This document shows positions 1 to 64,000 of a stretch of 64,000 bases of DNA, one piece after another. This DNA comes from Chitinophagales bacterium (GTDB taxonomy: Bacteria; Bacteroidota; Bacteroidia; Chitinophagales; LD1), in assembly GCA_026129525.1 (NCBI GenBank), contig JAHCHW010000003.1, positions 20,764 through 84,763 on the forward strand. Reading direction: 5' to 3'. The notes below the pieces were generated by a model. It searched no databases. It had not been told where the DNA came from and saw only the letters and a program-made list of their open reading frames with translations. Positions within the stretch are counted from its first letter, which is position 1; each line of letters opens with the position of its first letter. Made by a program: the position numbers and the translations under genes.

Positions 1-362
1 TATCGCAATCCGGTCACTTGCCAGTATCCCCTTCTTGTTTATAAGCCAGCTGTACAAAGTATCCCGGTTATGATGATAAAACAGCAAAGCTCCGGTACTA
101 TCCGGCAAACCGTAGTAGTAGTCAGTCATAGCTGATTGAAGCGTATGAAGACCAATTTCAGTTGAATGATACCAGCTAAATCCCCGCTCGCTCATTAACG
201 CACGAAACCGAAGTTGAAAGGTTCCTAATTGGGAGTTGAGCAATTGCTCTTGCCCGATACATACATTGTAACCGGTAATCAGTATCAGGACAAACACAAT
301 GCGTTTCATCGCTACTAAATAACAGATTTAATTGGTTTATTGCGCTGCCTTTTGCATCCACT

Positions 363-1082
363 ATGAAACCGCATATCGAAATTCTGTTTGAAGATGAACA
401 CTTGCTTTTGGCAAATAAACCGAGCGGTTATACGGTAATCCCCGACAGGTTCGGCAAGTATGCATCGTTGCAGAAAACTTTAGAGAAGAAGTACGGAAAA
501 CTTTTTGTGGTGCACCGTATTGACCGCGAAACAAGCGGTATTGTGTGCTTTGCAAAAAACGATGTGGCTCATCGGCACCTTGCGCTGCAATTTCAAAATC
601 ACGAAGTGCAGAAATTTTACAAGGTAGTAGTGAAAGGGCACCTGCCGTTTAAGGAAGGAGTCATCGAATCGCCCATTGTAGAAAACCCCGCCAAGCCCGG
701 CACCATGATGATTGCCAAGCGAGGCAAAGAAGCTATAACCATTTGCAGAGTAGAAGAAGAGTTTAAACAAGCAACCTTGGTGAGTGCCAAAATTAAAACC
801 GGACGCACCCACCAAATTCGCGTTCACCTTTCGGCTTTGGGCAATCCGCTGCTGGTGGATGAAATTTATGCGAACACTCCCGCATTTTATTTTTCATCCT
901 TAAAACGCAACTACAAACCATCGGGCGAAGAAGAGCGCCCTACCATTGCCCGCTTAACCTTACATGCTTATTCTTTAAAACTGAAGCATCCGATAACAGG
1001 CAATGAAATGGAGTTTACCGCGCCATTGCCCAAGGATTTGGAAACACTGTTGAAGTTGTTGCGGAAGTACGATAAAAAATAA
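363..1082 (+). CDS. RluA-family pseudouridine synthase
   Basis: 239-aa ORF with the HRIDRETSG catalytic-Asp motif and GRTHQIRVH motif typical of RluA/RsuA-type pseudouridine synthases. Confidence 0.9.
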   Translation: MKPHIEILFEDEHLLLANKPSGYTVIPDRFGKYASLQKTLEKKYGKLFVVHRIDRETSGIVCFAKNDVAHRHLALQFQNHEVQKFYKVVVKGHLPFKEGVIESPIVENPAKPGTMMIAKRGKEAITICRVEEEFKQATLVSAKIKTGRTHQIRVHLSALGNPLLVDEIYANTPAFYFSSLKRNYKPSGEEERPTIARLTLHAYSLKLKHPITGNEMEFTAPLPKDLETLLKLLRKYDKK

Positions 1083-1112
1083 ACCGAAGCTGTGTTGGGC
1101 ACAACTTCGGTT
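1082..1112. terminator. Hairpin between convergent genes (possible bidirectional terminator)
   Basis: ACCGAAG...CTTCGGT stem with an inner GTG/CAC pairing, directly after the stop at 1082. The + side continues ttattt. Confidence 0.5.
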
Positions 1113-1142
1113 ATTTAAGAGGGAAGTTTTTGCCTGAAAAAA

Positions 1143-1526
1143 TTAAAGCGTTTTGGCAAGAAAGCCGTTAAACTCAAAACGGGTGTCGGCAATGCTGTGG
1201 GCAAAGTCTTTCATGCGAGCTAAAAGTTTATCGCTTACACTGGTAAAGCGCTCATCAATATGCTCGGGGCGCGTTTTGGCTAATTCGGTTAATTGTTCGT
1301 TGCGCTGGTTTACATCGTGCTTCAGTATATCCAATTGCTCGCGAAGCATGATAAACTTGTTTTGAAAATGCTCAACGTTCGAAAGGATTTCCTTGTCTGT
1401 ATTTTTGGAAACTACTTCTTCCAACCGCGAAGTGAGGATTGCCAGTTCTTCCTTGTAAAATTCGAGTTCGCGAAGCCAGTCGGCTCCCTGATGATGCAAG
1501 TTGTTGATAGATGTTTTTGTTGTCAT
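1143..1526 (-). CDS. Hypothetical coiled-coil protein
   Basis: 127-aa ORF with heptad-like, charged helical sequence. No motif recognised. Confidence 0.5.
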   Translation of the reverse strand: MTTKTSINNLHHQGADWLRELEFYKEELAILTSRLEEVVSKNTDKEILSNVEHFQNKFIMLREQLDILKHDVNQRNEQLTELAKTRPEHIDERFTSVSDKLLARMKDFAHSIADTRFEFNGFLAKTL

Positions 1527-1543
1527 GATGTTTGATTTTATGG

Positions 1544-2293
1544 TTAACTAAATGATTGTGCATTTACAAACGGAATAGCGCTGCGTATGAGCATTACTAT
1601 GCCTATTATCAGAATTAAACTCAACACTATTTTTCTGAAACTTTCCTGATTAATTCGCCCCAACAACAACTTTCCTATGTAAGAGCCAACTACCGATACT
1701 ACAACAAGCATAGGAATGAGGTAGTAATTTTCTTTGGTAATAAAACCGCTTTTTACATAAATAATGCTGCGGCTCAAATCAACTCCCATATCAATGGCTG
1801 CCGATGTGCCTACAAACAAATTTTTCTCGAGGTTGTAAGCAGCTAAACTCAATCCTCTTATGGCTCCGCCTGTCCCTATGTAACCGGCAAGTAATCCCGC
1901 AACACTTCCACCTAAAACACTGCTTTGTGCGTTAGCTCTTACTTTCAAATCGGGGAAAGCCAATAGGATTGAACTGAAAACAATCAGAAAAACAGCGAGA
2001 ATTATTTGGTCGAACCGGAACGACATTTTTGTTGCAAGCCAAGCCCCGAGTATTACAAACAATATGCTCGGAATACCGAATAACAACGTTAGCCTCAGGT
2101 CAATGGTTTTGCGAAATAAAATGAGCTTAACCAAGTTGCTGAAAACATGAAATACTGCCGTAATACCGAGTACAGTTTTCATATCAAAGAAAAACTGCGC
2201 CACCGGAACAAAGAACAAAGAAGAGCCGAATCCGCCCACTGTTCCAATAATCTCTGCCACTATGGCAAGTAAAACAAACAGGGCTATCAGCAT
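1544..2293 (-). CDS. TauE/SafE-family sulfite/anion exporter membrane protein
   Basis: 249 aa, multi-pass and hydrophobic, with Gly-rich GGFGSS and GTGGAIRG segments as in TauE/SafE (DUF81). Confidence 0.8.
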   Translation of the reverse strand: MLIALFVLLAIVAEIIGTVGGFGSSLFFVPVAQFFFDMKTVLGITAVFHVFSNLVKLILFRKTIDLRLTLLFGIPSILFVILGAWLATKMSFRFDQIILAVFLIVFSSILLAFPDLKVRANAQSSVLGGSVAGLLAGYIGTGGAIRGLSLAAYNLEKNLFVGTSAAIDMGVDLSRSIIYVKSGFITKENYYLIPMLVVVSVVGSYIGKLLLGRINQESFRKIVLSLILIIGIVMLIRSAIPFVNAQSFS

Positions 2294-2336
2294 ACCGGGA
2301 TAGTTCAGAAATTAGTCAAAGAACATTGACGCACAT

Positions 2337-3173
2337 TTACTGATGTGCAATAAAAACCGGAGCATTCACTTCTTTAATCACCCGGTTTGAAATGCTCTGA
2401 TGTAACCAACGCGAAATGGCGTTTCTGCCATAAGCACCCATAACCACAATAGAGTTGCCGGCTCTTTCTTTTAGATATTTCAGCAACTCTTCTTCGGGAT
2501 TGCCATGTAATACTTCATATTCCAAATTGATAAAGCGCGTTTGCAAAAGGTCTTTAAAATTCCAGCCGTCTTTAAGATGATTGCCCGATTTCTCATTTAC
2601 GCTTACAACCGTTGTTTTCATGTCGTTGAGTTCGGGAAACAGATAGCTGAACATTTTAGTTGCATATACGCTCGAAGGAGAACCATCGTAACAAATAGTG
2701 GCGTTATCGAAATAGGTGTACTGATGCGGAACAATAAGCACGGGGCAGTGCGAGTCCACCAATAAATCTTTCAAAAACGGATTGGGAGCACTGTCGCCCA
2801 ATGAAAAGAAACTGGTATGCGAATCCACCACTACCAAATCGGCAAAGGCGCTTTCGCGAAGCACTTCCTGCAAGGGAACGCCTTTATCTAAATGCACTTT
2901 GTGTTTTACGCCTTTGTTGTTGCAGGCAGTATGAAACAACTTAATGTTCAAATCAATTTTTTCGCGCTCTTCGTTTTGCGTATTTTCTATGCTTGCAAAA
3001 TCAATAAAGGGCTGGTCCCATGCGTAGGCGTACGTAAAATTGAGGTAGCGCATATCCTGAATAAAAATGCCTACCAGCATAGAGTTAGTGGCTTTGGCTA
3101 TTTCAATAGCATACTTCGATGCTCCTTCAGAATACTTAGTGCCGTCAAACACCGCTAAAATTTTATTGCTCAT
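2337..3173 (-). CDS. Universal stress protein (tandem Usp domains)
   Basis: 278 aa with two Usp-like halves. The C-terminal VVMGAYGRNAISRWLHQSISNRVIKEVNAPVFIAH matches the Usp ATP-binding tail pattern. Confidence 0.8.
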   Translation of the reverse strand: MSNKILAVFDGTKYSEGASKYAIEIAKATNSMLVGIFIQDMRYLNFTYAYAWDQPFIDFASIENTQNEEREKIDLNIKLFHTACNNKGVKHKVHLDKGVPLQEVLRESAFADLVVVDSHTSFFSLGDSAPNPFLKDLLVDSHCPVLIVPHQYTYFDNATICYDGSPSSVYATKMFSYLFPELNDMKTTVVSVNEKSGNHLKDGWNFKDLLQTRFINLEYEVLHGNPEEELLKYLKERAGNSIVVMGAYGRNAISRWLHQSISNRVIKEVNAPVFIAHQ

Positions 3174-3366
3174 ATCGCTGCTTGGTTTAAAACTTTGAAA
3201 TTAAGAAACGTCCTGAATTGAAAGGCAAAAGTAAGGTTGTTGTTTCGTAAACGAATGAGCGATGTCAGCCGGTTACATGACAATACTCAAAGCGGAATGC
3301 TATTGGAGTAGAATACTGAAAGTTGTTGCTGTTGAGCAGATAGCGGTAAAAAATACTACTGCCAGG

Positions 3367-4590
3367 TTACAGGTTTAACTTTACTTCGTTCAACTGCGGT
3401 TGCGAGCAGTTGTATTTTGAAAGGTCGTTGCTCTTGTTCTTGCCTTTATTGGCCAAATCCATGTTGCTGAAAGTAATGTTGCCGTTGTTGGTAATGCAAA
3501 TTTTCTGGTCGTCTTTAATACTGCCATCAGTATTTTTGTAGGCAGGGTTTACAAATCCGTCAATAACCACATCAGGCACTTTATCACCAAAAATTACATT
3601 AAACAGTTTGCCGAATGCCACTTCATTATCGGGCTTTCCGGTACCGCGGCTGAACTTGTTATCGCGTATAACAATGCCACCGCTGTAAGGGTCGTAAATA
3701 GAATCTTTAAATGGTTTTGCAAGCGACATATAGCTTACCACAGCAGCACTTATAGAGTTGTGCCCGCTTATTTCGTTGTTGAAAATATCGCAGTAGTTGG
3801 TAGCCATAACTATTATGCCCGTTCCCGCAGGAATCTCAGCAACGGTTGTCCCTTTAACACCAAAGTTTTTTGTGTTGTTGTTTACAATACGGTTGTTGAA
3901 CACACGGCAGCGCATACCGTTTTTCTTGGGCAGGTCGGGTAAATCAAACACAAGCACTCCACCGGTGTTGTTTTCCGAAAGGTTTTCGTACACATCGGCA
4001 TCGGTTGAGTTTTCAATTTCAATACCCGCAACATTATCGTGCACGTGGTTTCTGCGAACGATGATGTTTTTGCTTTGCCCAACATAAATACCAGCATCGG
4101 CTGAACCGTAAACTTCGCAGTCTTCTATAAGCACGTTGGTGCAGCCAACGGGGTAGGTTCCGTAAGAGCCATTTTTGGTGTCGTGCAACGATGTCCATCC
4201 TACTTTCATTCTACGGAAAGTTACATTGGTGGCATCTTGCACTTTAATGCAATCGCCTTTAGCATCCAGCACGCAAAAATCTTCCATTACAATACCATCG
4301 GCAGTTATGCGTAAACCTTCGGCACCGTCTTTCTGCCCTTTAAAACTGAGAATGGTTTTGTCCTTACCCTTTCCTTTTATGGTTACATTTTTCACCCCGT
4401 CTAATATCAACGGGCGCAACAAATTATAAGTTCCTTCGGGCAGTTCAATTACTTCACCTTCTTTGGCATTGATGAATTTTTCCTGCAACTGCTTTTCAAA
4501 ATCAGTATCGGTTGCGGTAGAAGTTTTGTTGTTGCAGGAAGTAAAAAGAATGATTGAGAATAAAACAAGCGAAAGAAGTCTGAAGAGCAT
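3367..4590 (-). CDS. Right-handed parallel beta-helix repeat lipoprotein
   Basis: Repeated N/G/V-rich ~22-aa turns (IEDCEVYG, VRRNHVHDN, VYENLSENN, VFNNRIVNN). Start moved to ATG 4590, which gives a signal peptide ending LFTSC (lipobox). Confidence 0.6.
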   Translation of the reverse strand: MLFRLLSLVLFSIILFTSCNNKTSTATDTDFEKQLQEKFINAKEGEVIELPEGTYNLLRPLILDGVKNVTIKGKGKDKTILSFKGQKDGAEGLRITADGIVMEDFCVLDAKGDCIKVQDATNVTFRRMKVGWTSLHDTKNGSYGTYPVGCTNVLIEDCEVYGSADAGIYVGQSKNIIVRRNHVHDNVAGIEIENSTDADVYENLSENNTGGVLVFDLPDLPKKNGMRCRVFNNRIVNNNTKNFGVKGTTVAEIPAGTGIIVMATNYCDIFNNEISGHNSISAAVVSYMSLAKPFKDSIYDPYSGGIVIRDNKFSRGTGKPDNEVAFGKLFNVIFGDKVPDVVIDGFVNPAYKNTDGSIKDDQKICITNNGNITFSNMDLANKGKNKSNDLSKYNCSQPQLNEVKLNL

Positions 4591-4710
4591 AAGTTGGTTA
4601 TTTTTGTTTGAAGCCGACAAATATAATGGGCTAATTGGTTGAAAAAACCGCAAGTTGATTTAATGAAAAATTAGGTGGGGAGGAGGAACTCAACAGAAGC
4701 GCAAACCAAT

Positions 4711-5064
4711 CTACTTGCCAAGTTTAATGTTTACGTTCTTGGACTTTATTTCCAGTTTCTTTTTGTCAATGGTCATGCCGCCTTTGTCGCCTTCTACCTG
4801 TACACCTTTATTGTTAACAGTAGCTCCGTTGCCCGATGAACTTTTGGCAGCTACTTCGCCCTTTTTGGCTTCAACACCACCACCGCGGCTGTTTTTAATC
4901 TCTGTGCCCGATTTATCTGCCGAAGCCCCTCCGCCTTTGCTGCCACGGGCGGCTGCTTCGCTTTTGTTGAGGGTTACTCCTTTTTCCTGTGCGCTTTGCG
5001 CCACGCAACTTGCAACACCTCCGAATAAGAAGAGAAGAATTACTGTCAAGCGAATAGTTTTCAT
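4711..5064 (-). CDS. Secreted Gly/Lys-rich small protein
   Basis: 117 aa with an N-terminal signal peptide (LLFLFGGVASC) followed by a low-complexity G/K/S region. Preferred over the antisense 4715-5083 ORF. Confidence 0.5.
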   Translation of the reverse strand: MKTIRLTVILLFLFGGVASCVAQSAQEKGVTLNKSEAAARGSKGGGASADKSGTEIKNSRGGGVEAKKGEVAAKSSSGNGATVNNKGVQVEGDKGGMTIDKKKLEIKSKNVNIKLGK

Positions 5065-5214
5065 AATGTTTGTTTTGCGCTAAAGTAGTAAAGGCTTGTG
5101 TAAGATTTGAACCATTCTTAGTAGGTACATATGTTTAACTTTTTGTCTTTCTCCATACAAAAAGTAATTTCGAACAATTGTTTGATAAAGTAACGCCTTA
5201 AACCACACCAAACA

Positions 5215-6771
5215 ATGCCTGAAATTTTAGAAGAGCAGATTTTAACCGGCACTACCAAAACGGGTGCAGAGGTACTTACCATACAACGCTTTATTTTTCT
5301 GTTAAGCGATTTTCACTATCAGGAATTTATTAAGCACTTGCAGGAAGCCGATGCTGCATTACCGCTTAAACTTGCTGAAGCGGTAAAACAAACATTGCCC
5401 GGCTTCGATTCTCATGCAGAGTTGTGTACTAAAGTTTACGGAAGCGCTTCCGATACCGACAAAAAGAAATTTAACCAATTGTCCGTTCATACTTTTAAGC
5501 TATCGCGTTATTTGGTTTGCAATTACCCCGATTACCTATCACATAACATTAATAGGATCGAGCATTGGGTGAACACCGGCAACCCTAAACTTGCTCTGCG
5601 AACAGCTAAGTTTATGTTGGATATTGCCGAGCGCATTGAAGATTTTCGTTCGCAGATTTGGTGCTTGCGTTTTTTGGCTTCCGATGCCATACTCAATAAA
5701 GAAACCCAGGCTTCGGTTAAGTATGGCGAGGAATTGAAAAAGGTATTACATACGGAACTCGTTTATACCGAGTTGCAACAAGATTTGCGTCTCGTGGCTA
5801 TGGACGAAAATAATCCTGCCGATGCAACGGCATACGAAAGCAAAAAGGCATACTACGAATCATTCTTTGAACATACTTCGTCCATTGTACGCGTTACAGC
5901 CATGTATGGCTATGTGAGTTGGGTTTACCACCATAACCCTAAATATTTTAACGACAAACGTGACTTACGGGTATTGAAAGAGTTGGAAGATAAGCTACAG
6001 CAGTTTCCACATTTGGCGTTTCCGTTTATGACCAACATGTATGGAAATACGGCATTTATAAGACTTAATGCAGTGGCTGCTTCCTTAGAGGATAAAGAGC
6101 GGACAAAACTCTACAACGACCTGGAGGATTACTACCGGCAGGTAAAATTTACAAGCGAATATGTGCGCGATGGGCAGTTGTATTTAATAGCCATTGAATG
6201 TTCGAGGTTGGTTTCAACCTACTACCAGCATTTACACCGTAGCGATTACCATACTGTAATAAAACCACAGGACATTAAATCAATAGAGCGAAAAATTAAG
6301 ACCTGTGAAGGGTTGCTTGCCATAGAAGCCGAACGAAAGAGTAATGAGATTTTTTTGGCTAACCTGCGGATGCTTTATGGTGCTTTTTATGTGATGGCCG
6401 GTGGCGAAAAAAATATTCGCAGAGGGATTACTGAACTGGAAACGTTGCTGACCTCGTATCAGCAAATGAGTTTAAAAGCATCAACCGACAGTATTTTTAT
6501 GGTGTTGGCAATAGCCTATTTTGCAGTGGCAGACTATGAAAAATGTTTAGAAGTTTACAAACGGTACACCAAGGTGAAAAAGAATAAAAACATCTACGAA
6601 GGCAACGATGAGAAAATTTACGCCTACTACTACATTGCCCAATGGATTTTAACCGGACGCGAACAATACCGTATAAAGCTCGGAAATGTTATTTACCGTA
6701 ATGGGAAAGAAAATACTACTAAATCCCTATTGCAACTTTTAGATTTGCTGAAAATTGAAGTAACAGAATAA
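5215..6771 (+). CDS. Hypothetical helical-repeat protein, paralog A
   Basis: 518 aa, collinear with the next gene. Shared blocks include LTIQ+F+FLL, LPLKL, DKK+FNQL, STDSIF, YEGND.KIYAYYY. Confidence 0.6.
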   Translation: MPEILEEQILTGTTKTGAEVLTIQRFIFLLSDFHYQEFIKHLQEADAALPLKLAEAVKQTLPGFDSHAELCTKVYGSASDTDKKKFNQLSVHTFKLSRYLVCNYPDYLSHNINRIEHWVNTGNPKLALRTAKFMLDIAERIEDFRSQIWCLRFLASDAILNKETQASVKYGEELKKVLHTELVYTELQQDLRLVAMDENNPADATAYESKKAYYESFFEHTSSIVRVTAMYGYVSWVYHHNPKYFNDKRDLRVLKELEDKLQQFPHLAFPFMTNMYGNTAFIRLNAVAASLEDKERTKLYNDLEDYYRQVKFTSEYVRDGQLYLIAIECSRLVSTYYQHLHRSDYHTVIKPQDIKSIERKIKTCEGLLAIEAERKSNEIFLANLRMLYGAFYVMAGGEKNIRRGITELETLLTSYQQMSLKASTDSIFMVLAIAYFAVADYEKCLEVYKRYTKVKKNKNIYEGNDEKIYAYYYIAQWILTGREQYRIKLGNVIYRNGKENTTKSLLQLLDLLKIEVTE

Positions 6772-6872
6772 TAGCCAACAAGCAGATGAATTTTGCGTCA
6801 TTTTAAGATATAAACTTACATTTAACCGCGGTAAATCCTGACTGCCGCAATTAGCGCAATGCTGAAGATAAC

Positions 6873-8381
6873 ATGAGCAAACAGGCACAGGAAATTCTAA
6901 CTATTCAAAAATTTGTGTTTCTGCTTACAGATGCACACTTTCATTCCTTTTGTAATTTTCTGGAAGTATCAAAAGCTGCACTTCCGTTAAAACTTATTAC
7001 TGCTATCCGAAAACAGCTTCCGGAGTTTCATCCGCCCGATGTGCTTTGTGCAGCGATTTACGGCAGCGCAGAAGAAAGCGACAAAAAGCGCTTCAATCAA
7101 TTAACCTCTCACACTTTTCGTCTTACGGAATATCTGGCGGTAAATTATCCATGTTATCTCCATCCCAATATTACCTTAATGCAGGAACTGGTAAACGAAG
7201 GGAAATGGAAACAGGCAGTTTTTCTGGCTACCACACTCTTAAATATTGCCGACAAGGTAGATGATTTTAAATGCCAACTGCTTTGTTGCAAATTTTTGTC
7301 GGAGAAGGCTTTTTCTGACCGCGATAACACTACCGGCTTTAAATACGATACACGAATAGAAGAAGCGGTAGAAAATGAGCGCATTACCGTACAACTGCAA
7401 TCGCGTACCCGCAGAGCACTGTATGCCGAAAAACGACTGTTACCGGAAGATGTAACTCAACTCAAAAACTTTCTTCGCTCATACAGAGAACACGAGAAAA
7501 CGTCTATTCGTATTTTAAGCTTGTTTTATTACCTGCGGGTAATTTTCTACTACGAAATGCGGATCTTTGAAAGCAACGAAGGATTACGTTTAATTGATGA
7601 TTTGAATAAAGAACTGCAAAACCACCCTTACGCTATTTTACCTTTCATGAGCGATGTAAAAGGCTACTTGCTTTTTATGCAACTGAATTCAGGATTGTAT
7701 GCAATAGACTCTAAGGAAAGAAAGGCGCTCTTTCAGCAGTTGCGAGAACATTATCAGTATAAAAGCGCGGCATCGGGTGCGCTGTCAATAGGTGAGTTAC
7801 ACCTTATGGCGGTGCAAAGCACTCAGTTTCTTTCAAGATACCATCATTTGGTTAACCGGAAGGACTACGAGCAGTTTATGCCGCAGCATAACCGGCAAGA
7901 GCTAAATGAGTTGCTTGATAAACTCAAAGCCTATTTATCGCTTCCTGCTGAGGCGGCTTTGCCCGATTATCAAATTCGCAGTTTGAAAATGCTGCTCGGT
8001 GCCATGCTTATTATATCGGGTGGTAAGCAAATTAAAGAGGGAGTTTCCGAACTTGAATCGTTACTTATCACTTACCAGCAGGTTAATTTAGGTGCTTCCA
8101 CCGATAGCATTTTTCTGGCGCTTATGGTAGGCTATTTTTCAATGGCAGATTACAATAGTTGCGTAACTACGTTTAAGCGATTTGCAAAGGTAAAAACCGG
8201 CAAAGTGGTGTACGAAGGGAATGATCTGAAGATTTATGCCTATTACTATTTGGCACAGTATCTTATTTCGGGTAAAAAGCAGTTTGTTGAAAAAGCCAAA
8301 GAAGTAATTTATAGCGGAGGACGGGAGAATTTACCCGCCTCGGTGCAGGAACTTTACCGGCAGTTTGGGGTGGAATTATAG
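6873..8381 (+). CDS. Hypothetical helical-repeat protein, paralog B
   Basis: 502 aa, tandem paralog of 5215-6771 with the same conserved blocks. Confidence 0.6.
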   Translation: MSKQAQEILTIQKFVFLLTDAHFHSFCNFLEVSKAALPLKLITAIRKQLPEFHPPDVLCAAIYGSAEESDKKRFNQLTSHTFRLTEYLAVNYPCYLHPNITLMQELVNEGKWKQAVFLATTLLNIADKVDDFKCQLLCCKFLSEKAFSDRDNTTGFKYDTRIEEAVENERITVQLQSRTRRALYAEKRLLPEDVTQLKNFLRSYREHEKTSIRILSLFYYLRVIFYYEMRIFESNEGLRLIDDLNKELQNHPYAILPFMSDVKGYLLFMQLNSGLYAIDSKERKALFQQLREHYQYKSAASGALSIGELHLMAVQSTQFLSRYHHLVNRKDYEQFMPQHNRQELNELLDKLKAYLSLPAEAALPDYQIRSLKMLLGAMLIISGGKQIKEGVSELESLLITYQQVNLGASTDSIFLALMVGYFSMADYNSCVTTFKRFAKVKTGKVVYEGNDLKIYAYYYLAQYLISGKKQFVEKAKEVIYSGGRENLPASVQELYRQFGVEL

Positions 8382-8392
8382 TATCTTATTTT

Positions 8393-8418
8393 ACCCGTAA
8401 AACGGGTTCTCTTTTGGT
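8393..8418 (+). terminator. Rho-independent terminator
   Basis: ACCCG-taaaa-CGGGT hairpin followed by tctcttttggttt, 12 nt after the stop at 8381. Confidence 0.6.
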
Positions 8419-8474
8419 TTAGAAAATTCGTTGCTTTGTATTCTCACATTTAATTACGCTGAGTCCTAAAAAGT

Positions 8475-8506
8475 AACCGGAGCGCCCGCTCCGGTTGCTT
8501 TGTTTT
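8475..8506 (+). terminator. Second strong hairpin (terminator-like)
   Basis: Perfect 10-bp stem AACCGGAGCG-cc-CGCTCCGGTT followed by gctttgtttt. Confidence 0.5.
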
Positions 8507-8575
8507 AGAGAAGTTACGAAAGCGGCACGTTTTTTAGTTTCCTTTACATGATAAGTTTGCTTTAAATCCCATTGA

Positions 8576-9793
8576 ATGAGAATTGACCTTTTTGCATTTG
8601 TTATCTTGTGGTTTTGGTTTTGTGCGTGTTCCTGTCAGTCATCCCCTGTTCCGCTAAATACAATTGCTGGAAAATCGGTTACACTGAATAATGAGAAAAT
8701 AGTTTGTGGCGCTGAACGTATGGAGGTATTGCTGCCCTTGCTGAAAGGAAAGCGCGTGGCGCTACTGGTTAACCAAACATCCGTAGTCAATCAAACGCAT
8801 TTAGTAGATACGCTATTGGCGCAAGACATAAACATTAAACGGATTTTTGCTCCCGAGCACGGTTTTCGCGGTGGGGCAGATGCGGGTGAGCATGTTGCCG
8901 ATGGAACCGATAAAAGGACAGGCATTCCGGTTGTTTCTCTTTACGGTAGCAAGAAGAAGCCTTCAGTGGAAGACTTGAAAGATGTGGATGTAGTGCTGTT
9001 CGATATTCAGGATGTTGGAGCGCGGTTTTACACATTTATTTCATCGCTTCAATACCTCATGGAAGCCTGTGCAGAAACCGATAAATTGCTGGTTGTTTTA
9101 GACCGCCCCAATCCCAATGGTTGGTATGTGGACGGTCCGGTTTTAAAAAGAGAGTTTCAATCCTTTGTCGGATTAGCGCCCATACCCGTAGTACACGGGC
9201 TTACGGTGGGCGAGTATGCACAAATGGTAAATGGCGAAAAGTGGCTGCCAAACGGAATGCGGTGCAACTTGACAGTTGTTAAATGCCTCAATTACGACCA
9301 TACAAAACGGTACTCGCTCCCTGTTAAACCTTCACCCAATTTGCCAAACGATGTAGCCATCTACTTGTATCCTTCCATTTGTTTTTTCGAAGGAACTGAT
9401 GTGTCGGTAGCCCGTGGAACCGATTTTCCCTTTCAGGCAATAGGTTCTCCGAACAGTTTACTGAAAGACTTCTCGTTTACACCCGAAAGCAAGCCCGGAG
9501 CTAAATCTCCACCGCATCTCGGCAAAGTTTGTTACGGATTAGATTTACGGACTACGGATATGCAGAAGGAAGGCATTCAACTTAGCTATCTCATTAAAAT
9601 GTTGGCTAACCATAAAGACAAAGCCACCTTCTTTCTTGCCAATAACTTTTTCGATAAACTGGCGGGTAATGCTGAACTCCGCAAGCAACTTTTAGCGGAT
9701 ATGAGCGAAGAACAAATCAAAGCAACATGGCAAAAGGATTTACAAGCATACAAGGAAATGCGGAAGAAGCATTTACTTTACCCCGATTTTTAG
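8576..9793 (+). CDS. DUF1343-family protein (NamZ-like exo-beta-N-acetylmuramidase)
   Basis: 405 aa with LLVNQTS, FAPEHGFRG and DIQDVGARFYTF blocks characteristic of DUF1343, plus an N-terminal signal sequence. Confidence 0.8.
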   Translation: MRIDLFAFVILWFWFCACSCQSSPVPLNTIAGKSVTLNNEKIVCGAERMEVLLPLLKGKRVALLVNQTSVVNQTHLVDTLLAQDINIKRIFAPEHGFRGGADAGEHVADGTDKRTGIPVVSLYGSKKKPSVEDLKDVDVVLFDIQDVGARFYTFISSLQYLMEACAETDKLLVVLDRPNPNGWYVDGPVLKREFQSFVGLAPIPVVHGLTVGEYAQMVNGEKWLPNGMRCNLTVVKCLNYDHTKRYSLPVKPSPNLPNDVAIYLYPSICFFEGTDVSVARGTDFPFQAIGSPNSLLKDFSFTPESKPGAKSPPHLGKVCYGLDLRTTDMQKEGIQLSYLIKMLANHKDKATFFLANNFFDKLAGNAELRKQLLADMSEEQIKATWQKDLQAYKEMRKKHLLYPDF

Positions 9794-9839
9794 GTTACTG
9801 CCTAATGCCAACAACCATTTGTAAAAAAAAACAGGAGTT

Positions 9840-10139
9840 ATGAGTAATGGAACAATCCGCGTAAAAGTATACGACAACTATCATTACATGGACGAAGACG
9901 AGGCATACATACAAGGCTCCTACGATACTTATGAAAGTGCTCTAAATGCAGCAAAAGCAATTGTAGAATCATCACTCAAAGAAAGTTGGAAGCCCGGTAT
10001 GAGCTTTGATGAGTTGCTTGTTAAGTATAAGCATTTTGGCTTAGACCCGGTTATACTCAGCGATATGCAGAACGGTTATCCGGGTTTTTCTGCATGGCAT
10101 TACGCAGAAGAAAGGGCGAAAGAAATTTGCATAGGGTAA
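9840..10139 (+). CDS. Hypothetical small cytoplasmic protein
   Basis: 99-aa ORF with good coding character. No motif recognised. Confidence 0.45.
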   Translation: MSNGTIRVKVYDNYHYMDEDEAYIQGSYDTYESALNAAKAIVESSLKESWKPGMSFDELLVKYKHFGLDPVILSDMQNGYPGFSAWHYAEERAKEICIG

Positions 10140-10183
10140 AATTGGAATGTGGCTGCCATTCTCGTTATTTTTTTGTTCTGCTT

Positions 10184-10202
10184 CCCCCCCCCAAAAAAAA
10201 AA
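10184..10202. repeat. C9-A10 homopolymer tract
   Basis: Nine C residues directly followed by ten A residues, about 140 nt upstream of the receptor gene ATG at 10340. Confidence 0.9.
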
Positions 10203-10339
10203 CAAACACTATCCAATCGTTCAGCGCTTAATACTATCCTAACAGCAGTATTATATTCCTTACGCGCTTTAATCGCTTTCTAATTTAATTACATTTGCCC
10301 CCGTCCAAATTACCCCTTGGGCTAAACACACACGCATAC

Positions 10340-13114
10340 ATGCAACGCATTTTTTTGTTCCTGTTTTTATCGGTTCCAGTGCTCGCTTTTGCTCAACTGA
10401 ATACGCTTACCGGAAGCATATTCGATGAAGTGAAAGGCAAACCTGCCGCCAACACAACTTTTAAGTTGAGTAAAGCTGATACGGCTTTCACATACACTAC
10501 CAATGCCGAAGGCAATTTTACGGTCGAAGTTCCTTCGGGTATTTATGTGTTGGATGTGGTGATAGGCGAAACCACTTACCGTTTAGGCGGTTACAACATT
10601 ACCGATGTGGTGGTGAACATTGGAACGGTGTATGTGAATACCGAAATTGACAGCGATGAACGAATGAATTTGGATAATGCACCTACGCTCTCCATTTCGG
10701 AAACCGATTTGCGCGAGGGCAGCGGGCAGGTGGTTTCAAGCGCTTTGAATGCCTCGCGCGATGCGTTTCTTTCTACCGCTTCATTTGTATTCAGCAATGC
10801 ACGCTTTCGCATTCGCGGGTACGATTTTGAAAACTTTACCACCTATATGAACGGGCTTCCGGTAAACGACTTGGAAGACGGAGGTGTGTTTTGGGGGCAA
10901 TGGGGCGGCTTAAACAATGTAATGTGGAACCGCGATAACAGCATTGGATTACAGCCTACCACTTACACTTTTGGCGGAGTAGGCGGAGCTTATTCTATTG
11001 ATTGTAGGGCGTCTGCCCAGCGGAAACAGTTGCAGGCATCGTATGCGGCTACCAACCGCACTTTTCGAAACAGGCTCATGCTTACTTACAGCACAGGATT
11101 GTTGAAAAAAGGTTGGGCGGTATCGGTTTCTGCATCGCGTAGGTGGGCATCGGAGGCTTATGTGCCCGGCACTTTCTACGATGGCTACTCGTATTTTCTT
11201 TCGGTAGAAAAACTTATCGGCAATAATCATTCGCTGGCGCTTACTGCCTTTGGTGCTTCAGTACGCAACGGGCGCTCGGCAGCTTCGGTGCAGGAAATGT
11301 ACGATATTGCCGGAACCAACTACTACAATCCTAACTGGGGCTATTTGAACGGGCGCAAGCGCAATGCGGTGGTGGGTAATACGCATCAGCCCATGTTTAT
11401 TTTTACCCACGAATGGGATATTAACGGCAAATCAAATTTGCTTACCTCGGCAGGTTTTACGTTTGGCAAAAGCGGAAGAACCGCATTAGACTGGAACAAT
11501 GCCCCTGACCCGCGCCCCGATTATTACAGATACTTACCAAGTTTTATTGAAGACAGCACCTTACAGGCTGTTGCCGAAAAAAACTTGCGCGATAACGAAT
11601 ACATACGCCAGATACGTTGGGACAGGCTTTACGAAGCCAACGCCATGAGTTGGGAAACCATTGACAGCGTAAACGGCATACCCGGCAACACCGTTACCGG
11701 CAAACGCGCGCGCTACATTATTGAAAATCGTGTGCAGGATATTAAGCGTTTTAATCTCGCTTCAACTTACAATAATACCGTTAATGACCATGTGGCGGTT
11801 ACTGCGGGCATCAATTATCAAATGCAACTATCGCGTAATTACAAAACGGTAGAAGATTTGCTGGGCGCTGATTTTTATGTGGACGTAAACCAGTTTGCCG
11901 AGCGCGATTTCCGCGACAGTTTCAGTTTTTACCAGAACGATGTTAACCACCCTAACCGCATTTTAAAAACGGGCGATAAGTTCGGTTACGATTACGTGAT
12001 GAACATTCACAAAGCAATGGCATGGGGGCAAGGCAACTTTAAGTTTAATCATATTGACTTTTTTGTGGCGGCTGAACTGTCCTTTACATCGTTTTGGCGC
12101 GATGGCAAAACCCGCGTAGGGCTTTTTCCGGATAATAGTTACGGCAAATCAGCCGTGCAGAATTTTTTCAACTATGCCTTTAAAGGCGGACTTACCTACA
12201 AAATTGACGGAAGAAATTACCTGTTCGCGAACGGGGCGTATGTATCGCGAGCGCCTTATTTCGAGGCGGCTTTTATTTCTCCGCGAACACGAAATCAGGT
12301 GGTTAATAATTTAAAGAGCGAAACCATTTACTCAGCCGAGTTGGGATACATTTTCCGTTCGCCACGAGTTAAGTTAAAGGCGAATCTCTTTTTCTCGCAG
12401 TTTAATGACGGCACACGCACCATGTCGTACTACCACGATGATTTCCGCACCTTGGTTAACTACACGCTCACCAATATTGACACGCGCCATTTGGGTGCCG
12501 AAATAGGAGCGGAGGCGAAAGTGTACAAGGGCTTTAGTGCAAGTGCGGTGGCATCGTTTGGTCGCTATACCTATATCTCTCGCCCCGATGCCACTATTAC
12601 ACAAGATAACAACCAAACCACGGTAAACAACGAAACCGTGTATGCCAAAAACTTCAACGTAGCAGGCACTCCGCAGTTGGCGTTATCGCTTGGCATCAAC
12701 TACCGCGACCCTAAGTTCTGGTTCTTCAACATTTATTTTAATTACTACGACTGGATGTGGCTCGACTTTAACCCATCGCGCAGAACCGAAGGCGCTGTTG
12801 ACCTTGTTGACCCCGAATCGCCTCAGTTTGCTTCTATCATCAATCAACAACGACTAAAGGGGCAGTTTACTATGGATATTTTTGCGGGCTATTCGTGGTT
12901 GCTCAACAATCAGTTTAAAGATTTGAAGAAGCGGCATTTTCTCATTTTTAATGTGGGCATAAGCAATGTAACCAACAATCGCAACTTTGTTACAGGCGGT
13001 TTTGAGCAGTTACGGTTCGATTACTTTGATAAAGATGTAAACAAGTTTGCCCCTAAATATTACTACGGCTTTGGCGCTACCTATTTTATCAGCGTGGCTT
13101 ACCGAATGCAGTAA
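10340..13114 (+). CDS. TonB-dependent receptor-family outer-membrane protein with N-terminal carboxypeptidase-regulatory-like domain
   Basis: Start set at ATG 10340 (MQRIFLFLFLSVPVLAFAQ signal peptide) rather than TTG 10295. Has a plug-like region (RIRGY, NGLPVND) and a long alternating beta-barrel sequence rich in aromatic/Gly turns. Confidence 0.75.
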   Translation: MQRIFLFLFLSVPVLAFAQLNTLTGSIFDEVKGKPAANTTFKLSKADTAFTYTTNAEGNFTVEVPSGIYVLDVVIGETTYRLGGYNITDVVVNIGTVYVNTEIDSDERMNLDNAPTLSISETDLREGSGQVVSSALNASRDAFLSTASFVFSNARFRIRGYDFENFTTYMNGLPVNDLEDGGVFWGQWGGLNNVMWNRDNSIGLQPTTYTFGGVGGAYSIDCRASAQRKQLQASYAATNRTFRNRLMLTYSTGLLKKGWAVSVSASRRWASEAYVPGTFYDGYSYFLSVEKLIGNNHSLALTAFGASVRNGRSAASVQEMYDIAGTNYYNPNWGYLNGRKRNAVVGNTHQPMFIFTHEWDINGKSNLLTSAGFTFGKSGRTALDWNNAPDPRPDYYRYLPSFIEDSTLQAVAEKNLRDNEYIRQIRWDRLYEANAMSWETIDSVNGIPGNTVTGKRARYIIENRVQDIKRFNLASTYNNTVNDHVAVTAGINYQMQLSRNYKTVEDLLGADFYVDVNQFAERDFRDSFSFYQNDVNHPNRILKTGDKFGYDYVMNIHKAMAWGQGNFKFNHIDFFVAAELSFTSFWRDGKTRVGLFPDNSYGKSAVQNFFNYAFKGGLTYKIDGRNYLFANGAYVSRAPYFEAAFISPRTRNQVVNNLKSETIYSAELGYIFRSPRVKLKANLFFSQFNDGTRTMSYYHDDFRTLVNYTLTNIDTRHLGAEIGAEAKVYKGFSASAVASFGRYTYISRPDATITQDNNQTTVNNETVYAKNFNVAGTPQLALSLGINYRDPKFWFFNIYFNYYDWMWLDFNPSRRTEGAVDLVDPESPQFASIINQQRLKGQFTMDIFAGYSWLLNNQFKDLKKRHFLIFNVGISNVTNNRNFVTGGFEQLRFDYFDKDVNKFAPKYYYGFGATYFISVAYRMQ

Positions 13115-13159
13115 ACAAAACACTATCTAAATTTCAAGAACTAAAATTAAAAACGCGAT

Positions 13160-14551
13160 ATGAACAAATTTTTCAGTTCTCTTACTCTCGCACTGCTTAC
13201 TCTAAGTTTTTCTTCGTGCCTTAAAGAAAATTACGATGCTCCGCCCACAGGCGGCAAAGACCCTAACATAGAGGTAAATATGACCATTGAGGCACTCAAA
13301 GCCATGTACAACGGCACCGCTTTTCAGATTACGGATGATTTTGTAATAAAGGGTTTGGTAGTAGCTGATGATAAAAGCGGCAACTTTTACAAAACCATTG
13401 TTATTGAAGACAGTACTGCGGGAATTTCCGTTCGTTTAGATAATACAAGTCTTTACACCGATTATCCTATTGGCAGAAGAATTTTTATTAAGTGCAAAGG
13501 GCTTTGGGTGGGCGCTTACGCCAATTTGATTCAACTGGGCGGCAGCATAAATACCGATGGAAATTTAGATGCTATACCCAGTACGCTTTTTGATAAGCAT
13601 ATTTTAAAGGGTGTTTACGGCTTACCGGTTATTCCTCATCCGGTTTCCATTGCACAGTTGAATAACACCTATCAAAACAAACTTATTGAACTGAACGATG
13701 TGGAGTTTAACCTGTCGGATGCAGGTAAGCCTTATGCCGATGCTGCCAACAAACAATCGCTTAACCGCACCATAAAAGATTGCTCCGGTAAAACCATTAT
13801 AGTACGCACCAGCGGCTATGCTTCGTTTGCGAGCCAGCTAACACCATCGGGCAACGGTAAACTGTTGGCGGTTTACACCGTGTACAACAGCACTGCACAA
13901 TTGGTGTTGCGTAGCCCGGCCGATTTAAAAATGGATACCACCCGCTGTGGTGGTGGGGTAGTGGTAAGCGGAAACGGCATTATGGGTATTCGCACTTTGT
14001 GGGCAGGAAGCGATGTAACTATTCCTTCCGGTAAAACCATTACAGGTATTGTTATTTCCGATAAGGACAATGCCAACACCGACCCTAAGAATTTAATTAT
14101 TCAGGATTCAACCGGTGGAATTGTAGTGCGCTTTACCGCTAACCATACTTATGCCTTAGGCGATGAAGTAACGGTTGATGTTTCGGGGCAGCAACTCACT
14201 TCATACAACGGATTGATTGAAGTAAACAATGTGCCCTCTTCAGCCGCCAGTAAAACAGGAACCGGCACTGTAACCCCACGCGTTGCCACAATAGCGCAAG
14301 TGCAGGCAAATGCCGATGCATGGGAGTCAACGCTTATTACCATTCAAAATGCTACCATTACCGGCACCGGCAGTACTTACAGTGGCACAAAAACTTTGAA
14401 TGACGGAACGGGAACATTATCGCACTACACCCGCTCGCAGGCAACGTTTTCTGCTACCGCACTTCCTTCGGGCAATAAGAGTTTTACGGGAGTGTTGGGC
14501 GATTTTAACGGTCCGCAACTCGCTATCCGCTCACTGAGCGATGTGCAGTAG
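13160..14551 (+). CDS. Surface lipoprotein partner of the receptor (DUF5689-like)
   Basis: 463 aa with signal peptide plus lipobox (LSFSSC). Its position immediately after the TonB-dependent receptor suggests a partner role. Family name is from memory only. Confidence 0.5.
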   Translation: MNKFFSSLTLALLTLSFSSCLKENYDAPPTGGKDPNIEVNMTIEALKAMYNGTAFQITDDFVIKGLVVADDKSGNFYKTIVIEDSTAGISVRLDNTSLYTDYPIGRRIFIKCKGLWVGAYANLIQLGGSINTDGNLDAIPSTLFDKHILKGVYGLPVIPHPVSIAQLNNTYQNKLIELNDVEFNLSDAGKPYADAANKQSLNRTIKDCSGKTIIVRTSGYASFASQLTPSGNGKLLAVYTVYNSTAQLVLRSPADLKMDTTRCGGGVVVSGNGIMGIRTLWAGSDVTIPSGKTITGIVISDKDNANTDPKNLIIQDSTGGIVVRFTANHTYALGDEVTVDVSGQQLTSYNGLIEVNNVPSSAASKTGTGTVTPRVATIAQVQANADAWESTLITIQNATITGTGSTYSGTKTLNDGTGTLSHYTRSQATFSATALPSGNKSFTGVLGDFNGPQLAIRSLSDVQ

Positions 14552-14636
14552 TAATCCCGTGTTCGTTTAGCTAAAACGCACGGATATTAGTTTGCCGGGA
14601 AGGCTTCATTTGTAAAAACATCCTACAATCAAATGT

Positions 14637-14709
14637 GTTCGACCCCGTTGGGGTCGCATGTTTATAGTTGTAGTGTTTCTAAAAACATACGACTCCGTAG
14701 GAGTCGAAC
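14637..14709. repeat. REP/MITE-like double-hairpin element
   Basis: GTTCGACCCCGTTGGGGTCGCATGTTT ... AAACATACGACTCCGTAGGAGTCGAAC. The two halves are inverted relative to each other, and each contains its own 7-bp hairpin (CGACCCC/GGGGTCG and CGACTCC/GGAGTCG). Confidence 0.6.
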
Positions 14710-14790
14710 AGTACCGTTAGTGGGTCATTGCCCTTTTGTTGGATATATTCACGCCTCCGTTAAAGAACTTAATTCACCGGGTATCTTTTC

Positions 14791-15420
14791 ATGAACATCA
14801 TTGAACAATTCAAAACCGTTTTTGAACCCGAACTTTTAAAGGAACTCGAAGCCAACGCCAAGCCCGTTTCCGCCAAAGCCGGAGATGTAATTCTCGACAT
14901 TGGGCAAACCGTGCGGAATATCCCGTTGTTGCTTTCGGGCACCGTAAAAGTTTCGCGGGTGGACGAGGAAGGCAAGGAGCTTTTGCTCTATTACGTAAAC
15001 CCCAGCGAAACCTGCGCCATGACTTTTACCTGCTGCATGGAGCAACACCCCAGCGAAATAAAAGCCGTAGCCGAAGACGATGTGGAAATGCTGATGCTGC
15101 CCATTAAAGTGATGGACGAATGGCTGATGAAGTATCCCACATGGAAAAGTTTTGTGATGACCACCATTCGCAACCGCTTTAACGAGATGCTAAAGACCAT
15201 TGACCAGATTGCTTTTACCAAACTTGATGAAAGACTGGTTCGCTACCTTAAAGAAAAATCGAAAGCCACCGGCTCATCGCTCATCAATCTTTCGCACGAA
15301 CAAATTGCCAACGAGTTGGCTACTTCGCGCGTGGTGGTTTCCCGCTTACTAAAAAAACTGGAAAGCGATGGCAAAGTGTTGCTGTACCGCAATCAGATTA
15401 AACTGCTGAAAGATTTGTAA
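14791..15420 (+). CDS. Crp/Fnr-family transcriptional regulator
   Basis: 209 aa with an N-terminal cNMP-binding-like beta-roll and a C-terminal HTH (SHEQIANELATSRVVVSRLLKKLE). Confidence 0.85.
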   Translation: MNIIEQFKTVFEPELLKELEANAKPVSAKAGDVILDIGQTVRNIPLLLSGTVKVSRVDEEGKELLLYYVNPSETCAMTFTCCMEQHPSEIKAVAEDDVEMLMLPIKVMDEWLMKYPTWKSFVMTTIRNRFNEMLKTIDQIAFTKLDERLVRYLKEKSKATGSSLINLSHEQIANELATSRVVVSRLLKKLESDGKVLLYRNQIKLLKDL

Positions 15421-15430
15421 CATTTGTTAC
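15417..15430. promoter_or_regulatory. Perfect palindrome GTAAC-N4-GTTAC (candidate operator)
   Basis: Overlaps the regulator stop codon and lies 36 nt upstream of the MFS ATG. Related boxes occur at 16717-16730 and 17827-17840. Confidence 0.35.
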
Positions 15431-15465
15431 GGAGAGGCTTATCTTCATAGGCGATATTCGCCAGA

Positions 15466-16713
15466 ATGAAACACGGTCTTCGCGAAAATGCTTTTCAGTT
15501 TGGGCTGCTGGTGTTGGTCAATGCCTTTGTGGGTGCTATGGTGGGTTTGGAACGCGCTATTGTTCCGGGCTTTGGCAAAGAACTATTCAGTATTGACGGC
15601 AACACGGCACTGCTTTCGTTTATAGCGGCATTTGGTATCAGCAAAGCGCTGAGCAATTATGCGGTGGCGCATCTTTCTAAAAAATTTAATCGCAAAACCA
15701 TTTTGTTGTTGGGTTGGGCATTCGCTTTACCTGTTCCCTTTTTATTGATGTATGCACCTAACTGGAATTGGATAATTGCGGCTAACATTTTGCTCGGCAT
15801 CAATCAGGGTTTGGCTTGGAGCAGTACGGTAATTATGAAGATTGACATTGTAGGCGAAAAAGATCGCGGGCTGGCAATGGGTATCAACGAATTTGCGGGC
15901 TACTTGTCGGTGGGCTTGGCTTCGTACCTTGCGGCTTACATTGCAGGAGAATACGGTTATGCTTTCTTCCCGTTTCTGCCGGGTGTTGTTTTTGTGGTGC
16001 TCGGTTTTCTTGTTACGCTTCTTTGGGTAAAAGACACTTCATCCTTTGTTCATGCCGAAAGTGCAACAAGCAGCGTTCCTTTGTTGAATAATGTTTGGAA
16101 AGAAACCACCTACAAGCATCGCAACATCGGCTCTGTTACACTCAACGGTTTGGTGAACAACATGAACGATGGAGTTATTTGGGGATTGCTGCCTGTGTTG
16201 TTGCTTCAAAAGGATTTTAGCTTAAGCCAGATTGGTCTGGTGGCGGGTATTTACCCTGCTGTTTGGGGAATGGCTCAATTGTTTACAGGGAAACTGGGCG
16301 ATGTGTGGTGCAAAAAACAACTCATTTCCTCCGGTATGTATTCGCAGGCTGTTGCCATTATTCTTATCGCTTTTTCATCTGCTTTGCCTTTGTTAATCGT
16401 AGCTTCTGTTTTGCTTGGACTGGGAACTGCGCTGGTGTATCCCAATTTTCTTTCGGTGGTGGCTGAAAACACACATCCTTCGCAAAGGGCAGAGAGTTTG
16501 AGCATTTTTCGCCTGTGGCGCGACAGCGGCTATGTGGCAGGCGCTTTGTTAAGCGGAGTATTGGCAGATGTATTCGGAATTGTGTATGCCCTCGGAATTG
16601 TTGCCGCTATTACTGCCATTGCCGGATACATAGCGGAAAGAAGAATGTGCTGCACTAAAAAAGTTTTTTGGAAGTCGGAAATATGCGATGCACCGCTGGC
16701 GGGGGTGTATTGA
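15466..16713 (+). CDS. MFS transporter
   Basis: 415 aa with about 12 hydrophobic segments and the typical MFS loop motif GEKDRGLAMG. Confidence 0.8.
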   Translation: MKHGLRENAFQFGLLVLVNAFVGAMVGLERAIVPGFGKELFSIDGNTALLSFIAAFGISKALSNYAVAHLSKKFNRKTILLLGWAFALPVPFLLMYAPNWNWIIAANILLGINQGLAWSSTVIMKIDIVGEKDRGLAMGINEFAGYLSVGLASYLAAYIAGEYGYAFFPFLPGVVFVVLGFLVTLLWVKDTSSFVHAESATSSVPLLNNVWKETTYKHRNIGSVTLNGLVNNMNDGVIWGLLPVLLLQKDFSLSQIGLVAGIYPAVWGMAQLFTGKLGDVWCKKQLISSGMYSQAVAIILIAFSSALPLLIVASVLLGLGTALVYPNFLSVVAENTHPSQRAESLSIFRLWRDSGYVAGALLSGVLADVFGIVYALGIVAAITAIAGYIAERRMCCTKKVFWKSEICDAPLAGVY

Positions 16714-16779
16714 ATTGTAACAAAAGTAACCGACTGCAAATACGCGGTTGCCGACTTTTGCATCATAAAATCATTCATT

Positions 16780-16986
16780 ATGAAACCAAACATGGGAACC
16801 CTCGACAGAATTATCAGAACACTGCTGGCAGTGGTTATAGTTGCGCTCTATTTTACGAACACCATTAGTGGCACTTTGGGTATAGTGCTTTTAGTATTGG
16901 CAGGTGTATTTCTATTGACAAGCGCCATCAGTTTTTGTCCGCTTTACCCGCTGTTGGGCATCAATACTTGTGGCAATAAAAAATAA
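16780..16986 (+). CDS. DUF2892 (YgaP-like) small membrane protein
   Basis: 68 aa with the GTLDRIIR start, two TM helices and a C-terminal CPLY motif, as in the DUF2892 family associated with rhodaneses. Confidence 0.7.
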   Translation: MKPNMGTLDRIIRTLLAVVIVALYFTNTISGTLGIVLLVLAGVFLLTSAISFCPLYPLLGINTCGNKK

Positions 16987-16992
16987 CAAAGC

Positions 16993-17808
16993 ATGATTAT
17001 CGTATCTTATCTCGCAGCCGCTATTATCGGACTTTCATTGGGCTTAATTGGCGGTGGCGGTTCCATATTAACCGTTCCGGTGCTGGTGTATTTGTTTGGT
17101 GTAGAGCCGGTGGTTGCCACAGCTTATTCACTTTTTATTGTAGGCACTACTGCACTGGTGGGCGCTTTCCCCAAATTCAGGCAAGGGTTAGTGAATATTA
17201 AAACCGCTATCATATTCGGTATTCCGTCTATTGCTGCCGTGTTTGCTACGCGGGCGTTTATTGTGCCGCTTATACCTAAAGAAGTGTTTACCATAGGCGA
17301 TTTTGTTGTAACCAAAAACATTTTGATGATGCTGCTGTTTGCCATACTTATGGTAGCGGCATCGGTTTCTATGATTCGCGAAAAAAGAAGCGAAAACGGA
17401 AATGGCGAAGAGCAGGAACTGAAGTTCAACATACCATTAATTTTTGTGGAAGGAATTATTGTAGGAACGCTCACAGGTTTGGTAGGCGCAGGAGGAGGAT
17501 TTTTAATCATCCCCGCCTTGGTGTTGCTGAGTAAGTTGCCAATGAAACAAGCGGTAGGCACATCGCTGTTGATTATAGCCGCTAAATCACTCATTGGTTT
17601 TACGGGCGATTTGGCACATCTCGAAATGGATTGGTTCTTACTGTTCAGCGTAACTGCAGTAGCCGTTGCCGGAATTTTTGTGGGCGATATATTCAGCAAG
17701 AAAGTAGATGGCTTGAAACTCAAAAAAGGTTTCGGATGGTTTGTGCTGGTAATGGGGGTTTACATCATCGTTAAAGAGTTGTATTTCCCCACAGGCGGAG
17801 GGCACTGA
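16993..17808 (+). CDS. TauE/SafE-family sulfite/anion exporter
   Basis: 271 aa, multi-pass, with duplicated GGGGS/GAGGGF Gly-rich motifs. Confidence 0.8.
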   Translation: MIIVSYLAAAIIGLSLGLIGGGGSILTVPVLVYLFGVEPVVATAYSLFIVGTTALVGAFPKFRQGLVNIKTAIIFGIPSIAAVFATRAFIVPLIPKEVFTIGDFVVTKNILMMLLFAILMVAASVSMIREKRSENGNGEEQELKFNIPLIFVEGIIVGTLTGLVGAGGGFLIIPALVLLSKLPMKQAVGTSLLIIAAKSLIGFTGDLAHLEMDWFLLFSVTAVAVAGIFVGDIFSKKVDGLKLKKGFGWFVLVMGVYIIVKELYFPTGGGH

Positions 17809-17907
17809 TTAACAGGGCGGGGAATTGTAACAAAAGTAGCTGACATGCCCCCTCGCCACATTGTATTTTTGTATCGTAATTTTAAACAGGAATAAAATCA
17901 AACAACT

Positions 17908-19323
17908 ATGAAAGTAGAACAAATTTATACCGGATGTTTGGCACAAGGTGCTTACTACATCACCAGCAATGGCGAAGCCGCTATTATTGACCCGCTCCGC
18001 GAAACACTTCCTTACATTGAAAGATTAGATAAGGATAATGTGAAGTTGAAATACATTTTCGAAACACATTTCCATGCCGATTTTGTTTCGGGGCACTTAG
18101 ACCTTAGCCGCAAAACAGGTGCACCCATTGTGTATGGTCCTACTGCCAAGCCGGAGTTCGATGCCATTATTGCTACCGATGGACAAATTTTTGAACTGGG
18201 CGATGTAAAAATTAAAGTGTTGCACACGCCCGGTCACACCATGGAGAGCACTACTTATTTGCTGATTGATGAAGACGGAAGAGACTACGCCATTTTCTCG
18301 GGCGATACTTTATTCCTGGGCGATGTAGGTCGCCCCGATTTAGCGCAGAAAGCCGCCCACATGACTCAGGAACAACTTGCCGGATTGCTTTACGAAAGCT
18401 TGAACAGCAAAATTATGCCGCTGGCAGATGATGTAATTGTTTACCCTGCTCACGGTGCCGGAAGCGCCTGCGGCAAAAACATGATGAAAGAAACGGTGGA
18501 TACGCTCGGCAATCAAAAGAAAATGAACTACGCGCTCAATCAGCCGAACAAAGAAGCGTTTATTAAAGCAGTAACCGAAGGTTTAACTCCCCCTCCCGGA
18601 TATTTCGGAATGAACGTAGCCATGAACAAAAAGGGTTACGAAAGTTTCGAAGAAGTATTGAACCACGGAATGAGAGCGTTAACGCCTGCCGAGTTTGAAG
18701 TAGCGGCTGAAGAATCGGGTGCGCTTATTTTGGACGCTCGTTCTGCAAAAATTTTCTGGAAAGGATTTATTCCTCAATCTGTCAACATTGGTATTGATGG
18801 CGATTTTGCTCCGTGGGTGGGCGCCATGATTGTGGATGTGAAGCAACCGATATTGTTGGTTACCGAGCCGGGCAAAGAAGAAGAAACTGTTACACGCCTT
18901 AGCCGTGTGGGATTCGATAACGTACTCGGTCATTTGAAAGGCGGCTTTGACGCATGGAAAAATGCCGGCAAAGAAGTAGATACAGTAAACAGAATTACTG
19001 CCGAAGAATTTGCCGCAAAAGCCGATGTAAAAAAAGATGTGATAGTGGATGTGCGTAAAGAAACCGAATACGCTGCCGAGCATGTGGAAGATGCTTACAG
19101 CAAACCGCTGGCTTACATTAACGAATGGATTAAAGACATCAATCCGCAGCAGCATTTTTACCTGCACTGTGCCGGTGGTTACCGCAGTATGATAGCTGCC
19201 AGTATTTTACAGGCGCGCGGCTACCGCAACTTTACCGAAGTGGACGGAGGTTTTAATGCCATAGCAAAAACAAATGTTCCTAAAACAAACTACGTGTGCC
19301 AAAGCAAAGTGCTGAAGGCATAA
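17908..19323 (+). CDS. Persulfide dioxygenase (MBL fold) fused to two rhodanese-like domains (CstB-like)
   Basis: 471 aa. The N-terminal part has the HFHADFVSGH metallo-beta-lactamase motif. The C-terminal rhodanese has the active-site loop CAGGYRS. Confidence 0.85.
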   Translation: MKVEQIYTGCLAQGAYYITSNGEAAIIDPLRETLPYIERLDKDNVKLKYIFETHFHADFVSGHLDLSRKTGAPIVYGPTAKPEFDAIIATDGQIFELGDVKIKVLHTPGHTMESTTYLLIDEDGRDYAIFSGDTLFLGDVGRPDLAQKAAHMTQEQLAGLLYESLNSKIMPLADDVIVYPAHGAGSACGKNMMKETVDTLGNQKKMNYALNQPNKEAFIKAVTEGLTPPPGYFGMNVAMNKKGYESFEEVLNHGMRALTPAEFEVAAEESGALILDARSAKIFWKGFIPQSVNIGIDGDFAPWVGAMIVDVKQPILLVTEPGKEEETVTRLSRVGFDNVLGHLKGGFDAWKNAGKEVDTVNRITAEEFAAKADVKKDVIVDVRKETEYAAEHVEDAYSKPLAYINEWIKDINPQQHFYLHCAGGYRSMIAASILQARGYRNFTEVDGGFNAIAKTNVPKTNYVCQSKVLKA

Positions 19324-19358
19324 ACAAAAATATGTGACGAGGGTTCACAGGTGGTGGT

Positions 19359-19392
19359 AACTCCCTCTCTGAAAAACGGGAGGGAGTTTTTT
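19359..19392 (+). terminator. Rho-independent terminator
   Basis: AACTCCCTC...GAGGGAGTT stem followed by tttttt, 36 nt after the stop at 19323. Confidence 0.7.
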
Positions 19393-19431
19393 AACCCTTC
19401 AAATTTTTTTAAAAACTAAAAACAAGAAATC

Positions 19432-19737
19432 ATGTTTAACTTTTTTGGAAGCACAAAAACCGGTAACGAAGAATTAAAGCAGCAAATAGCAGCCGGAGCA
19501 TTTTTGGTGGATGTTCGCACCCCCGAAGAATTTCGCTACGGAAGCGCAAAAGGAGCCGTAAACATTCCGCTCGATAGTTTGCAAAACAACCTCAAAAAGT
19601 TTGAGGGCAAAAATCACATAGTGGTTTTCTGTCGCAGCGGCAATCGCTCGGCACAAGCGAAAAGAATATTGGAAAGCAATGGCTTTAAAAACGTAACCAA
19701 TGGCGGCACATGGGAAGATGTGGCTGACCTGGTTTAA
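19432..19737 (+). CDS. Single-domain rhodanese sulfurtransferase (cytoplasmic)
   Basis: 101 aa, no signal peptide, active-site loop CRSGNRS. Confidence 0.85.
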   Translation: MFNFFGSTKTGNEELKQQIAAGAFLVDVRTPEEFRYGSAKGAVNIPLDSLQNNLKKFEGKNHIVVFCRSGNRSAQAKRILESNGFKNVTNGGTWEDVADLV

Positions 19738-19748
19738 AACCTAAACAG

Positions 19749-20120
19749 ATGAAAACACTATTGATAACACGCAGCGGAATACTTGCCGTGGTGGCAATGT
19801 TGTTGGTTGGCTTACTCTCCGCCTGCAATACTTCCAATAAAAACGAGTTGCCTTATGCCGATTCTTTTCTCGTAGATGTTCGCACTCCGCAAGAGTTTAA
19901 CGAGGGAAGTGTAAAAGGAGCGGTTAATATTCCGCTCAGCGAAATTGAATCGCGCATTGACGAGTTTAAAGGTAAAAAGCAGATAGTGGTTTTTTGCCGC
20001 AGCGGCAGCCGCAGTACCGAAGCCAAAAGAATATTAGAGGCAAATGGTGTTACCGGAGTAGTAAATGGCGGTCCTTGGCAAAATGTGGCAGCCGAACTGG
20101 AAAAGCAAGCTAAAAAGTAA
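19749..20120 (+). CDS. Single-domain rhodanese sulfurtransferase (lipoprotein)
   Basis: 123 aa, signal peptide with lipobox LLSAC, active-site loop CRSGSRS. Confidence 0.85.
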   Translation: MKTLLITRSGILAVVAMLLVGLLSACNTSNKNELPYADSFLVDVRTPQEFNEGSVKGAVNIPLSEIESRIDEFKGKKQIVVFCRSGSRSTEAKRILEANGVTGVVNGGPWQNVAAELEKQAKK

Positions 20121-20129
20121 GAATACCTA

Positions 20130-20474
20130 ATGCGAACCATGGTGCTATTTTCTACGGTGCTTTTTTTCGGATGGGCTGCACCAACTACGGCTCAGCAAAA
20201 AATAACCTATGCCGAATCGTTTTTGGTAGATGTAAGAACACCCAAAGAATTTCAGCACGGCTCGGTAGAAGGAGCAGTCAACATTCCGCTTGGAACTATC
20301 AAAGAACATCTCAGCGAGTTTGAAAACAAAAAGCAAGTGGTGGTGTTTTGCCACAGCGGCATACGCGCCATGTTCGCCAAAGGAATATTAAATCGCAAGG
20401 GAATTAAACCGGTGGTTAACGGTGGCAATGTGCCACGGGTAAACCGCAAATTGAAAAAACAGGCAAGCAGTTAA
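20130..20474 (+). CDS. Single-domain rhodanese-like protein (secreted)
   Basis: 114 aa, cleavable signal peptide ([10 protein letters not shown]), divergent active-site loop CHSGIRA. Confidence 0.8.
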
Positions 20475-20513
20475 CGCAAGTAAAAATTTATTGACTCAGC
20501 AAAATCAAATCGT

Positions 20514-21077
20514 ATGTTAGAAACCATTTTATCGCCATGGCCTTGGTATGTGGCGGGTCCGCTTATAGGGCTTACCGTGCCCATATTGCTTATCATCGGC
20601 AACAAATCTTTCGGAATCAGTTCATCGCTGCGCCATGCTTGCGCGGCTTGCATTCCGGCAAACATTCCTTTCTTTAAATACGACTGGAAGAAAGAAGTGT
20701 GGAACCTGTTTTTTGTAACAGGCATTCTTACAGGCGGATTTGCAGCCGCTTATTTTCTGGCAAATCCCAATCCGGTGGAAGTGCATCCGAAACTGGCGGA
20801 AGAATTAAACACGTATGGAATTACCGATTTCTCATCCATGATTCCCCAACAGCTTTTCACTTTTGCAAACTTGCTTACGCTGAAAGGTTTTCTGATGATA
20901 GTGGTAGGCGGCTTTGTAGTGGGTTTCGGTACACGCTATGCGGGCGGCTGCACCAGCGGACATGCTATTATGGGTTTATCTACTTTACAGTGGCCCTCGT
21001 TAGTTGCCACTTGTTGTTTTATGATTGGCGGATTTATTACCGCTAACCTTATTCTTCCTCTCATTTTAAAACTGTAA
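20514..21077 (+). CDS. YeeE/YedE-family sulfur-compound transporter, half 1
   Basis: 187 aa membrane protein with the conserved GGCTSGH motif. Confidence 0.8.
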
Positions 21078-21083
21078 TGGCGT

Positions 21084-21608
21084 ATGAATACAACTAATTT
21101 TCAGGTAACCACACCGCAGGTTGAAACCAACACGGATTTTGAGGTGCGCTCGTTAGACACCATGTGTGTAAACGAAAGTCATCTTGAACACAAGTGGTGG
21201 CACAATCTCAAATATCTGGTGGTGGGCATTGCGTTCGGAATTGTGTTTGTGAAAGCGGAAATCATCAGTTGGTTTCGCATTCAGGAAATGTTTCGCCTGC
21301 AATCGTTTCACATGTTTGGCGTAATAGGCAGCGCGGTAATGGTGGGCGTTATTTCGGTATGGCTTATTCGCAAATTCAACATCAAAACCATTTATGGCGA
21401 AACCATCGAGTTTCATCCTAAAACATTCAATAAGGGGCAAGTAATAGGTGGGTTGCTGTTCGGTTTCGGATGGGCGATTACAGGTGCTTGCCCCGGACCT
21501 TTGTTTGCACAAATAGGCAGCGGTGGATTGGTAGTAGCCATTACTTTACTGAGCGCTACAGCCGGCACCTGGGTGTATGGTTTAGTAAGAGAGAAATTAC
21601 CTCACTAA
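21084..21608 (+). CDS. YeeE/YedE-family sulfur-compound transporter, half 2
   Basis: 174 aa membrane protein with the GACPG motif, adjacent to half 1. Confidence 0.8.
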   Translation: MNTTNFQVTTPQVETNTDFEVRSLDTMCVNESHLEHKWWHNLKYLVVGIAFGIVFVKAEIISWFRIQEMFRLQSFHMFGVIGSAVMVGVISVWLIRKFNIKTIYGETIEFHPKTFNKGQVIGGLLFGFGWAITGACPGPLFAQIGSGGLVVAITLLSATAGTWVYGLVREKLPH

Positions 21609-21621
21609 GAAAAAGAAAGCG

Positions 21622-23340
21622 ATGCACCACGAACAAGAAGAAAAAACAAACGGCACTTCGCGTAAAGAGTTTTTACGGAACACGGCTTTACTCGGTGTGG
21701 GCGTTTCGTTGGCTCCGCTGTCATCGCTTCATGCCGAAGAGAATACAGTTTCTGAAACGGGAAAGAAATCGGGTAAAGGAAATAATTCTGCTCGTATCAC
21801 TATTCTCTACACATCCGACATTCACGCGCAGTTACATACGCACGATGAATTTTTCTGGGAAAACGGAAAAGGTGTTTACAAAAAGCGCGGTGGATTAGCA
21901 GTGCTGAAAACCATGATTAACAGCTACCGCAAAAAAAATCCAGCCAATACTATTTTAATTGACGGTGGCGATTACTTCCACGGTCACGGAGTGGCATCGC
22001 TTACCGAAGGCGAAGCGCTCATTCCTATTTTCAACAACATTGGTTACGACTTAATGTTGCCCGGCAACTGGGAGGTGGTTTACAAAAAGAAGAAAATGTT
22101 GTTCGACATGGGGCATGCCAATGCCGCAAAAATTTGCGCCAACATGTGGCACAATACCAACGATGACAACAATGGCGAACTCATTTATCAACCCTATTGG
22201 ATTAAAGTAATTGACGGAGTAAAAATTGGTTTCATTGGCTACACCGACCATTTAATTCCGAAACGCCAGTCCCCGGCATACAGCGAAGGAATCCGCTTTG
22301 ACCATGCCGAAAAAAATGTGGCGCGCTATGTAAAGATGCTACGCGAAGTGGAAGGTTGTGCAGTGGTAATGCTCGTTACACACATGGGTTTGGCGCAACA
22401 GGTGGGCTTGGGTAATAATCCGGTTTGCGAAGGTGTTGATTTTATTCTCGGTGCCGATACACACGAGCGCGTGCGCGAACCTATTCAATGCAAATACACT
22501 AAAGTAGTAGAGTGCGGAGCGTTCGGTTCATTTCTTGGCAGGTTAGAAATAGGAATTGAAAATGGAATGCTGAAATGGTCAGAGTACGAACTGCTTGATG
22601 TGGACCCCGCAAAATACAAAGCCGATAAAGAATTGCAGAAGTTGATTGACGAAGCAGCAGCGCCTTTCGAAAAAGAAATGAAGCGGGTAATTGGCACTAC
22701 TACCACTCCGCTGGTGCGCTACTTTGTAATGGAAACTCCGATGGATAACCTGCTCACCAACGCTATTATGTGGAAATTTAAACCCGACATTGCGTTGAGC
22801 AACGGTTTTCGTTTTTGTCAACCGCTGGCAGTGGACGAAACAAAAAGCAAAGCCGAAATAACCAAAGAATTTTTGTGGAACATGCTGCCGGTGGATAGCG
22901 AAGCAAAAACTGCATTGGTTACCGGTAAGCAAATTTGGGATTGGTTAGAAAAAGAACTGGAAAATGCCTTTGCCAAAAATCCCGCTAAACGCTTTGGCGG
23001 CTGGTTTGTTCGCTTTGCAGGTATGCAGGTAAACTTTACCATCAACAACGAATTTGGCAAGCGCGTAAACTGGGTAAAAGTGAACGGACAGCCGCTTGAT
23101 ATGGAAAAGGAATATTCCATTGTGGCTTGTGAGCGTGAGGGCGACCCCGATGATGTGTTGTGTAGAATTGAGAAAGTAAAATCGCCCAAACTGCTTGGCA
23201 CTTTGATGCACAACGTTATTGAAGAGTATCTGGCAACGCATCCCGATGTTTCACCTAAGTTGGAAGGAAGAGCTACGGCAACTGATTTTCCTCCTACACT
23301 CTTAACTCAGTTGCAGGGAACTACTTACGAGTTCCGCTAA
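21622..23340 (+). CDS. SoxB-like / 5'-nucleotidase-family dimetal phosphoesterase with Tat-like signal
   Basis: 572 aa. Has an SRKEFLRNTALLGVGVSLAP Tat-type leader (RK instead of RR) and metallophosphatase motifs ILYTSDIHA, DGGDYFHG and GNWE. Size and context match the thiosulfohydrolase SoxB. Confidence 0.6.
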   Translation: MHHEQEEKTNGTSRKEFLRNTALLGVGVSLAPLSSLHAEENTVSETGKKSGKGNNSARITILYTSDIHAQLHTHDEFFWENGKGVYKKRGGLAVLKTMINSYRKKNPANTILIDGGDYFHGHGVASLTEGEALIPIFNNIGYDLMLPGNWEVVYKKKKMLFDMGHANAAKICANMWHNTNDDNNGELIYQPYWIKVIDGVKIGFIGYTDHLIPKRQSPAYSEGIRFDHAEKNVARYVKMLREVEGCAVVMLVTHMGLAQQVGLGNNPVCEGVDFILGADTHERVREPIQCKYTKVVECGAFGSFLGRLEIGIENGMLKWSEYELLDVDPAKYKADKELQKLIDEAAAPFEKEMKRVIGTTTTPLVRYFVMETPMDNLLTNAIMWKFKPDIALSNGFRFCQPLAVDETKSKAEITKEFLWNMLPVDSEAKTALVTGKQIWDWLEKELENAFAKNPAKRFGGWFVRFAGMQVNFTINNEFGKRVNWVKVNGQPLDMEKEYSIVACEREGDPDDVLCRIEKVKSPKLLGTLMHNVIEEYLATHPDVSPKLEGRATATDFPPTLLTQLQGTTYEFR

Positions 23341-23352
23341 AAATTTTGAGCA

Positions 23353-24414
23353 GTGGAAGCAAACAATAACAACAACGAACTAAGCCCTGCCAATCAACAG
23401 TTGGTAAAAACTATCCGGCAACTGTTGGGAGTAATTAGTGTGTTGTTGTGTGCTATGTTGTTGCTCATGTTCTTTCTCATTTTCGGAGTACCCGATTTTG
23501 GAGGAAAGAAAAATGCGCCACTCACCGTAACCCCCGCTCCGCCTGTAGAAAAACCCAAATCGGAATTTTGGGAAGCACCCGATGAAAATTTGATAAGCGA
23601 TGAAGAAGTAAAATACGGCAGAGAGTTAATTGCACACACCGGAGAATATCTTGGGCCCAAAGGCAAAGTGCAAATAATGACCAACGGCATGAATTGCCAG
23701 AACTGCCACTTAGATGCCGGAACAAAAATTTTTGGCAACAACTACAGTGCAGTGGCTTCCACCTATCCTAAATTCAGAGCGCGCTCGGGCACTGAAGAAA
23801 GTATTGAAAAACGGGTGAACGATTGCATGGAACGCAGCTTAAATGGTATGCCGCTCGATACCGGCAGCCGCGAAATGAAAGCTATGGTGGCTTACATAAA
23901 GTGGCTGGGCAAAGATGTGCCGAAAGGCGAAAGTCCGAAAGGTTCGGGTTTGGTGGATGTTCCTTTTTTAGACAGAGCAGCCGACCCTGCAAAAGGTAAA
24001 TTGGTGTACGATGCCAAATGTGCGAGCTGCCATCAGGCAAATGGCGAAGGTTTGCTGAACGATGCTAAAACCGCTTACACCTATCCGCCTTTATGGGGCG
24101 ATTTTAGTTACAACAACGGTGCTGGATTGTTTCGCCTGTCGCGCTTTGCCGGTTATGTAAAAGCCAATATGCCGCTGGGCGCTAACCATGCTAATCCGCA
24201 ATTGAGCGATGAAGAAGCATGGGATGTGGCTGCCTTTGTAAACTCACAACCCCGACCTAAAAAAGATTTGCGTAAAGACTGGCCCGATATTTCTAAAAAA
24301 CCGATAGACCATCCGTTTGGACCTTACAGCGATAGTTTTAACGAAAAGCAGCATAAATACGGACCCTTTGCTCCCATTAAAAAAGCAGCGGAAGAAAAAA
24401 AGAAAACATCGTAA
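23353..24414 (+). CDS. Membrane-anchored diheme c-type cytochrome (TsdA-like thiosulfate dehydrogenase)
   Basis: GTG start and an N-terminal TM helix. Two CxxCH sites (CQNCH, CASCH), a Cys 39 residues after the first heme His (NDCMERS), and NMP after the second, as in the TsdA/SoxA family. Confidence 0.6.
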   Translation: MEANNNNNELSPANQQLVKTIRQLLGVISVLLCAMLLLMFFLIFGVPDFGGKKNAPLTVTPAPPVEKPKSEFWEAPDENLISDEEVKYGRELIAHTGEYLGPKGKVQIMTNGMNCQNCHLDAGTKIFGNNYSAVASTYPKFRARSGTEESIEKRVNDCMERSLNGMPLDTGSREMKAMVAYIKWLGKDVPKGESPKGSGLVDVPFLDRAADPAKGKLVYDAKCASCHQANGEGLLNDAKTAYTYPPLWGDFSYNNGAGLFRLSRFAGYVKANMPLGANHANPQLSDEEAWDVAAFVNSQPRPKKDLRKDWPDISKKPIDHPFGPYSDSFNEKQHKYGPFAPIKKAAEEKKKTS

Positions 24415-24453
24415 CTTATACTTCATTATTAACTAACCACTAAAACCAACGTC

Positions 24454-24915
24454 ATGAAAAAGTTACTTATACTCTCCATCGGTTTCTTGTTTATTGCATT
24501 CAGCGCCAGCGCACAAAAGCAAAACAGAAAACAAACAAAAGAATGTTGCAGTGTAGCGGCTAAAACGCATCACCGTGTGCTTATTCATTTAGCCAGCGGA
24601 GATGCCGATGCACATAAAGGACTCATTAACCAACTAACCGGATTGAAAGAAGCGTTTGGCGACAGCGTGGAAATTGAAGTGGTGGTGCATGGTCCCGGGC
24701 TTGATTTTGCCATGACTGCTAAAACCACCCAAAAGGAAAACATTCACAAAGCCGTTGCCGATGGGGTAAAATTTTATGTGTGCGAAAACACCATGAAGTA
24801 TAAGAAGATAACCAAAGAGGAAATTCTTCCCGAAATGGGCTTCGTAAAATTTGCCATGGCGGAGATAGTGCAAAAACAGGAAGAGGGATGGACGTACATA
24901 AAAACGGGATTCTAA
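24454..24915 (+). CDS. Exported DsrE/DsrF-like protein
   Basis: 153 aa with a signal peptide (FIAFSASAQ) and a core resembling the DsrE fold (HRVLIHLASGD...VVVHGPGLDF...YVCENT). Confidence 0.55.
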   Translation: MKKLLILSIGFLFIAFSASAQKQNRKQTKECCSVAAKTHHRVLIHLASGDADAHKGLINQLTGLKEAFGDSVEIEVVVHGPGLDFAMTAKTTQKENIHKAVADGVKFYVCENTMKYKKITKEEILPEMGFVKFAMAEIVQKQEEGWTYIKTGF

Positions 24916-26306
24916 AAACAGCTTTTATTCTCTGGAGTGTTTTCTTGCTCACTCCATCTGCTTTCTCGCAGGAACAACATCCAGCGGAAGCAAAATCTGA
25001 CAGCAATACACTACGAAACAAACTCATGAAGTATGGAACTTTTCATGCTCATGCGCGCTCGTTTGTAATGGCAACCGACAATGCCAATCCGCTGACCGAT
25101 TATGTAGCTTGGGGATTGGGCGCAGGCATAGGTTACGAAAGTCCGAAATGGAAAGGATTGCAGTTTGGCATCAGCGGCTTCTTTATTTTCAATGTGGCTT
25201 CTACCGATTTGGTAAAGAAAGATTCATTAGCTAATGCATATAACCGTTATGAAATCGGACTGTTCGATATAAACAATCCTCAAAACCGGCACGACTTAGA
25301 TAGGTTGGAGGAATTGTATTTGCGCTACAACTTCCGCAAATCGAAAATTGAAGTAGGGCGGTTTATTCTCAATACTCCTTTTATAAACATGCAGGACGGG
25401 CGTATGCGCGGAACAGTAGAGGAAGGCGCCTGGTTTGAAATAAATGAAGTGAAGAAACTGAAAATGGAAGGCGGCTGGCTTTGGCGTATTTCTCCGCGTT
25501 CAACGGTTACCTGGTACACCATCGGCAATTCGATGGGCGTTTATCCGGTGGGTGTAAACGAATGGGGAACAAAATCGAATTATGCCGGCAACATCAAATC
25601 AGCCGGGGTGGGTTTGTTGGGAATAACTTACGCTCCGGTTAAGCAACTGAAACTTCAGGTGTGGGAACAGTTTACCGAAAATGTTTTCAATACCGCTATG
25701 GTACAAGCCGATGCAAAAATTCCGTTGAGCAAAACTACCGACCTGCAAGCCGGTTTAATGTATGTGCGGCAAGATGCCATAAACTGTGGCGGCAACTGCG
25801 ATTCGTCAAAAACATATTTTACCAAAGGAAGCAGCAGCAATATCATCAGTTCTAAACTCGGAGTGCTTTGGAATAAATTAGATGCTTCGGTAAACTACAC
25901 TCACATTACCGATGACGGTCGCTTTCTGATGCCCCGCGAATGGGGGCGCGAACCCTTTTATACTTTTCTGCCGCGCGAAAGAAATGACGGAGCGGGTAAT
26001 GTACATGCCATCACCGCAAAACTTTCTTATGCCTTCTTCAACGGAACGCTGAAACCCTCCATCGGTTATGGGCACTACTACATCCCCGATGTAAAAAACT
26101 ACCGCCTCAACAAATACGGCATGCCATCTTACAATCAACTGAACGTAGATGTACGTTATTCTTTCCCTAAATACTTAAAAGGGCTTTCGCTTCAACTGCT
26201 GATGGTTTACAAAGGTAAACTTGGCAATACTTACAGCGATTACCGCTACGTATTCAACAAGGTGAATATGTTCAACTGGAATTTTGTGGTGGATTATAGG
26301 TTTTGA
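24888..26306 (+). CDS. Outer-membrane beta-barrel porin (hypothetical)
   Basis: 472 aa with a signal peptide, alternating amphipathic strands and a C-terminal aromatic residue (VVDYRF). Overlaps the previous gene by 28 nt. Confidence 0.5.
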   Translation: MDVHKNGILKTAFILWSVFLLTPSAFSQEQHPAEAKSDSNTLRNKLMKYGTFHAHARSFVMATDNANPLTDYVAWGLGAGIGYESPKWKGLQFGISGFFIFNVASTDLVKKDSLANAYNRYEIGLFDINNPQNRHDLDRLEELYLRYNFRKSKIEVGRFILNTPFINMQDGRMRGTVEEGAWFEINEVKKLKMEGGWLWRISPRSTVTWYTIGNSMGVYPVGVNEWGTKSNYAGNIKSAGVGLLGITYAPVKQLKLQVWEQFTENVFNTAMVQADAKIPLSKTTDLQAGLMYVRQDAINCGGNCDSSKTYFTKGSSSNIISSKLGVLWNKLDASVNYTHITDDGRFLMPREWGREPFYTFLPRERNDGAGNVHAITAKLSYAFFNGTLKPSIGYGHYYIPDVKNYRLNKYGMPSYNQLNVDVRYSFPKYLKGLSLQLLMVYKGKLGNTYSDYRYVFNKVNMFNWNFVVDYRF

Positions 26307-26515
26307 GGTTAGTCAAGCAACTAACTTAGCTATTCTAAATGAGCAAGAAGTTAATAGAGTTGATAGATTATTAGTATCTATGAATATAATTTTTGCCCGT
26401 AAGGGAACCACTCTTCCTTACATCCGTTTGTGTATATCAGTGTATTTGCTTCTACTTCTCTTCCTACACATTCCCCTAAATTTTTAGTTTTGCCGTCCAC
26501 TTTTAACCCGATTAT

Positions 26516-27583
26516 ATGAGTTTAAAAAGAGAAGATATTGCTAAACTGATTGGCGAAGAGAAAGCCAACTATTTATTAAACCACCAATCGAAAACAATCA
26601 GCAAAGAGCAGTTGCACCTGCCCGGTAAAAAGTTTATTGATACCGTTTGGAAAGACAGCAACCGCAACATTCAAACTTTACGCAGTTTAAACACTATTGT
26701 GCAAAATGGCAGACTCGGTGGTACAGGCTATGTTTCCATACTTCCGGTTGACCAGGGTATTGAACATAGTGCGGGCGCTTCATTTGCCCCTAACGTACCA
26801 ATGTTCGATCCCGAAGGTATAGTTGAACTGGCAATTGAAGGAGGATGCAATGCCGTGGCATCAACATACGGAGTGTTGGGCATGGTTGCCCGCAAATACG
26901 CGCATAAAATTCCGTTCATTGTAAAAATTAACCACAACGAGTTTATCAGCTATCCTAATTCGTACGACCAGATTTTGTTTGGTACCGTAAAAGATGCATG
27001 GAATATGGGCGCAGTTGCTGTTGGTGCAACAGTTTATTTCGGCAGCGAAGAATCGAAACGCCAAATTGTGGAAATTGCAGAAGCTTTTGAATATGCTCAC
27101 GAGTTAGGTATGGCAACTGTGCTTTGGTGCTACTTGCGTAATTCGGCTTTTAAGAAGGATGGGGTGGATTATCATACTTCGGCTGATTTAACCGGGCAGG
27201 CAAATCACTTAGGAGTAACCATTCAGGCAGATATTATTAAACAGAAATTACCTGAAAATAACGGTGGCTACAATGCCATCAACTTCGGCAAAACACATAA
27301 AAAGGTTTACTCCGATTTAACTACCGACCATCCTGTTGACCTTTGCCGCTATCAGGTAGCCAATTGCTACATGGGCAGGGTAGGGCTTATCAATTCGGGG
27401 GGGGCCTCGTCAGGCGCAACCGATTTGGCGGAAGCGGTATCAACGGCCATCATCAACAAACGCGCAGGAGGAATGGGTTTAATTTCAGGTCGCAAAGCAT
27501 TTCAGCGCCCGCTGAAAGAAGGCGTTGCATTGCTGAATGCCATTCAGGATGTGTATCTGAGCAAGGATGTTACCATTGCATAG
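26516..27583 (+). CDS. fbaB: Class I fructose-bisphosphate aldolase (DhnA/FbaB type)
   Basis: 355 aa with blocks [18 protein letters not shown] and DIIKQKLP typical of FbaB. Confidence 0.85.
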
Positions 27584-27605
27584 TTTATTCTTCTAAGTTT
27601 GTTAC

Positions 27606-28466
27606 ATGGAAGCAAAAGTTCCGTGGTGGAAACGATTTCAGAAAGGGGTTCAAACTTCAACTGAGGAGAAGAAGGAAACTCCCGAAGGAGTATGGCATAA
27701 ATGCGAAAAGTGCAAAGCCACCGTTCTTGCCGATAAGCTGAAGGAGAATTTATCCGTTTGTCCGGAGTGCGGATTTCATGAGCAAATTACTTCATCCGAT
27801 TACTTCAATATCATTTTTGGAGAGGATTCAACCTATTCTATTCTGTTCGATAATCTGGTGCCGGTTGATTTTCTGCATTTTACTGATTCGAAATCTTATG
27901 CAAAACGTATTGTTGACACCACAAAGAAGACAGGGTTGAATGAAGCTATAAGAGTGGCTGTTGGCAAATGCGGAGAACATGATTTGTTGGTAGCTGCCAT
28001 GGATTTTCGTTTCATAGGCGGCTCAATGGGTTCGGTAGTAGGAGAGAAGATTGCGCGCTCAATCGACTATTGCATAGAGCACAATACGCCATTGTTAATC
28101 ATTTCAAAGTCGGGCGGGGCGCGTATGATGGAATCGGCATTTTCGCTGATGCAGTTAGCGAAAACCTCGGCAAAACTTACACAACTGAGCGATGCAAAGA
28201 TTCCGTTCATCAGTTTAATGACCGACCCTACCACAGGCGGGGTAACTGCTTCATTCGCCATGCTTGGCGATTACAATATTGCCGAACCAGGTGCGCTTAT
28301 TGGTTTCGCTGGACCGCGTGTTATTGAAGAAACAATCAAGAAAAAGTTGCCCGATGAGTTTCAAACATCTGAGTTCCAGTTAGAAAACGGGTTTCTTGAT
28401 TTTATTGTGCAGCGCAACGAAATACGTAACAAGTTACAAACCATCCTGTCGCTGCTTCGCAACTAA
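27606..28466 (+). CDS. accD: Acetyl-CoA carboxylase carboxyltransferase beta subunit
   Basis: 286 aa with an N-terminal Cys4 zinc ribbon (CEKC...CPEC) and FIGGSMGSVVGEK and SGGARMME blocks. Confidence 0.9.
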   Translation: MEAKVPWWKRFQKGVQTSTEEKKETPEGVWHKCEKCKATVLADKLKENLSVCPECGFHEQITSSDYFNIIFGEDSTYSILFDNLVPVDFLHFTDSKSYAKRIVDTTKKTGLNEAIRVAVGKCGEHDLLVAAMDFRFIGGSMGSVVGEKIARSIDYCIEHNTPLLIISKSGGARMMESAFSLMQLAKTSAKLTQLSDAKIPFISLMTDPTTGGVTASFAMLGDYNIAEPGALIGFAGPRVIEETIKKKLPDEFQTSEFQLENGFLDFIVQRNEIRNKLQTILSLLRN

Positions 28467-28520
28467 GTAAGCAGAATATTTCTACATTTATTTCGGACTA
28501 CACCAATCTGTAAACCGATT

Positions 28521-31500
28521 ATGCTTTGCCGTACCCTTAAGTTTTTAAGCTGCTTGCCCTATGTGCTTGTGTGTGTAACGGCAGCAGCGCAGGAAATTTG
28601 CAATAACGGGATAGATGATGATGGGGATGGTTTAATAGACTGTTACGATACCGATTGTTACCAAAATGCCGCTTGTGCCGATTTCTTTTACGGTAAGCCC
28701 CCTGTAAGTTGCCAAACAGTACCTACAGTTACCTCATTTGGCTTAAATACTATTTGGACATCGCCCATGTTAGCAAGCACACGTTCAACGGCAATGGTAG
28801 CAGATATAGATGGTGATGGTGTGCCGGAAGTTATCTGCCATAAAGATGCTGTTAATCAGCTCTATGTTTTAAATGGAGTAGATGGCTCCATAAAACTTAC
28901 CATTAGTTGTCCGCCTATAAACGATGTGGCTGATGCAATTGCAGTTGCCGACACTGATCTTGACGGCTTTGGTGAAATTTATGTGGTGTCGAACGATGCT
29001 ATGTTGCGCTGTTTTGAACATACCGGAGTTCCTAAAGCAGGATTTACGCCCGCAAATGCAGTAAATGTGGAACGGGCACCTGCACTCTATGATTTTAATG
29101 GAGATGGCATGCCTGAGGTTTTGGTGGGAAACCGAATTTTTCATTCGCAAACCGGAGCATTGATTGCTGCCGGAACCGGAAGTGCAGGAATAAACACCGG
29201 AATGAATGCCGCTCATCCTGTTGCAGCCGATGTGCTGCCCGATGCATTTTGCCCTGATTGTGCAGGACTGGAAATGATATGTGGCAATCATGTTTACAGC
29301 GTAAACATTGCAACAGGAACTGTTACTATTGTAGCTACAGCGCCTGCCGGTTTGGGCGATGGTTTTACCTCGGTTGCCGATATGAATATGGATGGATTAC
29401 CGGATGTTGTTGTAACCAACAATGCAAAACTTTATATATGGGATCCGCGTACAGGTAATCAAATAGGGGTAACAGTTACGTTTTCGGGCAGAGGCGGAAG
29501 ACCAAACATAGCCGACTTTGACGGTGACGGAAAACCCGAAATCGGGATTGGTGCGTTGCATCAGTATTGGGTGTTTGACGATGTTGCTGCCGGTATGAAT
29601 GTATTATGGTCGCGAACTATTTCTGATGCTTCGGCTGCTACCACAGGAACTTCATTCGATTTTGAATGCGATCAAGTGTATGAAGTAGTTTACCGCGATG
29701 AGGACTCTCTCTATATTTGGGATGGTGCCACCGGAGTTAACAAGGCGTCAATATGGTGTGGTTCGGCAACACGCACAGAGTACCCTACCATAGTTGATGT
29801 TGATGCTGATGGGCAAGTAAACATTGTTTGTATTTGTGCAACAGCTCATCAGGGCGGTGGGGGAGTGGTTACTGCGTTTAACAGCAACGTTAACCAATGG
29901 GTAAGTGCACGTAAAGTAATGAATCAGCACTCGTATTTTGCCACTAACATAAATGATAACCTCACTGTTCCCTCGAATCAACAGAATCATGCGCTCATTC
30001 CTAAGTTGAACAGTTTTTTGGCACAGGCTCCGGTGTACGATGTTAACTGGAATTCTACCTGTATTCCCAGCCCCGATTTAACGGTACAAATTGACAGTTT
30101 TAATTTTAATGGCTGTTACTCGCCCAACTCAACCAACATTTATTATCGAGTTTGTAATGGCGGAAGCAGTATCAATCCATCAACAATTTATCTTAGTTTT
30201 TATAATGGCAATCCCCACGCAGGGGGAACCTTGTTGGATGTAGATTCAATTACCGGCTATGTCTTTTCCGGTACTTGTGCAACAACATCCTCAACCATTC
30301 CGTTTGGTGGAGATTTTAACCTTTATGTGTATGTGAACGATAAAGCTACACAACCTGTACTTGCTCCGGTTATTTTATTTAAAGAATGCGATACGCTTAA
30401 CAATGCTGCCACCACGGTTGTATCTTGGGCAGAACCAATGCTTTCCATTTCGGATTTGGACAGTGGATATTGCCCTATAAGCATTACTGTTCCTATCGTT
30501 GTTTCTCCTGTTGGTGGGGTATTAAGCGGTGCAGGCATATCCGGAACGTCTTTTAATCCGCAAACTGCCGGAATAGGTAATCACACTATAGCCTACGCGT
30601 ATGGCGCGAACAATTGTGTGTACGATACTTCGGTTACTGTACAAGTGTACCCTTTGCCGGAGCCAAATTTTTTGGTTGACCCGGTGTGTTATGGCGAGGG
30701 ATCGGTATTTACAAATACATCAACAATTTCGTCAGGAAGCATAGCACAATACCAATGGAATTTCGGAGATGCTCAATCAAGTACTGCCCCGGCTCCTTCG
30801 CACAACTATTCTGCCCCGGGAACGTATTCGGTAACTCTTGTCGCTGTTTCCGATAAAGGATGTGTTGATTCAGTTACCGATAATGGAATCGTTCATCCTA
30901 AACCTATTGCCGGTTTTTCAGTTCCGGCTGTATGTTTTGGCGGAACTTCCGTATTTACTGATAGTTCAACTGTAAGTGCGGGTAGCGTTGTTTTATACAA
31001 CTGGAATTTCAGTGATGGCAACACCGCTTCATCATCATCTCCAACCAATACTTATCTTAGTTATGGTAATTATGATGTGCACTTGATTGTTGAAACCGAT
31101 AATGGCTGTTTGGATACCGTAATGCAAACGGCAACTGTTTATCCGCTGCCTGTTGTTGACTTTACTACAGGAGCTGTTTGTTTAAATCAACAGAATGTAT
31201 TTACAAATCTGAGTAGTATTTCTTCGGGTGGTATTGCGCAGTGGTTTTGGGATTTTGGCGATGCACAAACTTCCGGTCTGCAGCACCCTGTTCACCAATT
31301 CAATGCTCAGGGTGTTTATACGGTTTCATTGGTAGCGGTATCCATCAACCAGTGTAGCGATTCAATTTCGAAACAAGTAACTGTATTCGATAAGCCGGTA
31401 GCTGCATTCAATATAAATGAAGTTTGCGAAGGTGGAGTTTCGGTGTTTACCGATAACTCAGCAATTACTTCCGGAAATATTGTTGCATGGAATTATTTGT

Positions 31501-32630
31501 TTGGTGATGGCAATGCGACTCAACAACAAAGCCCTTCGTATACCTATTCCTCATATGGAAGTTATCCAGCCGTGTTGGTAGTGGTTAGCGACAACGGATG
31601 TTCCGATACGGTTCAACATGCTGCTGTGGTTCATCCCCTCCCGATAGTGAGTTTTTCAGCGCCATCGGTTTGTTTGAGCAATGCTACTGCGTTTGTAAAT
31701 ACAACCTCCATTGCCACCGGAACTGTTTCTGTTTGGCATTGGGATTTCGGCAACGGTGATGCATCATCTGCTCAACAGCCTGTGCATAATTATACATCGG
31801 CAGGAACTTATACCGTTCGCTTGTTTGCAACATCCGACAGAGGGTGCAGCGATTCTTTATTTGCAACACTGCAGATATTTCAACTTCCTACAGTAACTGC
31901 AACTTCTACTCCCGCATGTTACAACGAGGCCGATGGAACAGTTTTAGCAACTGCACAAAGCGGAACACCTCCGTACAATTTTTTGTGGAGTACCGGAAAT
32001 CAAACCTCACAAGTACAGCAGTTGTTTGCAGGTGTTTACTCGGTAACTGTAACCGATGCAAATAACTGCACGGCATCTGCAACCGAAACCTTAACACAAC
32101 CTTCCGGTCCGTTAACTGTAAATGTTACACCTGCTTTTCCTGAAATCAATTTGGGCGATATGCTCACCATTACCTTGCAGAACAGTTATAATCAAACGAA
32201 TACGGTTTATTCTATAAGTCCTGTTACCGGTTTAGGTTGCAGCACCTGCGCGCAGTTTGAAGCTTACCCGTATCAAACCACAAATTATGTTGTGTTTGTA
32301 ACTGATGAGAACGGCTGCACAGGCGAAGGGGAGTTTACCATTTTGGTAGATGAAAGTGTGCCGGTTTTTATTCCGAATGCATTTTCACCGAATGGTGACG
32401 GGCAAAACGATGTATGGGGTATATATTCGCGAGCCATAAAGTATGTACGCATAAGTGTGTATAACCGTTGGGGCGAAAAAGTTTTCGAAACTGAAAACAT
32501 GAACAGTATGTGGGATGGTACTTACATGGGCGAAAAAGTAAACCCGGGCGTGTATGTTTACGAAGGAGAACTTATTTTTCTAAACAATAGAAGGCAACAA
32601 GTAAAAGGCTCGGTAACGGTTATTCGTTAG
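28521..32630 (+). CDS. Giant secreted adhesin-like protein: FG-GAP/VCBS region, five PKD repeats, SprB-like repeat, T9SS type-B (CHU_C) C-terminal domain
   Basis: 1369 aa. Has a signal peptide, an N-terminal CNNGIDDDGDGLIDCYDTDC motif, DxDGDG FG-GAP-like loops, WNFGDG PKD signatures and a C-terminal FIPNAFSPNGDGQNDVW motif. Confidence 0.85.
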   Translation: MLCRTLKFLSCLPYVLVCVTAAAQEICNNGIDDDGDGLIDCYDTDCYQNAACADFFYGKPPVSCQTVPTVTSFGLNTIWTSPMLASTRSTAMVADIDGDGVPEVICHKDAVNQLYVLNGVDGSIKLTISCPPINDVADAIAVADTDLDGFGEIYVVSNDAMLRCFEHTGVPKAGFTPANAVNVERAPALYDFNGDGMPEVLVGNRIFHSQTGALIAAGTGSAGINTGMNAAHPVAADVLPDAFCPDCAGLEMICGNHVYSVNIATGTVTIVATAPAGLGDGFTSVADMNMDGLPDVVVTNNAKLYIWDPRTGNQIGVTVTFSGRGGRPNIADFDGDGKPEIGIGALHQYWVFDDVAAGMNVLWSRTISDASAATTGTSFDFECDQVYEVVYRDEDSLYIWDGATGVNKASIWCGSATRTEYPTIVDVDADGQVNIVCICATAHQGGGGVVTAFNSNVNQWVSARKVMNQHSYFATNINDNLTVPSNQQNHALIPKLNSFLAQAPVYDVNWNSTCIPSPDLTVQIDSFNFNGCYSPNSTNIYYRVCNGGSSINPSTIYLSFYNGNPHAGGTLLDVDSITGYVFSGTCATTSSTIPFGGDFNLYVYVNDKATQPVLAPVILFKECDTLNNAATTVVSWAEPMLSISDLDSGYCPISITVPIVVSPVGGVLSGAGISGTSFNPQTAGIGNHTIAYAYGANNCVYDTSVTVQVYPLPEPNFLVDPVCYGEGSVFTNTSTISSGSIAQYQWNFGDAQSSTAPAPSHNYSAPGTYSVTLVAVSDKGCVDSVTDNGIVHPKPIAGFSVPAVCFGGTSVFTDSSTVSAGSVVLYNWNFSDGNTASSSSPTNTYLSYGNYDVHLIVETDNGCLDTVMQTATVYPLPVVDFTTGAVCLNQQNVFTNLSSISSGGIAQWFWDFGDAQTSGLQHPVHQFNAQGVYTVSLVAVSINQCSDSISKQVTVFDKPVAAFNINEVCEGGVSVFTDNSAITSGNIVAWNYLFGDGNATQQQSPSYTYSSYGSYPAVLVVVSDNGCSDTVQHAAVVHPLPIVSFSAPSVCLSNATAFVNTTSIATGTVSVWHWDFGNGDASSAQQPVHNYTSAGTYTVRLFATSDRGCSDSLFATLQIFQLPTVTATSTPACYNEADGTVLATAQSGTPPYNFLWSTGNQTSQVQQLFAGVYSVTVTDANNCTASATETLTQPSGPLTVNVTPAFPEINLGDMLTITLQNSYNQTNTVYSISPVTGLGCSTCAQFEAYPYQTTNYVVFVTDENGCTGEGEFTILVDESVPVFIPNAFSPNGDGQNDVWGIYSRAIKYVRISVYNRWGEKVFETENMNSMWDGTYMGEKVNPGVYVYEGELIFLNNRRQQVKGSVTVIR
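30638..31880 (+). repeat. Five tandem PKD-domain coding repeats (~83 codons each)
   Basis: Each unit starts V(Y/H)P(L/K)P and contains VFT(N/D), W(N/D)FGD and a C(V/L/S)D(S/T) ending. This is protein-level periodicity inside the adhesin gene. Confidence 0.7.
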
Positions 32631-32654
32631 TAGATGTTCAAGGTACCGAAGCCA

Positions 32655-33446
32655 TCACACTTCTTTGCCGCAATGCGGACAATAGCGGTTGCTGTGATGT
32701 TTTTTGTGCATTTTATCGGAAAACCCCGAAGCCAGTAATGCTGTTGGTATGGCAAACAAGCCAACGCCCGTCATGGCAGTTAAAGCTCCAAATACTTTTC
32801 CGAGTGGTGTAATAGGATAAACATCGCCATAACCTACTGTTGTAAGCGTAACTACTGCCCACCACATGGTAGCCGGTACACTGGTAAATTTATCCGGTTG
32901 TGCAGCATGCTCAATGTTATACATTATAAAACTGCTTACCACCAGCATAAAAAGCATTATTGTAAAACTTATAAGCAATTCTTCGGCACGTTCAACTATT
33001 ACATCAGTAATAAGTTTCATGGCGCGCACGTAGCGGGTAATTTTTAATATCCGCAGCAAGCGGAATAATCTTACCGAACGTATAAACAGCAAATCAAAGT
33101 GTAAGAAAGGCAAGAGAAACGGCAGAAATGCCATCAAATCAATTAGGGCGATAGGTGTAATGGAGTACCGCAAACGACCCCATAACGGATGGGCGTAGTC
33201 AGGATTTACGGTAATAGTCCATAAACGGAGTATGTATTCAACCATAAAAATGCAAACAGATATTACTTCAAAGCGCCAAAAGAATAGGTGGTAATCGGTT
33301 TCCAATTCGGGGAGAGTTTCGAGTACCAGAAAAAAAATGTTTAAAAGAATAAGACCGGTAAGCGATAAATCAACCCACTTTTCTTTTAAACCACTGTTAG
33401 GGTGGGGTTGCAACAGATAATATAGCCTTGATTTGAAATTTTTCAT
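32655..33446 (-). CDS. Voltage-gated-type K+ channel (ion transport protein)
   Basis: 263 aa with an S4-like RSVRLFRLLRILKITR segment and the TTVGYGD selectivity filter. Confidence 0.85.
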   Translation of the reverse strand: MKNFKSRLYYLLQPHPNSGLKEKWVDLSLTGLILLNIFFLVLETLPELETDYHLFFWRFEVISVCIFMVEYILRLWTITVNPDYAHPLWGRLRYSITPIALIDLMAFLPFLLPFLHFDLLFIRSVRLFRLLRILKITRYVRAMKLITDVIVERAEELLISFTIMLFMLVVSSFIMYNIEHAAQPDKFTSVPATMWWAVVTLTTVGYGDVYPITPLGKVFGALTAMTGVGLFAIPTALLASGFSDKMHKKHHSNRYCPHCGKEV

Positions 33447-33626
33447 GCAAGTAATTTGGTGTTAACGGATCCATGCAGACTTGACAAACGTAATAATTGC
33501 CTAATGTAAATGGAAATAATGTTAATTGGAGTTATTGAAGCAATCCGTTTGTAATTCCCATTCGGGGGACCTAAAAAATGAAATGTAACAGCAGATGATA
33601 GCCAGAACAAAGTGTAATACGAATAA

Positions 33627-33660
33627 ACAAAAACAGCAGAGTGTTTACCTCTGCTGTTTT
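33627..33660 (-). terminator. Rho-independent terminator after tRNA-Arg
   Basis: On the minus strand, AACAGCAGAGG-taaacac-TCTGCTGTT is followed by a T run, immediately 3' of the tRNA. Confidence 0.7.
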
Positions 33661-33661
33661 G

Positions 33662-33735
33662 TGCACCCGAAGGGAGTCGAACCCCTAACCTTCTGATCCG
33701 TAGTCAGATGCTCTATCCAGTTAAGCTACGGGTGC
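33662..33735 (-). tRNA. tRNA-Arg (anticodon ACG)
   Basis: 74-nt cloverleaf folded by hand. Acceptor GCACCCG/CGGGTGC, anticodon stem TCTGA/TCAGA with loop CTACGGA, T-loop TTCGACT, discriminator A. No encoded CCA. Confidence 0.95.
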
Positions 33736-33786
33736 TCCTAAAAAGGAGGTGCGAATATAAAAAGTTCGGCAAATAATTCAGACGGT

Positions 33787-34758
33787 TTACTTTTTCGTGT
33801 CGCCCGGACCTTTCACAATGTTCTCGCGCATACTGGTATCCGCCTGTATGTTCTGCATTTTGTAGTAGTCCATTACACCCAAGTTACCGCTGCGGAACGC
33901 TTCGGCCATTGCCATTGGTATTTGCACTTCGGCTTCAATAACTTTTGCGCGGGCTTCCTGTGCCTTAGCTTTCATTTCCTGCTCTAACGCAATTGCCATG
34001 GCTCTGCGCTCTTCGGCTTTTGCCTGTGCAATGTTCTTATCGGCATTTGCTTGATCCATTTGCAGGGCGGCACCAATGTTTCTTCCTATGTCAATATCGG
34101 CAATATCAATCGAAAGAATTTCAAAAGCTGTTCCGGCATCCAATCCTTTTGCTAATACCACTTTCGAAATAGAATCGGGATTTTCCATAACCGCTTTGTG
34201 GCTGCTGGCAGAACCAATTGAAGTTACAATTCCTTCGCCCACACGCGCCAATACGGTTTCTTCACCGGCACCACCCACCAACTGCTTAATATTGGCGCGC
34301 ACGGTTACGCGGGCTTTTGTAATTAACTGAATACCATCTTTAGCCACAGCGGTTACAGGTGGCGACTCAATTACACGGGGCTGCACACTCATTTGCACGG
34401 CTTCAAAAACATTTCTTCCGGCAAGGTCAATGGCAGTGGCGGCTTTAAAATCCAAATCAATATTGGCTTTGTCGGCACTAATAAGTGCACGTACCACGCG
34501 GTCAACATTACCGCCTGCCAAATAGTGCGCTTCCAGCATATCTCTTTCCAAAGGAATACCTGACTTATGCGCCATTACCATGGCATTTACAATGGTGGAA
34601 GGAGGCACTCTTCTGAAGCGCATAAACAACAACTGCAACAAGCTGATGTTAACGTTGGCAAACTTAGCCGACAGCCAAAGCGGAATAGGCAGCAACCAAA
34701 ACAGAATCAGAATGACGAATACAATTATCCCCGCAAGGAAAAAAACAGGTAATTCCAT
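33787..34758 (-). CDS. floA: Flotillin-like protein FloA (SPFH domain)
   Basis: 323 aa with an N-terminal membrane hairpin, an SPFH core and an Ala/Glu-rich coiled coil ([12 protein letters not shown]...). Paired with NfeD. Confidence 0.85.
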
Positions 34759-34761
34759 GTT

Positions 34762-35232
34762 TTATGATTTAAGTGGTTTTACAAAAATTTTATCGTTGGT
34801 TACTTTGGTGATTTCAACCTGTGTGTTGCGTGCAATATACTCGCCATTGCTGAAAACTTCCGCTTTTATTCCCTCGAAAATAGCTTTACCGTTAGGGCGG
34901 AGTTCGGTGATTGCAGTTCCGATGTTTCCTACTTCTAATCCCTTTATTTCTAACTCATTTACTTTGCCTGTAATTTCGGCTTTCATGGAAAGTTTGTTCG
35001 ACTCTATTACCCGAAAGCCTAAGCCAATGGAGATAAACACCGCTACTAACGAAAGTCCTAAAGTTATATGTCCGTACTTAGTTCCGTAATAAGAATACAT
35101 CAGTACAATTCCTATGAGCAAAGCCAAGCCTCCCAATACCCCAAAAAGAGTGGTGCCGGGAATAAAAAATATCTCCAGAAAAATGAGCAACAGACCAAGA
35201 AGAATAATTGCTACTATAAAGCCGAATGCCAT
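34762..35232 (-). CDS. NfeD-family membrane protein
   Basis: 156 aa with three N-terminal TM helices and a C-terminal OB-like domain. Sits immediately upstream of floA. Confidence 0.75.
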   Translation of the reverse strand: MAFGFIVAIILLGLLLIFLEIFFIPGTTLFGVLGGLALLIGIVLMYSYYGTKYGHITLGLSLVAVFISIGLGFRVIESNKLSMKAEITGKVNELEIKGLEVGNIGTAITELRPNGKAIFEGIKAEVFSNGEYIARNTQVEITKVTNDKIFVKPLKS

Positions 35233-35271
35233 GTTGCTAATATATGAGATAAACCGAAACCTGTAGTAAAC

Positions 35272-35676
35272 TTAATCGTCCTCTTCGGTTTCACCTCCTT
35301 CTATTTTAATAAAGTAAAGTATTGATGAGTTTTTATCGCTGATGGCTGAAAGATGCAGGTGTGCCGAGTCGAGCAACAGAACATTGTATGCAGTTTCGGG
35401 CTTTTCTTTAACGTCCACCGATTTCATGGTAAGTTTTCCTTCCTTAAGTGAATATTTGCCTTTCTCTTTAGCGCCTGCCACCATTACAAGGTAGCCGCCT
35501 TTGTCGTTAAATTCCCAAAGCCATTTGCCTAACGATGAGCCGTTGAGCGTGGTGCCGTTTATTTCCATATTATCTAACTGCCAAATACCTGTAAGTTGTT
35601 CTTGTTGTTTGTTTCTGCATTGCTGTAAGGCTAAGGCGAAAACAATAAGCAAAGTTGTTGCGAGTAGTTTTTTCAT
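35272..35676 (-). CDS. Lipocalin-like lipoprotein
   Basis: 134 aa with signal peptide plus Cys and a GIWQL...GKYSLKEGKL pattern. Paralogous in style to the next gene. Confidence 0.55.
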   Translation of the reverse strand: MKKLLATTLLIVFALALQQCRNKQQEQLTGIWQLDNMEINGTTLNGSSLGKWLWEFNDKGGYLVMVAGAKEKGKYSLKEGKLTMKSVDVKEKPETAYNVLLLDSAHLHLSAISDKNSSILYFIKIEGGETEEDD

Positions 35677-35678
35677 AA

Positions 35679-36095
35679 TTAATTGACGGGTATCATCACA
35701 AATATCACTTTCTCTCCAGCTTCTTCAGCTTCAAACTCAAACTTATCTGCCGTTAGTTCTTTTATATGGAATGTTTTAACGGTGCCATCGTGGGCGGTGG
35801 AGGTAATAGAAGTGGAGTTCCAGTTTAGTTTCCATTTGCCTTCCAGCTTTTGGTCTTTCAGCTTGGTGTAATAGGTGCCGTTGGGGTTGTAAGTAATAGT
35901 AAATGATTGGCGCATTTCGTTCACCCAGTTGGTAATAGTGGGCTGCATGTTTTCGGGGACTTCTTGCGTGTATTTAAGGTCGTTAATTTTCCATGTTCTG
36001 GTAAGCAGGCTTGCTTTGTTTTGCCCACACGATGCTAGCAATAAAAGGTAAGCAACAGAGAGAAAGAAGGAAACTCGTTGTTTGGGTAAATACAT
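35679..36095 (-). CDS. Lipocalin-like lipoprotein
   Basis: 138 aa with lipobox LLASC and TRTWKINDL...EGKWKLNWN strands. Confidence 0.55.
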   Translation of the reverse strand: MYLPKQRVSFFLSVAYLLLLASCGQNKASLLTRTWKINDLKYTQEVPENMQPTITNWVNEMRQSFTITYNPNGTYYTKLKDQKLEGKWKLNWNSTSITSTAHDGTVKTFHIKELTADKFEFEAEEAGEKVIFVMIPVN

Positions 36096-36147
36096 TTCTG
36101 AAATTTGAGGCTAAAATAGTTTCGCAGCCTTCAATTACAAACTGCTC

Positions 36148-36618
36148 ATGAAGATTACACTCATAGTAACCGGCAAAACCGTTTCCCCCGAAGTAAAATC
36201 CATTTGCAGCGACTATGCTTCGCGCATTTCGCGCTATGCAAAGTTTGAAGAGTTGGTGATAGACAACGGTGCGGTTAAACTAACCGTTGCTGCAAAAATT
36301 AAACAGCGAGAAGGCGAGCTGCTGTTAAAGAAAGTAAGCAATACCGATTATGTAGTGCTGTTAGACGAGAATGGAAAGGAATATACCTCCGTTGAATTCG
36401 CAAAATGGATGGAAGGTATTTTTACTAAAGGGTTGAAGAATATTTGTTTTGTGGTAGGCGGGGCGTATGGTTTTAGCGATGAGGTTTACAAGCGCGCTAA
36501 CGCCAAAGTTTCGCTTTCGCGTATGACCTGTAACCACCAGTTAATACGCGCTGTTTTTTGCGAGCAGCTATACCGTACTTTTACCATTTTGAATAAAGAG
36601 CCGTATCATCATCAGTAG
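36148..36618 (+). CDS. rlmH: 23S rRNA (pseudouridine1915-N3)-methyltransferase
   Basis: 156 aa SPOUT protein with FVVGGAYGF and LSLSRMTCNHQL motifs typical of RlmH. Confidence 0.9.
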   Translation: MKITLIVTGKTVSPEVKSICSDYASRISRYAKFEELVIDNGAVKLTVAAKIKQREGELLLKKVSNTDYVVLLDENGKEYTSVEFAKWMEGIFTKGLKNICFVVGGAYGFSDEVYKRANAKVSLSRMTCNHQLIRAVFCEQLYRTFTILNKEPYHHQ

Positions 36619-36723
36619 CGTAGCAAATGGAAACTTATTGCGTTTTGTCTTTTGCACCTGAAAAGTGATTAAAATAGGTTAATCGGTAAATGGGTTAATT
36701 GTAGCCTTCTATCTTTGCCGCTC

Positions 36724-38298
36724 ATGAACAGCAGGTTGGTAAACATTATTATAGCGGCTATTTCTCTGGCTCTTGCCGGCTTGGTGTTTATTCAGGTAAA
36801 GTGGATTCGCCAAAGTTATGCTGTTCGCGAGGAAAAATTCGATCAGGCAGTATATCTCGCACTCAGCAACGTTACGCACACTATTGAACGAAGTGAAGCG
36901 GTCAACTACTTTGAGGTTTCCGGTTTAAATGATTTTGGCAGAAGCATTAGCAAGATGTACGATACCGTGCAAACCATCCGAACGTACACACCCCGCTTCT
37001 CGTTAATTGATTCCATCGGGCAGCATGCCATGAAGTTTGGTTTTAGCGACACTAGCGGTGGCTTTGTATCGAAGTTTGTAGGCAGCATTACTTATTTACA
37101 GGAACACGCTTCCAAACTGCACGAGGTAAGCAAAGACAAAGATGTTTACAATAACGATGTAGATCGCGAACGCCACATCATCGAAATGCAGTTTACTAAA
37201 TACAACCGCATGTTTCAGGACTTAGCCATGCAGTTTATGCTTGATGATAAATGCCTCCGCGACCGGGTTGATTCTTCCAAACTTCAGAGTTTAATGAAGG
37301 AGGAATTTCAGAAAGAAGGGATTGATATTCCGTTTCAGTTTGCGGTGTTCGATAACTGGTCACCAGGAATGCTTACCGGCAACATGACAGTTACCCGCGA
37401 AGAAGCACAGGCACTTAACTTTTACTCCATTCCGCTTTTTCCGAACGATTTGTACGAAAACTCTGGTATTCTTATTGTCAACTTTCCCGAAAAGAAGAAT
37501 TACATCTTTCAAAGCATGTGGCTCATGTTATCGGCTACGGTTACGTTCATCTTTATTATTCTGGCATCGTTTGGCGGCTCGTTCTACATCATCTATCGGC
37601 AAAAGAAACTCGACCTGCTCAAAACCGATTTTATCAACAACATGACGCACGAATTTAAAACTCCTGTTGCTACCATTTCGCTTGCCAGCCAAATGCTCAA
37701 GAATGAAAAAGTCCTTTCTAACCGCGAAAAAATTCTCAACTACTCCAACATTATTGACGAAGAAAACAAGCGCCTGAGCGGGCACATTGAGAACGTTTTG
37801 CAGGTTGCCCGCTTAGATAAAGGAGAGTTTAAGTTAAAAACCGAAGTGCTGAACGTAAACGATTTGCTGAACGATATTTGTGAATCGCTCGAACTTCGAA
37901 TCCAGAACGAAAACGGAGAGTTAAAGCGACAACTAAATGCAGAAAAAGCAGAAATAAAAGGTGATGTATTTCATCTTACCAATGCGTTGTTTAATGTACT
38001 TGACAATGCCATTAAGTATAAAGGCGAAAGTCAGTTACATATCACTGTAACCACGCAAAGTAATGCCAAAGGTATTACCATTACCATACAGGACAATGGT
38101 ATAGGTATTTCAAAAGAAAATCAGAAAAAGATTTTTGAGAAGTTCTATCGTGTGCCAACCGGCAATATTCACAATGTAAAAGGGTTTGGCTTAGGCTTAA
38201 GCTATGTAAAAGTTATTGTTGATGCACACAGTGGAACAATAAGCGTTGAAAGCGAGCAAGGCAAGGGAAGTAAGTTCGTGATTTTTCTACCTTACTGA
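36724..38298 (+). CDS. Sensor histidine kinase
   Basis: Start set at ATG 36724. Two TM segments, an H-box FINNMTHEFKTP, an N-box LDNAIKY, and G-boxes DNGIGI and GFGLGLS. Confidence 0.85.
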   Translation: MNSRLVNIIIAAISLALAGLVFIQVKWIRQSYAVREEKFDQAVYLALSNVTHTIERSEAVNYFEVSGLNDFGRSISKMYDTVQTIRTYTPRFSLIDSIGQHAMKFGFSDTSGGFVSKFVGSITYLQEHASKLHEVSKDKDVYNNDVDRERHIIEMQFTKYNRMFQDLAMQFMLDDKCLRDRVDSSKLQSLMKEEFQKEGIDIPFQFAVFDNWSPGMLTGNMTVTREEAQALNFYSIPLFPNDLYENSGILIVNFPEKKNYIFQSMWLMLSATVTFIFIILASFGGSFYIIYRQKKLDLLKTDFINNMTHEFKTPVATISLASQMLKNEKVLSNREKILNYSNIIDEENKRLSGHIENVLQVARLDKGEFKLKTEVLNVNDLLNDICESLELRIQNENGELKRQLNAEKAEIKGDVFHLTNALFNVLDNAIKYKGESQLHITVTTQSNAKGITITIQDNGIGISKENQKKIFEKFYRVPTGNIHNVKGFGLGLSYVKVIVDAHSGTISVESEQGKGSKFVIFLPY

Positions 38299-38314
38299 AA
38301 GCCGTTGAATAAGA

Positions 38315-39529
38315 CTAACCTGCCAACACTCCTTCATTTATTTCCGCATATTTTTTCAGCCCTGCTTCCAAGCATTTTATGGCATCGGTTAAATCGGTAG
38401 TGTTTAACACATACGCAATGCGCACCTGATTTTTTCCGGCACCTTCCGAAGAGTAAAAACCCGATGCCGGAGCCATCATTACCGTAGTGCCATTGTGCTC
38501 AAATCCTTCCAGCATCCATTGGCAAAAGGCATCGCTGTCCTTTACGGGCAACGAAGCAACTGCATAAAACGCTCCACCCGGGTTAGGGCAATACACGCCC
38601 GGTATCTTGTTCAGCAAACTCACCATTACATCTCTGCGATTGCGGTATTCGGCAACTATGCCGTTGTAATAATCTTTCCCTAAATCAAACAATCCTTCTC
38701 CTGCAATTTGCCCCAGCGATGGGGGGCTTAGCCGTGCTTGCCCGAATTTAAGTGCAGCATCCAACACTTGGGTGTTGCGCGTAACCAAAGCACCTATACG
38801 TGCACCACATGCCGAAAACCGTTTTGAAATGGAATCGAACACCACTATGTGCTGCTCCATACCTTCTAAGTTTAGCGCACTAAAAAACGGCTCATCGCCA
38901 TATAAAAACTCGCGGTACACTTCATCAACAAACAGGAACAAATCGTGCTTCAGACAAATGTCGCGAAGGGTAAGCAATTCTTCTTTACTGTATAAATAGC
39001 CTGTAGGGTTGTTCGGATTGCAAATGAGAATGGCTTTTGTTTTTGCCGTAATCACTTTTTCAAAATCTTCGATAGGCGGAAGTGCAAAACCTGTTTCAAT
39101 AGAAGTGGAAATGGGCTTTACTTTAATATCGCCTGCCATGGCAAACCCTATGTAGTTTGCATACATGGGTTCGGGAATAATTATCTCATCGCCATCATCC
39201 AAACAACTGTACATGCCAAACGAAAGAGCTTCACTGGCACCTTCGGTAATCATAAAATGCGAGGCATTCACATTAATGCCAATAGAGTTGTAATACCCCG
39301 CAAACTTCTCGCGGTACGAAGCAAAACCGTTACTGGGGCAATACTCCAGCACTTTCATATCTAAATGCTTCAACTTATCCCAAAACTGTGAAGGTGTTTC
39401 CATATCGGGTTGACCAATATTGAGGTGAAACACTTTCAAACCCTTCTTTTTTGCAGCATCGGCATACGGAACTAACTTACGAATGGGGGAAGAGGGCATT
39501 TCCTTTCCCTTCATGGAAACCTTAGGCAT
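38315..39529 (-). CDS. PLP-dependent aminotransferase, class I/II
   Basis: Start set at ATG 39529. Has PSSPIRKL, NPNNPTG and SISKRFSACGARIG (PLP-lysine) motifs. Confidence 0.85.
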   Translation of the reverse strand: MPKVSMKGKEMPSSPIRKLVPYADAAKKKGLKVFHLNIGQPDMETPSQFWDKLKHLDMKVLEYCPSNGFASYREKFAGYYNSIGINVNASHFMITEGASEALSFGMYSCLDDGDEIIIPEPMYANYIGFAMAGDIKVKPISTSIETGFALPPIEDFEKVITAKTKAILICNPNNPTGYLYSKEELLTLRDICLKHDLFLFVDEVYREFLYGDEPFFSALNLEGMEQHIVVFDSISKRFSACGARIGALVTRNTQVLDAALKFGQARLSPPSLGQIAGEGLFDLGKDYYNGIVAEYRNRRDVMVSLLNKIPGVYCPNPGGAFYAVASLPVKDSDAFCQWMLEGFEHNGTTVMMAPASGFYSSEGAGKNQVRIAYVLNTTDLTDAIKCLEAGLKKYAEINEGVLAG

Positions 39530-39781
39530 AAAAACAATTTTGCGACTGCGAAGAAAGTAAAATACAGCATGCTGCACCAGCTAACTTAACATGTAGTATC
39601 CGATACAATAAACAACAGATGTAATTCGAAAGCTCCTTTTACATTCTCAATCGAAAGTACTTATCCGCGTTTAGAAGGTGATATGCGCTAAACCTTTTAT
39701 AAACTTAAACAAAGTTTGTTTCTATAGTGGTGAATAATGCTTTGCTTTCCGGGTAAGGACGAACTTTCGCTTTTTTATTTG

Positions 39782-39818
39782 AAATAAAAAAGGACAGGTG
39801 CTAAACCTGTCCTCTTTT
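39782..39818 (-). terminator. Rho-independent terminator
   Basis: AGGACAGGT-ttagc-ACCTGTCCT followed by ttttttt on the minus strand, about 20 nt after the stop at 39836. Confidence 0.7.
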
Positions 39819-39835
39819 ATAGTTATTGGAAAGTC

Positions 39836-41542
39836 TTACTCGGTTACAATAAACTTTTTAGTGTAAACCGAACCATCAATACTTAAATGAGCATAGTAAA
39901 TTCCTTTAGAAAGATTTTGGGTGCCGCCTATGTTTATCTCATGCATGCCCTCTTGTTGAAACTCTTCAGCAAGCGAAGCCACCATCTTTCCGGTAGCGTC
40001 AATAATCTCTGCTTTAACCATTGCATTATTTTCAAGCGTGTAAACAAGTTTACCGTTCGAATTCATAGGATTTGGAAATACCTGAAAATAAATTCCCTTT
40101 TGCGAATCGTCATTTATAGCGGTTGCTGCATCAAGCGGCTGCGATGTGTACATGTAGTAGAATAACTGCATTTCATCATTGGTGGTAAATCCGAAGGTTA
40201 CAAAGGGCTCGGTTACATTCCAAGTAGTGCGGGCTACCAAGCCGGCATTTACGTTTCCATGTTTCCCAAACTTAACTGGCAATAGATCGTCCCAGTAGCG
40301 AATTGCAGGGTGTTCCCAATCGTAATACCCTTTATCAAAATTGTTTTGATAATCATAAAAACCTTCGTAAATCTTATTGCTCATGTCTCCGGTTGTGTCC
40401 CGAACATAGATATCGTAGTCGGTGCCATACTTGTGTGCATGCGATGAAATCATCCAAAGATATTTCCATTGCTTGCTTTTATTATTGTCCTGGTCGTTGT
40501 AATCTCTTGTTTGAACTCCCTGCGGCAGAAACAATCCAATGTTGTTTACCAACTGCGATTTCATTTCAATCGTATTCGGATTACGCTGCTTGTAATAAAT
40601 ATTGAAATAAAAATCGCAAGGTAATACCGAAGTGGCGTTGTAGTTTTTGATATGGTAATTCATATCAAGGTATGCTTTCTTTTCCCAAAACAGTCCTGTA
40701 CCTGTTGGCAACACTAATTCTGCATCATCTTGCCATGCACCGGTAAGGTTTTTATCGCCATCAAATGAAGTAGCACCTCCTATTCCGGCAAATACCTTCT
40801 TCATACCAAAAGTGCCGTTGGTTCCACGAGCTGCTGCCGCAGAAGAATCAAAAAACTGAAACAACAAAAAGTGGTGCGATTGCTGGTTCATTATCCCCTC
40901 AATACGGTTAACTTCAGGAATTACCGGAAAATTAACCTCTTGCTGTAACATCCACTCTTGCTCAATTTCGCCCGATACGGGTAAGAAAACAGGTCCCATT
41001 CTTACTTGCAAACCTTGCCCTACAGCAGGTTTAGCGGGTTTAGGAAGAAAGGGCATAGTCGGATTATCATAATAATCGCTTACTAATTGCCAATCGGGTT
41101 TTGGCTCAGTAGAGGTATAGGTTTGTTTGGCACCGAACATTACCCACTGGCGTATAAACTCAATTTCCTTGTTGGTAAGTTGATTGCCGTTAATATCGAG
41201 CATCAAGTCTCCCTCAGTAGCTTCCAATCCTAAATCAGCATCAAAACCTGCTCCGGCAACTTTACGCAGCAAAAAGCTAAGGTAAGGATGCCCCGGACGA
41301 ATTTGTCTTTCGGATTTGCTTACCGAGGTGGCGTTTTGGGGCAACTTGTTATAAATAGCAGAATAAACGGCTGCTTCGTTACCATCAAACTTTAGCGCCT
41401 CGCTTGAAGTCGCACTGTGGCAATTCGTGTTTTGGCATTTTGTGTTCAAAGTTTGGTAAACCCGTTGGTAGGGGGTAAGTGTTTGTGCATGAATCGCTGC
41501 GGTAAACAAAATCATCACAATCAGGGTAGAAATTCTTTTCAT
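39836..41542 (-). CDS. Secreted PHM/DBH-like copper type II monooxygenase-domain protein with T9SS type-A sorting domain
   Basis: 568 aa with a signal peptide. SHHFLLFQF resembles the signature H-H-M-x2-F-x-C, SSHAHKYG resembles H-T-H-x2-G, and NDEMQLFYYMY resembles the Met-ligand region. C-terminal FQVFPNP...YTKKFIV is a Por_Secre_tail pattern. Confidence 0.55.
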   Translation of the reverse strand: MKRISTLIVMILFTAAIHAQTLTPYQRVYQTLNTKCQNTNCHSATSSEALKFDGNEAAVYSAIYNKLPQNATSVSKSERQIRPGHPYLSFLLRKVAGAGFDADLGLEATEGDLMLDINGNQLTNKEIEFIRQWVMFGAKQTYTSTEPKPDWQLVSDYYDNPTMPFLPKPAKPAVGQGLQVRMGPVFLPVSGEIEQEWMLQQEVNFPVIPEVNRIEGIMNQQSHHFLLFQFFDSSAAAARGTNGTFGMKKVFAGIGGATSFDGDKNLTGAWQDDAELVLPTGTGLFWEKKAYLDMNYHIKNYNATSVLPCDFYFNIYYKQRNPNTIEMKSQLVNNIGLFLPQGVQTRDYNDQDNNKSKQWKYLWMISSHAHKYGTDYDIYVRDTTGDMSNKIYEGFYDYQNNFDKGYYDWEHPAIRYWDDLLPVKFGKHGNVNAGLVARTTWNVTEPFVTFGFTTNDEMQLFYYMYTSQPLDAATAINDDSQKGIYFQVFPNPMNSNGKLVYTLENNAMVKAEIIDATGKMVASLAEEFQQEGMHEINIGGTQNLSKGIYYAHLSIDGSVYTKKFIVTE

Positions 41543-41716
41543 TGTCGGTTAAATTGATTTTTTCGCGTCCGAAGATAACTAAAATCATCATTGCCAATAC
41601 TTTTCAATAGTTTTTTCTGCACATGGCAAAATTATCATGGTTTGTAAGGGTCTGAAAATCACTTTTGGTTTTTTAGTGTACGTGGTTATATTTGCGCTCC
41701 CAAATTTTAAAGTAGC

Positions 41717-42025
41717 ATGTACGCAATTGTAGAAATCGCAGGGCAACAGTTTAAAGCTGAAGCCGGAAAGAAACTTTACGTTCACCGTTTAGAAGGCAAC
41801 GAGGGCGATAATGTATCGTTTGATAAAGTGCTTTTGACCGACAACGAAGGTTCGGTACAAGTAGGAACACCTACGGTAGCTGGCGTAAAAGTAAACGCTA
41901 AAATTCTTGCCCACCTTAAAGACGATAAGGTAAAAATCTTTAAAAAGAAAAGAAGAAAAACTTATAAGAAGACGCAAGGTCATCGTCAGTCGCTTACACA
42001 AATTGCAATTGAATCAATCGGATAA
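41717..42025 (+). CDS. rplU: 50S ribosomal protein L21
   Basis: 102 aa starting MYAIVEIAGQQFK, a canonical L21 start. Confidence 0.95.
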   Translation: MYAIVEIAGQQFKAEAGKKLYVHRLEGNEGDNVSFDKVLLTDNEGSVQVGTPTVAGVKVNAKILAHLKDDKVKIFKKKRRKTYKKTQGHRQSLTQIAIESIG

Positions 42026-42056
42026 TTGTTTAGTAAAAAGTAAAAGGAAATAAATC

Positions 42057-42320
42057 ATGGCTCACAAGAAAGGCGAAGGTAAAGTAAAGAACGGACGCGA
42101 ATCGCACAGCAAGCGCTTAGGAATAAAAATATTTGGCGGTGATACTGCCATCCCCGGCAATATTATTGTTCGCCAGCGCGGAACGGCTTACCATCCCGGC
42201 AAAGGAGTTGATATAGGTAAAGACCATACCATTTTCGCAGTAACTGAAGGTGTAGTAAAGTTTACCAAAGGTAAAAACGACAGAAGATTTGTTCATGTGT
42301 TGCCTGTAGCCGAAGCATAA
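42057..42320 (+). CDS. rpmA: 50S ribosomal protein L27
   Basis: 87 aa with MAHKKGEG...[10 protein letters not shown], canonical L27. Confidence 0.95.
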
Positions 42321-42353
42321 TATTCAAACTATTAGTTTCAGGTAAAAATAGAT

Positions 42354-42390
42354 AAGAGGCTGTCTCAAAACTGAGCAGCCTCTTCTAATT
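42354..42390 (+). terminator. Terminator-like hairpin after rpmA
   Basis: AAGAGGCTG...CAGCCTCTT stem. The trailing T run is weak (ctaatt). Confidence 0.45.
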
Positions 42391-42942
42391 AATACATACC
42401 TGTTGAAAACGAATTATGAGGGCAACTATCCCAAACTGCTGCTCAAAGATGGGTTACGCGTATTTGACCAAATATTTATGCGAGCAGAAAAATAGAGGAT
42501 ATATTACAGTATAACATGCATTTCATGGATTAGGTGGCATTAACGAATCGGTTCATACCACCTTAACAGGTTTAGAGGAGATCGGCTCAAAGAAGTATTG
42601 AAGCATTGCTCACCTAGTGCTTAAATCATTCAACGGCAAGCCAAAGGTAATGGTCATTTTGGAATCTTACGGCTATCATCAGGTTCTACTTAATAAGCTA
42701 CATCTGCTTGTTTGCTTTTCTCAAGGATATCTTCGTAGCTTTTGAAAATTAACAGCTAAACTACTGCAACAGCCGCAACTGTTTCCTATTTGAGTTGATA
42801 GGGTTTTTACATATAGCTGAGATGTAAGTGGTTTCATAGGGATGCTGTGCAACTTATAGAGTTGCAGTTCTCATAGGGCAGTAGTGCATTCAAAATTACT
42901 ACCACCTTAGTACAACAGTCTACAGTTTAACCGATAAACTGT

Positions 42943-43062
42943 TTAATCTTCTTCGCCTGTAAGCGCTTGTAAGGCACGTATCAGCAAATCAATAGGCAGG
43001 CTGATAATGTTGAACAGCAGGAAAAAGATAAACGTAAGAACTACAGGAATGGCTTTAAACAT
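42943..43062 (-). CDS. Possible 39-aa hydrophobic peptide
   Basis: Hand-translated ATG...TAA ORF: MFKAIPVVLTFIFFLLFNIISLPIDLLIRALQALTGEED. One TM helix. It is below the ORF-track cutoff and has no other support. Confidence 0.25.
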   Translation of the reverse strand: MFKAIPVVLTFIFFLLFNIISLPIDLLIRALQALTGEED

Positions 43063-43177
43063 GTTGGTGGTGTATAATAACTGGTGTAAAAACTACTGAG
43101 AGCGCAAATGTAAATGCGCGGTGTTAATCTTGTATTAACAGATCGGTTAATTAACCATCTTTAACCGGCTTACTTCA

Positions 43178-43360
43178 AAAAAAATGCTGTTGGAGCAGGG
43201 GTCGAACCTGCACGAGGAGGTTAGCCGAAAAGCGAAAGAGAATGCCTACCCCTACAAAGCACTCTCTCCGCATTTTCGATTTATCCCTGGCTCCTCACCC
43301 CCGCGACAGGAGGGCATGGCTGCCTAATTTCATCACCCAACAATGTATTTCGTAGAACGA
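43178..43360 (-). ncRNA. Candidate structured small RNA (~180 nt) with tRNA-like T-arm/acceptor at its 3' end; identity unknown
   Basis: Preceded by its own promoter boxes. TGTTGGG (43336-43342) pairs with TCCAACA (43188-43194). There is a GCAGG-TTCGACC-CCTGC T-arm-like hairpin (43195-43211), an internal ~12-bp hairpin GGAGAGAGTGC/GCATTCTCTTTC, and GAGGAG/CTCCTC pairing. Ends in a run of 8 U. Confidence 0.4.
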
Positions 43361-43365
43361 TAGCG

Positions 43366-43396
43366 CAAATATAATGTCAGGTCTGTTTTGTTGCAA
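43366..43396 (-). promoter_or_regulatory. Bacteroidota-type promoter (TTG ... TAtaTTTG)
   Basis: On the minus strand, a TTG at 43396-43394 and TATATTTG at 43373-43366 with a 20-nt spacer. This matches the -33 TTTG / -7 TAnnTTTG architecture. Confidence 0.4.
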
Positions 43397-43482
43397 GTAA
43401 TTCAATAAAATTTCTAAAAATATTCATTTCGTTCAGTTTATTATTACTTTTGTTGAAATAAAATTAAAATTGAGTATCGAAT

Positions 43483-43962
43483 ATGGCTGCCGATTACCAA
43501 ATTGATAATCTGGATATACAAATCCTGAATATACTTATGGAAAATGCTTTTACCCCTTTTACCGAGATAGGTAAAAAACTGTATGTGTCTCCGGGGACTG
43601 TGCATGTGCGTATGAATAAAATGGAGAAGTTAGGCATTATTGAAAATCCACAGTTGCGGGTAAATCTGTCAAAGTTAGGTATGGATGTAACTGCATTCGT
43701 TGGAGTGTTTCTTGTAAAGAGCGATATGTATGAAAAGGTGGTTGAGAAGCTTAAAATGATAAATGAAGTAGTTACCTGCAACTATACCACAGGTAACTAT
43801 AGCCTTCTTATAAAAGTCATCTGTCGCGACACTCAACATTTGCGCGATGTGCTATACGAAAAAATTCAGAAAATAGACGGCATCAGCCGCACAGAAACGC
43901 TTATTAGTCTCGAAGATACTTTTAACCGACCTATTAAGTTGCAGGAGGTAGCGGTTAAGTAA
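43483..43962 (+). CDS. Lrp/AsnC-family transcriptional regulator
   Basis: 159 aa with LDNLDIQILNILMENAFTPFTEIGKKLYVSPGTVHVRMNKMEKLG (HTH) and a C-terminal RAM-like domain. Confidence 0.85.
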   Translation: MAADYQIDNLDIQILNILMENAFTPFTEIGKKLYVSPGTVHVRMNKMEKLGIIENPQLRVNLSKLGMDVTAFVGVFLVKSDMYEKVVEKLKMINEVVTCNYTTGNYSLLIKVICRDTQHLRDVLYEKIQKIDGISRTETLISLEDTFNRPIKLQEVAVK

Positions 43963-44053
43963 ACTTCAGTATTTGCAAAAAGATGCTAAAAGACACACGC
44001 TGTTGTTAAACCAAACGTTACTATAATGTGTCGTATAGTTAAATGCAACAGTT

Positions 44054-44431
44054 ATGAAGCGTGAAAATGAAAACGGAAAACCGTTAATGCGCCAATCGCA
44101 TGAACAATGGCTTAAAAATATTGAAATGCAAATGGACGATTTGCAGCAGGCCGATGCGAATGCCCGCTATCTGCAAATGTGTGTGCACGATTTGGCAGTG
44201 CAGAGCAACCTTAGTACGTTACGAAACAGATTGCTAATGCAAAAAAGTTTGTTGAGTTCGCTGGCATTTGAAGTAGCCAATAATTTGCGGTTGATAGTAA
44301 AGGCAAGCAACGTGATTACTATAGGCGATATAGTAACAGGAAATAAACTCCGCGACAGGGTGCTCAAAGCTGAGCAAGAAACATTACTGTTAAGAACCTC
44401 GGTTCATCAACTTCTCTCCAAAGCCTCATAA
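44054..44431 (+). CDS. Hypothetical helical protein
   Basis: 125-aa ORF, helical and charged. No motif recognised. Confidence 0.45.
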   Translation: MKRENENGKPLMRQSHEQWLKNIEMQMDDLQQADANARYLQMCVHDLAVQSNLSTLRNRLLMQKSLLSSLAFEVANNLRLIVKASNVITIGDIVTGNKLRDRVLKAEQETLLLRTSVHQLLSKAS

Positions 44432-44535
44432 TCTTGAGGTGTATAGTGTGTCCAAGCCCGCATTAAGCTATGCGGGCTTTTCTTTTTCAAACAATGGTTT
44501 GAATTTGTGAACTTCCCTTTTATGTTTGCTTCTGA

Positions 44536-45129
44536 ATGAAAGCGCAGGTTAAGAAAGCGGATTTGAAAAAAGCGGAAATACTAAAAGCTGCGGCAAAGGT
44601 ATTTCGCACCAAAGGCTACCATGCCACCCGCATACAAGATGTGGCTGAGGCGCTTGATATGCAGAAAGGTTCGCTTTACTACTACATTGAAACCAAAGAA
44701 GACCTGCTGAAAGGATTGGTGGAAGATATTTTAGAAAAGAGCGTGGAACTGCTCGGTAATATTCAGGATACTACCCATTCGCCATCTGAAAAAGTGAAAT
44801 TGTGCATTGAAAGCCACCTGCGGTTGTTTCATAATAATATTGACGCGTTTGGAGTATTCATTACAGAAGATCTGCACTTCATCAACAAAAATTCAGAGAA
44901 GGATATTTTTCTGTTGATGAAGAATTACGAAAAAGGATGGTTGAAAATTTTCGAAGAAGGCATACAAAGCGGAGAGTTCCGGAAAGAAGTAAACCATAAA
45001 ATGGCGGTGAAAGGAATACTGGGAATGCTCAACTGGAGTTACCGCTGGTATCATGTAAAGGAAGGCTACAGTATTGAGCAGGTAGCCGATATTTTTTCGG
45101 ATTTGATTTTGAACGGAGTAAAGAGATAA
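44536..45129 (+). CDS. TetR/AcrR-family transcriptional regulator
   Basis: 197 aa with an N-terminal HTH (ILKAAAKVFRTKGYHATRIQDVAEALDMQKGSLYYY). Confidence 0.85.
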   Translation: MKAQVKKADLKKAEILKAAAKVFRTKGYHATRIQDVAEALDMQKGSLYYYIETKEDLLKGLVEDILEKSVELLGNIQDTTHSPSEKVKLCIESHLRLFHNNIDAFGVFITEDLHFINKNSEKDIFLLMKNYEKGWLKIFEEGIQSGEFRKEVNHKMAVKGILGMLNWSYRWYHVKEGYSIEQVADIFSDLILNGVKR

Positions 45130-45137
45130 TGAGTACC

Positions 45138-45271
45138 GTCATTGCGAGGATGATTTCAACTTAAAATCAATTAGAACAATCTGACGAAGCAATCTTCCAA
45201 AGTGTATTTCACCAATACAAAAACAAGATTGCTTCGTCATTACGATTAACATTGGGATTCCTCGCAATGAC
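45138..45271. repeat. Nested inverted-repeat element
   Basis: Outer arms GTCATTGCGAGGA (45138-45150) and TCCTCGCAATGAC (45259-45271). Inner arms TGACGAAGCAATCTT (45182-45196) and AAGATTGCTTCGTCA (45225-45239). Confidence 0.7.
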
Positions 45272-45304
45272 AAAACAAAAACACAACAATTACAACATAA
45301 AACT

Positions 45305-46513
45305 ATGAGAGAAGCCTACATTTACGATTCAATACGTACTCCTCGCGGAAGAGGAAAAAAGACCGGATCGCTGTACGAAGTAAAACCCATTGACTTGCTC
45401 GCTACACTGTTCCGTGCCTTACACAAACGCAACGGTGAGTTCGATACTTCAAAAGTGGATGATGTGGTGCTCGGCTGCGTTACCCCTATTGGTGAGCAGG
45501 GAGGCGATATTGCCAAATTTGGTCATGCTATGGCAGGTTGGGATGAATCGGTTTCCGGTATGCAGATAAACCGGTTTTGCTCTTCGGGCTTGGAAGCCAT
45601 CAACCTTGCCGCCATGAAAGTGCGAAGCGGTTGGGAAGAATTGATAGTAGCCGGTGGTGTGGAAAGCATGAGCCGCAATCCTATGGGCAGCGATGGCGGT
45701 GCATGGTATTTAGACCCGCAGGTAAATTCAAAACTCGGTTTTATTCCGCAGGGAATTTCGGCTGATTTAATTGCTACGGTGGAAGGCTTCAGCAGAGAAA
45801 CTGTTGACACCTATGCGCTCAACTCACATCGCAAAGCTGCACATGCGCGCAAGAGCGGATACTTTAAAAATGCCGTTATTCCCGTGCTCGACCAAAATGG
45901 TTTAACCATTTTAGATACCGATGAAACCATCCGCGAAGATGCTTCGATAGAAGCGATGGCGAAGTTGGACCCATCGTTTGCCATGCCGGGCGAGTTTGGT
46001 TTTGATGCGGTGGCGATGTTGAAGTACACTTCGGTTGAAAAAATAAATCACGTGCATACACCCGGCAATTCATCGGGCATTGTAGATGGCGCGGCACTTA
46101 CCTTAGTTGGTTCGAAAGAAATAGGAGAGAAGTTGGGATTAAAACCGCGTGCGCGTATTGTAGCGGCTGCCGTTACTTCTACCGATCCTACTATTATGCT
46201 CACCGGTCCGGCTTTCTCTGCCCGCAAGGCATTGAAAGTGGCAGGCATGACCAACAAAGACATTGACCTTTGGGAAATGAATGAAGCCTTTGCTTCGGCA
46301 GTACTCAAATTTCAACGCGATATGAACATACCTGATGAAGTGTTGAATGTAAACGGAGGCGCTATTGCTATGGGGCACCCGCTGGGCGCCACCGGCTCTA
46401 TGTTGTTGGGAACTGTATTAGATGAATTGGAGCGCGCCAACAAATCAACCGGATTGATTACGCTTTGTGTAGGGGGAGGCATGGGGGTAGCAACTATCAT
46501 AGAGCGTGTGTAA
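45305..46513 (+). CDS. Acetyl-CoA C-acyltransferase (thiolase)
   Basis: 402 aa with the active-site Cys block [11 protein letters not shown] and C-terminal [17 protein letters not shown] and CVGGGMG motifs. Confidence 0.9.
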
Positions 46514-46564
46514 TAAATCCGAAATTCTAAGAACGAAATCCGAAACAAATTTCAATTGAAAAAT

Positions 46565-48691
46565 ATGGCAATACAGTATTCAAAAGACGCTGACAACATA
46601 GTAACCCTTACGTTGGATACACCCAACAAGTCGGCTAATATTTTAAACCTTGCTTTTGGCGAGGCATTTCGTGCAACGCTGAAAAGATTGCAAGAGGAAA
46701 AAGATTCCATCAGCGGCATTATCATCACTTCCAACAAAGAAACTTTTTTTGCCGGAGCGGATATTGATGAAATGTTCAGAGAAACTTCAGCCGAACATTT
46801 CTTTAACCGTGCCGAAGAGTTTAAAGCCGGATTACGCTACATCGAAACACAGGGTAAACCTGTAGTGGCTGCCATTAACGGAACAGCACTGGGTGCCGGT
46901 TTCGAAATTCCGCTGGCTTGTCATTATCGTATTGCTATTGATAATGCCAAAACACAAATAGGGTTGCCCGAAGTAACGCTCGGCTTGTTGCCCGGTGCAG
47001 GCGGAGTAACCCGCGTGGTGCGCTTGCTTGGTTTGCAACCTGCATTGACCTACTTAACCGAGGGTAAGAAAGTAAACCCTAAACAAGCCTTGGCTGACGG
47101 ACTTATTCACGAATTGGCGAAAGACAAAGAGGAGTTGTTAGCAAAAGCAAGAGCATGGGTTAAAGCAAACCCGAAAGCTATACAACCTTGGGATGATAAA
47201 GGCTACAAAATGCCCGGTGGCACACCACTTACGCCTAAGGTGGCATCGGTACTTCCCGTAGCGCCTGCCATGCTGGCAAAGAAAACTTACAACAACTATC
47301 CTGCTCCGCTCTCCATTATGAGCGCTGCGGTAGAGGGCGCCATGGTAGATTTTGACACAGCTACAAGAATTGAATCGCGATACTTTGCCGGATTAGCTAC
47401 GGGCAAAGTGGCGAAAAACATGATTAAAGTTTTCTGGCAGCAGTTGAATGCTATCAATGCCGGCAACTCGCGTCCTAAAACTGCGGTTAAAGGCGATTTT
47501 AAAAAAGTGGGCGTGCTGGGTGCAGGAATGATGGGCAGCGCCATTGCTTATTGTTCTGCAATTAGCGGTATTGAAACCGTGCTTAAAGATGTGAGCGATG
47601 AAGGAGCCGCTAAAGGAAAAGCCTATTCCGAAAATCTGTTGAAGAAGCGCGTAAGCAAAGGCAAAATGACCAAAGAGAAAGCGGAAGAGGTGTTGAACCG
47701 TATTCTTCCTACTTCAAAAGCAGAAGACTTGAAAGACTGCGATTTGATTATTGAAGCCGTATTTGAAAACCGCGAACTGAAAGCCAACGTTACCAAAGAA
47801 GCCGAAGCGCAAATGAACCCAACGGGAATTTTTGCTTCTAACACTTCCACTTTGCCAATAACCGGTTTGGCGGTAGCATCATCGCGCCCCGAAAATTTTA
47901 TCGGGCTGCACTTTTTTTCACCGGCTGATAAAATGCCTTTGGTGGAGATAATTGTTGGCGAAAAAACCAGCGATGAAACACTTGCCCGCGCTTTCGATTT
48001 TGTAAAAGCAATTAAGAAAACTCCGATTGTGGTAAACGATTCTCGCGGTTTTTACACCTCGCGTGTGTTTGCCACGTATGTGCTTGAGGGCATGGCATTG
48101 CTGCACGAAGGCAATAACGCCCGCGCTATTGAAGCAGCCGGATTACAAGCCGGAATGCCCGTAGGCCCATTGGCGCTTACCGATGAGGTTTCGCTTTCGC
48201 TGTTGGCACACATTCGCAAACAAACTATTGAAGATTTGAAAGCAGAAGGGAAGGAAGTGCCCCAACATTCTGCTTATGAAGTAGCCGAAAAAATGCTGAA
48301 CATAAAACGCGCAGGCAAAGCAGCCGGTGCAGGATTTTACGAATATCCGAAAGACGGCAAAAAACATTTGTGGAGCGGATTGAAAGATTTGTTTCCCGAG
48401 CAAAAGCAACTGCCACAAACTGATATGATAGAGCGAATGATGTTTATACAGTGTATTGAAACCGTTCGTTGTTTGGAAGAAAAAGTATTGCGCTCAGTAG
48501 AGGATGCCAACATTGGTTCCATTTTCGGTTGGGGCTTTGCACCGTTTAAAGGCGGCACTTTGCAATACATTAACGACTACGGTGTAAAATCATTTGTGTC
48601 CCGCGCCAAAGAGCTTTACGCTAAATACGGAGAGCGCTTTGCCGTGCCTGCACTACTGGAGCAGATGGCAAAGGAAGGGAAGGAGTTTTGA
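46565..48691 (+). CDS. Bifunctional enoyl-CoA hydratase / 3-hydroxyacyl-CoA dehydrogenase (FadB/FadJ-like)
   Basis: Start set at ATG 46565. Has an N-terminal crotonase fold (FFAGADI, AAINGTALGAGFE) and an NAD-binding GVLGAGMMG plus HFFSPA dehydrogenase blocks. Confidence 0.9.
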   Translation: MAIQYSKDADNIVTLTLDTPNKSANILNLAFGEAFRATLKRLQEEKDSISGIIITSNKETFFAGADIDEMFRETSAEHFFNRAEEFKAGLRYIETQGKPVVAAINGTALGAGFEIPLACHYRIAIDNAKTQIGLPEVTLGLLPGAGGVTRVVRLLGLQPALTYLTEGKKVNPKQALADGLIHELAKDKEELLAKARAWVKANPKAIQPWDDKGYKMPGGTPLTPKVASVLPVAPAMLAKKTYNNYPAPLSIMSAAVEGAMVDFDTATRIESRYFAGLATGKVAKNMIKVFWQQLNAINAGNSRPKTAVKGDFKKVGVLGAGMMGSAIAYCSAISGIETVLKDVSDEGAAKGKAYSENLLKKRVSKGKMTKEKAEEVLNRILPTSKAEDLKDCDLIIEAVFENRELKANVTKEAEAQMNPTGIFASNTSTLPITGLAVASSRPENFIGLHFFSPADKMPLVEIIVGEKTSDETLARAFDFVKAIKKTPIVVNDSRGFYTSRVFATYVLEGMALLHEGNNARAIEAAGLQAGMPVGPLALTDEVSLSLLAHIRKQTIEDLKAEGKEVPQHSAYEVAEKMLNIKRAGKAAGAGFYEYPKDGKKHLWSGLKDLFPEQKQLPQTDMIERMMFIQCIETVRCLEEKVLRSVEDANIGSIFGWGFAPFKGGTLQYINDYGVKSFVSRAKELYAKYGERFAVPALLEQMAKEGKEF

Positions 48692-48742
48692 TTCTACACT
48701 TTCGCAAGGAAGTATAACTTTGGCGCTTCAGAACTTCCTGAC

Positions 48743-49282
48743 ATGAATACCTACTCTACACCCATCAAATACGGCATCATTGGCGGTATTATAATGATTG
48801 CCATTATCCTGCTGCTTTACATTGTTGCTGTCGAGAAACTCGCTTCCTTTTTTACCATGGTGGTTTACCTGCCGCTTATCTTTTTAATGATATGGGGCGG
48901 CATTACTTACCGGAAAGAGATCGGCAGCTACAATACTTTCGGGCAGGCATTTATTACCGTGTTTATCATTTCGGTGATAGCCACTTTTTTGTTCGACACA
49001 TTCGGCTATCTTCTTTACACGGTTATTGACCCCGATTTGCCTATACTAATTAAAAAGAAAGCCATAGAAAATGCCACGTTGATGATGGAGAAATTTGGTA
49101 CGCCCGATGACAAAATGGAAGAAGCCCTGCAGCGAATGGAAGAGCAGGATTATGCACCCACTGTAAAAACTCAATTGATGCGTTATGCTTCATCGCTAGT
49201 CATTGGTGCTATTTTCTCTGCATTGGTTGCTTTGTTTGTAAGAAGAGGCGATAAAGCGCACGAAATTAAAACCGAAGCCTGA
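48743..49282 (+). CDS. DUF4199-like membrane protein
   Basis: 179 aa with four TM segments. Family name is from memory. Confidence 0.5.
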   Translation: MNTYSTPIKYGIIGGIIMIAIILLLYIVAVEKLASFFTMVVYLPLIFLMIWGGITYRKEIGSYNTFGQAFITVFIISVIATFLFDTFGYLLYTVIDPDLPILIKKKAIENATLMMEKFGTPDDKMEEALQRMEEQDYAPTVKTQLMRYASSLVIGAIFSALVALFVRRGDKAHEIKTEA

Positions 49283-50220
49283 TGCAGATTTCTGTTGTTG
49301 TTCCATTATTAAACGAAGAAGAATCGCTGCCGGAGTTAACCGCCTGGATTGAGCGGGTAATGAAGGCAAATGGTTTTTCGTACGAAGTGCTGTTGATTGA
49401 CGATGGCAGCAAGGATAAAAGCTGGAGTGTGATTGAGAATCTTTCTGCTGCCAATCCGAACATTAAAGGAATCCGGTTTAGAAAAAATTACGGCAAGAGC
49501 GCTGCATTGCAAGTTGGCTTTTCGCACGCAGCGGGCGATGTTGTAATAACCATGGATGCTGATTTACAGGATTCGCCCGATGAGATTCCCGCTTTGTATA
49601 AAATGATAACCGCAGATGGTTTTGACTTGGTGAGCGGCTGGAAACAAAAACGCTACGACCCTATTTCCAAAACTATCCCTACTAAACTTTACAACGGCAC
49701 TACACGGTTACTCACAGGCATTCCGTTGCACGATATGAATTGCGGGCTGAAAGCCTACCGGAATGAAGTGGTGAAGAGCGTAGAGGTGTATGGCGAAATG
49801 CACCGTTACATTCCCATTTTGGCGCGCAAGGCGGGGTTCCGAAAAATTGGCGAAAAAGTAGTGCAGCATCAGGCGCGCAAATACGGAAGCACTAAGTTCG
49901 GTATGGAGCGTTTTCTGTATGGTTTTCTCGATTTGCTTTCTGTGTCGTTTATGACTCGCTTTGCCAATCGCCCCATGCACATTTTCGGAGGCTTGGGTGT
50001 GCTCAGTTTTTTTATCGGCTTTTGCATTATCGTTTATCTTACTGTTGCCAAATTTATATTCGCTCAATACCGTATGACAGAGCGACCAATTTTCTTCATT
50101 GCCCTCGTTTCTATTATAGTAGGTGTACAATTGTTTGTGGCGGGTTTTTTGGGCGAATTGGTTTCGCGTAAAGCACCCGATAGGAATAGCTACGATGTAA
50201 GTAAAATTGTGAATTTGTGA
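49282..50220 (+). CDS. Family 2 glycosyltransferase (polyprenyl-phosphate glycosyltransferase type)
   Basis: 312 aa with ISVVVPLLNEEE, LIDDGSKD and MDADLQD motifs plus two C-terminal TM helices. Confidence 0.85.
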   Translation: MQISVVVPLLNEEESLPELTAWIERVMKANGFSYEVLLIDDGSKDKSWSVIENLSAANPNIKGIRFRKNYGKSAALQVGFSHAAGDVVITMDADLQDSPDEIPALYKMITADGFDLVSGWKQKRYDPISKTIPTKLYNGTTRLLTGIPLHDMNCGLKAYRNEVVKSVEVYGEMHRYIPILARKAGFRKIGEKVVQHQARKYGSTKFGMERFLYGFLDLLSVSFMTRFANRPMHIFGGLGVLSFFIGFCIIVYLTVAKFIFAQYRMTERPIFFIALVSIIVGVQLFVAGFLGELVSRKAPDRNSYDVSKIVNL

Positions 50221-50232
50221 CAATTCTGTAAC

Positions 50233-50571
50233 ATGCCGCTATTGCCTAACTATCAGCAAGCCATAATATGATTAGAAAAGCTTAGCAATTACTGTTTATC
50301 AAATGAACATGTTGAAGGTAAACACAAAGCGGCTCTCTTCCTTTCCCGACTTGGAATAACAGCAGAAGATGCGAGTTGGTTGAGAAATGTTATCATGGAT
50401 GCCTTGCCTTTGCATGATGCCGAAGAAAGACATGCGGATAAATACGGGAAGCGTTATACGGTAGATTTTAAGGTTACCCGCAACTCGCGGACAGCAAAAG
50501 TGAGAACTGCATGGATAACAAAGGCAGGCGAAACAGTGCCTCGGCTTACAAGTTGTTATATTGTTTCATAG
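50233..50571 (+). pseudogene. DUF6883-like gene interrupted by an in-frame TGA at codon 13
   Basis: Hand translation from ATG 50233 gives MPLLPNYQQAII*LEKLSNYCLSNEHVEGKHKAALF...TAWITKAGETVPRLTSCYIV. The reading frame and family-like sequence continue across TGA 50269-50271. The ORF track reports only the TTG-initiated 3' part (50380-50571). Confidence 0.55.
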
Positions 50572-50587
50572 TCAATATTTTTACAGC

Positions 50588-50806
50588 ATGGTCAATAAAA
50601 TTTCTCTGCTTGATGTAGTTGCTACAGTAAAGGCATTTCCCGATAAAAATTTACATGCCGGACAAGTAGGTACTGTAGTTGAAATTCTTGCCGAAGGAGT
50701 GTACGAAGTGGAATTTGCAGATAAAAGCGGCAGAGCCATTACAGAATGTGCTATGAAAGAATCGGACTTGCTGCTTCTTCATTACGATGCGTTGAAGGCA
50801 GCCTGA
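50588..50806 (+). CDS. DUF4926-like small protein
   Basis: 72 aa from ATG 50588: LLDVVATVKAFPDKNLHAGQVGTVVEILAEGVYEVEFADKSGR (SH3-like pattern). Typical partner of DUF6883 genes. Confidence 0.6.
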   Translation: MVNKISLLDVVATVKAFPDKNLHAGQVGTVVEILAEGVYEVEFADKSGRAITECAMKESDLLLLHYDALKAA

Positions 50807-50808
50807 CC

Positions 50809-51945
50809 ATGAAAATCATCATCCTCGGTTCAGCTCACCCTCTCCGCGGAGGTCTTGCTTCGTACAACGAGCGTTTGGCGCGTGAGTTTATACAGCAGGG
50901 GCACAGTGTACAGATTTACACTTTCAGTTTGCAGTATCCTTCGTTTTTGTTTCCCGGTACTTCGCAATACAGCGATGCCCCCGCCCCCGATGATTTGTAC
51001 ATACACGAGAAAGTAAATTCCATTAACCCGCTTAACTGGTTCAGTGTTGGAAAAGAAATAGCAAAGTTGAATGCCGATTTACTGATCGTAAAATTCTGGC
51101 TGCCGTTTATGGCACCTTGCCTTGGCACTATTGCACGCATGGTAAAACGAAACGGCAAAACCAAAGTGGTTTCTATTGTTGACAATATCATACCGCACGA
51201 AAAGCGAATGGGGGATAAGGTATTGGCAAAGTATTTTGTGAATTCGGCAGATGCCTTTATTGCCATGAGCGATTCGGTGTTGGAAGATTTAAAGAAGTTC
51301 GATTCGGATAAGCCAAAAGTATTTTCACCGCATCCACTGTTCGATAATTTCGGAGAGGCGGTTAACAAAGCGGAAGCCTATGAAAAACTTGGACTCGAAC
51401 TGAATAGTGAATACATCCTCTTCTTTGGTTTTATACGCGATTACAAAGGGCTTGACTTAGTGCTGAAAGCAATGGCCGATGAGCGCGTTCGGCAATTGAA
51501 TGTAAAGCTGATTGTAGCCGGAGAATTTTACACCGATGCGAAACCGTATTGGGATTTAATTACGCTATTGGATATTGCCGGTAAATTGGTTATGCGTACC
51601 GATTTTATTCCTGACCATGAAGTGAAGTATTATTTCTGCGCGGCAGATTTGGTGGTGCAGCCCTACAAGCACGCTACACAAAGCGGTGTTACGCAAATCT
51701 GCTACCACTTCGACCGCCCCATGCTGGTAACCAATGTAGGCGGCTTGCCCGAAATTGTTCCGCACGGAAAAGTGGGCTATGTGGTAGAGCCTGAGCCACT
51801 CGCCATAGCCGATGCCTTGGTTGATTTTTACCAAGAACACCGCGAGTTTGTAATGCGCGATAACATTAAGTTGGAGAAGAAAAAATACGCATGGAGCGAA
51901 ATGGTGAAACGGATTTTTGAAGTCCAAAATGTAATTCTGTGCTGA
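50809..51945 (+). CDS. Family 4 glycosyltransferase
   Basis: Start set at ATG 50809 (MKIIILGSAHPLRGGLA). The C-terminal half has the GT4 E-x7-E region (QSGVTQICYHFDRPMLVTNVGGLPEIV). Confidence 0.8.
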   Translation: MKIIILGSAHPLRGGLASYNERLAREFIQQGHSVQIYTFSLQYPSFLFPGTSQYSDAPAPDDLYIHEKVNSINPLNWFSVGKEIAKLNADLLIVKFWLPFMAPCLGTIARMVKRNGKTKVVSIVDNIIPHEKRMGDKVLAKYFVNSADAFIAMSDSVLEDLKKFDSDKPKVFSPHPLFDNFGEAVNKAEAYEKLGLELNSEYILFFGFIRDYKGLDLVLKAMADERVRQLNVKLIVAGEFYTDAKPYWDLITLLDIAGKLVMRTDFIPDHEVKYYFCAADLVVQPYKHATQSGVTQICYHFDRPMLVTNVGGLPEIVPHGKVGYVVEPEPLAIADALVDFYQEHREFVMRDNIKLEKKKYAWSEMVKRIFEVQNVILC

Positions 51946-52063
51946 TGCAGTTGATTAGACTGATGACGCGGGTGAAGCTCCGATTGTATTGTAATATTCT
52001 TCTGTAACAGAGCACTTGGCAACAGCCCTTTCCGAATTTCAAATAAAACATCAACTTTGAAAC

Positions 52064-53164
52064 ATGAATTTCATAGACAATGTTCAGATAAAGAATTTTA
52101 AATCCATAAAGCAGCTTTCCTTTACTACTAAACGAGTAAATATTTTTGTAGGAAAGCCAAATGTTGGTAAGTCAAACATTTTAGAGGCGTTATCATTGTT
52201 TTGTGGGGGATACATTTCAAGTGAATATGGTTTTCTTAAACCCTTTATTCGCTTTAATTCTGTTCAGGAGCTATTTCATCGAAAAGATATACGTGAACCT
52301 ATTTTTGTAGATACGGAAATTGGTACTGTTAATCTTGCTTTTTACAATGCAGATACTTATTTTTTTATTATTGATCCGTTAAAAGTACTGGCTAAGCCGG
52401 ATGTAAGTTCCGTTTATTCGGATATAAATGAAACAAAAAGATTTTTTGATGGGAAGTATCAATCTAGTCCATTGCCACCTTTTCATTTAAAACACGCTTT
52501 CCATACTTTCAGCAACGTTATCAACCATAACGCTATGATGAGTATGAAGGATATTTACTTCTATTCGCCAATAAAAAGATACATCTTCAAAGAGTTTAAC
52601 AATCAGGCGACTTCACTGTTTTATCCTCATTCTTTGCTTGTTCCTTACGGTCAAAACATTGTTACTATACTGAATAACGATACGGCTCTGTTTGATTTGT
52701 TTGCTGAAATATTTAAAAATGAGTACAATCTTGATCTTACCATTAAGGACCCTGAGTATGTTTTGGAGATTCTGATAAGAGAAGGTTATCGAACCACTTC
52801 TACACCAATCAATTTAGTGGCAGATACTCTTCAGCGTATTATGTTCTATCTGACAGCAATTAAATCGAACACAGATTCAGTTTTGCTGTTTGAAGAGCCT
52901 GAAGCTCATTCTTTTCCAACGTACACTAATATGTTGGCTGACCATATCGCGAATGACAAAAAAAACCAGTACTTTATAACGACCCACAGCCCTTATTTGC
53001 TTAGAACTTTGCTAGATGAGACACCAAAAGATGAGATAGGTATTTTTATAACAACTTATAAGGATTACCAAACACAACTTCATGCTTTGACAGAAGATGA
53101 TATATCTGAACTATTAGATTATAATATTGACCTCTTCTATAACTACAAAAAGTTTGTTGATTAA
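52064..53164 (+). CDS. ABC/SMC-type (AAA_21/AAA_15-like) ATPase
   Basis: 366 aa. Starts IKNFKSIK, then Walker A GKPNVGKSN, signature-like VADTLQR, Walker B VLLFEEPEAHSFP and H-loop ITTHSP. The gene is visibly AT-rich compared with its flanks. Confidence 0.8.
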   Translation: MNFIDNVQIKNFKSIKQLSFTTKRVNIFVGKPNVGKSNILEALSLFCGGYISSEYGFLKPFIRFNSVQELFHRKDIREPIFVDTEIGTVNLAFYNADTYFFIIDPLKVLAKPDVSSVYSDINETKRFFDGKYQSSPLPPFHLKHAFHTFSNVINHNAMMSMKDIYFYSPIKRYIFKEFNNQATSLFYPHSLLVPYGQNIVTILNNDTALFDLFAEIFKNEYNLDLTIKDPEYVLEILIREGYRTTSTPINLVADTLQRIMFYLTAIKSNTDSVLLFEEPEAHSFPTYTNMLADHIANDKKNQYFITTHSPYLLRTLLDETPKDEIGIFITTYKDYQTQLHALTEDDISELLDYNIDLFYNYKKFVD

Positions 53165-53662
53165 ATGAAGAATTACTTGGTGCCTGAATGCTTTATAGAA
53201 CAAGAATTGTTAATTATTGTCGGCTACCCACTTAAGACTGATATCAACAAAGCAATAGGATGGAGCGGTGTGATTGATAAGATAAAGTTCGATTACAACG
53301 AAAGGTTAGCTATTGGTTGGATCGATCAAGACCCTAACGAAAGGAATAGTAGAGGGAAAGGCTATTATGAATATAGAGAACACTTACTCCCAAAACACAA
53401 TGTAAGACTACTAAAGAAACCTAATAAGCCACACTATCTTATTGAAATTGTTGATGATTTCGAAAAATGGTTTGAGCCTATAGGAAAGCAAAAGAAGGTA
53501 AGAAGAGAAGATTTCGGCATAATACGTAGCCTTAGCTCTTACAAACGCCAGGAGATTCCGCCAAAAGTAAGAAGCTATATGGAAGCAGTAATAAGTGCAA
53601 ATCCGATACCATTCAATTACATCAAGGATGTGATAAGCAAAATAAAAGAAGGAAAAATATAG
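53165..53662 (+). CDS. Small partner protein with possible minimal Toprim/DUF4435-like motifs
   Basis: 165 aa. The ATG directly abuts the ATPase stop. Has N-terminal LVPECFIE (acidic) and IGWIDQDPNE (DxD). The Toprim assignment is tentative. Confidence 0.45.
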   Translation: MKNYLVPECFIEQELLIIVGYPLKTDINKAIGWSGVIDKIKFDYNERLAIGWIDQDPNERNSRGKGYYEYREHLLPKHNVRLLKKPNKPHYLIEIVDDFEKWFEPIGKQKKVRREDFGIIRSLSSYKRQEIPPKVRSYMEAVISANPIPFNYIKDVISKIKEGKI

Positions 53663-53663
53663 C

Positions 53664-54686
53664 ATGATAATTCGCAGCAAAGCTCCCTTACGCCTCGGAC
53701 TTGCCGGTGGCGGCACTGATGTTTCTCCCTATGCCGATATTTACGGAGGCGCCATTTTGAACATTACCATTGGCATGTATGCTTATGCCACCATTAAACC
53801 TTTGTCGGGGAAAAAGATTCGCATAAGGGCGATGGATAGGGGAGAGGAGATTGTATTGGATGCTAAGAAGCAGTTGCCCGTAAACGGTTCATTAGATTTG
53901 GTAAAGGGAGTTTACAACCGTGTGGTGCGCGATTTTACCAAAAAGCCTTTAGCATTTGAGTTAACTACGTATGTGGATGCGCCTCCCGGCTCCGGCTTAG
54001 GTTCGTCTTCTACATTGGTAGTTGCCATATTGGGCGCGTTTGTAGAGTGGCTTAAACTGCCGTTGGGCGAATACGACATTGCTCATTTGGCGTACCGGAT
54101 AGAGCGCGAAGACCTTGCCATGCACGGTGGCCGGCAAGACCAATATGCCGCCACATTCGGTGGGGTAAATTACATGGAGTTTTACGATAACGATAAAGTA
54201 ATTGTAAACCCGCTGCGCGTTCGCGATACATGGATTCACGAGCTGGAAAACAACCTCATCCTTTTTTACACCGAAACTTCGCGCCTTTCATCGGAGATTA
54301 TTAAAAAGCAATCGGAGAATGTAAAGAAAAAGAACGAAAAGAGTATTGAAGCCATGCACAGCTTGAAGGAACAATCGGTGCGTATGAAAGAGGCTTTGCT
54401 GAAAGGCGAAGTGGACCGAATAGGTGAAATACTTCACTATGGCTGGCAGCATAAAAAAGCAATGGCGGAAGGGATTTCCAACCCTCAGTTGGAACAGATA
54501 TATCAAGCAGCTATGAAAGCCGGAGCAACGGGCGGAAAAATTTCAGGAGCAGGCGGTGGCGGGTTTATGTTTTTTTATGCACCCTACAATGCCAAGTTTA
54601 AAGTGGTGGAAGCCTTAAACAAATTGGGCGGGCGGGTAATGCGCTACAACTTTACTCCGCATGGGCTAACAAGCTGGACGATTTAA
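53664..54686 (+). CDS. GHMP-family sugar kinase (heptose/hexose-phosphate kinase-like)
   Basis: 340 aa with the GHMP motif PPGSGLGSSS and a C-terminal ISGAGGGGFMFF. Confidence 0.8.
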   Translation: MIIRSKAPLRLGLAGGGTDVSPYADIYGGAILNITIGMYAYATIKPLSGKKIRIRAMDRGEEIVLDAKKQLPVNGSLDLVKGVYNRVVRDFTKKPLAFELTTYVDAPPGSGLGSSSTLVVAILGAFVEWLKLPLGEYDIAHLAYRIEREDLAMHGGRQDQYAATFGGVNYMEFYDNDKVIVNPLRVRDTWIHELENNLILFYTETSRLSSEIIKKQSENVKKKNEKSIEAMHSLKEQSVRMKEALLKGEVDRIGEILHYGWQHKKAMAEGISNPQLEQIYQAAMKAGATGGKISGAGGGGFMFFYAPYNAKFKVVEALNKLGGRVMRYNFTPHGLTSWTI

Positions 54687-54701
54687 AGAACTTGTGTAAG
54701 C

Positions 54702-54734
54702 AAAAAATCCGTTGGCAGCCAACGGATTTTTTAT
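54702..54734 (+). terminator. Rho-independent terminator
   Basis: AAAAAATCCGTTGG-cag-CCAACGGATTTTTT, 16 nt after the stop at 54686. Confidence 0.8.
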
Positions 54735-54824
54735 TGAGGTCGGAAGCGGTACTCGTACCTGCAGGCGGCATAATGCAACACTTTATCTTAAGCAACGTAT
54801 TACAATTCCAATTCAACTAATGTT

Positions 54825-55661
54825 ATGCATAAGCCTGAAAGCAACATCTTGAGTGTTGTAAGGGAGATGTGTTTATATTGGAACATCCGCCCCGACCACC
54901 AGAAAAAAACATTACTTCAGTTTCGGAAAATGATCCGTAATGTGAGCACCTGCCCTATAGGCAGTGTAACGCCTGAGCAGCTGCTTGGGTTGTTTCACCG
55001 GTTGCGCGCTGAAAGCACCGGAAGCGATGAAAGTGTAAAGCGGAAATTTGAGTATGTAAAGCGTGTGTTTAAGTATGCTCATGCGCGTGGTTACATAACT
55101 CAGAATCCATGTTTGTTGCTCAAACTGCCTAAGAGCAGGAGGGCGCCCATCATTCACCTGTGCGGTCCTGAACTGAAGCGCCTTGAGCAGCTGCGCGTAT
55201 GCGGCAATTTGCAAAGGGTTAAAGATTGGTTTTTGTTCCAGTGTTATACCGGTTTGAGCTATACCGACTTTGCGCTTTTCAATAAAAGCTGTGTGCAAAG
55301 CATACAGGGTAAATATTATTTGTATGGCGCCCGTACAAAAACGGGTACCGAATACATTGTGCCGTTTACCGATGCCGCGCTAAAAATTGCCGAGCGGTAC
55401 CGGTACCGTTTTTCCTCAAACTGTATTAACACCTACAACCGGGAACTGAAGCAGCTGCAACAATTAGCTGCTATAGAAACGAGGTTAACTACGCATGTGG
55501 CCCGAAGGACCTTTGGGCAAATGATGATAGACCGCGGAGTAGCGCTCGAAGTAGTAAGTAAAATGCTTGGGCATAGTGCAACAAGTATGACTGAGCGCTA
55601 TTACGCGCGTGTAGGAATGAGCCGGGTTATTCAGGATGTGGCTTACCTGGCTGCAGCTTAG
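54825..55661 (+). CDS. Tyrosine site-specific recombinase / integrase (short form)
   Basis: 278 aa with HVARRTFG, LGHSATSMTERYY (H-x2-R ... Y catalytic region) and an SAM-like core-binding region. No long N-terminal arm-binding domain. Confidence 0.85.
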   Translation: MHKPESNILSVVREMCLYWNIRPDHQKKTLLQFRKMIRNVSTCPIGSVTPEQLLGLFHRLRAESTGSDESVKRKFEYVKRVFKYAHARGYITQNPCLLLKLPKSRRAPIIHLCGPELKRLEQLRVCGNLQRVKDWFLFQCYTGLSYTDFALFNKSCVQSIQGKYYLYGARTKTGTEYIVPFTDAALKIAERYRYRFSSNCINTYNRELKQLQQLAAIETRLTTHVARRTFGQMMIDRGVALEVVSKMLGHSATSMTERYYARVGMSRVIQDVAYLAAA

Positions 55662-55695
55662 TTACCGGCTTCGCCAATTTTCTTCAAACTACATT

Positions 55696-56370
55696 TTACC
55701 AGTCGGTATCTGTGGCGTATGGTACAATGAGTTTTACTACTTCTTTTTTATAATTTGAAATAAACTTTTCTAAGCCATTGACAATGTTTCCCGAAAGCCA
55801 TTCCATTGACTTTTTGGGTAAGTTTTCTTTTTTTAATTCATCCCAGGTATAATCCTTGGGTTCTATTGTTCCATCGTATGCGTTTACAATATGTATGATA
55901 ATTTCTTTGGTTCTAAAACGGCATTTGCCTTGTTTAAAACTGAAATTTAAGTTTAGCTCAACAAACGCTCTTCGAAGCATGGTAGAGCTTTTGCCTTCAT
56001 GTCTAATCATCATTTTAGCGACTAATTGTTGCTTTTCATCATCATAGAAAGTAAGGGGCTTGTCGTTTCTATATAATGCTGCGTGAACCATTGCATTGCT
56101 TGTATGGCGGGGAATAAACTCGTCAATCGCAGCAGCATATTGATTGGCTTCTCCTGTAGAGAATAACTGGGGCTGTAGCTGAGCCAATTTTTTTGTTGCA
56201 TTATAGAGAGATTTGGCTGTTATTCCTGAATCGAGTATGATGACAGATTGAATACCGGTTTTATTCGTGATACTGTCTTTGGTTACAACAAGTTGCGAGA
56301 GAGATGTTTTAGGAATCGTGCTAACAGTAAAGAGTGTCAGACTCAGCAGAGTTTTGATAGTTTCTTTCAT
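55696..56370 (-). CDS. Secreted hypothetical protein
   Basis: Start set at ATG 56370 (MKETIKTLLSLTLFTVSTIP signal peptide). 224 aa, no motif recognised. Confidence 0.5.
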   Translation of the reverse strand: MKETIKTLLSLTLFTVSTIPKTSLSQLVVTKDSITNKTGIQSVIILDSGITAKSLYNATKKLAQLQPQLFSTGEANQYAAAIDEFIPRHTSNAMVHAALYRNDKPLTFYDDEKQQLVAKMMIRHEGKSSTMLRRAFVELNLNFSFKQGKCRFRTKEIIIHIVNAYDGTIEPKDYTWDELKKENLPKKSMEWLSGNIVNGLEKFISNYKKEVVKLIVPYATDTDW

Positions 56371-56374
56371 AATG

Positions 56375-56941
56375 TTAAAATTTAAGTGCCAGGCCAATAT
56401 CTTTTGTAGATGGGGAGAAGGTTATGGTGCTTTTTTTTCTCGTTTTATATAAACTATAATCTATGCCTCCCGTGGCCAAAAGCACAATTGATGTAGCTAG
56501 AGAAAAGCCGCTTACTATGCCAATTGATATAGTTGCAGAGATTTTATGGTTTGTATTAATCAGGTTTATGGTAGTCACTCCTGCCGCTATAGAGCCTGCC
56601 ATAAAAATAGAACCTGCTATTAATTTCAACGTTGCACGTTCCTTAAGTGCCGGAAGTGGCATAGTGTCAATTTTGCGAATGCGTGCTGTCGCGTAATCCT
56701 CAAAGCTGTCGCTGTTGTCCGTTTTAGTTTCGGATTTAGGAGGCGCTTTGGGGGGCATAACCGGTTCATCCGATAACTCTTTTTTGAGCAGTTTATTTTT
56801 CAACACATCATATTCAGGCTTATCAATAAGCCCCATGTCAAGCCACTTTTTGTATTGCGACAGCTTAATTTCGGTTGAATCGGTTTGTGCGAAAATTTGT
56901 ATGGCGAAAAGAGCCATAGCGAGGGTCAGGCAGATTTTCAT
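56375..56941 (-). CDS. Exported protein with SHOCT-like motif and C-terminal TM helices
   Basis: 188 aa with a signal peptide, YKKWLDMGLIDKPEYDVLKNKLL (SHOCT-like) and two hydrophobic helices near the C-terminus. Confidence 0.5.
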   Translation of the reverse strand: MKICLTLAMALFAIQIFAQTDSTEIKLSQYKKWLDMGLIDKPEYDVLKNKLLKKELSDEPVMPPKAPPKSETKTDNSDSFEDYATARIRKIDTMPLPALKERATLKLIAGSIFMAGSIAAGVTTINLINTNHKISATISIGIVSGFSLATSIVLLATGGIDYSLYKTRKKSTITFSPSTKDIGLALKF

Positions 56942-56986
56942 AACGCAGAAATTTGATACGGAAAAATAAGATTTTCCGGATAATCG

Positions 56987-57427
56987 TCACTGTTTACGGA
57001 AGAAGAGAATTAGCAGAACTGCTATGATAACAACAATAATTATTGTTACAGCCAGGGCAACATGCAGTAGCTGTGCCTCTTTAATGTTGTTGCGAGTGTT
57101 GTTTTCGTATTGTATCAGTTCATTCCTGATCTTTTCTTGTATAAGTTCTTCCTGCAGTTTGTTATAGGCAAACATGTCTTGAAGTTCATCGGCTTGCCAT
57201 TCCATTTTAAGGGTATGGAATTTTTTTGCCATCTCCGCAGATGATATCGTATTAACCATCTGCTGAAAAAAAACAACCGCTAAGCCTACACCGCTGGCAG
57301 CTGTGCCTACCGTTGCACCTGTAGTTATGCTGGTGGCAATGCCTTGGGCCACACCGGTTAATTGGTCAAAAAATTTTCCGGCCATGGCTAAGTCATAAGC
57401 AACTTGCTCGTTTGTTTTTACCGCCAT
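56987..57427 (-). CDS. Tail-anchored coiled-coil membrane protein
   Basis: Start set at ATG 57427 (MAVKTNEQ). Has a Gly/Ala/Thr-rich segment, a coiled coil and a C-terminal TM helix ALAVTIIIVVIIAVLLILFF. Confidence 0.5.
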   Translation of the reverse strand: MAVKTNEQVAYDLAMAGKFFDQLTGVAQGIATSITTGATVGTAASGVGLAVVFFQQMVNTISSAEMAKKFHTLKMEWQADELQDMFAYNKLQEELIQEKIRNELIQYENNTRNNIKEAQLLHVALAVTIIIVVIIAVLLILFFRKQ

Positions 57428-58326
57428 ATCAACCACATTATAACAACAATAATTATTACAACTACAATCGCCCAAAGAATGGTAATTCGTTTAACAGCTT
57501 CAGATGCTTCGGCTTCCAGTTTTGCCGTAACTGCATCTATTTCCGGCTGCATGGCGTTCATGGCTGTTGTGCCCGGATTGTAGCTGCTAATGTTAGGACC
57601 GTTTCCACCGCAGGCATAAGGGCGCTCGTTAGGCGGAATCACATCGCCATTTTCGTAGTATAAATTGTCGCAAAATTTGCGGGCATCTTCAAAAAAATTA
57701 AGGCCACCTCGATACGGAGAAGAGTAGGAGTATAACATGCGTAATGTTACAGGCTGCAGAGTGCCGTAGTATACACCGTTAATATATTTACTGCTGTAGC
57801 CGGTCCATTTATCGCAGTCGCCTTCGTCTGCTGCTTTCTGTGCCAGTTGTTGTCCAAGAATATTCGCATATGCGTTATATGGATTATTAGGATTAGTACT
57901 TGTATATGCTCCGTAAGATAAGCTACCGCCAGTGGGCGAACAACCAGTATTAGCTTGAAACACCGCATTTCTCCAATCGGGCCAGCCCAATGTGTTGCTG
58001 CCGGGAATTTTACCGATAAGAGGCGCCCTAAAGTATGCAGCAGGCTGTCCTACGACTTGCATTCTGCTTTCGTAATCTGATTTGCTGTTAGGTAAGTTTT
58101 GATATTGATTGGATGTTATCAGGCAATACCCCTTGCACAGCTGCGCCTGGGTGGTACCTGCACCAAACCATTGCTCACAGGCATTGCGGCACCGCCCTTC
58201 GCGGTATTGCGTTTTTTTAGTCGCCATGCAGTAACCTATGTTGCCGTTGCATTTGCACACGTCATTGCACATCGCTTGGTAGTCGAGCGTCAGATTAATT
58301 CCGGAACCGGATTCTCCCCAGGGCAT
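57418..58326 (-). CDS. Cys-rich tail-anchored protein
   Basis: 302 aa. About 13 Cys sit in the soluble part, clustered near the N-terminus (CNDVCKCNGNIGYC, CRNACEQW, CKGYC). Also Asn/Tyr/Gly-rich, with a coiled-coil segment and a C-terminal TM helix. Confidence 0.55.
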   Translation of the reverse strand: MPWGESGSGINLTLDYQAMCNDVCKCNGNIGYCMATKKTQYREGRCRNACEQWFGAGTTQAQLCKGYCLITSNQYQNLPNSKSDYESRMQVVGQPAAYFRAPLIGKIPGSNTLGWPDWRNAVFQANTGCSPTGGSLSYGAYTSTNPNNPYNAYANILGQQLAQKAADEGDCDKWTGYSSKYINGVYYGTLQPVTLRMLYSYSSPYRGGLNFFEDARKFCDNLYYENGDVIPPNERPYACGGNGPNISSYNPGTTAMNAMQPEIDAVTAKLEAEASEAVKRITILWAIVVVIIIVVIMWLIWR

Positions 58327-58330
58327 AGTA

Positions 58331-58531
58331 CTACGCAGCTTTCTTTTTACTGAGCCGCTTTTTTTTCTTTATGTAACCATCAATCATTTCAGCGTCTGTT
58401 TTTTGGCGGTTAGCGGCAGTATAACCGTCCTGTTCATCGGTTAAAAAATCAGAAGCGTTAGCCACTTTATATCCTTTTGAGATAAGTTTTGTATTCTTCT
58501 TTCCGGAGGTTCGTTTTCCACGCTGTGACAT
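58331..58531 (-). CDS. Possible antitoxin partner of BrnT (uncertain start)
   Basis: The 66-aa ORF overlaps brnT by 65 nt. An alternative GTG at 58465, 1 nt after the brnT stop, gives a 44-aa acidic-then-basic peptide. No RHH motif recognised. Confidence 0.3.
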   Translation of the reverse strand: MSQRGKRTSGKKNTKLISKGYKVANASDFLTDEQDGYTAANRQKTDAEMIDGYIKKKKRLSKKKAA

Positions 58532-58766
58532 ACCTTATTTTTTTCTTACGCTTAGTGAAGATAACCGTAAGTATTCTGCCCCGCAAATCGCGACCGACAA
58601 TTTTCCATCTTCTTTCTGCCGGGTGCGGGCTTGGTTTACTAAAAGCATACTTATCATCAAACACATGTTCTATGTCTTTTTGCGAAATATCTCTATCTGC
58701 ATTTATCACATTCAGCTTATACAAATTGCCTGCATCCCATTCAAATTTCAGCGGCATCTTTATCAT
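58467..58766 (-). CDS. brnT: BrnT-family (DUF497) toxin
   Basis: 99 aa starting with FEWDAGN. The KIVGRDLRGRILTVIFTKR...YVTAWKTNLRKEEYKTY tail matches the BrnT pattern. Its ATG abuts the lysozyme stop (TAAATG). Confidence 0.7.
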   Translation of the reverse strand: MIKMPLKFEWDAGNLYKLNVINADRDISQKDIEHVFDDKYAFSKPSPHPAERRWKIVGRDLRGRILTVIFTKRKKKIRYVTAWKTNLRKEEYKTYLKRI

Positions 58767-59309
58767 TTAGGCAAAATTTCCCCCGTTGCCGGTGTACACC
58801 TGTTTAAGCTGTGCCATTGTTTTAGTGGGCTGTCCGTAGGGCGCTCCCGGGAGCGAAGCCCACACTGTGTTCACTTTGGCAATAGCGGTTTCGAATCGCC
58901 CTTCCGTTACATCATTTAAGGCGTTTTTTCTGCGTATCAGTTCAATGGCGCCCTTATCCTGGTTGGCGGGGCTAAAGTCGTTTAAACCAAGCGCCAGGCG
59001 CAAATCGTCCCATGTAGCGGAAAGGAACTGATAAGCGCCTGCGGCAGTGCTGCACAAGCTTCCGGAACAATTAAGTTGGCGAGGGTGGTCGGTGTATGAA
59101 TCGAACAGTTTGCCGGTAAACATAGTGCGGTAGCCGTTGGCTCCATCGGTGCCTTCGGCATATCGGATAGCTTTGAGAAAAGCCTGCACATTATAGTTGG
59201 TGGCGCTCTGCTCTACTAATTGAGTGGCTTGGTAGCGCTCATAGTAAAGCCATCCGGCAAAAACTGCCAGAAAAATAACAATGGCTATGATGATATAGCG
59301 GGGAGTCAT
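58767..59309 (-). CDS. Lambda R-like lytic transglycosylase (GH104) with N-terminal membrane anchor
   Basis: AFLKAIRYAEGTD, FDSYTDHPR, STAAGAYQFLSATWDDLRLALGLNDFSPANQD and VWASLPGAPYGQ align block for block with phage lambda endolysin R. The N-terminal IIIAIVIFLAVFAGWLYY is a signal-anchor-like helix. Confidence 0.9.
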   Translation of the reverse strand: MTPRYIIIAIVIFLAVFAGWLYYERYQATQLVEQSATNYNVQAFLKAIRYAEGTDGANGYRTMFTGKLFDSYTDHPRQLNCSGSLCSTAAGAYQFLSATWDDLRLALGLNDFSPANQDKGAIELIRRKNALNDVTEGRFETAIAKVNTVWASLPGAPYGQPTKTMAQLKQVYTGNGGNFA

Positions 59310-59755
59310 GATACGGGCCCTTTGCTTTTTATAAGCGCATAAGCCTTATCAATTTGCCCTGAGTCGAACGATACACTTGAGCCGATGCCCGTTAAAAAAA
59401 ACTGCACATTATAGCTGGCAGCTACTAACCCCCAGAAGTCCCGTCCCATGGCTACGGTTAGCAGGAAAATATCCTCATCGCTGGCTGCCGTAAAAGTAAA
59501 GTTGGTGAGGTCCGGAAGCTCAAGCAGTTCCGTAGTGGCGCTGTTAATGCCAAAAATACTAACGGGCACTTTATCTGCGAGAGAATCAAAAGCAATTAAA
59601 TTGGTGCCGGGTGCGGGAGTTGTAATTGGCAGCGGAACGAATGTGAGCGATCTGTAGCCCAGTATGCCAAAATTGATGGCATCGCCTATGCCTGTGTTAG
59701 CGGCTTCTAACAGTTCTAAGATTCTGGTAATTTCCGGTTTTATCTGAACTCCCAT
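59306..59755 (-). CDS. Hypothetical soluble beta-rich protein
   Basis: 149 aa with no TM helix and alternating hydrophobic pattern. ATGA overlap with the lysozyme gene. Confidence 0.5.
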   Translation of the reverse strand: MGVQIKPEITRILELLEAANTGIGDAINFGILGYRSLTFVPLPITTPAPGTNLIAFDSLADKVPVSIFGINSATTELLELPDLTNFTFTAASDEDIFLLTVAMGRDFWGLVAASYNVQFFLTGIGSSVSFDSGQIDKAYALIKSKGPVS

Positions 59756-59758
59756 AAA

Positions 59759-59905
59759 TTATATTTGACCTATAAAGCGTTGCGCTAAAAATGCAACGAT
59801 GATGATGATAACAATAACAACAGCCAGCAGCAGCAGGCTTTCCTGTTCGAATCGGATTACAAGGTTTCCGTCCACCGTAAATTTGTCCGGGATAATAGGA
59901 TTCAT
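59759..59905 (-). CDS. 48-aa single-pass membrane peptide
   Basis: Hand-translated: MNPIIPDKFTVDGNLVIRFEQESLLLLAVVIVIIIIVAFLAQRFIGQI. Its ATG overlaps the upstream TGA (ATGA). It fills an otherwise empty gap in the operon. Confidence 0.45.
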   Translation of the reverse strand: MNPIIPDKFTVDGNLVIRFEQESLLLLAVVIVIIIIVAFLAQRFIGQI

Positions 59906-60369
59906 GTTTGCCAGGTAATAGTGGCAGTAATGCCGGTTTCGAAAATGTGATTATTAGAAGGCATACCTGTGTTGCCATTCATTGGCAGCACTGAGTAACC
60001 TTGCCAGGTATTATCATTAACACCTGCATCGGCATTAGGAGCGTTGGCGTATTGGTTAAGCGTGATTTCGGCTACGCCTTTTTTTGCGAGCAATGCGGCT
60101 TCGGTAACAGGTCCGAAAATGCCGTCAATGCTAACACCGAGCCATGCCTGCAGGAGCTTTACTTCGTTACCCGTAACTCCTTTACGCAGGATGCGGTTAA
60201 AATCTAAGTTTTGGGTATTGTCAAAAACGGTCCCGTTGCTTTCAGTGTTGTTTCCGGAAGGGGGTTTTGGACTTTGGTTTTTCTTCCAAAACATGAGCAG
60301 TAAAATGATAACTAGCAGCAAAACGGCTGCTGCTACCCAATACATAGTGTTATCTTTTTCTACTGCCAT
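59902..60369 (-). CDS. Membrane-anchored peptidoglycan-binding (PG_binding_1) protein
   Basis: 155 aa with an N-terminal TM helix and GVTGNEVKLLQAWLGVSIDGIFGPVTEAAL, which matches the PG_binding_1 consensus. Confidence 0.7.
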   Translation of the reverse strand: MAVEKDNTMYWVAAAVLLLVIILLLMFWKKNQSPKPPSGNNTESNGTVFDNTQNLDFNRILRKGVTGNEVKLLQAWLGVSIDGIFGPVTEAALLAKKGVAEITLNQYANAPNADAGVNDNTWQGYSVLPMNGNTGMPSNNHIFETGITATITWQT

Positions 60370-60608
60370 TAGAAACGAATTAGTCCATGATTTCCGGAAG
60401 GCATGCTACCTGTGAATACTGCATTACTTACCGGAAAGCCCCCATCAAAACCGGTGTTTGATTTGCTTTTACATCCGCAGCCGCCACCGCATTTACAGCC
60501 GTTGGGGTCGCGCATTACTTTAATTTGAATAAAGTAAGCAACCACTGCCATTACAATTAGCATGGCGATAACAGTAGCTACAACACGCAGAAATATTTCG
60601 TATAACAT
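60369..60608 (-). CDS. Small membrane protein with CKCGGGCGC motif
   Basis: 79 aa with an N-terminal TM helix and a Cys/Gly cluster. Stop/start overlaps at both ends. Confidence 0.5.
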   Translation of the reverse strand: MLYEIFLRVVATVIAMLIVMAVVAYFIQIKVMRDPNGCKCGGGCGCKSKSNTGFDGGFPVSNAVFTGSMPSGNHGLIRF

Positions 60609-61042
60609 CAGTTCAGATTTAAAGAGTTAAACCGGTCAAAAATCAGCTGAATAATATCGGTGGTTCCCCAGGGTGCTTGGTCAAGCCAGTAGCTTTCTCC
60701 CTGCATATCGGTTTTGAGAGAAACATTCTTTTCCTTCTTATACAGATTACACACTGCCACAAAAATTTTGTCGCTCGATGTGGCGAGTTCATTGTAAGCC
60801 GGCCAGTCGCGGAACAGCGGATTGGTTAAGCCGTAGATGTCGGCAATTAGCCGGTCGGTAATTGACTTTACTTTCGTTTTCTCAGCGTCCGTAAGCGGAT
60901 TGCCGGGATTATCTCCGGGAATGGCCGGGGCGGTAGAATCCTTACCTTTTTGTATAGCATAAAAGTAAGTGACCACCAATAGTATAATCACCACGACAAC
61001 AACCATGATGACTACCCAGTTTTTGGCAAAAAAATCTTTCAT
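60608..61042 (-). CDS. Single-pass membrane protein
   Basis: 144 aa with N-terminal TM helix WVVIMVVVVVIILLVV and a soluble C-terminal domain. Confidence 0.5.
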   Translation of the reverse strand: MKDFFAKNWVVIMVVVVVIILLVVTYFYAIQKGKDSTAPAIPGDNPGNPLTDAEKTKVKSITDRLIADIYGLTNPLFRDWPAYNELATSSDKIFVAVCNLYKKEKNVSLKTDMQGESYWLDQAPWGTTDIIQLIFDRFNSLNLN

Positions 61043-61051
61043 GCAGCATGT

Positions 61052-61474
61052 TTATGATGTTGCGTTAACAAAACTTCCCGTGGTTATTTCCCAGTGCGGT
61101 TTTTTAAAGCTGGCTTTACCGTATTGGGTAATGTCTTCCGCAAATTCATTTACGTTCTTGAGCGTAGGCTCAAGGTTCATTCCTTTCAGCCAGGCTCTGC
61201 CGTAGGCATCGCCATTGGAAATATTCTGCCAGTAAGTGCCTGGAATCAATTGTTGTAATTTAGTGATGGCATCTTCATTAAAACTATCCTTCCATGCGGT
61301 GTAGTTTCCGCTTTTGACTTTCTGAATTGTGCCGGCAGAGGCATACTGATTACCTTTTGCAGAATTGCGGAAAAAGAATGCCCAAACCAGCAGTATAATA
61401 ATGAGGATAACAACAATGGCAACTACAACCTTAGTGGTAGTGCTCCAACCTTCTTTCTTTTTTTCTTCAGCCAT
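61052..61474 (-). CDS. Single-pass membrane protein
   Basis: 140 aa with N-terminal TM helix VVVAIVVILIIILLVWAFFF and a soluble C-terminal domain. Confidence 0.5.
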   Translation of the reverse strand: MAEEKKKEGWSTTTKVVVAIVVILIIILLVWAFFFRNSAKGNQYASAGTIQKVKSGNYTAWKDSFNEDAITKLQQLIPGTYWQNISNGDAYGRAWLKGMNLEPTLKNVNEFAEDITQYGKASFKKPHWEITTGSFVNATS

Positions 61475-61484
61475 GGTAAATTAT

Positions 61485-61772
61485 TTACGGATAAGTAATT
61501 TGCTTGGTGGGCATGTAATTATGGAACGATAGCGGATCGTTATTGCCATGCGTAGGTTGCACTACAAACAACGTAATATGCGGGCTGTTTGGGTTATTGG
61601 CCAGTGTAACTGCATTCGGATAATTTTCTGTAGAAATTGTATCGTCACCATTCTTAACCGGTTTATCTCCGGAGTTACTCGAATTGGAGGCAGGCTGCTG
61701 ATTTTTTTTAGCCAAAGCAATCAACAGCAAAATGATGATGAGAATAACAAAGAGGATTACTGCTTTTTTCAT
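61485..61772 (-). CDS. Single-pass membrane protein
   Basis: 95 aa with N-terminal TM helix AVILFVILIIILLLIALA. Confidence 0.5.
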   Translation of the reverse strand: MKKAVILFVILIIILLLIALAKKNQQPASNSSNSGDKPVKNGDDTISTENYPNAVTLANNPNSPHITLFVVQPTHGNNDPLSFHNYMPTKQITYP

Positions 61773-62119
61773 TTTGCAGATTTTGTAGAGTTATAAATCA
61801 TAAAAGCAAACACAGCCATAATGATGATGATGAGCAACACAATAAGCACAATGGCGGTAGTGCTTAGTCCGGGTTGTTGCTGTTGTTGCTGCTGCGGTTG
61901 CTGCATTACAATAACCGGTGGTTGCCCGTAGGGAGAAGCCTGTCCGCTTTGGTTAGCTATGTAATTACTTCCGAACTGGAAGGCACTGCTTCCGATTGTA
62001 GAAAGCATGGAAAAAAAGCCGCCCAGCCAGCCCGTATTATCACCGCTTCCGGAAGGGGATGTAAAAGTGCCTGAAGGCTGTACTATAGAGAAGCTGTTTT
62101 GATTTGGGCCGTAAGACAT
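61769..62119 (-). CDS. Tail-anchored Gly/Ser/Gln-rich membrane protein
   Basis: 116 aa with a low-complexity N-terminal part, a Q7 run (QQQQQQQ within QQPQQQQQQQP) and C-terminal TM helix AIVLIVLLIIIIMAVFAFMI. Confidence 0.5.
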   Translation of the reverse strand: MSYGPNQNSFSIVQPSGTFTSPSGSGDNTGWLGGFFSMLSTIGSSAFQFGSNYIANQSGQASPYGQPPVIVMQQPQQQQQQQPGLSTTAIVLIVLLIIIIMAVFAFMIYNSTKSAK

Positions 62120-62132
62120 ATCGTTCTTTTTT

Positions 62133-62168
62133 TAGCAAAAAAGCCGACCGGAATTAACCGACCGGCTT
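62133..62168 (-). terminator. Hairpin plus U-run after the candidate capsid gene (attenuator/terminator)
   Basis: On the minus strand, an imperfect GCCGGTCGG / CCGGTCGGC stem (4+3 bp with an internal loop) is followed by tttttt, about 25 nt after the stop at 62195. Confidence 0.45.
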
Positions 62169-62194
62169 TAGTTGCGTTGTGAAAAAAAGTTTTA

Positions 62195-62824
62195 TCAGAA
62201 GTTACTGAAATAGGTCACGTTAAACAGAATGTCCAACTGCTTTTGAGCCGGCAGCGTTCCGCTGATGGCGAGGAAGCTGTTGAGGTAAAGCGTTGTTTTC
62301 ATAACGAGCAATTTTTGGTCGTTAGCGTAAGTATCACGCGCTAATTGAAAGTAATTTTTCAGCGATTTGGCGTTATAATCCTCAATGTTGCCATTCCAAA
62401 TTTTGATGTTGGTGCTCGAAATCATCGGCACGTCACTAAAGTCGAACATGGTTCCAATGCTGCCTATGTGCGTTCCTACCATCCACATTTGCAGAGCAGG
62501 GTAAGGCACACCTCCAGCAAAAGTGGTAGTAATCTCAATATCGGCTCCCGTGGGTGATGCGCCCGAAGCTTCGGCAATGCCGGCTACGTCAAACAACAGA
62601 AAGTCCTGCGGGTCGGTAGCGTGGTCGTTAAAAATGGAAACCGTCAACAGGCTTCCTTTCGGCATGTTGAAGATATCGTTTTGCGATATCAGAAACTGCT
62701 GTTGTTCGGCAGTAAGTTCTCTGCCGTCCGGTCCTTTTCTTCCGGCTTCTACACCGATTTCCTTCACGGAACTAACTAAGTGTTGCTTGTTGGTGAAGCA
62801 CATTGCTCCTGCGGGTGTTGGCAT
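62195..62824 (-). CDS. Candidate major structural (capsid-like) protein
   Basis: 209 aa from ATG 62824 (the ORF track starts at TTG 62848). Soluble and beta-rich. It is the second gene of the operon after the promoter and is followed by a hairpin/U-run. The functional call is inference only. Confidence 0.35.
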   Translation of the reverse strand: MPTPAGAMCFTNKQHLVSSVKEIGVEAGRKGPDGRELTAEQQQFLISQNDIFNMPKGSLLTVSIFNDHATDPQDFLLFDVAGIAEASGASPTGADIEITTTFAGGVPYPALQMWMVGTHIGSIGTMFDFSDVPMISSTNIKIWNGNIEDYNAKSLKNYFQLARDTYANDQKLLVMKTTLYLNSFLAISGTLPAQKQLDILFNVTYFSNF

Positions 62825-62848
62825 ACTATTTTTTTTATGGTTAAACAA

Positions 62849-63073
62849 TTAAGCCTTTACATACCAACCGCTGCCGTTGGGGTCGAGCTTCCACAGCTTT
62901 TGCTCATCGGAACTCAACTTATTGTAATCAGCAGGGCTGATGCTTCCCGATGGCGGATTGGGCGTCATGAATTTGTTCCAAAGCACAACCAGGATAACAA
63001 TGATGAGAAACACTACTAAGAGCGTAACCAGCATTTTGGTGTCAATGTATTCTGAAGCTTCTGCTGCTGCCAT
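62849..63073 (-). CDS. Single-pass membrane protein (first gene of the operon)
   Basis: 74 aa from ATG 63073 (MAAAEASEYIDTKMLVTLLVVFLIIVILVVLW...). Confidence 0.5.
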   Translation of the reverse strand: MAAAEASEYIDTKMLVTLLVVFLIIVILVVLWNKFMTPNPPSGSISPADYNKLSSDEQKLWKLDPNGSGWYVKA

Positions 63074-63130
63074 CTGAAAAATTTTTGTAGTGCAAATTTG
63101 AAGCATATAAAAACGTATAAACAAACGCCA

Positions 63131-63210
63131 ACGTGCGAGCGCGGCTCAACGCGGCTGAGTTTGGCGGAGCGCGTCTGAGTTTGGCGCAACACGTGCGAGC
63201 ACGGCTCAAC
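63131..63210. repeat. GC-rich A-B-B-A direct-repeat array (candidate operator or origin iterons)
   Basis: A1 is ACGTGCGAGCGCGGCTCAAC (63131-63150). B1 is CTGAGTTTGGCG (63155-63166). B2 is CTGAGTTTGGCG (63175-63186). A2 is ACGTGCGAGCACGGCTCAAC (63191-63210). Confidence 0.85.
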
Positions 63211-63218
63211 ACGCAAAA

Positions 63219-63461
63219 TTATATTTCGATGAAGAGAGCTTGCGGGTCGAGTGGATCGCCCAGGAGATACACGATGCATTTAACCTGTTCAGGAAGCAGG
63301 GAATGATGTCCTTTAATGTCGCTGAGATGCCGTGTTATATCTTTCGGAGTTTCTTCAGTTATACGTTCGCTTATGCGATTGAGTACCGTGTCCCATTTCC
63401 GGAAGCCGTAGGCCGTAGCAATGGTTGAGCGTTTAACTGATTTGTAGGCGCGGTTATTCAT
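63219..63461 (-). CDS. Hypothetical 80-aa protein
   Basis: The ORF start overlaps the upstream ATPase stop by 4 nt. No motif recognised. Confidence 0.45.
   Translation of the reverse strand: MNNRAYKSVKRSTIATAYGFRKWDTVLNRISERITEETPKDITRHLSDIKGHHSLLPEQVKCIVYLLGDPLDPQALFIEI

Positions 63462-64000: not shown

Follow-up and report, generated by a model that had tools for sequence, protein, structure and literature searches.

Pairs of an ABC ATPase and a nuclease are among the most successful designs of bacterial immunity, and the present catalogues of defense systems have been drawn mostly from Proteobacteria and Firmicutes. Where the second protein is a Toprim protein, such pairs have been described as defense systems or as antitoxin/toxin pairs (PMC11464382, PMC10440598, PMC13064643, PMC12065111). 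In PARIS, which consists of AriA and the DUF4435 protein AriB, the ATPase acts as sensor and antitoxin and the Toprim effector is a tRNA nuclease (PMC11464382). In AbiL from Lactococcus (AbiLi and AbiLii) and RloAB from Campylobacter, the first gene encodes an AAA_21/AAA_15 ABC ATPase and the second a smaller effector with acidic motifs; HEC-01 and the Mad3/Mad4 pair of MADS join an ABC ATPase to a Toprim/DUF4276 protein. Class 1 OLD nucleases and GajA of Gabija carry both parts fused in one protein.

This work presents a two-gene cassette in a 64,000-nucleotide stretch of a Chitinophagales genome (the whole stretch is referred to here as the window). With a probability of roughly 0.6, we read it as an autonomous, horizontally acquired two-gene module in which an ABC ATPase accompanies a small nuclease-like effector, in the class of PARIS AriAB, lactococcal AbiL, Campylobacter RloAB, MADS Mad3/Mad4, and HEC-01. 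Its features are as follows:

51946..52063, + strand: leader, from the GT4 stop to the ATPase start, 118 nt
52064-53662, + strand: two-gene cassette (ATPase gene and gene for the 165-aa partner)
52064-53164, + strand: ATPase ORF, 366 aa
53162-53167, + strand: ATPase/partner junction, TAA directly followed by ATG
53165-53662, + strand: partner ORF, 165 aa
53660-53666, + strand: partner/heptose kinase junction, TAG-c-ATG

Comparison with described systems

The cassette shares its gene order and the types of its two proteins with AbiL and RloAB, and AbiLi is the sole PADLOC model that matches the window ATPase over its full length (E = 1.1e-17; residues 3-357 on profile positions 1-339 of 340). 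The AbiLii and RloB models weakly match some members of the partner family, a fragile and unreplicated signal. Unlike these effectors, however, the window partner has no AbiLii or RloB match at E <= 10, carries E-C rather than E-G in its first motif, and has a fold without a match. AbiLii, at about 300 aa, is also longer than the 165-aa partner.

With PARIS, the cassette has in common an ABC ATPase and a separate small effector. AriA gives the best E-value of any PADLOC model for the ATPase (6.6e-22), but the match is partial, being split into two stretches of which the better places ATPase residues 4-146 on profile positions 3-86 of 373. The two proteins of the cassette are also smaller: the ATPase has 366 aa and an estimated mass of ~42 kDa, compared to the 53-55 kDa reported for AriA, and the partner, which has no DUF4435 match, is ~19 kDa, compared to 35 kDa for AriB. 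Moreover, no copy of the cassette turned up on phages or satellites in the collections searched.

HEC-01 and Mad3/Mad4 follow the same two-gene logic, and the ATPase matches the HEC-01A models (1e-15 to 1e-12) and, partially, NCBIfam MAD3 (7.5e-10). The partner, in contrast, matches neither HEC-01B nor DUF4276, and the cassette lies among housekeeping genes, outside Hma or methylation systems. The ATPase superfamily is likewise common to class 1 OLD nucleases and GajA; unlike those fused ATPase-Toprim proteins, the window system is split into two genes, its ATPase ending after the ABC domain with no fused Toprim. In addition, it lacks the UvrD-type GajB of Gabija, with no helicase gene adjacent. 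Septu and the retron PtuAB systems differ in that no HNH or RT match was found here, and the leader gives no Rfam match and is unstructured.

The ATPase carries intact catalytic motifs

The first-pass annotation had assigned the 366-aa protein to AAA_15/AAA_21 and to the ATPase class of OLD, AriA, PtuA, GajA, and AbiL. Both assignments are borne out: the protein scores 69.7 bits against Pfam AAA_15 (PF13175; gathering threshold, 32.1) and 42.7 bits against AAA_21 (PF13304; gathering threshold, 27), and PADLOC models of GajA, Old, and NsnB match it in addition to AbiLi, AriA, and HEC-01A, as do PtuA-type models. Further partial matches in NCBIfam are to the Retron Eco8 effector, PtuA, and RecF, and the N-terminal models of RecF/SMC_N also match. 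Its closest solved relatives are the SMC-family ATPase of a type I-A retron (9n69), Retron Eco8 OLD, PtuA, and RecF. All peptide motifs quoted in the first-pass annotation were found in the two translations; those of the ATPase are the following:

52151..52177, + strand: Walker A, GKPNVGKSN, residues 30-38
52883..52918, + strand: Walker B/D-loop region, LLFEEPEAHSFP, residues 274-285
52976..52993, + strand: H-loop, ITTHSP, residues 305-310

Among 18 relatives with 36-59% identity, G30, P32, N33, G35, K36, S37, and N38 of Walker A are invariant, as are E277, E278, P279, E280, H282, and P285 of the Walker B/D-loop region (EEPE) and T307 and H308 of the H-loop, where S309 and P310 are nearly so. 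Judged by its sequence, the protein is an ABC-type ATPase of the phage-defense class with its catalytic motifs intact.

The cassette is foreign to the operon in which it lies

The cassette lies between a GT4 glycosyltransferase gene upstream and a GHMP kinase gene downstream, the latter matching the NCBIfam model for D-glycero-D-manno-heptose 7-phosphate kinase (E = 2e-135, under the model's curated cut-off). Its GC content is 0.339, compared to 0.449 for the GT4 gene and 0.470 for the kinase gene, and GC3 is 0.31 and 0.36 in the cassette genes versus 0.50 and 0.51 in the flanking genes. Of 1249 sliding 1.6-kb segments across the 64 kb (mean GC, 0.432; standard deviation, 0.023), the cassette is the lowest, about 4 standard deviations below the mean. 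The position, AT-richness, and tight packing described in the first-pass annotation are therefore confirmed, including its hand count of 21 G+C in the first 81 nt of the ATPase gene (0.259), the directly adjoining TAA and ATG, and the single base before the kinase ATG. The flanks, which it had put at nearly half G+C, are indeed richer than the cassette, with true values of 0.45-0.47.

Comparison with other genomes shows that the cassette is wedged into the operon, as had been proposed. Of 80 kinase loci, ~50 have the GT4 and kinase genes in synteny, separated by 37-120 nt and without a cassette; the closest relatives (kinase identity, 94, 91, and 90%) have an empty site. Homology to the empty-site genomes breaks off at the GT4 stop and restarts at the kinase ATG. 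Cassettes at this junction occur in four lineages only, as highly diverged copies (54-59%/47-62% identical, with flanks 82-87% identical), and in loci L008, L188, and L001 the partner gene runs up to or into the kinase start. The ATPase of L008 is nearer to copies at other sites than to those at the same junction. In other genomes, the same junction holds another AAA_15 protein or, in L057, a toxin-antitoxin (TA) pair, the TA-like UPF0175/DUF3368; a TA-like DUF6883/DUF4926 pair lies within the window's own operon. No transposon-type repeats bracket the cassette; given this and the boundaries at the GT4 stop and kinase ATG, carriage as transposon or IS cargo was rejected.

The empty site in relatives and the low GC and GC3 mark the cassette as a horizontally acquired insertion foreign to the operon. 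The pair might instead be a working part of the heptose/glycan operon, acting for example in glycan regulation or export, given that it lies on the same strand, is packed tightly with the GT4 and kinase genes, and occupies the junction in four lineages. Conservation of the pair within the operon, which the first-pass annotation had named among the grounds for refuting its proposal, was looked for and not found; its absence from ~50 relatives that share the operon, the closest included, led us to reject membership, and with the unrelated contexts of the family elsewhere and the foreign composition this reading is effectively refuted.

In the leader, the Rfam search returned no match, folding was no better than that of shuffled sequences (z = -0.14), and promoter-like or terminator-like sites were not in excess. 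On the Rfam and folding results, a retron-like noncoding RNA in the leader was rejected.

The partner belongs to an unannotated family with a conserved acidic set

The 165-aa partner represents a real but unannotated family whose members are ~155-190 aa long. An exhaustive profile search retrieved relatives in 159 representative clusters, and a profile search of 90% clusters retrieved 284. The partner itself has no match in Pfam, NCBIfam, PADLOC (E <= 10), PHROG, or the PDB, and the family consensus sequences retrieved nothing relevant from Pfam. As no library tested holds a model of the partner, the first-pass description of the pair as an undescribed variant is a fair one. Three motifs recur in the family:

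53177..53200, + strand: motif I, LVPECFIE; Glu8 after predicted strand 1, Cys9, acidic residue at +4
53312..53332, + strand: motif II, IGWIDQD; DxD ending predicted strand 49-54
53459..53470, + strand: motif III, FEKW; acidic residue starting helix 99-109, after strand 90-95

Conservation was assessed over 253 members. In motif I, E8 is found in 249, C9 in 241, and D/E12 in 247; glycine replaces C9 in 7 members, yielding the canonical Toprim hhhEGxxD. In motif II, the counts are 245 for G51, 252 for D54, and 246 for D56, and in motif III every member has an acidic residue at position 100 (E in 236, D in 17), with W/F102 in 233. One defining feature of Toprim domains is a conserved Glu in the loop that joins strand 1 to helix 1 (PMC12065111). 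E8 falls on the corresponding predicted loop, between strand 5-7 and helix 10-19 of the model, and D54 and D56 form a DxD after a core strand, as in Toprim. The early acidic motif and DxD noted at first pass are thus near-invariant among the 253 relatives and Toprim-like in placement. Together, E8, D/E12, D54, D56, and E/D100 form a near-invariant acidic set at predicted strand ends, which the model suggests is arranged like the metal sites of Toprim domains.

The fold and remote-homology searches gave a different picture from the motifs. An AlphaFold2 model built from a 136-sequence alignment has a pLDDT of 94.7; an earlier model from 3 sequences (pLDDT, 44) was discarded. The Toprim fold is a three-layer alpha/beta arrangement with sheet order 2-1-3-4 that can be superposed on solved Toprim domains, and Foldseek searches of the PDB and BFVD gave no such superposition for the partner model. 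Against the PDB, the best hit had an E-value of 0.13 and a TM score of 0.29, with no Toprim among the top 50 and only weak CheY-like matches over ~60 residues; BFVD held no significant neighbor. Sequence searches of the PDB with the single protein, a full-length profile, and an N-terminal core profile likewise failed to retrieve a Toprim protein: with the full-length profile, the matches were marginal, spurious ones to a C-terminal helix (CopM), and with the core profile there were none.

Profile comparison by hhalign, for which plasmids and viral contigs supplied the OLD/GajA Toprim regions, gave a probability of 6.9%, a value without power because the positive control, GajA against OLD, scored even lower (1.9%). 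The sole aligned segment placed motif II against the DxD strand of the OLD Toprim. In a relaxed alignment, to which the same failed control applies, motif III was co-linear with OLD "EIEN/EVEN," so that the three partner motifs (E-[GC]-x-x-[DE]; hhhDxD; hE-x-hh) run in the order of the Toprim motifs. RloB and DUF4276 were the top two families in a first sample of 136 members, each weakly matching 4; AbiLii matched 2 of the 136 weakly (0.002), and HEC-01B matched one member. This signal was absent from a second sample of 117 members, and that of RloB and DUF4276 also from searches with the consensus sequences; in the second sample, a spurious family, OB_RNR_1st, matched 23 related members. Since these matches were unreplicated and OB_RNR_1st shows that spurious ones arise, we do not rely on them. 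DUF4435/AriB matched neither the partner nor appeared among the top families of the 136 members scanned. The label of "Toprim/DUF4435/RloB-like" given at first pass is at best weakly supported, with nothing in its favor from HMMs, PDB profiles, or Foldseek.

By analogy, the best reading of the partner is a predicted small, metal-dependent nuclease-like effector or toxin. It is improbable, in our judgment, that the partner is neither a nuclease nor a Toprim protein, its new fold serving as adaptor, regulator, or other enzyme while the substrate, DNA or something else, is handled by the ATPase itself, whose part in the cell would be RecF/SMC-like housekeeping or repair. A confident model with no structural or HMM neighbor, the RecF/SMC_N matches of the ATPase, and the missing canonical second strand between motifs I and II in the predicted secondary structure would fit this reading. 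However, five acidic positions that lie at strand ends and hardly vary typify a metal-dependent active site, and 7 members have the canonical Toprim motif. Moreover, the resemblance to RecF/SMC is confined to the common Walker A region, and the cassette, as an accessory element of patchy occurrence and low GC, is a poor fit for housekeeping repair.

The two genes behave as one unit across genomes

The family is large: the ATPase query drew at least 576 matches from metagenomes, the partner sequences fall into several hundred clusters, and the named sources are mainly Bacteroidota. The partner gene lies downstream of the ATPase gene in 68 of 69 metagenome loci, overlapping it by 4 nt in 27 of the 68 paired loci, and the two proteins diverge together (Mantel r = 0.87; 0/2000 permutations). 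Obligately linked, co-diverging, and encoded by genes that overlap or abut, the ATPase and partner are one unit. In 47 of 48 loci, the GC content of the cassette is below that of its flanks (mean difference, -8.4 points). Among 142 neighbors, 199 Pfam families were found, none of them conserved; the pair lands singly in unrelated neighborhoods, made up of housekeeping genes rather than defense islands, an observation that we count against a defense function. The same holds for the phage and plasmid collections searched, in which no copy of the cassette was found: the viral-contig scan retrieved only fused OLD proteins and one 80-aa ATPase remnant, and the plasmid search for labeled RloB/DUF4276 partners retrieved only Gabija and fused OLD systems.

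These observations bear on whether the pair is a purely selfish addiction module, with the partner as toxin and the ATPase as antitoxin, kept by post-segregational killing or genomic stabilization and having no role against phages. Lone insertion amid housekeeping genes and the tight overlap of the two genes favor it, as do the validation of AAA/TOPRIM_OLD pairs as TA systems by NetFlax (PMC10440598), the TA-like pairs in the window's operon and the L057 junction, and the failure of HEC-01 to protect against the phages tested (10.1101/2024.01.29.577857), which also counts against defense. Nevertheless, we consider a purely selfish module unlikely: all characterized members of the named ATPase class work in phage defense (PMC11464382, PMC13064643), and highly diverged hot-spot alleles with fast effector evolution better suit an arms race. 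TA and abortive infection are also compatible, PARIS being both.

Proposed function and significance

Most likely, by analogy, the cassette acts as a PARIS- or AbiL-like abortive-infection or TA module; its gene architecture is consistent with a type II TA or abortive-infection module, and we infer a defense function from class membership and gene behavior. The ATPase would be the sensor/antitoxin subunit, its oligomer keeping the small partner inactive. Sensing of a phage-derived trigger, or loss of the ATPase, would release the effector, which could cut nucleic acid through its acidic metal site (tRNA, as AriB does, or DNA), and the resulting stop in translation or replication would abort the infection. 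The window cassette may ride on operon transcription, as it has no conspicuous promoter or terminator signal and its stop codon lies one base before the kinase ATG.

More tentatively, the 165-aa protein may found an unrecognized, highly reduced effector family, either a Toprim-derived nuclease smaller than any other known, whose catalytic motif is E-C, or a new fold built around an acidic site. With its minimal ABC ATPase, it might form a widespread defense or abortive-infection system, so far mostly in Bacteroidota, whose alleles have diverged strongly and are kept at recurrent hot spots in the chromosome with no mobility gene dedicated to it. Tools built on Pfam, NCBIfam, PADLOC 2.0, and PHROGs would miss the system because its effector is unrecognized by those models. 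The hot spot itself needs explaining, as equally diverged alleles sit between two core genes of 85% identity, and neither an integrase nor repeats accompany them. If active, the cassette would contribute a system of ~1.6 kb that is compact and easily cloned, along with a minimal effector on which the restraint and release of toxins by ABC ATPases could be studied.

Layout and base composition of the cassette

The cassette and the other features of the window discussed here are as follows.

44536-48691: TetR-type regulator (read from sequence), thiolase, and FadB-like multifunctional enzyme, upstream of the glycan genes
Within 50380-50806: DUF6883 ORF (63 aa) and overlapping DUF4926 ORF (81 aa), between the GT2 and GT4 genes
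52064-53164, + strand: ATPase ORF, 366 aa
53165-53662, + strand: small-protein ORF, 165 aa
54825-62119 and beyond: tyrosine integrase (278 aa), then a block of minus-strand genes, directly after the kinase gene

The first-pass annotation had placed both cassette ORFs at these positions on the + strand, and its observation is confirmed as a whole: the stop/start junctions it described (TAAATG at 53162-53167 and TAG-c-ATG at 53660-53666) and its hand count of 21 G+C within the first 81 nt of the ATPase gene are exact. In this Chitinophagales metagenome-assembled genome, the GC content of the whole cassette is 33.9%, that of the GT4 glycosyltransferase gene upstream is 44.9%, and that of the GHMP kinase gene downstream (best model, D-glycero-D-manno-heptose 7-phosphate kinase) is 47.0%. 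The cassette is the GC minimum among 1249 sliding 1.6-kb windows over the 64-kb window (mean, 43.2%; sd, 2.3), and third-position GC is 0.31 and 0.36 in its genes versus 0.50 and 0.51 in the flanks. Scans of the window sequence gave neither promoter nor terminator signals for the cassette, Rfam gave no family, and folding gave no structured leader; its transcription in this genome is probably carried by that of the operon. With its start at 50746, the mechanical GT4 ORF (50746-51945) runs over the DUF4926 ORF; judging from the alignment of relatives, the true start is likely the ATG at 50809 (MKIIILGSAH...).

Insertion at the GT4-kinase junction

Empty sites were sought in 80 genomes recovered by a kinase search. 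GT4 lies directly upstream of the kinase in ~50 of the 80, typically with an intergenic gap of 37 to 120 nt, and the site is empty in the nearest relatives (kinase identities of 94, 91, and 90%). Between the window and the empty sites, homology stops at the GT4 stop codon and restarts at the kinase ATG; no bracketing repeats were found around the window cassette. The cassette is an insertion at a hot spot.

A cassette occupies the identical junction in four lineages, represented by the window and the related loci L008/L034, L188/L189, and L001. Among these, the flanks are 82 to 87% identical, compared with 54 to 59% for the ATPase and 47 to 62% for the small protein, and the L008 ATPase is nearer to copies from other contexts (72% to L187 and 68% to L004). 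Because the junction cassettes have diverged despite such similar flanks, and because the L008 copy has closer kin elsewhere, sequence comparison argues for repeated acquisition or allele replacement rather than simple vertical descent.

Other cargo was seen in the same gap, which is variable in general. Locus L057 holds a low-GC UPF0175 and DUF3368 toxin-antitoxin-like pair (4711-5440), and L059 holds a 4.4-kb insert (2590-7001) with a 678-aa AAA_15/AAA_21 protein whose C terminus bears VEG / DKD / EIEN Toprim-like motifs. T9SS-secreted PKD/CBM96 proteins lie in the gaps of other genomes; loci with other gap cargo include L045, L047, L056, and L066.

The surrounding operon also appears disrupted. 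The DUF6883 ORF, which covers only the C-terminal part of its profile (positions 49 to 109 of 110), and the DUF4926 ORF were absent by tblastn from all 80 related kinase loci, where GT2-GT4 spacing is usually a few to a few tens of bases; this pair looks like a second, independent insertion of a small toxin-antitoxin-like module. Genes of the integrase and minus-strand block have no homologue in close relatives, where, as in L008, SIS isomerase and nucleotidyltransferase genes follow the kinase; the heptose operon therefore seems to have been split by an integrated element, possibly a prophage. The block encodes small membrane-anchored proteins and, as read from the sequence only, a lysozyme-like protein (58767-59309); it has no tRNA gene nearby. 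Locus L013 has a HAD phosphatase-like ORF besides the isomerase and nucleotidyltransferase, names here being read from ORFs rather than HMM matches. The thiolase and FadB-like enzyme with the TetR-type regulator form a fatty-acid beta-oxidation set; wider synteny differs too, since tblastn over 7 kb of upstream flank did not find this set in the ten nearest kinase loci (L011-L014, L016-L018, L020, L021, and L083).

The gene pair across loci

Downstream of ATPase relatives with ~40% identity lies an overlapping 165- to 172-aa ORF that aligns with the window small protein, in contexts as unrelated as those beside ribosomal protein S15, methionyl-tRNA synthetase, and E1 dehydrogenase. In an ATPase-based set of 80 metagenome loci (of at least 576 matches), a same-strand ORF of the small family was present in 68 of the 69 loci having room downstream, most commonly with a 4-nt overlap (27/68). 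Cassette GC was below flank GC in 47 of 48 loci (mean, -8.4 points), across host flanks spanning 29% to 71%. The 142 flanking ORFs matched 199 different Pfam families, with no recurrent neighbor gene; apart from a few of the HepT/MNT and Uma2 kinds, they are mostly housekeeping genes. Divergence of the two proteins is correlated (Mantel r = 0.87, matched by 0 of 2000 permutations), the small protein evolving faster (mean identity, 29% versus 43%). The pair is an autonomous cassette: the data show it to be a genetic unit, to be mobile, and to keep a conserved acidic site in its small protein.

Metagenome loci L143, L158, and L184 carry cassettes 8 to 15 GC points under flanks of 65 to 71% GC, and one ATPase relative has Chloroherpetonaceae as its named source; the cassette family thus extends beyond Bacteroidota. 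Searches of phage collections, plasmid collections, and IMG/VR found no intact copy, returning only fused OLD proteins, one truncated plasmid gene, and one 80-aa remnant. Next to the truncated ATPase relatives, of 158 aa on Parabacteroides distasonis plasmid NZ_OY725749.1 (L091, 4043-4519) and of 80 aa on an IMG/VR contig (L096, 4034-4276), a partner gene was neither annotated nor found; these remnants suggest that cassettes decay once acquired.

The ATPase and its uncatalogued partner

The ATPase scores above the Pfam gathering thresholds for AAA_15 and AAA_21. Its lowest PADLOC E value is to AriA, over partial length; AbiLi alone is matched from end to end (E = 1.1e-17; residues 3-357 on 1-339/340), and GajA, Old, NsnB, and HEC-01A come next. 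NCBIfam gave sub-threshold, partial matches to the Retron Eco8 effector, MAD3, PtuA, and RecF, and by profile search the nearest solved structures are 9n69, an SMC-family ATPase from a type I-A retron (PMC12475279), Retron Eco8 OLD, PtuA, and RecF. Since relatives 36 to 59% identical show no variation in Walker A, the EEPE Walker B region, or the H-loop, the enzyme is probably active.

No family of Pfam, NCBIfam, or PHROGs matched the small protein, nor did any in PADLOC even at E <= 10, and PDB sequences gave nothing meaningful. A word-indexed search returned just three close relatives; their profile, run exhaustively with HMMER, recovered 159 representative clusters, nearly all of 155 to 190 aa, and a profile built on 136 members recovered 284. 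The best 120 of these 284 all lack a Pfam domain, are all labelled "hypothetical protein," and include isolates of Pedobacter, Lacibacter, Foetidibacter, Sphingobacterium, and Chitinophaga. The small protein thus represents a genuine but unannotated family. Residues 1144-1210 of a 4799-aa protein match, P0187, align with profile positions 81-147 (E = 6.9e-6), which may be chance or may mark a C-terminal half that has been fused or domesticated.

The first-pass annotation read the pair as an ATPase with what may be a miniature Toprim-like nuclease. Toprim is defined by a Glu on the strand 1-helix 1 loop and a DxD past strand 3 (PMC12065111). Conserved among 253 family members are E8 (249), C9 (241; Gly in 7), D/E12 (247), G51 (245), D54 (252), D56 (246), and E/D100 (all 253), the canonical hhhEGxxD occurring in 7. 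In favor of Toprim, in a confident AF2 model (136 sequences; pLDDT, 94.7; pTM, 0.88), E8 lies directly past strand 5-7, D54-x-D56 closes strand 49-54, and E100 opens the helix following strand 90-95; these motifs also run in the same order as VEG / DxD / E-x-EN in OLD and GajA sequences. Against Toprim, Foldseek gave no significant neighbor of the model in BFVD or the PDB (best E = 0.13, TM 0.29), the PDB matches being CheY-like only, over ~60 residues. Family profile searches of the PDB found no Toprim protein, and consensus sequences matched nothing relevant. Weak Pfam matches in a first sample were most often to RloB and DUF4276 (4/136 members each), with AbiLii, PDC-M03B, and HEC-01B leading those in PADLOC; neither signal was reproduced in a second sample of 117 members. 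Comparison with a small OLD-Toprim alignment by hhalign gave 6.9% probability, in a test without power, as its GajA-versus-OLD positive control reached only 1.9%. We consider a Toprim-like active-site architecture plausible, with about even odds; the data do not establish that the protein belongs to the Toprim superfamily. The earlier interpretation is supported in part: the pair is an ABC-ATPase two-gene module, a new version of a known design, with an uncatalogued miniature effector family.

AAA15/21 ABC ATPases partner Toprim-type effectors in OLD, Gabija, PARIS, AbiL, and MADS3-4; in PARIS, the ATPase is both sensor and antitoxin and frees a tRNA-cleaving Toprim effector (PMC11464382). AAA/TOPRIM_OLD pairs act as antitoxin/toxin pairs (PMC10440598), and the same working has been proposed for AbiL and RloAB (PMC13064643); HEC-01, of the same design, did not protect against the phages used to challenge it (10.1101/2024.01.29.577857). 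By analogy, we infer an ATPase-effector interaction, a trigger, a substrate, and a defense phenotype: the 366-aa ATPase would restrain the 165-aa acidic-site effector and, on sensing phage, let it go. The finding would gain in interest if the effector turned out to have a new fold, or the module to be a widespread defense system of Bacteroidota.
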